Source of the DNA: a virus
Lineage: Duplodnaviria; Heunggongvirae; Uroviricota; Caudoviricetes
IMG/VR virus record: IMGVR_UViG_3300028992_000037
DNA: 5,858 nt
Reading direction: 5' to 3' (one strand)
In this document: positions 1 through 5,858 of the stretch, piece by piece
Position numbering within the stretch: position 1 is the stretch's first letter
How the letters are laid out: every line of letters starts with the position of its first letter
Program-made: the position numbers and the translations under genes
Notes under the pieces: generated by a model
The model's database searches: none
Told to the model about the DNA's origin: nothing
What the model saw: the letters and a program-made list of their open reading frames with translations, nothing else

Positions 1-27
1 ATGCCCCTTACTGCTGCCTTTACCCAT
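1..27 (-). CDS. J: 5' end of tail tip attachment / central tail fibre protein J (partial, continues beyond the window start)
   Basis: The minus strand from 27 down to 1 reads ATG GGT AAA GGC AGC AGT AAG GGG CAT, i.e. MGKGSSKGH, which matches the N-terminus of lambda gpJ as I recall it. A GGAG Shine-Dalgarno lies 8 nt upstream (36..39). The 60-nt gap after the I stop reproduces the lambda I-J spacing as I recall it. Only 9 codons are visible, so the call rests on sequence identity and synteny. Confidence 0.6.
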
Positions 28-41
28 TCGTCACGCTCCAT

Positions 42-69
42 AAACGACAAAACCGCCCGCAGGCGGTTT
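42..69 (-). terminator. GC-rich hairpin followed by a U-run in the I-J intergenic spacer; candidate intrinsic terminator or attenuator
   Basis: Seen directly: on the minus strand AAACCGCC (69..62), loop UGCG (61..58), GGCGGUUU (57..50), followed by UGUCGUUU. This is an 8-bp stem (5 G:C pairs) with a 4-nt loop and a T-rich tail, lying between the I stop (88..90) and the J ribosome-binding site. Confidence 0.35.
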
Positions 70-87
70 CACATAAAACATTTTTCA

Positions 88-729
88 TCAGCGACCAATC
101 ACCACAACCTGACCACCATCACCTTCATCTGCTGTGCTGATCTCCTGAGATACCACCCGCGACCCCACACGCATTTCACCGTACAGAACGGGCAGGACAT
201 TGCCCTGGGCAACCATATTATCCAGTGAAGAAAAATAGGTGTTCTGTTTGCCGTTATCCGTTGTCTGTGTGCGGGGGGTTTTGGGTTTAGGGGCCAGCAT
301 CTGTGCAACACCGCCAAGCGTCATACTGGCACCGAGAGAAAACAGCAGATTACTCGCCATAATTCCTACCCCCGGCATCCATATAGCAACCGCCATAACA
401 GCCGCCCCCAGCACAGCCTGAAACACACCGCCACTTTTGGCTCCCGCCAGACGCGGCACGATATGGATCACAGCACCATTTGCCAGCGGTTCATTAAGAC
501 GGGCTGATAATTCCGTTTCACCTGTATCACGCCCGGCAATGCGTACCTGATACCAGCCGTCGCTCAGCTTCTGACGAAACGCCGGGATCTGCATGGCCAG
601 CGCCCGGATGGCTTCGGCCCCCGTTTTCACACGCAGATCGATGCGGCGGCCAAATCGTTGTAAATCCCCGTAAAGGCAGATGCGCGCCATGCCCGGTGAC
701 GCCAGAGGGAGTGTGTGCGTCGCTGCCAT
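88..729 (-). CDS. I: Tail assembly protein I (lambda gpI-like)
   Basis: 213-aa ORF starting MAATHTLPLASPGMARICLYGDLQRFGRRIDLRVKTG, which matches the lambda gpI N-terminus as I recall it. It overlaps the 3' end of K by 103 nt in another frame, the same overlap I recall for lambda K/I. It sits between K and J, has high GC, and includes a hydrophobic glycine/alanine-rich central segment. Confidence 0.9.
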   Translation of the reverse strand: MAATHTLPLASPGMARICLYGDLQRFGRRIDLRVKTGAEAIRALAMQIPAFRQKLSDGWYQVRIAGRDTGETELSARLNEPLANGAVIHIVPRLAGAKSGGVFQAVLGAAVMAVAIWMPGVGIMASNLLFSLGASMTLGGVAQMLAPKPKTPRTQTTDNGKQNTYFSSLDNMVAQGNVLPVLYGEMRVGSRVVSQEISTADEGDGGQVVVIGR

Positions 730-1370
730 TTGTCGGTATACCTCTCTCGTTTGCTCAGTTGTTCAGGAATATGGTGCAGCAGCTCGCCGTCACCACAGTA
801 AATGGCGGCATGATTCGGCACCGATGAACCAAAGCAGCACAGCAGCACATCGCCCGGTTGTGCTGATGACAACGGCACCTGATACAGCCCTGTGGCCTCC
901 AGATTATCCAGATAGAGATTCTGACCGTGACGCCACCAGTCATCCCCGCGATGAAAATCCGGCATCTCAATTCCCGCCAGATGGTAAGCGTCCCGGAACA
1001 GCGTGTAACAGTCCGTCACCCCGTGCTCAAAGCGCCGCCCGGTGAGATGCGGCACACAGCGGAATTTATGAATCGCCCCCCGGCAGACCAGCCACCACGG
1101 CAAATCACTCTGCACCTGCAGCCGCCGGTCGGCCTCACTCAGCCAGGGCAGACCACCGGGGTGGCTGTGGACCAGCGCCACAATCTCTCCCTGCATTTCT
1201 GCACTCAGCCAGTCCTCCGGCGACATCCGGAAATACGCCTCCGGCTCACCGGAGATATTCACGCAGGGAAAATATCTTTCCTCCTCCGGCGTTCTCACCA
1301 CGAAGCCGCACGACTCCGCTGGCGCACATCGCCGGGCGTGCGCCAGAATCGCTGATTCTGTCTCTGTCAT
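627..1370 (-). CDS. K: Tail tip assembly protein K (lambda gpK-like; N-terminal MPN/JAMM-type domain plus C-terminal NlpC/P60-type domain)
   Basis: 247-aa ORF beginning 5 nt after the L stop. It contains an exact JAMM motif, HSHPGGLPWLSEAD (H-x-H-x7-S-x2-D, aa 68-81), with an upstream Glu at aa 19. The C-terminal half has a Cys/His arrangement typical of NlpC/P60 (DCYTLF ... NHAAIY ... LLHHI). An alternative internal start at Met49 (1224..1226) is preceded by GGAGG and would correspond to the classical 199-aa lambda K. Confidence 0.88.
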   Translation of the reverse strand: MTETESAILAHARRCAPAESCGFVVRTPEEERYFPCVNISGEPEAYFRMSPEDWLSAEMQGEIVALVHSHPGGLPWLSEADRRLQVQSDLPWWLVCRGAIHKFRCVPHLTGRRFEHGVTDCYTLFRDAYHLAGIEMPDFHRGDDWWRHGQNLYLDNLEATGLYQVPLSSAQPGDVLLCCFGSSVPNHAAIYCGDGELLHHIPEQLSKRERYTDKWQRRTHSLWRHRAWRASAFTGIYNDLAAASICV

Positions 1371-1375
1371 GGGAT

Positions 1376-2074
1376 TTACTGCGAAAGTTTGTTAATGGAA
1401 AGGAAGCTGCCAAAGTTGCCGACATTATTGCGAAACTTACAGCCACTCAGGCATTTGCTGCATTTATCCTTCGTGATATCGGACGTCGGCTGGTCATATT
1501 CATCCGCGACCGCCGGACCGCTATAACCGCACTCATCGCCGCGATAGGTCCAGGTGCAGGTGTTGGCCAGCATGATACGTCCCGGAAAAACAGCGCCATC
1601 CGTTTCCGTCGGCGTGGACAGTACAAAAGAGGCACTGACCGCGCTCAGTTCGCTGCACTGCTCGATGCGCCAGCGGCTGATCACCTCCTGCTCCGGATCG
1701 GCTTCGCTGTTTCCGTTGACGAAGTTCACCGCATCCAGAAAGCGGGCGTAAACCTTACGCCGGACCACCGTTCCGCCGACCAGACTCTGCAGATCTTCCG
1801 CCATCCCGGTGATCATGCCGTGCAGGTTAGAGACCGTCAGTGTCGGACGGGCAGCACTGCCCTTGCCGTTCATCTCAAATCCACTCCCCTGAATGGGATA
1901 GGCCTGATACTGCCGACTCTGCCAGGTGACAGACTCACCTTTTTCGTTCTGCTCATTACAGAAAAAGTAGCGATCCCCGCCTACCTCGGTCAGGTCGATT
2001 TCCCAGAGCACCACGCTGGCCGACTGCTCCGCACGAATGCATTCATTCAGCGTTTCCTGTTGTATGTCCTGCAT
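1376..2074 (-). CDS. L: Minor tail protein L (lambda gpL-like, tail tip complex; cysteine cluster consistent with an Fe-S site)
   Basis: 232-aa ORF starting [12 protein letters not shown]...SASVVLWEIDLTEVGG, closely matching lambda gpL as I recall it, and the same length as lambda L (699 nt). Its ATG overlaps the M stop as ATGA (2072..2076). There is a C-terminal cysteine cluster (C173, C182, C205, C208, C212). Confidence 0.92.
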   Translation of the reverse strand: MQDIQQETLNECIRAEQSASVVLWEIDLTEVGGDRYFFCNEQNEKGESVTWQSRQYQAYPIQGSGFEMNGKGSAARPTLTVSNLHGMITGMAEDLQSLVGGTVVRRKVYARFLDAVNFVNGNSEADPEQEVISRWRIEQCSELSAVSASFVLSTPTETDGAVFPGRIMLANTCTWTYRGDECGYSGPAVADEYDQPTSDITKDKCSKCLSGCKFRNNVGNFGSFLSINKLSQ

Positions 2075-2412
2075 CAGATCACCACTTCGTCAAACTGACA
2101 CGAAAAATCGGTATAGGTGATATGTTCTGTCGCTGACCACGTTCGACACACCACTCTGATTTTTCTGTTAATACCCGGCGGGCGCCAAAAAAAAGATTTA
2201 TAGCCTTCATGCCGGGCTAAAAATTTTTCAAATGAATCACGTTCATTCGCCTCAACTTTGAAATCACAGGTGAAAACGCGCAGAGAATGATTAAGTCCAT
2301 TTGGACTTCGTTGCTCATAACCATCGCCAAATCTTACAGTTTTTATCGATGGTTTATTTTCTGTTTTCATTCCATCCTCTGGTAACCAGTGAAATTCTTC
2401 CGTATTAGCCAC
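2074..2412 (-). CDS. M: Minor tail protein M (gpM family, divergent from lambda gpM)
   Basis: 112-aa ORF with a GTG start that overlaps the H stop by 8 nt. The N-terminus ([28 protein letters not shown]) aligns with the lambda gpM N-terminal region (F-R-W...GM...VRFGDGY) as I recall it, and the C-terminus ends ...FDEVVI versus lambda ...FEQVVN. An alternative ATG start at 2368..2370 is preceded by GAGGA. GC content is markedly lower than in L, K and I. Confidence 0.8.
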
Positions 2413-5400
2413 TTAACATTCCCCCATCACGTCGCATATTTAACAGATTGCCCTGCACCCGCTGATCAACCATCCCCATAAGTGCTTTTATTGCCTGAGG
2501 GCCAATCTCTCCATTCTGGCCGTCATTTTGAATAGTGATTTGGTATACAGGGGCATAGGTAATATCTCCGCCTCCATTACCACTTTTACTATTAATAGCT
2601 CTGACACCAAGAGAACCATCGGAAGTTCGTGTTAATGGCATAATGGCTTCCGGACCAGCTTCACCAAAAACACCAGCCCCTCTTGCAAAAGCAAAAAATT
2701 GCGGGGAATCATAAATACCGTTCGAATACGTGTTCAATGACGGAGACTCATAAACACCGCCCTTTGCATTCGGAATAAATTTACTAATAGCACTCCCGAT
2801 AGTTCCTAAAATCCCCCCAGAAGAACTGTTACTAATGCTGTCGAAAATCCCAGTAATTGAAGCCTTTAATGCTATTCGACTAAGATCCGAAATCACGGAA
2901 GTAGCGAAAGAACGAAAATTTGCCTTGCCTGTCGTGACAAAATCACCCAACGCATCGGTCATTCCATCAAACATCTGAGTCGTGGTTGATTTTATCTGCT
3001 CACTGATATCCTTAGTGTCATCCAGCCAGTTATTGAATCCCTGGGAGGCACCACTAACCCAGTCTCCTGCCTGAATATCGAGCTGCTCGTTTTTCTGTCT
3101 GACAATTTCTTTTTCTCGTTCCAGAGCATCATTCAGAGCCTGCATTTTCTCCTGAAAAACATGATTTGACATCCCACGGGATTTATCTGCATAGTCACGT
3201 TCAAGTTGCAGACGCTGATTGTTATATTCACGTTCAATCCGCAGTAATTCCTGCTGGCGTTGCTGATTTTTATCGCCAACCCCATAACCAGCAATCTGAA
3301 TATCATACCCCTGTTGACGATTATCAATCGAAGCCTGCAATGAATCACGCCATGCAGCTATTTCGGCGGATTCCTTGATTAGCCTGTTATTTTTTTCAAT
3401 CGCAACATTTTTCTCCATCAACGCGGTTATTTCTTCCCGGTGTAAGAGAAGCGATTTCTGATCCTGGGTTAATTTCGATGACGGTCGTGACTCCAGGTCG
3501 GCAATCTGCTGACGCCACTTAACCAGTTCCTGTTCAGAGGAACTTAATTTAACGGTTAATTCAGTTTGTGAACTTAGTAACGCATTCTGTTGATTCAGAT
3601 GATCAATCATTCGTTGGGCAGCATCATCCGAATAACCTTTCGCCTTTGGTTGCTTTGGATCTTTATAACGCTCATTTATTTGAGCGATAAAATTATTATA
3701 TTCTTCCTTTGAATACTGACTCTTTAGCTTTTCCAGTTTTGCAAGTTCACTAGCTCTCTGCTGCTCCCGGGTCTGATATTGTTTTGAAAAGGCATCTGCT
3801 CTCTGTCTGAGTTCAATTCCTTCCTGTTGTCGCTTGTTGTAATCGTTTATTGATGAATTTAGGACGTCCTGAGCAATTTTTTCTGCTTGAAGTACGCCCA
3901 ATTGCTGCTTTAATCGTGCCAGCCTTTTATTTTGAGCTCCGCCATCTCCAATGCCACCTAACCCGAAAACTCCGGGTCGGGTATTTTTTTCTATTTCATC
4001 AATTTGACGGAGAACATCTGAGATTTTTTGATCAAGGGAGGCCTCACGGCCAATATCCAGCATGGAATCCCATGCCCATTTTGCGGAGTCTGCGACAGCT
4101 TTCCATGCAGTCTCAAGATAACCAAGATTTTCTTTAATCTGGTTGGTGCGCTGGATCATTGAGGATGAGTATGCTTCTGTCGCAATGCGGGCGGCCTCCT
4201 GCTGGTTCCCTTCATCCTGTAGCGCCTTAATCTGGTTATAAGTCGCAATTGTCAGAAAATGGTACTGATCATTAAGTTTTGATATGGCACTGACAGGATC
4301 CTTTGCAATTTCATTGAAGTCATTAACCAGTTGTTCGGTTGATATTCCTGTTACTTCGCTCGTTTTTACTATCGCTGTCGTCACTTGCTCCAGCGAACTG
4401 CTCGCTACCTTTCCCGAACGCACAAGCTGGTTTAATACTGCCGCCGCAGCGCCAGTTGTCGAATCAGCCGCATTCCCGGCACGTTGAGCTATATCGGCCA
4501 ATTGCCCGCTGGTTGTCCCCAACTGATTTCCGGTAAGAATAAGAGATTTATTAAATTCGTCCTGCTCCTGAGAGCCTTTATAGTAAGCCAGCCCTAAGAC
4601 GCCAACGGCTGCTGCGGCCAGGGTAAAAGGATTAATTAATCCCAGCACATAAGAACCAACACCTTTGATCGCCGGGCCAATCCCACCGAACATATCTTTT
4701 AGCTGGCCGCCCTGCTGCATTAACACCATAAAAGGCGACTGACCAGTGGACAACCCAACAACAATATCCGTCATTTGTGCAGGCAACATGCGCATAGCAA
4801 AAGCCGTTTGTTTTGCCGACATTCCGGTTTTGCTTAATTGAGATTGAGTAACCTCAAGCTCACTCCGCATAGCACGAAGTTTTCCAGAAAGTTCCTCATA
4901 CATTTCAGGAGAGAGCATCCCCTTAGCTTTTGCTTCATTGAGCTGTTTCTGTTGTTCTACCAGACGATTAAAAGCAGTTCCGACAGGGTCAAGTTGAGCA
5001 ATCAGACGTTGCAAAGCAGCAACCTGTTCATCATGCGCTTTTGCTGCTTCTCGCTCTGCCTGAGCCTCTCCGGTAAGCTCTCGCCGTGTTTCCTGTATTT
5101 TTCGGCTATAATTCTCAAACTGAGAACCATTTATTTTCCCGGATGCAAACGCAGCATTAAGTTCATCCTGCTGTTGTTCAAGATTTCTTAGCGCCGCAAC
5201 CAGAGGGTCGATCTTGTCCAGCATTCTTTGAAAGGCCTGAGCCTGCGATTCCTGCTGGGCGGCAGCAAGTTTTCCGGCCTTCTCGGCTTCTCTCTGCGCT
5301 TGCGCAACCCCGCTCAATTCCTCTGTGGTTTCATTAAGTTTACGGACAAGAAATTCATATTCTTCTTTATCAATAAGTCCTTTATCGAAAAATTTCTTTA

Positions 5401-5638
5401 ATTCAGAATAGCGTCGACCGACAGTATCAATTGCGGCACCAACTGGATCAATAGCTGCTTTTAATTTTGCGAGCGCGTTCTTCTCATCTTCTGTTGCCTT
5501 AGTCACTTTCCCTGCGCTATTTGCAGCAGTTTCCCCGGCCTGCGTCATTTTGACTAATGAGGAGGTCAGATTGTCAGCATTATTTTTTGCTCCAGTGCTA
5601 TCAATAATTATTGCGAGACGCGAGGTTTGCTCTGCCAT
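2405..5638 (-). CDS. H: Tail tape measure protein (lambda gpH family, extended to 1077 aa)
   Basis: Single 3234-nt ORF with a GGAG Shine-Dalgarno at 5648..5651, 9 nt before the ATG. It has three N-terminal repeats of about 48 aa (aa 63-110, 143-190, 216-263). A conserved hydrophobic block ([38 protein letters not shown]...[15 protein letters not shown], aa ~283-354) matches the corresponding lambda gpH segment as I recall it. A long central region is Q/E/K/R-rich and coiled-coil-like. The C-terminus (...[16 protein letters not shown]...[10 protein letters not shown]) resembles the lambda gpH C-terminus as I recall it. It sits immediately upstream of M-L-K-I-J. Confidence 0.92.
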
Positions 5639-5798
5639 TTATTAAAACTCCAGACAACAAAAAGCCCACCGAAGTGGGTTTCAGGCGACATAATAGTAGA
5701 TATAGCGATTACGAGGCCACGCAATGCTTTTCTCCAGGAGCATCATCGATTTAATTAAAGACACCTGAAGTGGTTTACTGAATTTGGCCACCTGAACA

Positions 5799-5817
5799 GA
5801 GGTGATATGCTCACCTC
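5799..5817. promoter_or_regulatory. 7-bp perfect inverted repeat (GAGGTGA / TCACCTC) with a 5-nt spacer; candidate operator or protein-binding site upstream of a plus-strand gene start
   Basis: Seen directly: GAGGTGA at 5799..5805 and TCACCTC at 5811..5817 are reverse complements. Further CACCTG/CAGGTG copies lie nearby (5762..5767, 5789..5794, 5827..5832). The repeat is 20 nt upstream of the ATG at 5838. Confidence 0.3.
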
Positions 5818-5837
5818 AGAACAACACAGGTGCCATA

Positions 5838-5858
5838 ATGAAAAAAAGAAATTTCAGC
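5838..5858 (+). CDS. Possible 5' end of a plus-strand gene of unknown function (MKKRNFS..., continues beyond the window end), divergent from the tail operon
   Basis: ATG AAA AAA AGA AAT TTC AGC runs to the window end with no stop. An AGGTG Shine-Dalgarno-like motif lies 5 nt upstream (5828..5832). The Lys/Arg-rich N-terminus is typical of a signal peptide or membrane-protein start. Only 7 codons are visible, so this is tentative. Confidence 0.25.

What the first reader, a model, noticed from the sequence alone, without database searches (positions are those of the whole stretch)
627..1370. K reading frame supports the long two-domain form, with a complete JAMM motif that depends on the upstream start
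The JAMM signature HSHPGGLPWLSEAD (1128..1169) and its upstream Glu19 (1314..1316) sit in the first 81 residues. The classical lambda K start, as I recall it, corresponds to Met49 here (1224..1226), which would remove Glu19 and truncate the MPN fold. The ORF stays open 48 codons upstream of Met49 and begins 5 nt after the L stop with no strong Shine-Dalgarno, suggesting translation coupled to L termination. A GGAGG precedes Met49, so two isoforms are conceivable. The 3' end overlaps I by 103 nt out of frame.
Basis: partly seen in the sequence, partly recalled or inferred. Interest (0 to 1): 0.35.

Follow-up and report, generated by a model that had tools for sequence, protein, structure and literature searches.

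The report
Full-length lambda-type tail protein K
The tail-assembly gene K in this lambda-like phage really encodes the long 247-residue two-protease protein, which is already the standard database form; the shorter "classical" lambda K exists only because the 1982 lambda reference sequence lacks one G.

Summary
K (627..1370, minus strand) is a 247-aa ORF that starts 5 nt after the L stop. It carries a complete JAMM motif: Glu19 plus H68-x-H70-x7-S78-x2-D81. An NlpC/P60 domain follows it.

The long form is the real gene.
- The 48 N-terminal residues alone match Prok-JAB, and the 199-aa form falls below Pfam's cut-off.
- Codons 2-48 are under purifying selection (omega 0.38, against 1.5-1.65 in the other two frames).
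- Glu19, Cys21, Gly22 and Asn38 are among the most conserved residues in 96 homologues.
- Met49 is replaced by Ile or Leu in some relatives.
- A confident AlphaFold model puts helix 1 and two core strands of the MPN fold in the first 48 residues.

In the lambda reference (J02459/NC_001416) the upstream frame is not open, because a G after base 14266 is missing. Four resequenced lambda derivatives, ten lambda contaminant contigs in unrelated assemblies and the MutaMouse lambda-gt10 transgene all carry that G. The classical 199-aa start is therefore a reference artefact.

None of this is new biology. The JAB+NlpC/P60 architecture was published in 2006. NCBI routinely calls the 247-aa form. [quoted passage not shown] A conserved second isoform from Met49 is unlikely.

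The parts
627..1370 (-). Gene K, full-length coding sequence (247 aa plus TGA stop): tail tip assembly protein with an N-terminal JAB/MPN+ domain and a C-terminal NlpC/P60 domain
   Evidence: ORF list. Pfam Prok-JAB 52.8 bits and NLPC_P60 47.7 bits. phrog_30 E 1.9e-162. 236/247 identical to resequenced lambda K. Exact sequence is WP_447319991.1, 'C40 family peptidase'.
1371..1378 (-). L stop codon TAA (1378..1376) plus the 5-nt spacer ATCCC before the K start; no Shine-Dalgarno sequence, so this is a probable termination-reinitiation junction
   Evidence: Sequence. Anti-SD duplex energy +0.7 kcal/mol. The same 4-5 nt junction occurs in nearly all lambda-like loci.
1227..1370 (-). Codons 1-48: helix 1 (residues 3-15) and strands 21-26 and 31-36 of the MPN fold, including Glu19. 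This is the part lost in the classical 199-aa annotation
   Evidence: The 48 aa alone give Prok-JAB 25.0 bits at profile positions 3-41. Omega 0.38, p = 8e-26, against 1.65 and 1.48 in the other frames. AF2 secondary structure.
1314..1316 (-). Glu19, the upstream glutamate of the JAMM motif (E-x(n)-H-x-H-x7-S-x2-D)
   Evidence: GAG or GAA in all 98 unique coding sequences. Nearly invariant in 96 homologues down to 31% identity.
1128..1169 (-). JAMM zinc-binding signature H68-S-H70-x7-S78-x2-D81
   Evidence: Sequence. H68, H70 and D81 are invariant; S69 and S78 are nearly invariant.
1224..1226 (-). Met49, homologous to the classical lambda K start (lambda 14276); here an internal codon
   Evidence: Alignment with lambda. 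Codon 49 is ATG in 89, CTG in 3, ATA in 3 and ATC in 3 of 98 unique coding sequences. It is Ile in many homologues.
1238..1242 (-). GGAGG inside Pro43-Glu44-Ala45 codons, 11 nt upstream of the Met49 ATG: an SD-like element that gene callers pick up
   Evidence: Sequence. Duplex energy -9.5 kcal/mol. About 3% of window positions have an equally strong element upstream.
1236..1236 (-). The G that is absent from the lambda reference J02459/NC_001416 (it would sit between lambda bases 14266 and 14267). Its absence shifts the frame and created the 199-aa annotation
   Evidence: Alignments. MutaMouse lambda-gt10 variant '14266 C>CG'. 47 loci carry the lambda-type 39-mer with the G; of the 133 loci fetched by then, only the two reference records lacked it.
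699..1040 (-). NlpC/P60 (C40) papain-like peptidase domain, residues 111-224. Conserved Cys121 (1010..1008), His187 (812..810) and His199 (776..774) sit where a catalytic triad is expected
   Evidence: Pfam PF00877 47.7 bits over profile 1-105/105. D120 is invariant; C121, H187 and H199 are nearly invariant. Foldseek hits to MepS/Spr, Acd33800 and LytE.
88..729 (-). Gene I (maximal ORF 213 aa): ubiquitin-like N-domain, Gly-rich linker and C-domain. It is the reported substrate of K. The conserved protein begins at Met14 (690..688)
   Evidence: Pfam Lambda_tail_I 84.6 bits, residues 14-97 on profile 2-83. I-frame omega is 1.74 for codons 2-13 and 0.18 for codons 14-34. Conference report of gpK cleaving gpI.

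Best explanation
K is translated from the ATG at 1370, 5 nt after the L stop, most probably by ribosomes that have just terminated on L. The product is one 247-residue (28.3 kDa) protein with two peptidase domains.
- Residues 1 to about 105 form a complete JAMM/MPN+ metalloisopeptidase domain: Glu19, His68, His70, Ser78 and Asp81.
- Residues 111-224 form an NlpC/P60 cysteine peptidase domain with conserved Cys121, His187 and His199.

By homology with lambda gpK, it acts as a non-virion assembly factor. Its JAMM domain cuts the ubiquitin-like N-terminal domain off the next gene's product, gpI, during tail-tip assembly.

The shorter 199-aa 'classical' K beginning at Met49 is not a biological form. 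It arose because the lambda reference sequence lacks one G after base 14266. That places the first 47 codons in another frame and leaves Met49, with a fortuitous GGAGG upstream, as the first in-frame start.

Basis of each step:
- Shown here: the reading frame, selection, domain completeness and the reference discrepancy.
- Inferred: translational coupling and catalytic activity.
- Taken from a meeting report: cleavage of gpI.
For: Domain completeness
- Pfam gives the 247-aa form Prok-JAB 52.8 bits over profile 4-103/114. The 199-aa form gets 22.7 bits, below the gathering cut-off of 25, and covers only profile 64-103. The 48 aa alone score 25.0 bits on profile 3-41.
- AF2 gives pLDDT 96.9 and pTM 0.91. 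Helix 3-15 and strands 21-26 and 31-36 fall in the first 48 residues.
- Foldseek aligns the N-domain with PfJAMM1 (5ld9, 5lda with SAMP2; TM 0.66, rmsd 2.4-2.6 A), 2kks, AMSH, Rpn11 and CSN5. It aligns the C-domain with MepS/Spr and other NlpC/P60 enzymes.

Conservation and selection
- Among 18 homologues at 67-96% identity, residues I8, L9, H11, A12, A16, P17, E19, S20, C21, G22, V24, Y33, P35, N38, S40, E42, Y46 and F47 are invariant.
- In 96 homologues down to 31% identity, G22 and N38 are invariant and P17, E19, C21 and F47 nearly so.
- Parsimony dN/dS on 98 unique coding sequences gives 0.38 for codons 2-48 (p = 8e-26), against 1.65 and 1.48 in the other frames. Third-position changes dominate: 264, against 129 and 110.
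- Distant full-length homologues of 230-260 aa align from query residues about 4-10.

Database usage
- The 247-aa call dominates, in clusters of 2,276 to 12,883 members named 'C40 family peptidase' with PF14464+PF00877.

Reference artefact
- Lambda K is annotated 14276..14875, and its upstream ATG at 14133 is out of frame.
- Four resequenced lambda derivatives carry an extra G.
- 14 loci have a K coding sequence identical to that resequenced lambda K: the four derivatives plus ten contigs in assemblies of unrelated organisms. Low coverage and contig length mark several of these as lambda contaminants.
- The MutaMouse transgene lists 14266 C>CG.

Start context and function
- No SD precedes ATG1. 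The 4-5 nt stop-start gap is conserved in lambda-like loci, while distant homologues have SD-like motifs at the homologous start.
- A 2025 plenary, as summarised in PMC12908700, reports that gpK cleaves the Ub-like domain of gpI. Iyer et al. 2006 predicted this.
Against: - There is no direct protein evidence here (N-terminal sequence, mass or ribosome profiling) for this phage or for lambda.
- Met49 has a strong SD-like GGAGG (-9.5 kcal/mol). It is conserved together with ATG in 84 of 98 unique coding sequences, most of them lambda-like, so some internal initiation cannot be excluded.
- Two further GenBank records lack the G. OR974322 has coordinates identical to the reference, so it looks reference-guided. 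OR474059 is flagged UNVERIFIED. They may not be independent.
- Omega for codons 2-48 (0.38) is somewhat higher than for the rest of K (0.22-0.24).
- The parsimony counts ignore recombination among mosaic prophages.
- The cleavage of gpI is known to me only from a meeting summary, not from a primary paper.
Confidence: 0.9

Rival explanations
1. Two isoforms: besides the 247-aa protein, ribosomes initiate internally at Met49 using the GGAGG. This would give a 199-aa product that is essentially an NlpC/P60 domain with a non-folding JAB remnant and has a role of its own.
For: - GGAGG lies 11 nt upstream of ATG49 with a duplex energy of -9.5 kcal/mol.
- 84 of 98 unique coding sequences, most of them lambda-like, keep both ATG49 and GGAGG.
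- Some gene callers and curators choose this start, with an annotated RBS.
- Iyer et al. note phages whose K homologue has only an NlpC/P60 domain.
Against: - Codon 49 is CTG, ATA or ATC in 9 of 98 unique coding sequences, and is Ile in many Salmonella, Citrobacter and Edwardsiella homologues.
- GGAGG is dictated by conserved Pro-Glu codons, and CCGGAGG recurs three times nearby.
- About 3% of positions in the window have an equally strong SD-like site upstream.
- The 11-nt spacing is longer than optimal (established knowledge of E. coli initiation).
- The 199-aa product would carry about 57 residues of an incomplete fold.
Confidence: 0.07
2. The classical annotation is right: K is the 199-aa protein from Met49, and the upstream 48 codons are untranslated or a relic.
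For: The GenBank and RefSeq lambda records and UniProt TIPK_LAMBD list 199 aa. Met49 has an SD-like element.
Against: - There is purifying selection in the K frame only.
- The most conserved family residues lie upstream of Met49.
- Prok-JAB falls below threshold without the upstream codons.
- Core fold elements would be removed.
- Met49 is not conserved.
- The annotation traces to a one-base gap in the reference.
- A 149-nt untranslated gap would be out of keeping with the other junctions of this operon, where genes overlap or abut.
Confidence: 0.02
3. The missing G is real in the strain sequenced in 1982, and lambda makes full-length K by a programmed or compensating ribosomal frameshift near 14266.
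For: Four database records lack the G. Frameshifting is used elsewhere in the lambda tail operon (G/GT; established knowledge).
Against: - Every independently sequenced lambda derivative examined has the G: PV340536, LC730321, KT232076, the imm21 hybrid, ten contigs identical to lambda in unrelated assemblies, and lambda-gt10 in MutaMouse. DE3 and other lambda-like records also span 322 nt for the 321-nt query, consistent with one extra base.
- The two extra no-G records look reference-derived.
- This rival does not apply to the window, whose frame is intact.
Confidence: 0.01

Closest known systems
Bacteriophage lambda gpK (tail tip assembly protein K), 247-aa form as in resequenced lambda (PV340536, XSB40720.1)
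   Same: 236/247 residues are identical. The gene order is H-M-L-K-I-J, the 5-nt L-K junction is the same, and the JAMM and NlpC/P60 residues are the same.
   Different: There are 11 substitutions. The neighbouring tape-measure gene here is a different, longer type (1077 aa) from lambda H, stated as 853 aa in PMC12617516. The GenBank, RefSeq and UniProt lambda entries still show the 199-aa truncation.
TAPK family of Iyer, Burroughs and Aravind 2006 (JAB + NlpC/P60, next to ubiquitin-like TAPI)
   Same: The two-domain architecture and the neighbourhood with a Ub-like I protein and J are exactly as described. The predicted JAB-mediated release of the Ub-like domain of I is also the same.
   Different: Nothing substantive. 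This window is an ordinary member.
Archaeal and bacterial stand-alone JAMM/MPN+ enzymes (PfJAMM1 5ld9/5lda, HvJAMM1 desampylase, DSY2949 2kks)
   Same: They share a compact MPN fold of about 105-130 residues and the E...HxHx7SxxD motif, and they act on beta-grasp ubiquitin-like proteins.
   Different: K fuses the domain to an NlpC/P60 peptidase. Its reported substrate is a linear fusion within a phage structural protein rather than a conjugate. Sequence identity is only 21-26%. The NCBIfam desampylase score is far below cut-off: 29.6 against 130 bits.
NlpC/P60 (C40) peptidases such as E. coli MepS/Spr
   Same: They share the papain-like fold and the conserved Cys-His-His positions.
   Different: No peptidoglycan-binding domain or signal peptide turned up in the family searches. 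The substrate of this domain in K is unknown.

Membership tests
JAMM/MPN+ metalloisopeptidases (Pfam PF14464 Prok-JAB) | Profile score above the curated gathering threshold | tested here: met
   52.8 bits against a cut-off of 25 for the 247-aa form. The 199-aa form fails at 22.7 bits.
JAMM/MPN+ metalloisopeptidases (Pfam PF14464 Prok-JAB) | Complete E-x(n)-H-S/T-H-x7-S-x2-D motif | tested here: met
   E19, H68-S69-H70, S78 and D81 are present. All are invariant or nearly invariant in 96 homologues. The motif definition is from PMC300881.
JAMM/MPN+ metalloisopeptidases (Pfam PF14464 Prok-JAB) | MPN fold | tested here: met
   The AF2 model has pLDDT 96.9. Foldseek to PfJAMM1 gives TM 0.66-0.68 and rmsd 2.4-2.6 A over 106-109 columns; 2kks, AMSH, Rpn11 and CSN5 also match. 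This is a predicted, not a solved, structure.
JAMM/MPN+ metalloisopeptidases (Pfam PF14464 Prok-JAB) | Zinc binding and (iso)peptidase activity on a ubiquitin-like substrate | not testable with these tools
   The only evidence is a meeting summary that lambda gpK cleaves the Ub-like domain of gpI.
NlpC/P60 (C40) peptidases (Pfam PF00877) | Profile score above threshold over the full profile | tested here: met
   47.7 bits against a cut-off of 23, profile 1-105/105, residues 111-224.
NlpC/P60 (C40) peptidases (Pfam PF00877) | Catalytic Cys and His residues conserved | tested here: met
   C121, H187 and H199 are nearly invariant and D120 is invariant. Assigning them as the catalytic triad rests on general knowledge of the family.
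Lambda gpK / TAPK tail-tip assembly proteins | Position between L and the ubiquitin-like I gene in a lambda-type tail operon | tested here: met
   Pfam assigns M (Phage_min_tail), L (Phage_tail_L) and I (Lambda_tail_I) on either side. Annotations of the best-matching phages agree.
Lambda gpK / TAPK tail-tip assembly proteins | Close sequence similarity to lambda K over the full length | tested here: met
   236/247 identical to the resequenced lambda K. phrog_30 E 1.9e-162.
Translationally coupled gene pair (termination-reinitiation) | Start codon within a few nt of the upstream stop and no SD of its own | tested here: met
   The spacer is 5 nt and the anti-SD duplex energy is +0.7 kcal/mol. 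The junction is conserved in lambda-like loci.
Translationally coupled gene pair (termination-reinitiation) | K translation depends on L translation | not testable with these tools
   This needs reporter fusions with premature stops in L.

The most novel reading that the evidence does not exclude
In the lambda-like clade that keeps both ATG49 and the upstream GGAGG, internal initiation yields a second, 199-aa K isoform: NlpC/P60 without a functional JAMM domain. This isoform would have its own role in tail-tip assembly, for example as a non-cleaving binder of gpI or as the form that uses the C40 active site.
Probability: 0.06. Interest if true: 0.35.

Novelty: already known. Interest (0 to 1): 0.15.

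Why it matters
The value is mainly in curation.

The lambda records that people still cite (J02459, NC_001416, UniProt TIPK_LAMBD) show a 199-aa K. That form lacks the catalytic glutamate and a third of the JAMM fold. At least one published analysis inherited the truncation: a 2020 HHpred survey analysed K as a 199-residue protein and reported only a peptidase domain, at residues 52-182. The 2003 JAMM paper cites the same 199-aa entry, AAA96551.

Knowing that a single missing G at 14266/14267 causes this has three practical consequences.
- It explains the inconsistent K annotations among lambda records: 199, 211 and 247 aa.
- It probably explains the spurious 76-aa PHROG family.
- It tells anyone designing K constructs or mutants to use the 247-aa frame.

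For this window nothing new follows. It is an ordinary, intact member of a described family whose function is being worked out experimentally.

Tried and rejected
- **Searches for a paper stating that the lambda K start is a sequencing artefact.** None was found in the held library. Only a variant table listing 14266 C>CG turned up. The Casjens and Hendrix 2015 review and the Liu et al. 2013 ribosome-profiling paper could not be opened under the PMC ids I recalled. I therefore cannot say whether they already note it.
- **Sequence search of the PDB.** There is no solved structure of K or a close relative. The best hit is 2kks, E 2.4e-5, N-domain only.
- **NCBIfam.** No family-level model claims K. 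Only sub-threshold hits to desampylase and phage_NlpC_fam appeared.
- **Programmed frameshifting in lambda at 14266.** Considered and rejected, because independent lambda sequences carry the G.
- **A second AF2 job on the 199-aa form.** Considered and not run. With the same alignment it would probably still draw the remaining elements confidently and would not test foldability.
- **Pairwise Nei-Gojobori estimates against the window.** These were noisy at more than 95% identity and saturated at less than 60%, so the tree-based parsimony count was used instead.
Full report
**What the window is**

The window carries part of a lambda-type tail operon on the minus strand:
- a 1077-aa tape-measure gene (2405..5638);
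- M (2074..2412);
- L (1376..2074);
- K (627..1370);
- I (88..729).

Pfam assigns Phage_min_tail to M, Phage_tail_L to L and Lambda_tail_I to I. The closest phage records are E. coli and Salmonella lambdoid phages at 96-99% identity over H to I. K is 236/247 identical to lambda K.

**Check of the observation**

Every coordinate in the finding is right.
- The K ATG is at 1370..1368. It lies 5 nt (ATCCC) after the L stop TAA at 1378..1376.
- Glu19 is at 1316..1314 and Met49 at 1226..1224.
- HSHPGGLPWLSEAD, a perfect H-x-H-x7-S-x2-D, lies at 1169..1128.
- GGAGG is at 1242..1238, 11 nt upstream of the Met49 ATG.
- The longest I ORF overlaps K by 103 nt.

Lambda's annotated K (14276..14875, 199 aa, in both J02459 and NC_001416) begins at the codon homologous to Met49.

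**Is the long form real?**

Four independent lines say yes.

1. Profiles
   - The 247-aa protein scores 52.8 bits on Prok-JAB, covering profile 4-103 of 114, and 47.7 bits on NLPC_P60.
   - The 199-aa version drops to 22.7 bits on Prok-JAB. That is below the gathering score of 25, and only profile positions 64-103 are matched.
   - The 48 residues alone score 25.0 bits on profile positions 3-41.
   - The 48 residues alone also hit four PHROG families with E-values of 1e-21 to 1.9e-30.

2. Conservation
   - In 18 homologues at 67-96% identity, 18 of the first 48 positions are invariant. These include P17, E19, S20, C21 and G22.
   - In 96 homologues down to 31% identity, only seven columns are invariant. 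Two of them (G22, N38) lie upstream of Met49, and P17, E19, C21 and F47 are nearly invariant.
   - An exhaustive HMMER search found 2,734 representatives. The distant full-length ones (230-260 aa) align from query residues about 4-10.

3. Selection
   - I ran a parsimony count on a tree of 98 unique coding sequences taken from 117 loci.
   - Omega is 0.38 for codons 2-48 (binomial p = 8e-26).
   - It is 0.24 for the rest of the JAB domain and 0.22 for the NlpC/P60 domain.
   - The same nucleotides read in the other two frames give 1.65 and 1.48.
   - Third codon positions take 264 changes, against 129 and 110.
   - Glu19 is GAG or GAA in all 98.

4. Structure
   - AlphaFold2 with the 96-sequence alignment gives mean pLDDT 96.9 and pTM 0.91.
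   - Helix 3-15 and strands 21-26 and 31-36 lie within the first 48 residues.
   - A Met49 start would therefore remove one helix, two core strands and the catalytic glutamate.
   - Foldseek matches the N-domain to 2kks and to PfJAMM1, including its complex with the ubiquitin-like SAMP2 (TM 0.66, rmsd 2.4-2.6 A). It also matches AMSH, Rpn11 and CSN5.
   - Foldseek matches the C-domain to MepS/Spr, Acd33800 and LytE.
   - No solved structure of K exists in the PDB copy.

**Why lambda's K is annotated short**

It is not.
- In NC_001416 the ORF finder returns only the 199-aa ORF.
- The ATG at 14133, 5 nt after the L stop, opens a different frame that ends after 76 codons.
- Aligned with the window, the reference lacks one G: GGAGGC-TATTTCC against GGAGGCGTATTTCC. 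The gap falls just after lambda base 14266.

Independent sequences carry the G.
- Four lambda derivatives have it and are otherwise identical to the reference in this stretch: PV340536, LC730321, KT232076 and the imm21 hybrid OM418625.
- Of the 36 phage records at 99% identity or better, four match the reference base for base and so lack the G. Of the others listed in that band, all but one span 322 nt for the 321-nt query, which fits one extra base.
- Two of those four are the reference itself.
- OR974322 has gene coordinates identical to the reference, so it is probably reference-guided. OR474059 is flagged UNVERIFIED.
- Of the 133 loci fetched at that point, 47 carry the exact lambda 39-mer with the G. 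Only the two reference loci carry it without.
- Ten contigs in assemblies of unrelated organisms have a K coding sequence 100% identical to the resequenced lambda K. The organisms include Neobacillus, Pseudomonas, Chromatium, Shewanella and Bradyrhizobium. Several of these contigs have about 1x coverage or are about 48.5 kb long, which marks them as lambda DNA contaminants.
- A whole-genome study of the MutaMouse lambda-gt10 transgene lists '14266 C>CG' as a constitutional difference from the reference (PMC6760142).

The simplest reading is a base missed in the original sequence. The 199-aa K is its consequence.

Annotation of K among resequenced lambdas is accordingly inconsistent:
- 247 aa in PV340536;
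- 211 aa from a GTG in KT232076;
- 199 aa with an annotated RBS in OM418625.

**Start signals**

- The K ATG has no Shine-Dalgarno sequence (best anti-SD duplex +0.7 kcal/mol).
- The L start is also weak (-3.7) and sits in TGATG, overlapping the M stop.
- The H/M junction overlaps as well.
- In lambda-like loci the L-stop to K-start gap is 4-5 nt almost without exception. More distant homologues have an SD-like motif or a stop/start overlap at the homologous start.

This fits termination-reinitiation coupling. I could not test that directly, so it remains an inference.

**The two-isoform idea**

- Met49 has a good SD-like match (GGAGG, -9.5 kcal/mol), but at 11 nt.
- About 3% of positions in the window have an equally strong match upstream.
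- The motif is the by-product of Pro-Glu codons. CCGGAGG occurs three times within about 100 nt.
- Codon 49 is ATG in 89 of 98 unique coding sequences and CTG, ATA or ATC in the other nine.
- Residue 49 is Ile in many Salmonella, Citrobacter and E. coli homologues.

Some internal initiation in the lambda-like clade cannot be excluded. A conserved functional isoform is unlikely.

**What K does**

- Iyer, Burroughs and Aravind (2006, PMC1779556) described 'TAPK' as a JAB plus NlpC/P60 protein encoded next to the ubiquitin-like 'TAPI'. They proposed that the JAB domain releases the Ub-like domain of I at its C-terminal glycine.
- Cryo-EM and mass-spectrometry studies did not find gpK in virions (PMC10721106, PMC12617516).
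- The report of the 2025 Conference on Bacteriophages summarises a plenary by A. Davidson. [quoted passage not shown]

The window's I keeps the Ub-like domain (Pfam residues 14-97). It is followed by ...AGAKSGG-VFQ..., so a Gly-Gly cleavage site is plausible; that is my inference. The substrate of the NlpC/P60 domain remains unknown.

**Novelty**

None of this is new for the biology.
- The exact window protein is WP_447319991.1, 'C40 family peptidase'.
- The 247-aa lambda K occurs on at least 1,000 contigs under names that include 'metal-dependent protease of the PAD1/JAB1 superfamily'.
- The 199-aa form survives as AAA96551 and UniProt TIPK_LAMBD.

The useful residue is the curation point about the reference.

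**Limits**

- There is no protein-level evidence.
- The parsimony dN/dS ignores recombination.
- The structure is predicted.
- The cleavage of gpI is known to me from a meeting summary only.
- I could not open the Casjens and Hendrix review or the lambda ribosome-profiling paper under the ids I tried, and either may already mention the start.

Noticed in passing
window 627..729 (K/I overlap), I Met14 at 690..688: The first 13 codons of the classical I ORF show no purifying selection in the I frame (omega 1.74; the K frame there gives 0.27). I codons 14-34 are strongly constrained (0.18). Distant homologues have CTG or TTG at codon 1 and in-frame stops before Met14. The Pfam Lambda_tail_I profile also begins at Met14. 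So I probably starts at Met14, giving a 64-nt overlap, even though ATG1 has the better SD (-9.3 against -2.5 kcal/mol). Lambda records disagree on the I start as well: the classical record gives 223 aa, while PV340536 annotates a later GTG start overlapping the K stop (573 nt), which would cut into the Ub-like domain.
   Followed up: partly
L001 (NC_001416) 834..1064 = lambda 14133..14363: In the uncorrected lambda reference, the ATG 5 nt after L opens a 76-codon ORF: 45 genuine K residues followed by out-of-frame sequence. PHROG family phrog_7305 ('unknown function') has a 76-position profile that matches K residues 1-76, so it may be built on this artefact or on similar fragments.
   Followed up: partly
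loci L093-L104 and others (genome contigs): Low-coverage contigs with L and K identical to resequenced lambda sit in genome assemblies of unrelated organisms: Neobacillus, Pseudomonas, Chromatium, Shewanella, Paenibacillus, Bradyrhizobium, Leeuwenhoekiella and Desulfosporosinus. Several are about 48.4-48.5 kb, roughly the length of the lambda genome. They are evidently lambda control DNA left in the assemblies.
   Followed up: partly
window 2405..5638: The tape-measure gene is 1077 aa, much longer than lambda H (853 aa according to PMC12617516). It matches a different set of phages (vB_EcoS-xxx, SPF_0923) from those matched by L-K-I. The window is therefore mosaic, with a junction near M/L around 2077-2096.
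   Followed up: no
window 627..695 (K residues 227-247): The C-terminal 21 residues of K are predicted as a confident helix (230-246). In the K frame they have omega 1.38, because the nucleotides are constrained by the I frame. This is an example of one frame dominating in an overlap.
   Followed up: no

What the first reader, a model, noticed from the sequence alone, without database searches (positions are those of the whole stretch)
2074..5638. Mosaic tail module: low-GC H and M joined to lambda-like high-GC L-K-I-J at the M/L overlap
Sampled 60-nt blocks inside H and M give roughly 27-52% GC (mostly about 40-45%). Blocks inside L, K and I give roughly 53-70%. The change coincides with the ATGA overlap of M and L (2072..2076). 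At protein level, L, K, I and the J start track lambda closely as I recall them, whereas M is only moderately similar to lambda gpM and H differs greatly in length and sequence outside its hydrophobic block and C-terminus. This suggests the tape measure and M were acquired from a different, lower-GC lineage. Since gpM, gpL and the gpH C-terminus interact during tail-tip initiation, a breakpoint exactly here raises the question of which contacts are preserved.
Basis: partly seen in the sequence, partly recalled or inferred. Interest (0 to 1): 0.55.

Follow-up and report, generated by a model that had tools for sequence, protein, structure and literature searches.

The report
Rac-type tail shaft, lambda-type tail tip
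The sharp GC change is a real recombination joint in an E. coli prophage, where a lower-GC Rac-type tape-measure and M gene meet the high-GC lambda-type tail-tip genes L-K-I-J; it is an ordinary, widespread example of the gene shuffling long known in lambda-like phages.

Summary
All genes lie on the minus strand. H (2405-5638) and M (2074-2412) have 45% and 41% GC (GC3 0.39 and 0.35). L, K and I have 56-60% GC (GC3 0.56-0.68). The maximum-likelihood change-point is window 2036, with support 2020-2093. DNA similarity to lambda starts at window 2096, 22 nt before the M stop. Identity to lambda is L 94%, K 96% and I 80-85%, against M 40-42% and H 28-30%.

In complete relatives the whole virion region from terminase to M is 45-50% GC and Rac-type; K-12 Rac ynaA is the 5' end of this H. 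L to the N-terminal two-thirds of J forms a roughly 5 kb island of 55-61% GC. Metagenome relatives carry a similar H-M with a low-GC L and show no step.

At least four unrelated H/M types are joined at this same boundary to L-K-I of 89-97% nucleotide identity. This M occurs in 721 of 5,426 complete E. coli genomes and is joined to lambda-type L in 716.

This is known lambdoid mosaicism, so interest is low. An IS3-family element abuts the window end.

The parts
2405..5638 (-). H, tail tape measure protein, 1,077 aa, Rac type, 45% GC and GC3 0.39
   Evidence: ORF. Pfam TMP_2 (267-471), TMP_4 (671-748) and Tape_meas_lam_C (858-932). It is 28-30% identical to lambda gpH. Its first 1 kb or so is 98.4% identical in DNA to K-12 Rac ynaA. 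The C-terminal motif NDGxNGxIGPxAxK...RDGGxxSG is shared with all H types compared.
2074..2412 (-). M, distal tail protein (Dit-like ring), 112 aa with a GTG start, Rac type, 41% GC and GC3 0.35
   Evidence: Pfam Phage_min_tail, E = 1e-31. Matches lambda gpM chains 8IYK, 8IYL, 8K35, 8XCG and 9E7M at E = 2e-25. It is 40-42% identical to lambda gpM. The next best phage M types reach at most 50%.
2072..2097 (-). Mosaic joint: the last 22 nt of M plus the TGATG stop/start. DNA similarity to lambda-type phages begins at window 2096.
   Evidence: Alignment with lambda. BLASTN left edges fall at rc 3744-3782 for lambda, PhiR49_1, PhiR49_2, mEp460 and PhiR55_1. In E. coli genomes nearly all partial matches in the sampled listing start at this same base. 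The GC change-point support interval is 2020-2093.
1376..2074 (-). L, tail hub protein, 232 aa, lambda type, 56% GC and GC3 0.68
   Evidence: Pfam Phage_tail_L, E = 7e-98. It is 94% identical to lambda gpL and 99% to PhiR49_1 L.
627..1370 (-). K, tail assembly protein with JAB/MPN and NlpC/P60 domains, 247 aa, lambda type, 60% GC
   Evidence: Pfam Prok-JAB and NLPC_P60. It is 96% identical to lambda gpK over lambda's annotated 199 aa.
88..729 (-). I, tail tip plug protein, 213 aa, overlapping K by 103 nt as in lambda, 57% GC
   Evidence: Pfam Lambda_tail_I. It is 80-85% identical to lambda gpI and 98-99% to PhiR49_1 I.
1..27 (-). First 9 codons of J (MGKGSSKGH), preceded at 42-69 by the lambda I-J intergenic hairpin
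   Evidence: The intergenic sequence differs from lambda's at 3 positions.
5766..5858 (+). Left end of an IS3-family element (ISEc52-like). It is not part of the mosaic but interrupts the operon 127 nt upstream of the H start codon. The IS end begins TGAAGTGG at 5766 and the orfA ATG is at 5838.
   Evidence: No relative matches rc 1-93. That stretch is 97-99% identical to ISEc52 ends in many E. coli genomes.

Best explanation
The window is the tail region of a Rac-family E. coli or Shigella prophage whose late operon is a recombinant.

Genes up to and including M belong to a lower-GC Rac-type virion module: terminase, P22-type capsid, tube, chaperones, tape measure H and the distal ring protein M. 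From the last 22 nt of M onward the DNA is the high-GC lambda-type tip cassette L-K-I-J, which circulates nearly unchanged among E. coli lambdoid prophages.

The joint was most likely made once for this M type and then inherited (inferred). Afterwards, homologous recombination inside the shared L-K-I-J DNA kept swapping alleles downstream of it (shown by sub-mosaics).

The chimera is expected to be assembly-competent because the boundary matches a physical seam in the lambda tail (inferred). The M hexamer stacks through its E-loops, by electrostatic contacts, on the ring made of three L and three J domains. The C-terminal helix of H sits on the I tripod. The sequence segments that plausibly make these contacts are the ones conserved across all H/M types.
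For: The composition step is located and significant.

Protein incongruence is strong. Four H/M types (Rac, lambda, PhiR49_2/Stx-like, mEp460) are 27-32% identical in H and 39-55% in M. Their L proteins are 93-94% identical, K 96-99% and I 78-98%. In distant taxa M and L are both about 30-40% identical to the window, so they agree there.

DNA similarity to all lambda-type tips starts within the last 41 nt of M.

Context: the upstream late region is 45-50% GC and L to mid-J is 55-61%. K-12 Rac ynaA is the 5' end of this H at 98.4%.

Non-mosaic relatives L092 and L093 have a low-GC L and no step. Their DNA identity to the window drops from roughly 77-88% over most of H-M (two 5'-most windows 67-76%) to 68-72% in L.

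Population: this M is in 721 of 5,426 complete genomes and the junction is intact in 716.

Recombination after the founding event: SPF_0923 is 98-100% identical through H-M but 85-86% in the first 300 nt of L. PhiR49_1 is lambda-like through M and the first ~88 nt of L, then essentially identical to the window (one mismatch in the next ~240 nt compared).

Structure of the seam comes from PMC10721106. The conserved H C-terminal motif is shown. In M, 12 of 30 positions are invariant in residues 16-45 against 15 of 67 elsewhere.

De Paepe et al. 2014 (PMC3945230) showed that lambda exchanges DNA with Rac and other defective prophages by homology-driven recombination that tolerates divergence.
Against: No virion with this arrangement has been isolated. 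The phage-database records are PHASTER-predicted prophages or regions that include chromosomal genes.

In this window an IS element sits just upstream of H, so this copy may be defective.

The E-loop assignment in M rests on a low-confidence AlphaFold model (pLDDT 65.6, below 50 over residues 16-42) and on analogy to lambda. The enrichment of invariant residues there is modest.

The host and completeness of the low-GC relatives L092 and L093 are unknown, so 'ancestral arrangement' is an inference.

The mechanism of the founding event cannot be told from sequence. It could be short homology in the conserved M 3' end, or illegitimate joining followed by selection.
Confidence: 0.85

Rival explanations
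1. One reading: a lambda-like phage acquired H and M alone from a lower-GC lineage, as a two-gene replacement inside a lambda-like tail operon.
For: H and M are the only low-GC genes visible inside the window. At 41-45% GC they lie at the low end of the backbone range.
Against: In complete relatives every gene upstream of H is also non-lambda and 45-50% GC: chaperones, tube, head and terminase. The high-GC stretch is a bounded island of about 5 kb. K-12 Rac keeps the H 5' end next to ydaY and ynaK. Citrobacter and metagenome relatives keep the same tube-YdaY-H-M arrangement.
Confidence: 0.07
2. No transfer occurred. L, K and I are simply far more constrained proteins than H and M, so they look lambda-like while H and M diverged in place.
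For: L-K-I are conserved hub and assembly proteins. Tape measures are known to evolve fast (general knowledge).
Against: The step is in synonymous sites: GC3 0.38 against 0.64, and CTG 24% against 72% of Leu codons. L DNA is 89-97% identical to other phages, while M shows no detectable DNA similarity beyond its last ~22 nt (lambda type) to ~41 nt (PhiR49_2). Low-GC L alleles exist next to related H-M.
Confidence: 0.02
3. The M/L boundary is an active recombination hot spot. A specific sequence or site-directed mechanism would repeatedly create new joints there, rather than the boundary being the inherited edge of shared homology.
For: At least four M types end at the same boundary. In the sampled listing of an 8,500-place search, almost all partial matches begin at one base, consistent with thousands of E. 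coli prophage alignments starting there. A conserved run, TTTGAnnAnGTGGTGAnCTGATGCAGGA, spans the joint in three of the types.
Against: The joint designs differ. Some types have the TGATG overlap, while mEp460 and PhiR55_1 have a 9-nt spacer with its own ribosome-binding site. There is no Chi site in the window. The conserved run encodes the conserved M C-terminus (F-D/E-E/Q-V-V) and the L N-terminus, so protein constraint explains it. A common alignment start is expected wherever shared homology ends. De Paepe et al. found no hot spot among lambda-Rac recombinants.
Confidence: 0.06

Closest known systems
Phage lambda tail-tip genes M-L-K-I-J (NC_001416; structures 8IYK, 8IYL, 8K35)
   Same: Gene order is the same, as are the TGATG M/L stop-start, the 103-nt K/I overlap, the I-J intergenic hairpin and the J start MGKGSSKGH. 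L is 94% identical, K 96% and I 80-85%, with about 89% DNA identity from window 2096 to the window start.
   Different: M is only 40-42% identical and H only 28-30%. H is 224 aa longer and has three loose repeats of about 75 aa at its N-terminus. GC3 of H and M is 0.35-0.39 here against 0.65-0.66 in lambda.
Rac cryptic prophage of E. coli K-12 (ydaY, ynaA/tmpR, lomR)
   Same: K-12 ynaA and its upstream region are 98.4% identical to window rc 94-1155, the 5' end of H. Intact relatives carry Rac's trkG-ynaK-ydaY upstream of the same H.
   Different: K-12 Rac has lost all head genes and everything from H codon ~311 to lom, including M, L, K, I and J. The window holds the intact genes. Related prophages also sit at the Qin (ydfJ) locus, so the shared unit is the virion module, not necessarily the whole Rac prophage.
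Other lambdoid prophages and phages with lambda-type tips on different shafts (PhiR49_1, PhiR49_2, mEp460, cdtI, PhiR55_1)
   Same: All have an L-K-I cassette 89-97% identical in DNA to the window, with the similarity ending at the M/L boundary.
   Different: Their H/M types are different: lambda type, Stx-like type and mEp460 type. Their H/M GC of 50-59% is closer to the tip, so the step is less visible. Stx2a_F349 itself shares only 73-78% DNA identity in L-K-I, with L 77% at protein level.
Pervasive mosaicism of lambdoid phages; homology-driven exchange with defective prophages (De Paepe et al. 2014, PMC3945230; Juhala et al. 2000, the latter from my own knowledge)
   Same: Sharp transitions at or near gene boundaries, and shared segments of more than 90% identity between otherwise unrelated temperate phages and prophages.
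   Different: Nothing differs in kind. This is one specific, very common instance.

Membership tests
Lambda-type tail tip module (M-L-K-I-J) | Each gene matches its family: Phage_min_tail, Phage_tail_L, JAB plus NlpC/P60, Lambda_tail_I | tested here: met
   Pfam E-values of 1e-31, 7e-98, 4e-14 and 2e-12, and 7e-24 respectively.
Lambda-type tail tip module (M-L-K-I-J) | Lambda gene order and coupling: H/M overlap, M/L stop-start, K/I overlap, I-J hairpin | tested here: met
   ORF coordinates and junction alignments.
Lambda-type tail tip module (M-L-K-I-J) | Close sequence relationship to lambda across the whole module | tested here: not met
   It is met for L, K and I at 80-96% identity. It is not met for M at 40-42% or for H at 28-30%. 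Those two are homologues, but of another lineage.
Rac-type virion module | Tape measure gene collinear with and near-identical to K-12 Rac ynaA | tested here: met
   98.4% identity over 1,064 nt.
Rac-type virion module | Upstream context of trkG-ynaK, head genes, tube protein and ydaY | tested here: inconclusive
   It is present in relatives 99% identical to the window. The window itself ends in an IS element 220 nt upstream of H, so its own context cannot be seen.
Recent homology-driven mosaic (as defined in De Paepe et al. 2014) | Shared segment above 90% identity between genomes that are otherwise dissimilar | tested here: met
   97.4% identity over 2,096 nt with PhiR49_1, whose H/M are lambda-type.
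Recent homology-driven mosaic (as defined in De Paepe et al. 2014) | A 'trace' of lower but above-background identity flanking the mosaic | tested here: inconclusive
   Only the last ~22 nt of M rise above background, and they encode a conserved peptide. Upstream 15-nt blocks match at 3-11 of 15 positions.
Functional tailed phage | Production of infectious particles with this chimeric tail | not testable with these tools
   The database 'phage' records are PHASTER predictions or include chromosomal genes.

The most novel reading that the evidence does not exclude
The M/L seam may be a general plug-in point. The M ring would act as an adaptor whose tube-facing body co-varies with each lineage's tube protein and tape measure. 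Its E-loop segment (GDGYxQR...GLN) and the H C-terminal motif would stay constant, so one L-K-I-J receptor-binding cassette can be mounted on unrelated siphovirus shafts.

The Rac-type lineage would then have replaced a native low-GC tip, as still seen in contigs L092 and L093, with the E. coli cassette, possibly as part of a host shift. If this is right, tip cassettes could be moved deliberately between backbones at this exact joint.
Probability: 0.35. Interest if true: 0.4.

Novelty: already known. Interest (0 to 1): 0.2.

Why it matters
It matters little on its own. It is a clean, quantified example of lambdoid mosaicism in a very common prophage, found in about 13% of complete E. coli genomes.

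Three points are modestly useful:
- It shows what the deleted K-12 Rac tail region looked like when intact.
- It shows that the M/L boundary is the common upstream edge of a tip cassette found in about 4,200 of 5,426 E. coli genomes.
- It points to the physical seam (M E-loops on the L/J ring, H C-terminus on the I tripod) as a natural place for engineered tail-tip swaps.

Tried and rejected
- **GTDB species-representative scan with an M profile.** The only close hit was Shigella flexneri. Many 42% hits in unrelated taxa were lambda DNA on low-coverage contigs, which looks like spike-in contamination, and say nothing about origin.
- **Literature searches.** I looked for the specific phage records and for an explicit description of the M/L joint. 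I found only the PHASTER preprint and general mosaicism papers. I did not find a paper naming this joint.
- **AlphaFold model of M.** Confidence was too low (pLDDT 65.6, N-terminal 45 residues below 50) to map contacts. I used it only to mark the disordered, putative E-loop segment, and I ran no fold search.
- **Chi sites as a hot-spot explanation.** There are none in the window.
- **Promoter and terminator scan.** Counts did not exceed the shuffled expectation.
- **Self-BLAST of H for internal repeats.** It found nothing at E <= 1e-3. The three N-terminal repeats appear only in a manual alignment.
- **Assembly chimera.** Rejected, because 716 complete genomes carry the same joint.
Full report
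**Anatomy.** All genes lie on the minus strand.
- H: 2405-5638, 1,077 aa
- M: 2074-2412, 112 aa, GTG start, 8-nt overlap with H
- L: 1376-2074, 232 aa
- K: 627-1370, 247 aa
- I: 88-729, 213 aa, overlapping K by 103 nt as in lambda
- J: first nine codons at 27-1

Pfam confirms each identity: TMP_2, TMP_4 and Tape_meas_lam_C for H; Phage_min_tail for M; Phage_tail_L for L; Prok-JAB plus NlpC/P60 for K; Lambda_tail_I for I. The M/L junction at 2072-2076 reads TGATG on the coding strand, a stop and a start sharing one base as in lambda.

**Checking the observation.** Exact GC and GC3 values are H 0.450/0.388, M 0.410/0.345, L 0.559/0.678, K 0.595/0.669 and I 0.569/0.561. Pooled GC3 is 0.384 against 0.639, z = 10.7. 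Synonymous codon choice differs strongly: CTG is 24% of Leu codons in H+M and 72% in L+K+I, and ATC is 17% against 50% of Ile codons.

A one-change-point likelihood scan places the step at window 2036, with 2-lnL support 2020-2093. The LLR is 43.3, against a maximum of 7.0 in 200 codon shuffles. The step is nonetheless real and sits at the M/L junction.

Against lambda (locus L001) the proteins are L 94%, K 96%, I 80-85%, M 40-42% and H 28-30% identical. At the DNA level, similarity to lambda starts 22 nt before the M stop, at window 2096. It then runs at 88.7% to the end of the window. Upstream, 15-nt blocks match at only 3-11 of 15 positions.

**What it is.** The window is 99% identical to prophages in hundreds of complete E. 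coli genomes and to ten phage-database records. Nine of those ten are PHASTER-predicted prophages. The tenth, SPF_0923, includes chromosomal genes.

In E. coli 50579417 (locus L002) the region lies in a prophage carrying trkG, ynaK and ydaY. Its virion genes are a terminase, a DUF4055 portal, a P22-family capsid protein, a terminator-like protein and a tail tube protein. These are followed by H-M-L-K-I-J-lom-stf.

K-12's cryptic Rac prophage keeps exactly the 5' 1 kb of this H as ynaA, at 98.4% identity. It has deletions of the head genes and of the rest of H through J. The window therefore shows the intact form of the Rac-type tail region.

**Direction of the mosaic.** Across L002 the late region from terminase to M is 45-50% GC. 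L, K, I and about two-thirds of J are 55-61%. GC falls again in the C-terminal part of J, lom and the fibre genes. The high-GC lambda-like stretch is thus an island of about 5 kb in a lower-GC backbone. That is the reverse of 'H and M were acquired'.

A protein search with M found intermediate relatives. In metagenome contigs L092 and L093, H is 86-88% and M 84% identical to the window. There L has GC 0.44-0.45 and GC3 0.38, and is 77-78% identical to both the window's L and lambda's L. GC does not step at M/L in these contigs. DNA identity to the window falls from roughly 77-88% over most of H-M (the two 5'-most windows are 67-76%) to 68-72% in L. This is what an unrecombined Rac-type tail with its own tip would look like. 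A Citrobacter sedlakii prophage (L091) is intermediate.

**Recurrence of the boundary.** Four H/M types are mutually 27-32% identical in H and 39-55% in M: Rac type, lambda type, the PhiR49_2/Stx-like type and the mEp460/PhiR55_1 type. Their L proteins are 93-94% identical, K 96-99% and I 78-98%. For all of them, BLASTN similarity to the window begins at rc 3744-3782, within the last 41 nt of M or at the L start.

In distant taxa such as Proteus, Xenorhabdus, Pandoraea and Morganella, M and L are both about 30-50% identical to the window, so they agree there.

In the 5,426 complete E. coli genomes:
- The Rac-type part of M occurs in 721 genomes, at 99% identity or more in 674 of them.
- The joint to lambda-type L is intact in 716 genomes.
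- The lambda-type 5' half of L occurs in 4,199 genomes at 8,500 places. In the sampled listing, nearly all partial alignments start at the same base, window 2096.

**Exchange after the founding event.** SPF_0923 is 98-100% identical through H and M, 85-86% in the first 300 nt of L, then 94-98% again. PhiR49_1 has lambda-type H, M and the first ~88 nt of L. From there it is essentially identical to the window's L, with one mismatch in the next ~240 nt compared. That places a crossover inside L, as homologous recombination would produce.

De Paepe et al. 2014 (PMC3945230) showed experimentally that lambda picks up DNA from Rac, Qin and DLP12. The exchange is homology-driven, tolerates divergence and shows no hot spot.

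I therefore read the M/L joint as the inherited edge of shared homology. It was founded once per M type. Joint designs differ between types: a TGATG overlap in some, a 9-nt spacer with its own Shine-Dalgarno sequence in mEp460. There is no Chi site in the window. How each founding joint arose cannot be decided from sequence. The options are short homology in the conserved M 3' end, or illegitimate joining filtered by selection.

**How the chimera can work.** This part is inferred. In the lambda virion structure (PMC10721106), gpM is a hexameric distal-tail ring with the same fold as the tube protein. Its beta-sandwich faces the tube. Its E-loops stack electrostatically on the last ring, which is made of three gpL HDI and three gpJ HDII domains. 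A three-helix coil of the gpH C-terminus (residues 818-842) rests on a tripod formed by the gpI C-terminal domains. The genetic boundary thus matches a physical seam.

All H types compared, including the window's, keep the C-terminal motif NDGxNGxIGPxAxK...RDGGxxSG. The same I allele, 98-99% identical, is found with both lambda-type H (PhiR49_1) and Rac-type H (the window).

Among the four M types that pair with near-identical L, 12 of 30 positions are invariant in residues 16-45 ([10 protein letters not shown]...GLN). Elsewhere 15 of 67 are invariant. Residues 16-45 are also the segment that AlphaFold leaves disordered, as expected for an extended loop. This fits an E-loop that is kept constant for docking on L/J. 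The model is of low confidence and the enrichment is modest.

**Comparison with known systems and novelty.** The genes are ordinary members of their families and are annotated as such in RefSeq. Sharp mosaic joints at gene boundaries in lambdoid phages are textbook (Juhala et al. 2000, from my own knowledge; De Paepe et al. 2014). I found no paper that names this particular joint, but it is not a new kind of thing. Interest is low.

**Other observations.**
- Window 5766-5858 is the end of an IS3-family ISEc52-like element inserted 127 nt upstream of the H start. This copy of the late operon is therefore probably cut off from its promoter.
- A terminator-like hairpin lies just upstream of H at 5656-5681.

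Noticed in passing
window 5766-5858 (+ strand): The left end of an IS3-family element, 97-99% identical to ISEc52. The end sequence is TGAAGTGGTTTACTG and the orfA start MKKRNFS is at 5838. It is inserted 127 nt upstream of the H start codon, between the chaperone genes and H. None of the hundreds of related prophages has it at this site, so this copy of the late operon is probably disrupted.
   Followed up: yes
window 5758-5765; L094 1503-1510; L095 1504-1510: Three independent ISEc52 insertions, in this prophage, in an autotransporter gene and in fliD, share a similar flank A(A/G)GACAC directly abutting the IS end. This suggests a target-site preference.
   Followed up: partly
window 5656-5681 (- strand): A terminator-like hairpin (CCCACTTCGGTGGG followed by a T run) lies 17 nt upstream of the H start codon inside the late operon. 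It is conserved in relatives L002 and L009. In the whole-window scan, terminator-like sites were no more frequent than in shuffled sequence.
   Followed up: partly
window about 4787-5480 (H residues ~53-284): The N-terminal extension of H relative to lambda gpH consists of three loose repeats of about 75 aa, with the motif (I/L)DP(V/L)xxA...(E/Q)L...G...(Y/F)E...K(L/I)...EL. Self-BLAST does not detect them at E <= 1e-3; they appear only in a manual alignment.
   Followed up: partly
window 627-1370 compared with L001 5129-5876: K is a 247-aa ORF here and in most relatives. Lambda's DNA encodes the same N-terminal 48 residues in frame (tblastn coverage 1.00), which are part of the JAB/MPN domain. 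The lambda reference record nevertheless annotates K as only 199 aa.
   Followed up: partly
loci L011-L022: Exact lambda tail sequence turns up on low-coverage contigs of unrelated genome assemblies, including Neobacillus, Oceanobacillus, Shewanella, Pseudomonas, Kitasatospora and Enterococcus. This is most likely lambda DNA contamination in those assemblies.
   Followed up: no
L091 3225-7047 (Citrobacter sedlakii prophage): A cluster of accessory genes (KilA-N, Arc/FitA-like, P22 antirepressor N-domain, ANT) is inserted between the tail chaperone genes and the tape measure gene of a Rac-type tail module. Stx2a_F349 likewise has an antirepressor block inserted between L and K.
   Followed up: no
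L002 33873-37082 compared with L009 32177-33885: Prophages with the same Rac-type virion module sit at different chromosomal loci. In strain 50579417 it is next to ydfJ, the Qin site. In the SPF_0923 record it is next to uspF and ompN, the Rac site.
   Followed up: no

What the first reader, a model, noticed from the sequence alone, without database searches (positions are those of the whole stretch)
4850..5452. Triplicated ~48-aa repeat in the N-terminal domain of an unusually long tape measure protein
Three consecutive repeat units in H align with conserved positions (aa 63-110, 143-190, 216-263: [IL]DP at positions 1-3, A7, L18, G25, E33, K38, E45-L46), separated by Ala/Gln/Glu-rich linkers. 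The whole protein is 1077 aa versus 853 aa for lambda gpH as I recall it. Because tail length scales with tape measure length, this predicts a tail roughly a quarter longer than lambda's. The repeats are diverged at DNA level, so they are old duplications rather than a recent one.
Basis: partly seen in the sequence, partly recalled or inferred. Interest (0 to 1): 0.45.

Follow-up and report, generated by a model that had tools for sequence, protein, structure and literature searches.

The report
Three old repeats lengthen a tape-measure protein
The tail-length ruler protein of a common E. coli Rac-type prophage really does carry three ancient tandem copies of a ~73-residue helical module, which explain why it is longer than lambda's, but this is an ordinary, widespread way for such proteins to vary in length.

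Summary
Gene H (2405-5638, minus strand, 1077 aa) contains exactly three tandem repeats. The true unit is about 73 aa (aa 51-123, 131-203, 204-276), not 48 aa plus linkers, because the "linkers" also align. Pairwise z-scores are 12-18 against shuffles. A left-out unit scores 36-47 bits, against at most 9 for shuffles. Protein identity is 31-37% and DNA identity 45-50%, so the duplications are old.

Lambda gpH (853 aa) aligns 57-850 to 270-1077 here, so essentially all the extra length is this N-terminal array, which ends where Pfam TMP_2 begins. Relatives carry 0-5 units. Four-unit proteins duplicated U2, and two-unit proteins lack it. Across 74 full-length family members, total length tracks N-terminal length (slope 1.04), while the rest of the protein stays near 825 aa.

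The protein is not unusually long or rare. This N-terminal region occurs in 1071 of 5426 complete E. coli genomes, and K-12's Rac pseudogene ynaA is a truncated copy.

A tail about 34 nm longer than lambda's is a reasonable inference but is untested. This particular copy also has an IS3-family element 128 bp upstream of H. Verdict: real, a new member of a known kind, modest interest.

The parts
2405..5638 (-). Gene H: tail tape measure protein, 1077 aa
   Evidence: ORF. Pfam TMP_2, TMP_4 and Tape_meas_lam_C above cut-off. TIGR01541 218 bits. Collinear with lambda gpH, E = 3.6e-79.
5489..5638 (-). N-terminal head, aa 1-50, before the repeat array
   Evidence: Conserved among relatives with 1-4 units. 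Not significantly similar to lambda gpH 1-56.
5270..5488 (-). Repeat unit U1, aa 51-123
   Evidence: Sub-threshold SHOCT match at aa 79-101 (21 bits against a cut-off of 27).
5249..5269 (-). Seven-residue (one heptad) spacer between U1 and U2, aa 124-130
   Evidence: U1 to U2 spacing is 80 aa, against 73 aa for U2 to U3.
5030..5248 (-). Repeat unit U2, aa 131-203. This is the unit that is duplicated or missing in relatives.
4811..5029 (-). Repeat unit U3, aa 204-276, abutting TMP_2
4226..4840 (-). Pfam TMP_2 domain, aa 267-471. It contains the hydrophobic segment aa 329-353 that corresponds to lambda gpH 116-140.
   Evidence: PMC12617516.
3395..3628 (-). Pfam TMP_4 domain, aa 671-748
2843..3067 (-). 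Pfam Tape_meas_lam_C, aa 858-932
2074..2412 (-). Gene M-like distal tail protein; its start overlaps the end of H
   Evidence: annotation of matching phage and E. coli records.
88..2074 (-). Genes L (1376-2074), K (627-1370) and I (88-729): tail-tip assembly genes
5766..5858 (+). Left end of an IS3-family element (ISEc52-like), inserted 128 bp upstream of the H start codon
   Evidence: Phage and prophage homology stops at 5765. Bases 5762-5858 are 100% identical to many IS3-like ISEc52 copies.

Best explanation
The N-terminal quarter of this tape measure protein is an array of three anciently duplicated modules of about 73 residues. The array sits between a 50-residue head and the conserved TMP_2 domain.

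Each module is alpha-helical with a heptad (coiled-coil) hydrophobic pattern. It has two conserved helix-capping motifs: I-D-P, and G-hydrophobic-hydrophobic-D/S/N followed by an aromatic residue.

The array works as expandable ruler length. Unequal recombination or slippage between units adds or removes whole modules without disturbing the essential domains. That changes the length of the protein, and by inference the length of the tail tube built around it, by about 11 nm per unit.

Shown here: the duplication, the helical and heptad character, copy-number variation among relatives, and that N-terminal length drives total length across the family. Inferred: that the extra residues translate into a longer tail, about 34 nm or roughly 8 tube rings more than lambda.
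For: - Repeat significance and exact count.
- The unit ends where TMP_2 starts in almost all relatives: 123/124, 217/218, 276/277, 349/350.
- Relatives with the same head have 1, 2, 3 or 4 units.
- Three-unit Klebsiella orthologues are positionally orthologous: U1 73-82%, U2 71-78%, U3 61-64%. The triplication therefore predates their divergence.
- Four-unit proteins have two U2-like units that are 53-62% identical to each other. Two-unit proteins are U1+U3.
- Among 74 full-length TMP_2-type proteins, total length against N-terminal length has slope 1.04 and r = 0.86. The body stays near 825 aa whatever the N-terminal length (r = 0.06).
- Lambda has no N-terminal unit and is shorter by just this array.
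- Hydrophobic positions in 206 aligned units show a sharp 3.5-residue periodicity, and the single spacer is exactly 7 residues.
- AlphaFold2 predicts an all-helical array with breaks at the conserved Gly.
- The only curated-model similarity for the array is weak and of SMC/Rad50 coiled-coil type.
- Published deletions in TP901-1 give (118-65) nm per 347 aa, or 0.15 nm per residue, and treat repeats as natural facilitators of length change (PMC5099701).
- The C-terminus of lambda gpH sits at the tail tip, so the N-terminal array lies towards the head (PMC12617516).
Against: - No tail-length measurement exists for any phage with this protein.
- The AlphaFold2 model has low confidence (pLDDT 54) and is a monomer. 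It cannot tell an extended parallel coiled coil from folded-back hairpins at the conserved Gly and Asp-Pro breaks. Hairpins would add less length per unit.
- Copy-number differences are old. Even the duplicated U2 pair is only 53-62% identical, so turnover is slow rather than an active 'dial'.
- The 74-protein regression used proteins selected for having at least one unit, plus lambda.
- This copy has an IS element upstream and may be non-functional.
Confidence: 0.72

Rival explanations
1. The units fold back at the conserved Gly and Asp-Pro breaks into helical hairpins or a bundle. They would then form a discrete head-proximal domain rather than extended ruler. Possible roles are oligomerisation (SHOCT-like), docking of the terminator or chaperone, or part of the trans-envelope DNA conduit. 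Such a domain would add little or only part of the expected tail length.
For: - Two conserved helix-capping motifs per unit, and predicted helix breaks at aa 86-90, 166-170 and 239-243.
- Sub-threshold SHOCT similarity of U1, and SHOCT-type hits in distant multi-unit tape measure proteins.
- The N-terminal third of lambda gpH* has been modelled as part of a hexameric periplasmic channel (PMC12617516).
Against: - One hydrophobic series (columns 9, 16, 23, 30, 37, 44, 51, 58) keeps 7-residue spacing straight through the Gly break.
- Lambda lacks the array yet assembles and infects, so the array is not needed for chaperone docking or channel formation.
- SHOCT is below Pfam's cut-off for U1 and absent for U2 and U3.
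- There is no compensation of body length for N-terminal length, which is what additive ruler length would produce.
Confidence: 0.2
2. The similarity is only generic coiled-coil or low-complexity (Ala/Gln/Glu-rich heptad) resemblance, not true duplication.
For: The region is 59-64% Ala+Gln+Glu in the inter-core segments. It also gives weak hits to the coiled coils of SMC and Rad50.
Against: - Composition-preserving shuffles never approach the observed scores.
- The other coiled-coil parts of the same protein score 1.7 bits or less against leave-one-out profiles, while the omitted unit scores 36-47 bits.
- The non-heptad motifs (D-P, G-x-I, aromatic) sit at fixed positions and are 96-100% conserved in 206 units.
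Confidence: 0.02
3. The units are repeated binding sites for the G/GT-type tail assembly chaperone (YdaY family) that coats the tape measure protein.
For: - A YdaY gene with an in-phase A_AAA_AAG slippery site and a -1 extension lies just upstream of H in intact relatives.
- A chaperone-repeat interaction has been speculated for lactococcal phages (PMC5099701).
Against: - No direct evidence.
- Unit number varies from 0 to 5 in phages that all have such chaperones.
- In TP901-1 a repeat could be replaced by alanines without effect.
Confidence: 0.06

Closest known systems
Lambda gpH (tail length tape measure protein, 853 aa)
   Same: The domain order is the same from TMP_2 onwards: TMP_2 with a hydrophobic segment, a coiled-coil middle, TMP_4, Tape_meas_lam_C and a Gly-rich C-terminal region. 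The two proteins are 28% identical over about 800 aa. Genes M, L, K and I follow downstream in both.
   Different: Lambda has only about 56-63 residues before TMP_2 and no detectable N-terminal unit. This protein has 276 residues there, including three units. Only a weak partial match to the unit core occurs mid-protein in lambda, at aa 410-441.
E. coli K-12 Rac prophage pseudogene ynaA and the intact Rac-type prophage tape measure proteins
   Same: The N-terminal region is 98.6% identical in DNA. ynaA is a C-terminally truncated copy that carries the same three units. Intact 1077-aa copies exist in many strains, for example Z247.
   Different: None of substance. The window is one more copy, here with an IS3-family element upstream.
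11/18-residue aromatic tandem repeats of tape measure proteins in Gram-positive and mycobacterial phages (Belcaid 2011, PMC3271669; Mahony 2016, PMC5099701)
   Same: Both are internal tandem units in a tape measure protein. Their number varies between relatives, and they offer a way to change ruler length by duplication and loss.
   Different: Here the unit is about 73 aa rather than 11 or 18. It is heptad-based, with Asp-Pro and Gly capping motifs rather than Trp/Phe markers. There are few copies (0-5). It lies N-terminal, directly before TMP_2, and is much more diverged.
SHOCT domain (Pfam PF09851) and SHOCT-like DUF1707
   Same: The core of the unit (L-x-x-L/F-x-x-x-G-x-I-x-x-x-E/Q-Y/F-x-x-x-x-x-x-L) resembles the SHOCT helix-Gly-helix motif. 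Distant multi-unit tape measure proteins reach higher SHOCT scores.
   Different: The match is below Pfam's gathering score for U1 (21.2 against 27) and absent for U2 and U3. The unit is also much longer than the 28-residue SHOCT model.

Membership tests
Lambda-type tail tape measure protein (TMP_2 / TIGR01541 family) | Pfam TMP_2 (PF06791) above the gathering score | tested here: met
   274 bits against a cut-off of 30.2, aa 267-471.
Lambda-type tail tape measure protein (TMP_2 / TIGR01541 family) | Lambda-type C-terminal region (PF09718 Tape_meas_lam_C; TIGR01541) | tested here: met
   91.4 bits against 23; TIGR01541 217.6 bits against 104.75.
Lambda-type tail tape measure protein (TMP_2 / TIGR01541 family) | Collinear full-length similarity to lambda gpH | tested here: met
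   aa 270-1077 against lambda 57-850, 28% identity, E = 3.6e-79.
Lambda-type tail tape measure protein (TMP_2 / TIGR01541 family) | Gene position between the G/GT chaperone and the M-L-K-I-J tail-tip genes | tested here: met
   M, L, K and I follow in the window. YdaY with a -1 frameshift site precedes H in intact relatives. In this window an IS end interrupts the upstream side.
Lambda-type tail tape measure protein (TMP_2 / TIGR01541 family) | Protein length determines tail length | not testable with these tools
   Needs electron microscopy of virions and in-frame deletion mutants.
11/18-residue aromatic tape-measure repeats (Belcaid 2011; Mahony 2016) | Period of 11 or 18 residues marked by Trp/Phe at fixed positions, in many copies | tested here: not met
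   The period is 73-80 aa, with three copies. Conserved positions are D-P, G and heptad Leu/Ile.
SHOCT domain (PF09851) | Score at or above Pfam's gathering threshold (27 bits) | tested here: not met
   U1 scores 21.2 bits (E = 2.4e-4). U2 and U3 give no hit. The whole protein scores 16.9 bits.
Coiled-coil (heptad) segment | Hydrophobic residues with 3.5-residue periodicity in a predicted helix | tested here: met
   The periodicity peak at 3.5 residues is 8.6, against 1.0-3.4 at other periods, over 73 columns of 206 units. The AlphaFold2 model is all-helical but of low confidence.
Variable-copy length cassette of TMP_2-type tape measure proteins (proposed here) | Same unit present in different copy numbers in otherwise collinear relatives, adding to total length | tested here: met
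   There are 0-5 units. The unit abuts TMP_2. Total length against N-terminal length has slope 1.04, and body length is constant.

The most novel reading that the evidence does not exclude
The ~73-residue helix-cap-helix coiled-coil module is a family-wide, so far unnamed 'length cassette'. It is the main source of tape-measure length variation in TMP_2-type siphophages (Rac-type, HK639, T1-like, Casadabanvirus), setting tail length in steps of about 11 nm. It may also lengthen the gpH*-type conduit that spans the periplasm. No Pfam or NCBIfam model covers the array.
Probability: 0.3. Interest if true: 0.5.

Novelty: new member of a known kind. Interest (0 to 1): 0.3.

Why it matters
Tape measure proteins set tail length, and internal repeats are already a known route to length change. 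This case adds a concrete, well-delimited module for the lambda/T1/Rac group.

The module sits at a fixed place, directly before TMP_2, and occurs in 0-5 copies. It accounts for most of the length variation in this family (r = 0.86 across the 74 proteins).

That gives a simple experiment: delete or duplicate U2 and measure tails. It also gives a handle for engineering tail length, and a candidate for a domain model that would improve annotation. It does not change how tail-length determination is understood.

Tried and rejected
- Tandem Repeats Finder found no DNA-level array in H. One repeat finder failed on strand syntax and was not repeated.
- A BLASTP self-comparison returned only the diagonal, so I used segment alignments with shuffles instead.
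- AlphaFold2 of aa 1-330 with 17 homologues gave pLDDT 54. I used it for secondary structure only, and ran no fold search because low-confidence models give meaningless matches.
- The sequence search of solved structures gave nothing meaningful for aa 1-276; the best hit was isocitrate lyase at E = 0.05.
- The N-terminal head is not detectably similar to lambda gpH 1-56: score 21 against a null mean of 20.9. I therefore make no claim of an insertion into a lambda-like N-terminus.
- P0012, a 'four-unit' hit, turned out to be a complete 505-aa gene in a rearranged prophage that lacks M, L, K and I. It serves only as evidence for the U2 duplication, not as an intact ruler.
- P0128 (22 matched stretches) is a GA-like-domain protein and not a tape measure protein, so distant profile hits include helical false positives.
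- The only paper mentioning the near-identical vB_EcoS records concerns phages located in genome sequences of clinical isolates, and I found no tail measurement for them. No paper links tape measure proteins with SHOCT in this sense.
Full report
**What is in the window.** All long ORFs lie on the minus strand. They form a lambda-type tail module: H (2405-5638, 1077 aa), M (2074-2412), L (1376-2074), K (627-1370) and I (88-729). H carries Pfam TMP_2 (aa 267-471, 274 bits), TMP_4 (aa 671-748) and Tape_meas_lam_C (aa 858-932). It also matches TIGR01541 at 218 bits. Near-identical DNA occurs in Salmonella phage SPF_0923 and in a series of E. coli prophage records named vB_EcoS-.... The finding's coordinates, 4850-5452, are aa 63-263 of H.

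**Checking the observation.**
- The similarity extends well beyond 48 aa. It starts about 12 residues before each Asp-Pro and runs through the supposed linkers ([10 protein letters not shown] against [10 protein letters not shown]).
- The true units are therefore aa 51-123, 131-203 and 204-276. They are contiguous except for a 7-residue insertion at aa 124-130.
- Local alignment scores are 85-119, against shuffle means of 26-28. That gives z = 11.8-18.4, and 0 of 2000 shuffles reach the observed score.
- In leave-one-out profiles the omitted unit scores 36-47 bits. The best of 2000 shuffles scores at most 9.1 bits, and the best other region of H scores 1.7 bits or less, even though the body of H is rich in coiled coil. 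This rules out mere compositional or heptad resemblance.
- A profile of the units finds exactly three copies in H.
- Units are 31-37% identical in protein and 45-50% in DNA, and Tandem Repeats Finder sees nothing there.

**Where the extra length sits.** Lambda gpH is 853 aa. It aligns as 57-850 to aa 270-1077 of this protein, at 28% identity and E = 3.6e-79. The bodies are therefore the same size, about 800 aa. Of the 224-aa excess, 213 aa lie before TMP_2, which is the three-unit array. Lambda has no N-terminal unit. It gives only a weak partial match to the unit core at aa 410-441.

**Anatomy of the unit.**
- I aligned 206 non-identical units from TMP_2-containing proteins.
- Some columns are nearly invariant: D14-P15 (96% and 100%), L30 (96%), G37 (96%), then I/L39, F/Y44, Y/L47, L/I51 and L58.
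- Large hydrophobic residues recur every 3.5 residues. The spectral peak is 8.6 at period 3.5, against 1.0-3.4 at other periods.
- One hydrophobic series (columns 9, 16, 23, 30, 37, 44, 51, 58) keeps 7-residue spacing through the whole unit. The only spacer between units is exactly one heptad.
- I-D-P and G-x-I-(D/S/N) look like helix N- and C-capping motifs; this is my reading of the sequence.
- AlphaFold2 on aa 1-330 gave low confidence (pLDDT 54). It predicts an all-helical array with breaks at aa 86-90, 166-170 and 239-243, which are the Gly motifs.
- Pfam gives only a sub-threshold SHOCT hit on U1: 21.2 bits against a cut-off of 27, with none on U2 or U3.
- NCBIfam gives only weak coiled-coil-type similarity to SMC and Rad50. 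No solved structure matches.
- No curated domain model therefore covers the array.

**Relatives.**
- A search with aa 1-319 found proteins with the same 50-aa head but 1, 2, 3 or 4 units.
- A profile of the three units, run against 1.84 billion representative proteins, found 448 proteins at E <= 1e-3 and 72 at E <= 1e-10.
- Most of the listed top hits (best 150) that I examined are proteins of 850-1280 aa with 1-5 units that end exactly where TMP_2 starts: 123/124, 217/218, 276/277, 349/350.
- Distant hits include other tape-measure architectures (PhageMin_Tail plus TMP_3) with many SHOCT-like repeats. At least one is a false positive, a GA-like-domain protein.
- Three-unit Klebsiella-type orthologues match unit for unit: U1 73-82%, U2 71-78%, U3 61-64%. 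The triplication therefore predates their divergence.
- Four-unit proteins (for example P0096, 1195 aa) carry two U2-like units that are 53-62% identical to each other. Two-unit proteins are U1+U3 without U2. Single-unit proteins (for example P0131, 946 aa) show no clear orthology. U2 is thus the unit that has been gained and lost.
- Among 74 full-length TMP_2-type proteins, total length regresses on N-terminal length with slope 1.04 (r = 0.86). The length from TMP_2 to the C-terminus stays near 825 aa and is uncorrelated with N-terminal length (r = 0.06, p = 0.6). The caveat is that the set was chosen for having at least one unit, plus lambda.
- Among cultured phages, HK639 has two units. T1-like JMPW2, Webervirus KP36 and Casadabanvirus JBD5 each have one detectable unit. 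Lambda has none.

**Is the protein unusual?** No. The N-terminal 939 bases match 1071 of 5426 complete E. coli genomes at 90% identity or more. Matches include K-12 strains, where the match is ynaA. ynaA is the C-terminally truncated tape-measure pseudogene of the Rac prophage, next to ydaY, lomR and stfR. An intact prophage in strain Z247 has the same 3234-base gene, within a P22-type capsid and lambda-type tail-tip module. A length of 1077 aa is mid-range for the family.

**How it most likely works.**
- Shown: ancient tandem duplication of a heptad-patterned helical module; its fixed place before TMP_2; copy-number variation; and additive contribution to protein length.
- From the literature: tape-measure length sets tail length. 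In TP901-1, a 347-aa deletion shortened tails from 118 to 65 nm, or 0.15 nm per residue. The same authors regard repeats as natural facilitators of duplication and deletion (PMC5099701). Units of 11 aa are known in other phages (PMC3271669). Tandem repeats are reported in about half of tape measure proteins (PMC13585406).
- The C-terminus of lambda gpH binds gpI at the tail tip, so the N-terminal array lies towards the head (PMC12617516).
- Inferred: each 73-aa unit adds about 11 nm. The 226-aa array adds about 34 nm, roughly a quarter more than lambda. The lambda tube length of about 135 nm and 32 rings is from my own knowledge.
- The main uncertainty is whether the units lie extended or fold back at the capping motifs. 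A monomer model of low confidence cannot decide this.
- The same Ur-lambda study models the N-terminal third of gpH* as part of a hexameric periplasmic conduit. A role of the array after ejection therefore cannot be excluded.

**Other things seen.**
- Homology to prophages stops at base 5765. Bases 5766-5858 are the left end of an IS3-family (ISEc52-like) element, with its orfA start at 5838. The element sits 128 bp upstream of H, so this copy is separated from the upstream late genes.
- In intact relatives, ydaY ends with an in-phase A_AAA_AAG and has a -1 ORF of about 105 aa. This is the conserved G/GT-type chaperone frameshift, and it is not annotated.
- There is a mosaic joint near the L/M border. 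I-K-L are 91-97% identical to phages such as mEp460, mEp332 and PhiR49_1 and are 56-60% G+C. M and H are 43-47% G+C and are shared only with Rac-type records.

**Verdict.** It is a new member of a known kind, namely internal repeats that vary tape-measure length. Its modest added value is that it defines a 0-5-copy N-terminal cassette for TMP_2-type proteins.

Noticed in passing
window 5766-5858 (+): Left end of an IS3-family (ISEc52-like) insertion sequence, with its orfA ATG at 5838. It lies 128 bp upstream of the H start codon. Prophage homology stops at 5765, so this prophage copy is probably cut off from its upstream late genes.
   Followed up: yes
L003 9940-10770 (intact relative, E. coli Z247); the equivalent region lies beyond the window end and the IS: ydaY, upstream of H, ends with an in-phase A_AAA_AAG slippery heptamer and a -1 ORF of about 105 aa. 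Together they give a 222-aa fusion. This is an unannotated G/GT-type tail-chaperone frameshift.
   Followed up: partly
window about 2026-2412 (L/M border): Mosaic joint. Genes I, K and L (56-60% G+C) are 91-97% identical to many lambdoid phages (mEp460, mEp332, PhiR49_1). M and H (43-47% G+C) are shared only with Rac-type prophage records.
   Followed up: partly
window 3668-3760 (H aa 627-657) and lambda gpH aa 410-441 (L001): Weak, sub-significant matches of the unit core (L..L...G/S.I...Y motif) in the middle of both proteins. They may be a degenerate relic or just a recurring SHOCT-like helix motif.
   Followed up: no
L004 8001-11877: In a metagenomic prophage, a four-unit relative of H is a complete 505-aa gene followed directly by a GpJ-like gene, with no M, L, K or I. 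This looks like a rearranged or degraded tail module, and it was seen on 8 contigs.
   Followed up: no
phage records ON470581, ON470585, ON470587, ON470595, ON470602: In several near-identical records the tape-measure gene is annotated as two or three CDSs, and the match comes in 2-3 pieces. This suggests frameshifts, indels or assembly problems in those copies.
   Followed up: no
window 4823-4834 (H aa 269-272, KTGM), the start of TMP_2: TMP_2 begins with a G-M-S motif ([18 protein letters not shown]; lambda has [18 protein letters not shown]). It resembles the Gly capping motif inside each unit, which hints that the units arose by duplicating the segment just before TMP_2.
   Followed up: no

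What the first reader, a model, noticed from the sequence alone, without database searches (positions are those of the whole stretch)
5639..5858. No G/T tail-chaperone reading frame upstream of the tape measure gene; AT-rich spacer with a divergent gene start instead
In lambda the G/GT chaperone gene ends in an overlap with the H start. Here all three minus-strand frames in the 220 bp upstream of the H ATG are interrupted by stops (for example TGA at 5681..5683 in the H frame), and no ORF terminates at or near the H start. The region is AT-rich and holds a 5-bp hairpin with a T-run (5665..5678), several CACCTG/CAGGTG repeats and an apparent plus-strand ATG at 5838. So either a moron or cargo gene has been inserted between the chaperone genes and H, or this is a module breakpoint or remnant in a defective prophage, or H has its own upstream regulatory region. 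Tape measure proteins normally need the G/GT chaperones, so their displacement would be notable.
Basis: partly seen in the sequence, partly recalled or inferred. Interest (0 to 1): 0.55.

Follow-up and report, generated by a model that had tools for sequence, protein, structure and literature searches.

The report
Insertion sequence upstream of tape-measure gene
The apparently missing tail-chaperone genes are explained by a common jumping gene (ISEc52, an IS911 relative) that landed 127 bases upstream of the tape-measure gene of a Rac-type E. coli prophage, so the finding is ordinary.

Summary
Window 1-5765 is the tail module of a Rac-type lambdoid prophage on the minus strand (I, K, L, M, 1077-aa tape measure), colinear at 97-99% identity with many E. 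coli prophages. Homology stops exactly after 5765. Bases 5766-5858 are the first 93 bp of the IS3-family element ISEc52, 100% identical to a complete 1250-bp copy. The plus-strand ATG at 5838 starts its transposase orfA (MKKRNFS...).

In uninterrupted relatives the G/GT chaperone pair is present: YdaY (149 aa, PHROG 313), an in-frame A AAA AAG slippery site, and a 104-codon -1 extension. It ends 163-165 nt upstream of the tape-measure ATG, not overlapping it as in lambda. The IS sits 37 nt past that stop.

Across the family this interval varies from 39 to 2801 nt and carries cargo (Ail/Lom, Zn-ribbon membrane protein, KilA-N, YafO-like toxin, Arc plus antirepressor). This is the slot that holds the HK97 gene 15 moron.

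The hairpin at 5665-5678 is a terminator-like element. It lies 19-28 nt before the tape-measure start in all 22 distinct relatives (stem disrupted in one) and shows compensatory stem changes.

What lies beyond the IS in this genome could not be seen.

The parts
2405..5638 (-). Tail tape-measure gene (1077 aa), the H equivalent of a Rac-type prophage (homologue of K-12 ynaA/tmpR)
   Evidence: ORF. Pfam hits: TMP_2 1e-81, TMP_4 3e-24, Tape_meas_lam_C 4e-26. K-12 Rac ynaA matches the 5' end.
5648..5651 (-). Shine-Dalgarno GGAG, 9 nt before the tape-measure ATG
   Evidence: Read from the sequence. A (C/T)GGAG motif 6-9 nt before the start is conserved in 21 of 22 distinct relatives (GGAA in L059).
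5655..5678 (-). Intrinsic-terminator-like element: 5-bp stem CCCAC/GUGGG with a UUCG loop (5678..5665), then CUUUUUGUUG (5664..5655). It is native to the phage, not to the IS.
   Evidence: Terminator scan. The sequence is identical in the uninterrupted relatives aligned. A structural equivalent with different stem sequences lies 19-28 nt before the start in the distinct relatives.
5681..5746 (-). 21-codon ORF (MMLLEKSIAWPRNRYIYYYVA) ending 2 nt before the hairpin. It has no SD and there is no support for it as a gene.
   Evidence: Frame translation. The spacer has no similarity outside near-identical copies.
5639..5765 (-). Proximal 127 nt of the native 163-nt intergenic leader between the GT stop and the tape-measure start
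   Evidence: 100% identical to E. coli 7/2 and phage vB_EcoS-683R6 up to 5765.
5763..5765 (.). ACC, the predicted 3-bp target-site duplication copy (inferred only, since the other copy would lie beyond the window)
   Evidence: The ISEc52 copy in phage SEN22 is flanked by a 3-bp duplication, AAT.
5766..5858 (+). Left end of ISEc52 (IS3 family, IS911 relative). It contains the terminal inverted repeat starting TGAAGTGG, the leader, and the first 7 codons of orfA.
   Evidence: 100% identical over 93 bp to the 1250-bp copy in SEN22 and 92.5% to the annotated IS911 of Sf6. Three independent insertion contexts diverge exactly at TGAAGTGG. PGAP names identical copies 'IS3-like element ISEc52 family transposase'.
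5838..5858 (+). Start of transposase orfA (MKKRNFS...)
   Evidence: It aligns with the start of Sf6 gene 56, 'putative IS911 transposase orfA' (L004 2073 corresponds to window 5838). The full OrfA of the identical copy hits HTH_Tnp_1, and OrfB hits rve.

Best explanation
The 220-bp region is a composite of two things. Bases 5639-5765 are the native leader of the tape-measure gene of a Rac-type lambdoid prophage. Bases 5766-5858 are the left end of an ISEc52 insertion sequence (IS911-like, IS3 family), oriented opposite to the tail operon. It inserted into the intergenic gap between the tail-assembly-chaperone genes and the tape-measure gene.

In this phage family the chaperones are YdaY (the G equivalent) and a YdaY-plus-extension fusion (the GT equivalent), made by -1 slippage at A AAA AAG. 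Their shared reading frames end 163-165 nt upstream of the tape-measure ATG. The IS landed 37 nt after that stop and 127 nt before the ATG.

No chaperone frame is visible because the window ends inside the IS. The chaperone genes are most likely about 1.25 kb further on (inferred, not seen).

The hairpin plus U-run is a family-conserved, terminator-like element directly upstream of the tape-measure SD. It forms the downstream boundary of a variable cargo (moron) slot. Most likely it stops transcription coming from cargo promoters, and here from the IS region, from running into the distal tail genes in the lysogen. During lytic growth it would be read through by the antiterminated late transcript. 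This function is inferred by analogy with HK97 and lambdoid late operons.
For: IS breakpoint and identity:
- The window is colinear with 12 relatives only up to 5765.
- In the three-way alignment every column is identical up to 5765 and unrelated after it.
- 5766-5858 is 100% identical to the SEN22 copy, a 1250-bp TG...CA element with a 3-bp duplication, and about 95% identical overall to Sf6 IS911.
- Copies of 99.9-100% identity (the listed top hits) are annotated ISEc52. 1800 of 5426 complete E. coli genomes hold a place covering at least 80% of the element, identity not restricted.
- OrfA and OrfB have HTH_Tnp_1 and rve domains.

Chaperones in relatives:
- The gene order is tail tube, YdaY, 66-aa ORF, tape measure in E. 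coli 7/2, in phage 683R6, and in 10 contigs that encode exactly this tape-measure protein.
- YdaY hits PHROG 313 'tail assembly chaperone' at 4e-46.
- An in-frame A AAA AAG gives a 104-codon -1 extension ending at a TAG 163 nt before the ATG.
- An in-frame slippery heptamer with a 100-116-codon -1 extension is present in 79 of 82 loci; one further locus (L036) has the heptamer but only a 39-codon extension.

Cargo slot:
- The GT-to-H distance ranges from 39 to 2801 nt.
- Cargo is diverse.
- The HK97 gene 15 moron and its annotated terminator occupy the same position.

Terminator:
- Found by the scan.
- A hairpin plus U-run at a fixed distance from the start occurs in all 22 distinct upstream sequences, with at least 7 different stem sequences, including one locus with only a 39-nt spacer.
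Against: The right end of the IS and whatever follows it are outside the window. The junction was not found in complete E. coli genomes, the species-representative genomes or the metagenome contigs. A simple insertion with intact chaperone genes beyond it is therefore inferred, not shown.

The window's hairpin is the weakest in the family (5 bp, -7.2 kcal/mol, against -12.3 in K-12 Rac). No termination activity has been measured. No sigma-70-like promoter was detected in the spacer or the IS end, so what the terminator would stop in the 'empty' E. coli version is unclear.
Confidence: 0.85

Rival explanations
1. The IS marks the edge of a deletion or rearrangement. The prophage would be truncated at this point and the chaperone, tail-tube and head genes would be gone or elsewhere, leaving a defective remnant whose tape-measure gene is orphaned.
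For: Rac-type prophages are often decayed and riddled with IS elements. K-12 Rac has a truncated ydaY and tape measure and an IS5 in lomR. L006 has an IS directly upstream of ydaY. E. coli DLI.6n has an IS3-family transposase inside the same module. The sequence beyond 5858 is unknown and the junction was found in no collection.
Against: The insertion end is a clean IS terminus at an intergenic site. The 5.8 kb of tail genes in the window are all open and 97-99% identical to intact prophages. Simple insertion is the default outcome of IS3-family transposition (established knowledge). Functional phages such as Sf6 and SEN22 carry the same kind of IS.
Confidence: 0.2
2. This is the first reader's preferred reading: a moron or cargo gene with its own start at 5838 was inserted between the chaperones and H.
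For: This interval is a genuine cargo slot in the family and in HK97. The ATG at 5838 does start a gene.
Against: The gene is the orfA of a transposase. The inserted DNA begins with the IS3-family terminal repeat and is 100% identical to ISEc52 copies found in unrelated contexts. It is a self-mobilising element, not a promoter-gene-terminator cassette.
Confidence: 0.02
3. The chaperone frame is hidden by a sequencing or assembly artefact. Either an error masks a continuous T-like ORF, or a contig was mis-joined at a repeat.
For: The window ends 93 bp into a multi-copy repeat, as short-read contigs typically do (inference).
Against: Bases 5639-5765 are base-for-base identical to hundreds of uninterrupted E. 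coli genomes in which this stretch is also non-coding. In relatives the T-like frame ends 37 nt beyond the junction, so no error within the window could restore it.
Confidence: 0.03

Closest known systems
IS911 / ISEc52 (IS3 family, IS3 group)
   Same: It has the terminal TGAAGTGG... inverted repeat, a leader, and an orfA start MKKRNFS. It is 100% identical over 93 bp to a complete 1250-bp ISEc52 copy with OrfA (HTH_Tnp_1), an A AAA AAG frameshift region, OrfB (rve) and a 3-bp target duplication.
   Different: Only the first 93 bp are in the window. This particular insertion site was not found in any searched collection.
Lambda G/GT tail assembly chaperones with programmed -1 frameshift (the conserved frameshift described by Xu, Hendrix and Duda 2004; from my own knowledge)
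   Same: Relatives of this prophage have a 149-aa G-like protein between the tail-tube and tape-measure genes. It carries an in-frame X XXY YYZ heptamer just before its stop and a -1 extension of about 100-116 codons. One relative even uses lambda's G GGA AAG.
   Different: The pair belongs to a different sequence family (YdaY, PHROG 313; no Pfam match above the curated cut-off in this copy, only a weak sub-threshold Phage_TAC_18 hit on the extension). The heptamer is A AAA AAG. The GT stop does not overlap H as in lambda but is followed by a 39-2801 nt gap. None of it lies inside this window.
HK97 gene 15 moron slot (Juhala et al. 2000; Cumby et al. 2012, as summarised in PMC3594210)
   Same: [quoted passage not shown] A terminator lies immediately upstream of the tape-measure start: HK97's annotated terminator at 8398-8422 precedes the H start at 8435.
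   Different: In the window's E. coli lineage the slot is 'empty' (163 nt, no supported gene) but keeps the terminator. The inserted DNA here is an IS, not a moron.
Rac prophage of E. coli K-12 (ydaY - ynaA/tmpR)
   Same: It has the same ydaY-T frame-spacer-tape measure layout, 98.4% identity across the junction, and the same hairpin position.
   Different: K-12 Rac has a truncated ydaY and a truncated tape measure, a 165-nt spacer and a stronger hairpin. The window has a full-length tape measure and the IS.

Membership tests
IS3-family insertion sequence (ISEc52 / IS911 group) | Element terminus 5'-TG with an imperfect terminal inverted repeat, at the point where homology to the host locus breaks | tested here: met
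   TGAAGTGG starts at 5766, exactly where colinearity with 12 relatives ends. The same terminus appears in two other insertion contexts. The left and right ends of the full copy share TGAAGTGG...GGCCACC.
IS3-family insertion sequence (ISEc52 / IS911 group) | Near-identity to a named reference copy | tested here: met
   93 of 93 bp are identical to the 1250-bp copy in SEN22. Copies of 99.9-100% identity in E. coli are annotated ISEc52 family.
IS3-family insertion sequence (ISEc52 / IS911 group) | orfA (HTH) and orfB (DDE/rve) joined by a -1 frameshift | not testable with these tools
   Only 7 codons of orfA are in the window. The identical reference copy has HTH_Tnp_1 and rve ORFs.
IS3-family insertion sequence (ISEc52 / IS911 group) | 3-bp (occasionally 4-bp) direct target duplication flanking a complete element | not testable with these tools
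   The right end is beyond the window. The predicted right junction was absent from metagenome contigs. The reference copy has a 3-bp AAT duplication.
G/GT-type tail assembly chaperone pair | Two overlapping frames between the major tail gene and the tape-measure gene, present in the given 220 bp | tested here: not met
   All three minus-strand frames are closed. In relatives the pair ends 37 nt beyond the IS junction.
G/GT-type tail assembly chaperone pair | In the phage family: an in-frame slippery heptamer near the end of the upstream ORF, with a -1 frame extension | tested here: met
   A AAA AAG lies 6 nt before the YdaY stop and gives a 104-codon extension in L001. 79 of 82 loci have such a heptamer with a 100-116-codon extension; one more has the heptamer with a 39-codon extension.
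G/GT-type tail assembly chaperone pair | Sequence homology to known tail assembly chaperones | tested here: met
   YdaY hits PHROG 313 'Tail assembly chaperone' at 3.8e-46. The extension gives only weak hits: PHROG 313 C-terminal part at 0.009, PHROG 3817 at 0.01, and Pfam Phage_TAC_18 at 0.004, below its cut-off.
Moron (promoter-gene-terminator cassette) | The inserted DNA is an independent cargo gene with its own promoter and terminator, absent from related phages | tested here: not met
   The insert is a transposable element with terminal repeats and a transposase. No promoter-like site was found in 5400-5858.
Rho-independent terminator | G+C-rich stem-loop directly followed by a U-run on the transcribed strand | tested here: met
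   CCCAC-UUCG-GUGGG plus CUUUUUGUUG on the minus strand; hairpin dG is -7.2 kcal/mol.
Rho-independent terminator | Structure conserved through compensatory changes in relatives | tested here: met
   Stem variants include CCCAC/GTGGG, CCCGC/GCGGG, CTCGC/GCGAG, GCCGC/GCGGC, GGCCGCG/CGCGGC, GCCCGG/CCGGGT and GGCCCCGC/GCGGGGC, all followed by T4-8. One of the 22 is broken. My own script was used, not a phylogeny-aware test.
Rho-independent terminator | Causes transcript 3' ends in vivo or in vitro | not testable with these tools
   This needs Term-seq, Northern blot or a reporter assay.

The most novel reading that the evidence does not exclude
The hairpin plus U-run directly upstream of the tape-measure SD may not be merely the terminator of whichever cargo gene sits in the slot. 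It may be an integral, conserved part of this tail operon. It is kept with compensatory stem changes whether the slot is 39 nt, 163 nt or 2.8 kb. Under this reading it acts as an antitermination-overridable attenuator or insulator that separates the highly expressed tail-tube and chaperone genes from the tape-measure and tip genes. Together with the invariant UUUUUAUUGCCCGGAG motif, it would serve as the fixed downstream anchor for exchange of cargo cassettes.
Probability: 0.35. Interest if true: 0.3.

Novelty: already known. Interest (0 to 1): 0.1.

Why it matters
It matters little beyond annotation. It shows that the 'missing' chaperone genes are an effect of an IS insertion and of the window boundary, not a tape measure that works without chaperones.

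Three practical points follow:
- YdaY plus the unannotated -1 frame downstream of it is the G/GT pair of Rac-type prophages. It is routinely mis-annotated as 'protein YdaY' plus a 66-aa 'hypothetical protein'.
- The interval between GT and the tape measure in this family is a cargo hot spot. It holds Ail/Lom, toxin-like, antirepressor and membrane proteins and is bounded by a conserved terminator, as in HK97.
- An antisense 1.25-kb IS between the chaperone and tape-measure genes could be polar on the distal tail genes, which bears on whether this prophage can still make tails.

Tried and rejected
1. I tried to identify the source genome so as to see beyond the IS.
- A 41-nt left-junction pattern in genome contigs gave 0 hits.
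- A 28-nt left-junction pattern in metagenome contigs gave 0 hits.
- The predicted right junction, with a 0-8 nt gap to allow for the duplication, gave 0 hits in metagenome contigs.
- No complete E. coli genome spans the junction, and the best match to window 1-5765 is only 99.0%.
- The 10 best contigs encoding exactly this tape-measure protein are all uninterrupted.

2. I looked for a known RNA family in 5400-5858 using Rfam with permissive thresholds and found none.

3. I looked for a promoter in the spacer, in the IS end and in the full IS with the consensus scan and found none on the relevant strand.

4. I tested whether the 163-nt E. coli spacer is a remnant of cargo seen in relatives. 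Short-word blastn found similarity only to near-identical copies.

5. I folded the whole 181-nt leader. It is not unusually stable (z = -1.5), so only the local hairpin is notable.

6. A MAFFT alignment of the leaders did not align the stems by structure, so I tabulated stems with my own script instead.

7. A literature search found nothing describing YdaY as a chaperone.

Full report
WHAT IS IN THE WINDOW

The minus strand carries a lambda-like tail module (Pfam hits):
- a tail-tip assembly I-like gene at 88-729
- a K-like JAB/NlpC-P60 gene at 627-1370
- an L-like gene at 1376-2074
- an M-like gene at 2074-2412
- a 1077-aa tape-measure gene at 2405-5638 (TMP_2, TMP_4, Tape_meas_lam_C)

Window 1-5765 is colinear at 96.6-99.0% identity with prophages in many E. 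coli genomes and with several 'vB_EcoS' phage records. The junction region is 98.4% identical to the Rac prophage of E. coli K-12, where the tape-measure remnant is ynaA/tmpR and the upstream gene is ydaY.

CHECKING THE OBSERVATION

- All three minus-strand frames of 5639-5858 are closed, including the in-frame TGA at 5683..5681.
- The hairpin CCCAC-TTCG-GTGGG, followed by CTTTTTGTTG on the minus strand, lies at 5678..5665.
- CACCTG or its complement occurs at 5762, 5789 and 5827.
- There is an ATG at 5838.
- 'AT-rich' is weak: 41.4% GC against 45.0% in the adjacent tape-measure gene.
- The lambda comparison is correct, since T ends at 10549 and H starts at 10542.

WHAT THE RIGHT-HAND 93 BASES ARE

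In alignments with uninterrupted relatives, every column is identical up to 5765 and unrelated from 5766 on. From 5766 the window is 100% identical to a 1250-bp element in Salmonella phage SEN22 and 92.5% identical to the annotated IS911 of Shigella phage Sf6.

The window, SEN22 and Sf6 have unrelated left flanks and become alignable at exactly the same base, TGAAGTGG. The SEN22 copy runs TG...CA, has imperfect terminal repeats sharing TGAAGTGG...GGCCACC, and is flanked by a 3-bp duplication. It encodes an HTH_Tnp_1 OrfA and an rve OrfB.

Copies of 99.9-100% identity in E. coli genomes are annotated 'IS3-like element ISEc52 family transposase'. 1800 of 5426 complete genomes hold a place covering at least 80% of the element. 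Overall the element is about 95% identical to Sf6 IS911.

The ATG at 5838 corresponds to the start of Sf6 gene 56, IS911 orfA, and reads MKKRNFS. Two of the three CACCTG motifs are inside the IS end and the third spans the junction. They are therefore IS features, not phage features.

WHERE THE CHAPERONES ARE

The same gene order was found in E. coli 7/2 (L001), in phage 683R6 (L002) and in ten contigs that encode exactly this tape-measure protein. The order is tail tube (Phage_tube_2), YdaY (149 aa), a 66-aa 'hypothetical' ORF, then the tape measure.

YdaY matches PHROG 313 'tail assembly chaperone' at 3.8e-46. Six nucleotides before its stop lies A AAA AAG in the X XXY YYZ register. A -1 slip there opens a 104-codon frame, which contains the 66-aa ORF and ends at a TAG 163 nt upstream of the tape-measure ATG. 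The result is a 252-aa GT-like fusion.

Across 82 related loci, 79 have such an in-frame heptamer with a -1 extension of 100-116 codons. The heptamer is A AAA AAG in 78 of these and lambda's own G GGA AAG in one. One further locus (L036) has A AAA AAG but only a 39-codon extension. The family therefore has an orthodox G/GT pair. It lies upstream of the insertion point, which is 37 nt past the GT stop and 127 nt before the tape-measure ATG.

THE NATIVE GAP IS A CARGO SLOT

Unlike lambda, this family never overlaps GT with H. The GT-stop to H-start distance is:
- 163-165 nt in the E. coli, Shigella and E. ruysiae lineage
- 39 nt in one viral contig
- 518 to 2801 nt in others

The longer versions hold unrelated cargo:
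- an Ail/Lom outer-membrane protein
- a lipoprotein and a Zn-ribbon membrane protein
- a KilA-N protein
- a YafO-toxin-like protein
- an FtsK-gamma domain protein
- an Arc-like repressor with a P22-type antirepressor

[quoted passage not shown] The HK97 record annotates a terminator at 8398-8422, just before the tape-measure start at 8435.

THE HAIRPIN

I extracted the 70 nt upstream of the tape-measure start from all relatives and collapsed them to 22 distinct sequences. Every one has a G+C-rich stem-loop followed by a T-run, ending 19-28 nt before the start codon. This is followed by a (C/T)GGAG SD 6-9 nt before the start (GGAA in one, L059).

The stems differ in sequence but stay paired: CCCAC/GTGGG, CCCGC/GCGGG, CTCGC/GCGAG, GCCGC/GCGGC, GGCCGCG/CGCGGC, GCCCGG/CCGGGT and GGCCCCGC/GCGGGGC. 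Only one sequence (L069) has a disrupted stem. The element is present even where the whole spacer is 39 nt (L067).

This supports a conserved terminator-type structure. It is not a phylogeny-corrected covariation test, and activity is untested. The window's version is the weakest (5 bp, -7.2 kcal/mol, against -12.3 in K-12 Rac). No Rfam family matches, and the whole leader is not unusually structured.

HOW IT MOST LIKELY WORKS

Shown:
- An ISEc52 end abuts the native leader at 5765/5766.
- The IS is antisense to the tail operon.
- The leader keeps its SD and hairpin.
- The family has G/GT upstream of this point.

Inferred:
- The IS is complete, with an ACC duplication, and ydaY/GT follow it about 1.25 kb away. 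I put this at roughly 0.75 against 0.2 for an IS-associated truncation or rearrangement, because Rac-type prophages are frequently decayed.
- The hairpin terminates transcription arriving from cargo promoters in the lysogen and is read through by the antiterminated late transcript. This is by analogy with HK97 morons and lambdoid Q-dependent late operons; a Q-like gene is present in the relative L006.
- The IS may reduce expression of the tape-measure and distal tail genes. The consensus scan found two weak terminator-like sites on the IS antisense strand, no more than expected by chance.

COMPARISON WITH KNOWN SYSTEMS AND NOVELTY

All components are known kinds: ISEc52/IS911, the conserved G/GT frameshift, the HK97-type moron slot with its terminator, and the Rac prophage tail module. 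This exact insertion was not found in any collection searched, but it is an ordinary strain-level event.

The only mildly interesting by-product concerns the terminator-like hairpin. It is kept with compensatory changes regardless of slot content, so it may be an integral attenuator or insulator and recombination anchor rather than cargo baggage. That reading is untested and close to what is already described for HK97.

VERDICT

Interest is low.

Noticed in passing
window 2074-2412 versus 400-2000: There is a sharp G+C step at the M/L gene boundary. The tape-measure and M genes run at about 38-50% GC, while L, K and I run at 55-64%. This suggests a mosaic joint inside the tail module.
   Followed up: no
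window, whole: CACCTG/CAGGTG occurs 10 times against 2.4 expected, and 0 of 200 shuffles reach 10. Seven copies lie in the L/K/I/M coding region, including a tandem pair at 1551-1562. They are unrelated to the three copies in the finding region.
   Followed up: partly
window 5681-5746 (-): A 21-codon ORF (MMLLEKSIAWPRNRYIYYYVA) ends 2 nt before the terminator-like hairpin. It has no SD and no homologues outside near-identical copies. It could be a relic of lost cargo or chance.
   Followed up: partly
L001 6403-6723 (-); L016 2304-2618; all E. coli relatives: The -1 frame extension of YdaY is either not annotated or is annotated as a separate 66-aa 'hypothetical protein' starting at an internal GTG. 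In K-12 records nothing is annotated there. This is a systematic annotation gap for the GT-type fusion.
   Followed up: yes
L103 (IMGVR_UViG_2639762827_000001); L053, L057: One relative uses G GGA AAG, lambda's own slippery heptamer, instead of A AAA AAG. Two relatives showed no in-frame heptamer in the last 60 nt of the G-like gene.
   Followed up: no
L058-L061, about 2700-3500: Close E. coli relatives carry an Ail/Lom-family outer-membrane protein gene in the GT-H slot (Pfam Ail_Lom 2e-26). These relatives have a G-like protein 95-97% identical to the window family's. The slot ends with a different, stronger terminator, GGCCCCGCTT...AAGCGGGGC.
   Followed up: partly
L022 3789-6035 (Citrobacter sedlakii): The slot holds an FtsK-gamma-domain protein, an Arc-like repressor on the opposite strand and a P22-type antirepressor. 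This looks like an immI-like module sitting inside a tail operon.
   Followed up: no
H110, E. coli DLI.6n NZ_CP103974.1 2678152-2685252: Another genome has an IS3-family transposase inside the same tail module, splitting the tape-measure annotation. This is an independent IS hit in the same region.
   Followed up: no
L016 2700-2784 (K-12 Rac) versus window 5655-5685: The K-12 hairpin has 2 extra loop bases and a U instead of C at the stem base. It extends to about 10 pairs (-12.3 kcal/mol), against 5 pairs (-7.2) in the window's allele.
   Followed up: partly
window 5858 (right end): The window stops 93 bp into a multi-copy IS. This is what a short-read contig end looks like, so the source may be a draft assembly broken at this repeat (inference only).
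   Followed up: no

What the first reader, a model, noticed from the sequence alone, without database searches (positions are those of the whole stretch)
5762..5832. Cluster of CACCTG/CAGGTG motifs including a 7-bp perfect palindrome just upstream of a divergent ATG
Within 70 bp there are CACCTG at 5762..5767 and 5789..5794, GAGGTGA/TCACCTC as an inverted repeat at 5799..5817, and CAGGTG at 5827..5832, the last overlapping the putative Shine-Dalgarno of the plus-strand ATG at 5838. This density of one hexamer in both orientations in a non-coding spacer looks like repeated binding sites for a dimeric regulator controlling the divergent gene and possibly readthrough into H. A weak sigma70-like promoter (TTGGCC, 16-nt spacer, TATGCT at 5806..5811) overlaps the palindrome.
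Basis: seen in the sequence. Interest (0 to 1): 0.35.

Follow-up and report, generated by a model that had tools for sequence, protein, structure and literature searches.

The report
Left end of an IS911-like insertion sequence
The motif cluster is not a phage regulatory site but the left end of a common, already catalogued mobile element (ISEc52, close to IS911) that has jumped into a prophage tail-gene cluster; the repeated motifs belong to its terminal repeat, its own weak promoter, its ribosome-binding site and a conserved stem-loop fold.

Summary
The motifs are at the stated coordinates and are far denser than chance. The interpretation as phage operator sites is wrong. Homology to lambdoid prophages stops exactly at 5765. 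From 5766 (TGAAGTGG...) to the window end, the sequence is 100% identical to the left end of ISEc52, an IS3-family element close to IS911 that occurs in most E. coli genomes.

- **CACCTG at 5762-5767:** a junction artefact, made of CACC from the prophage and TG from the IS tip.
- **CACCTG at 5789-5794:** lies in the 36-bp left terminal inverted repeat, overlapping the GGCCACC box shared with the right end.
- **Palindrome at 5799-5817:** brackets the -10 of the element's own weak promoter pIRL (TTGGCC, 16 nt, TGaTATGCT), whose key bases are conserved in 103 relatives.
- **CAGGTG at 5827-5832:** the Shine-Dalgarno sequence of orfA, which starts at ATG 5838.

In those relatives the two CACCT/AGGTG pairs stay complementary through compensatory and wobble changes. 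This suggests an RNA fold that hides the ribosome-binding site in transcripts entering from outside, while the pIRL transcript would start just 3' of it. That function is inferred, and the folding-energy controls were inconclusive. The element is known and the interest is low.

The parts
5639..5765 (-). Prophage intergenic DNA between an upstream small tail-region gene and the tape-measure gene (ATG at 5638 on the - strand). The IS insertion point lies after 5765.
   Evidence: Positions 5640-5765 are 100% identical to many E. coli prophages, and the match stops at 5765. The empty site in L001 reads ...AAAGACACC|ATCACATC.
5762..5767 (+). First CACCTG: a chimeric motif made of prophage CACC plus the IS tip TG, so a junction artefact.
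5766..5858 (+). Left end of an ISEc52 (IS911-like, IS3 family) insertion sequence. The window ends 93 nt into the element.
   Evidence: It is 100% identical to copies annotated 'IS3-like element ISEc52 family transposase', and 4023 of 5426 E. coli genomes have a match. A full 1250-bp copy is at L002 1801-3050.
5766..5801 (+). Left terminal inverted repeat IRL (IS nt 1-36). It has the TG tip, a candidate -10 for the circle-junction promoter (TTTACT, 5774-5779), and the inner box TGGCCACC (5785-5792) shared with the right repeat.
   Evidence: IRL and IRR are compared in a full copy. The 36-bp repeats and OrfAB binding to their subterminal part are described in PMC2909936. The -10 in IRL and -35 in IRR for the junction promoter are described in PMC9330008.
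5784..5789 (+). -35 hexamer TTGGCC of the resident promoter pIRL.
   Evidence: Read directly. It is near-invariant in 103 relatives.
5787..5794 (+). 5' arm of helix A (IS 22-29, GCCACCTG). It contains the second CACCTG and is an anti-Shine-Dalgarno-like sequence.
   Evidence: Predicted in the MFE fold and by RNAalifold.
5799..5817 (+). Hairpin B: GAGGTGA (5799-5805), loop TATGC, TCACCTC (5811-5817).
   Evidence: Perfect inverted repeat. 94% of cells are paired in 103 relatives. The closing pair is A-T, C-G, T-A or T.G. RNAalifold predicts its core.
5803..5811 (+). Extended -10 element of pIRL: TGaTATGCT. The hexamer 5806-5811 sits in the loop of hairpin B, and the inferred transcription start is near 5818.
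   Evidence: Column counts in 103 relatives are TG 102/103, T 102, A 103, T 95, n, n, T 102. The start site is inferred from spacing and was not measured.
5827..5834 (+). 3' arm of helix A (IS 62-69, CAGGTGCC). It contains the orfA Shine-Dalgarno AGGTG (5828-5832).
5838..5858 (+). Start of orfA (MKKRNFS...), the HTH/leucine-zipper N-terminal part shared by OrfA and the transposase OrfAB.
   Evidence: The identical full copy was translated. Pfam gives HTH_Tnp_1 for OrfA and rve for OrfB.

Best explanation
Positions 5766-5858 are the first 93 nt of an ISEc52 element. ISEc52 belongs to the IS3 family, is about 93% identical to IS911 in this stretch, and has the same architecture. It has inserted into the intergenic region 127 bp upstream of the tape-measure gene of a lambda-like prophage, in the opposite orientation to the tail genes.

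The 'motif cluster' is the overlap of four functions at the IS left end:
1. The 36-bp terminal inverted repeat. Its inner part (TGGCCACC...AGAG) is the binding site of the element's own transposase OrfAB.
2. The weak resident promoter pIRL. It has -35 TTGGCC and an extended -10 TGaTATGCT, and is inferred to start transcription near 5818.
3. The orfA ribosome-binding site AGGTG and the ATG.
4. A conserved two-helix fold made of two anti-SD-like CACCT and two SD-like AGGTG segments. Helix A pairs 5787-5794 with 5827-5834. Hairpin B pairs 5799-5805 with 5811-5817.

Proposed mechanism, inferred and not shown: any RNA that enters the element from outside contains all four segments and folds so that the orfA SD is paired. 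This probably also applies to RNA from the transient circle-junction promoter, whose start I infer to be near IS nt 21. The pIRL transcript starts just 3' of hairpin B and lacks both anti-SD segments. Transposase translation would therefore be insulated from host or phage read-through, as shown for IS10 and IS50.

The first CACCTG is a by-product of where the element landed.
For: Identity as an IS end:
- Prophage homology breaks at 5765, and an empty site exists.
- 5766-5858 is 100% identical to annotated ISEc52 copies.
- A full copy is 1250 bp with TG...CA tips, imperfect terminal repeats and a 3-bp duplication GTT.
- OrfA is HTH_Tnp_1, OrfB is rve, and there is an A6G slippery site.
- IS911 literature describes 36-bp repeats, OrfAB binding to the subterminal repeat, pIRL (PMC2909936), and a -10 in IRL with a -35 in IRR for the junction promoter (PMC9330008).

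Promoter:
- TG-n-TAtnnT and TTGGCC are near-invariant in 103 distinct relatives, while the middle of the hexamer varies freely.

Fold:
- The MFE of IS 1-93 gives exactly helix A around hairpin B, at -23.6 kcal/mol with z = -2.64.
- RNAalifold predicts the same two helices de novo on 103 sequences.
- 87.8% of cells are paired, against 28-49% when partners are slid.
- Pair IS29-62 is G-C in 76 sequences, A-U in 16 and G.U in 1.
- Cells changed on both sides number 18, against 6.3 +/- 1.9 in shuffles (0 of 500 shuffles reached 18).
- The A-U state appears in at least 4 separate places on an orfA tree.
- C23.C68 becomes U-A in 3 lineages.
- The hairpin closing pair is A-T 89, C-G 4, T-A 4 and T.G 4, with 2 unpaired.
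- G.U cells outnumber A.C cells, 27 to 12 in hairpin B and 26 to 12 in helix A.
- The right repeat lacks AGGTG and CACCTC, so these belong to expression and not to transposase recognition.
- For this copy, the cost of opening the SD-AUG region is about 8 kcal/mol in read-through RNA and about 3.6 kcal/mol in RNA starting at IS 53.
Against: The functional step (translation block of read-through RNA) is untested, and the thermodynamic controls do not support it strongly.
- Across 130 relatives the opening cost is only 4.05 kcal/mol for long RNA and 1.85 kcal/mol for short RNA. Shuffling the 5' 52 nt gives as much or more SD occlusion, with z from -1.2 to +1.1.
- Predicted folds change with the 3' boundary. 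In IS911 nt 1-130 the SD pairs with coding nt 93-95 and 121-123 in both long and short RNAs.
- If I place its -10 correctly, the transcript of the strong junction promoter would start near IS 21 and contain the inhibitory arm. That is awkward for a promoter thought to boost transposase.
- Most core positions of both helices are invariant and also carry other constraints (transposase site, extended -10, SD), so they say nothing about pairing.
- Seven sequences have an A.C mismatch at 29-62.
- The pIRL start site is inferred from hexamer spacing only.
- I could not read the primary IS911 papers.
Confidence: 0.6

Rival explanations
1. DNA-level operator. The inverted repeats (the GAGGTGA/TCACCTC palindrome over the -10, and CACCTG/CAGGTG) are binding sites for the element's own dimeric HTH-leucine-zipper proteins (OrfA or OrfAB), which autoregulate pIRL. 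This is analogous to IS2 OrfA repressing its extended -10 promoter. It is the first reader's idea transferred from a phage regulator to the IS proteins.
For: - OrfAB[1-149] binds as a dimer to the subterminal part of the IS911 repeats, which includes 5785-5801 (PMC2909936).
- In IS2, OrfA binds next to the extended -10 promoter at the inner edge of IRL (PMC3299598).
- The palindrome is centred on the -10.
- Symmetric co-variation of half-sites is also expected for a dimeric binding site.
Against: - The right repeat, bound by the same protein, has no AGGTG or CACCTC.
- Arm spacing is not fixed: the loop is 4, 5 or 6 nt, and the distance between the outer arms varies by up to 4 nt.
- One-sided changes are biased to G.U on the sense strand (27 against 12 and 26 against 12 cells). 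This matters for RNA and not for duplex DNA.
- The innermost palindrome position changes A-T to C-G, T-A or T.G while the flanking arm stays invariant.
- The outer pair 29-62 lies about 33 nt apart, which is far for a single dimer.
Confidence: 0.2
2. No dedicated function for the complementarity. The repeats are a by-product of overlapping, independently constrained signals: the transposase box GGCCACC, the extended -10 TG, and the SD AGGTG, which is by nature complementary to CACCT. The apparent covariation would reflect shared ancestry.
For: - Most helix positions never vary and each has another known role.
- Shuffled 5' regions occlude the SD as well as the real one does.
- The shuffle control ignores phylogeny, as the tool itself warns.
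- A.C mismatches at 29-62 are tolerated in several lineages.
Against: - The 3' arm of hairpin B (TCACCTC, between the -10 and the inferred start) has no promoter or binding role, yet it is 90-96% conserved and complementary.
- Position 29 is not conserved between the left and right repeats, so it is free of the transposase constraint. It still switches together with 62 in at least 4 places on the tree.
- Pairs 23-68 and 40-46 also show compensatory changes.
- Slid-partner controls drop to 28-49% paired.
Confidence: 0.17
3. A phage regulatory spacer: repeated operator sites for a prophage-encoded dimeric regulator controlling a divergent phage gene and read-through into gene H.
For: Only the local appearance: a motif cluster in a non-coding stretch between divergent ORFs.
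Against: - Related prophages lack 5766 onwards altogether and continue with different sequence.
- The sequence belongs to an IS found at thousands of unrelated chromosomal and plasmid sites.
- The 'divergent gene' is the IS orfA.
Confidence: 0.01

Closest known systems
IS911 / ISEc52 (IS3 family, IS3 group) left end: IRL, pIRL, orfA start
   Same: - The sequence is identical to ISEc52 copies. It differs from the IS911-type copies of Shigella flexneri at 7 of the 75 positions through the ATG: IS nt 9-11 (TTT for CAC) and 69-72 (CATA for TCCA).
- It has the TG tip, 36-bp imperfect repeats and the inner GGCCACC box shared by both ends.
- The weak promoter lies partly inside IRL.
- OrfA has an HTH, there is an A6G frameshift into a DDE (rve) OrfB, the element is 1250 bp, and it makes a 3-bp duplication.
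   Different: Nothing in kind. This particular insertion site, in a prophage tail intergenic region, was not found in any of 5426 complete E. coli genomes.
IS10 / IS50 'fold-back' protection from external transcription (own knowledge: Davis, Simons and Kleckner 1985; Krebs and Reznikoff 1986; Schulz and Reznikoff 1991)
   Same: An inverted repeat near the left end whose distal arm covers the transposase translation start. The resident promoter lies between the arms, so only transcripts from outside can form the inhibitory hairpin.
   Different: - Different IS families and no sequence relation.
- Here there are two nested helices built from a duplicated SD/anti-SD pentamer.
- The 5' arm lies inside the transposase-binding terminal repeat.
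- The effect on translation is not demonstrated.
- A second, transient promoter (the circle junction) would produce RNA that includes the inhibitory arm.
IS200 tnpA 5'UTR stem-loop that sequesters the Shine-Dalgarno (PMC4513863)
   Same: A conserved stem-loop in the transposase leader that pairs the SD with an upstream anti-SD. In IS200 it was shown experimentally to block 30S binding.
   Different: - In IS200 the structure is present in the element's own mRNA and represses it constitutively. Here the resident transcript is predicted to lack it.
- IS200 has in addition a terminator hairpin and an antisense sRNA. None was found here, and there is no Rfam match.
IS2 PIRL (extended -10 promoter at the inner edge of IRL) with an OrfA operator (PMC3299598)
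   Same: An IS3-family element with a weak extended -10 promoter just inside or next to IRL, and a stronger junction promoter formed from a -35 in IRR and a -10 in IRL.
   Different: - IS2 OrfA binds a defined AT-rich site upstream of the promoter.
- No equivalent binding is known to me for IS911-type OrfA.
- The palindrome here is GC-rich and SD-like.

Membership tests
IS3-family insertion sequence (IS911/ISEc52 type), left end | Abrupt loss of homology to the uninterrupted host or prophage locus at the element tip | tested here: met
   The prophage match ends at 5765. The empty site in L001 continues ...GACACC|ATCACA.
IS3-family insertion sequence (IS911/ISEc52 type), left end | 5'-TG tip and imperfect terminal inverted repeats matching the other end | tested here: met
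   TGAAGTGG is at 5766. In the identical full copy L002 the two ends pair over 27 nt at 78%, and further to about 36 nt. The right end of this particular copy lies outside the window.
IS3-family insertion sequence (IS911/ISEc52 type), left end | orfA (HTH) followed by a -1 frameshift into orfB with a DDE (rve) domain | tested here: met
   The window holds only 7 codons. In the identical copy, OrfA matches PF01527 (6e-14), OrfB matches PF00665 (1e-31), and the slippery site A AAA AAG is present.
IS3-family insertion sequence (IS911/ISEc52 type), left end | 3-4 bp target-site duplication flanking the element | not testable with these tools
   The right junction of this copy is outside the window. 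The L002 copy has GTT on both sides. For this copy the expected duplication is ACC.
IS3-family insertion sequence (IS911/ISEc52 type), left end | Multicopy, dispersed occurrence at unrelated sites | tested here: met
   There are 7730 places in 4023 of 5426 E. coli genomes and 3597 plasmid records in many genera.
Fold-back protection of transposase translation (IS10/IS50 type) | Inverted repeat whose 3' arm covers the SD or start codon of the transposase gene | tested here: met
   Helix A pairs 5787-5794 with 5827-5834, where the SD is 5828-5832.
Fold-back protection of transposase translation (IS10/IS50 type) | Resident promoter starts between the arms, so the element's own mRNA lacks the 5' arm | tested here: inconclusive
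   The conserved extended -10 at 5803-5811 implies a start near 5818, 3' of both anti-SD segments. The start site was not measured and I could not read the primary mapping papers.
Fold-back protection of transposase translation (IS10/IS50 type) | Pairing maintained in evolution by compensatory changes | tested here: met
   Pairs 29-62, 23-68 and 40-46 show double changes in several lineages, and wobble changes outnumber A.C mismatches.
Fold-back protection of transposase translation (IS10/IS50 type) | Read-through transcripts are translated less than resident transcripts | not testable with these tools
   Energy estimates favour it for this copy (8 against 3.6 kcal/mol), but they are not better than shuffled controls across relatives and depend on the 3' boundary.
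Operator array for a dimeric DNA-binding regulator | Same half-site repeated at fixed spacing and phase in duplex DNA | tested here: not met
   One 'site' is a junction chimera. The hairpin loop is 4-6 nt and the outer-arm distance varies by up to 4 nt among relatives.
Operator array for a dimeric DNA-binding regulator | If bound by the transposase, the motif should also be present at the right end | tested here: not met
   IRR carries GGCCACCGAGTTAGAGTT, with no AGGTG or CACCTC.

The most novel reading that the evidence does not exclude
The leader of IS911-group elements may carry a conserved RNA element that, as far as I could check, has not been described: there is no Rfam family, and I found no mention in the open-access papers I could search. 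It would be two nested helices built from a duplicated anti-SD/SD pentamer (CACCU, AGGUG, CACCU, AGGUG), with the -10 of the resident promoter in the loop of the inner hairpin and the 5' arm inside the transposase-binding repeat. It would gate orfA translation by transcript origin. RNA from the resident promoter would be open. RNA from read-through, and from the circle-junction promoter, would be closed, or opened only under some condition such as transposase binding or co-transcriptional kinetics. That would add a post-transcriptional layer to the well-studied pjunc feedback loop.
Probability: 0.3. Interest if true: 0.45.

Novelty: already known. Interest (0 to 1): 0.18.

Why it matters
For annotating this window, the point is practical. 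The 'regulatory spacer' is an IS insertion that splits a prophage tail operon just upstream of the tape-measure gene. Late transcription must cross 1.25 kb of IS in antisense to reach H, which may make the prophage defective. The 'divergent gene' is a transposase gene.

For IS biology, the element and its promoter logic are textbook material. The only part that could add something is the conserved SD/anti-SD fold. If it works as proposed, it would extend the IS10/IS50 insulation principle to the large IS3 family. It would also raise the question of how the junction-promoter transcript, which should contain the inhibitory arm, is translated.

Tried and rejected
- **Phage operator reading:** rejected after the homology break and the IS identity.
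- **Consensus promoter scan:** it found no site at its 9-of-12 threshold. I kept the promoter on the strength of conservation instead.
- **Rfam scan of 5600-5858 at E up to 10:** only chance-level hits.
- **Close relatives:** the genome contigs set and the first viral scan were useless for covariation because IS nt 12-57 are almost invariant. I reached informative diversity only with a consensus OrfA query and a metagenome scan.
- **Same prophage-IS junction elsewhere:** absent from 5426 E. coli genomes and from the 80 viral loci examined.
- **Thermodynamic test of SD occlusion against shuffled 5' regions:** no excess. Longer 3' context changes the predicted fold. I therefore do not use energies as support beyond this one copy.
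- **Upstream ORF from ATG 5807-5809 behind GAGG:** rejected because that ATG is not conserved; relatives have TATCAT, TATAAT and similar hexamers.
- **Antisense-strand RNA structure:** disfavoured because wobble changes are G.U on the sense strand.
- **Primary IS911 papers and the 1998 IS review:** not held in the library. What I say about their content, including that pIRL lies partly in IRL and the IS10/IS50 fold-back precedent, rests on my own knowledge plus secondary open-access sources.

Full report
**Observation.** The sequence features are exactly as described.
- CACCTG is at 5762-5767 and 5789-5794, and its complement CAGGTG is at 5827-5832.
- A perfect 7-nt inverted repeat, GAGGTGA at 5799-5805 and TCACCTC at 5811-5817, is separated by 5 nt.
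- TTGGCC at 5784-5789, a 16-nt spacer and TATGCT at 5806-5811 are present, and an ATG is at 5838.

The cluster is not a chance event. Three hexamers within 71 bp occurred in 0.05% of 2000 dinucleotide-preserving shuffles of the window. The pentamer common to all the motifs (CACCT/AGGTG) occurs 5 times in 5700-5858 against 0.22 expected (0 of 5000 shuffles).

**What the DNA is.** The rest of the window carries lambda-like tail genes on the minus strand. They are I (88-729), K (627-1370), L (1376-2074), M (2074-2412) and the tape-measure gene H (2405-5638) (Pfam; RefSeq annotation of a relative).

A megablast of 5640-5858 against 5426 complete E. coli genomes gave thousands of 100% matches that all stop at query base 126, which is window 5765. 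No record covered both halves. In an uninterrupted prophage the sequence reads ...TTAATTAAAGACACC|ATCACATCTCTG....

The other half, 5766-5858, is 100% identical to sequences found in 4023 of the 5426 genomes and on many plasmids, annotated 'IS3-like element ISEc52 family transposase'. A full copy in E. coli Nissle (L002 1801-3050) has these features:
- It is 1250 bp long.
- It begins TGAAGTGG and ends CCACTTCA.
- It has imperfect terminal inverted repeats and is flanked by a 3-bp duplication, GTT.
- It encodes a 100-aa OrfA beginning MKKRNFSAEF (Pfam HTH_Tnp_1), an A AAA AAG slippery site, and an OrfB with an rve/DDE domain.

The IS911-type copies in Shigella flexneri differ from the window at only 7 of the 75 positions through the ATG. 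So the finding lies on the left end of an ISEc52/IS911-type element inserted 127 bp upstream of the tape-measure ATG, pointing away from it.

**Assignment of the four motifs.** I number the element from 5766 as IS nt 1.
1. CACCTG at 5762-5767 is prophage CACC plus the IS tip TG, so it is an accident of the insertion site.
2. CACCTG at 5789-5794 (IS 24-29) lies inside the 36-bp left repeat. It overlaps TGGCCACC (IS 20-27), one of the two blocks shared with the right repeat (TGAAGTGGTCAACAAAAACTGGCCACCGAGTTAGAGTT). For IS911, a dimer of the truncated transposase OrfAB[1-149] binds this subterminal part of the repeats, leaving the tip free (PMC2909936).
4. CAGGTG (IS 62-67) holds the orfA Shine-Dalgarno AGGTG, 5 nt before the ATG.

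**The promoter.** The consensus scanner did not call it, since it scores 8 of 12. In an alignment of 103 distinct left ends from relatives, however, the column counts are:
- TG 102/103 each.
- Any base at the next position.
- T 102, A 103 and T 95.
- Two free positions, then T 102.
- A near-invariant TTGGCC, 16 nt upstream in this copy.

This is the signature of a functional extended -10 promoter. It fits the description of the weak IS911 promoter pIRL as lying partly inside IRL (own knowledge; pIRL is named in PMC2909936). A start site about 7 nt after the hexamer would be near IS 53 (window about 5818); this is inferred and not measured. The stronger junction promoter of IS911-type circles uses a -35 in IRR and a -10 in IRL (PMC9330008). 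By spacing, that is TTGACC, then ACTTCA, a 3-bp spacer and TGAAGTGG, then TTTACT (IS 9-14). I infer its start to be near IS 21.

**Why the same pentamer four times.** CACCT is the complement of the SD-like AGGTG. Folding IS 1-93 as RNA gives one dominant architecture. Helix A pairs IS 17-29 with 62-74, covering the SD and part of the AUG. It encloses hairpin B, which pairs IS 34-40 with 46-52. The MFE is -23.6 kcal/mol and z = -2.64.

To test whether this is more than a folding artefact, I collected left ends of relatives from genomes, plasmids, viral contigs and metagenomes. Close relatives were uninformative because IS nt 12-57 are almost invariant, more so than the coding sequence. Elements with 60-85% OrfA identity keep the same architecture with informative differences.

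On the 103-sequence alignment (A4):
- RNAalifold predicts the same two helices de novo.
- 87.8% of cells form standard pairs, against 28-49% when the 3' partners are slid by 1-3 columns.
- Pair IS29-62 is G-C in 76 sequences, A-U in 16, G.U in 1 and A.C in 7.
- Cells changed on both sides number 18, against 6.3 +/- 1.9 in column shuffles (0 of 500).
- On a neighbour-joining tree of orfA, the A-U state turns up in at least four separate places.
- In three lineages the C23.C68 mismatch becomes U-A, extending the helix outward.
- In one group the helix is lengthened to a 9-bp perfect CACCTAATT/AATTAGGTG.
- The closing pair of hairpin B is A-T (89), C-G (4), T-A (4) or T.G (4), with only 2 unpaired, and the loop length is 4-6 nt.
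- One-sided changes are mostly G.U on the sense strand, 27 against 12 A.C cells in hairpin B and 26 against 12 in the core of helix A.
- Two degenerate remnants (L086, L088) have lost the linker, so that both helices fuse into one long perfect hairpin.
- The right repeat carries neither AGGTG nor CACCTC.

The variable arm spacing, the sense-strand wobble bias and the absence from the right end favour a sense-strand RNA structure over a duplex DNA operator.

**Proposed mechanism and its weak points.** The arrangement matches the 'fold-back' insulation shown for IS10 and IS50 (own knowledge). It also resembles the SD-sequestering stem-loop of IS200 (PMC4513863). RNA that enters from outside carries both anti-SD segments and can pair the SD. 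The pIRL transcript would begin immediately 3' of hairpin B and lack them. For this copy, the computed cost of opening the SD-AUG region is about 8 kcal/mol in read-through RNA and about 3.6 kcal/mol in RNA starting at IS 53.

The controls do not let me claim more.
- Across 130 relatives the averages are 4.05 and 1.85 kcal/mol, and shuffling the 5' 52 nt occludes the SD as much or more.
- With more 3' sequence, the IS911 SD is predicted to pair with coding nt 93-95 and 121-123, whatever the 5' end.
- The junction-promoter transcript, by my placement, would include the inhibitory arm.
- Most helix positions are invariant and have other jobs.

I therefore put the identity of the region as an IS left end at near certainty. 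I put the conserved pairing as probable. I put the translational insulation function at about 0.6 overall for the combined statement.

**Rivals.** A DNA operator for the element's own OrfA or OrfAB, as in IS2 (PMC3299598), cannot be excluded for the palindrome over the -10; I give it 0.2. A 'no dedicated function' reading, in which the complementarity is a by-product of overlapping constraints and shared ancestry, gets about 0.17. The original phage-operator reading is refuted.

**Novelty and interest.** The element, its terminal repeat, its promoter logic and its orfA start are known, and ISEc52 and IS911 are catalogued. No Rfam family matches the leader. I found no description of this fold in the papers I could search, but I could not read the primary IS911 literature. 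The finding as given is ordinary and well explained. The possible RNA element is a modest lead for IS specialists.

Noticed in passing
window 5660-5685 (minus strand): A terminator-like hairpin, CCCACTTCGGTGGG followed by CTTTTTGTTG, sits on the tail-gene strand only about 25 nt upstream of the tape-measure ATG. Its sequence AAAGCCCACCGAAGTGGGTT is 75% like the junction AAAGACACCTGAAGTGGTTT, 96 bp away (D1). IS911 is known to favour targets resembling its own ends (own knowledge), so this could have attracted the insertion, or it could be coincidence.
   Followed up: no
window 519-2272: CACCTG/CAGGTG is also over-represented in the prophage coding part: 7 copies there and 10 in the whole window, against 2.4 expected for the window (0 of 200 shuffles reached 10). 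This includes a tandem CAGGTGCAGGTG at 1551-1562 inside the tail L gene.
   Followed up: no
window 1-2000 versus 2000-5858: There is a sharp composition change: about 58% G+C over the I-K-L genes and about 43-47% over M, the tape-measure gene and the intergenic region. This suggests a mosaic joint within the tail module.
   Followed up: no
window 5765/5766: This prophage-IS junction is absent from all 5426 complete E. coli genomes searched, although both halves are common. It was also not seen in 80 IMG/VR loci carrying the IS. The insertion is therefore strain-specific or recent. It separates the tape-measure gene from the upstream tail genes by 1.25 kb of antisense IS.
   Followed up: partly
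L086 301-398 (E. coli plasmid p214_4_132) and L088 301-379 (K. pneumoniae hvKp plasmids): These remnant IS left ends have lost the 9-nt linker between hairpin B and the SD arm. CACCTGAACAGAGGT...ACCTCTGTTCAGGTG therefore forms one long near-perfect hairpin. This looks like quasi-palindrome 'correction' by template switching, or like a distinct IS type.
   Followed up: no
L007 329-458 (IS911 nt 54-64 and 120-129): In IS911, the leader stretch GAACAACACAGG is predicted to pair with orfA codons about 16-19 (CUGGUUGUUG). This would sequester the SD independently of the 5' end. In ISEc52 one base differs (GUCGUUG) and the pairing is weaker.
   Followed up: no
window 5799-5809: GAGGTGATATG places a strong SD-like GAGG 4 nt before an ATG (5807-5809), in a frame different from orfA. 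The ATG is not conserved in relatives, whose hexamers are TATCAT, TATAAT, TAAGAT and similar, so it is probably not used.
   Followed up: partly
L003-L082, IS nt 12-57: Across elements whose OrfA differs by up to 17%, the non-coding stretch ACTGAATTTGGCCACCTGAACAGAGGTGATATGCTCACCTCAGAACA is virtually invariant, while the IS tip (nt 3, 9-11) and the SD-ATG spacer vary. The cis region is more constrained than the protein.
   Followed up: yes
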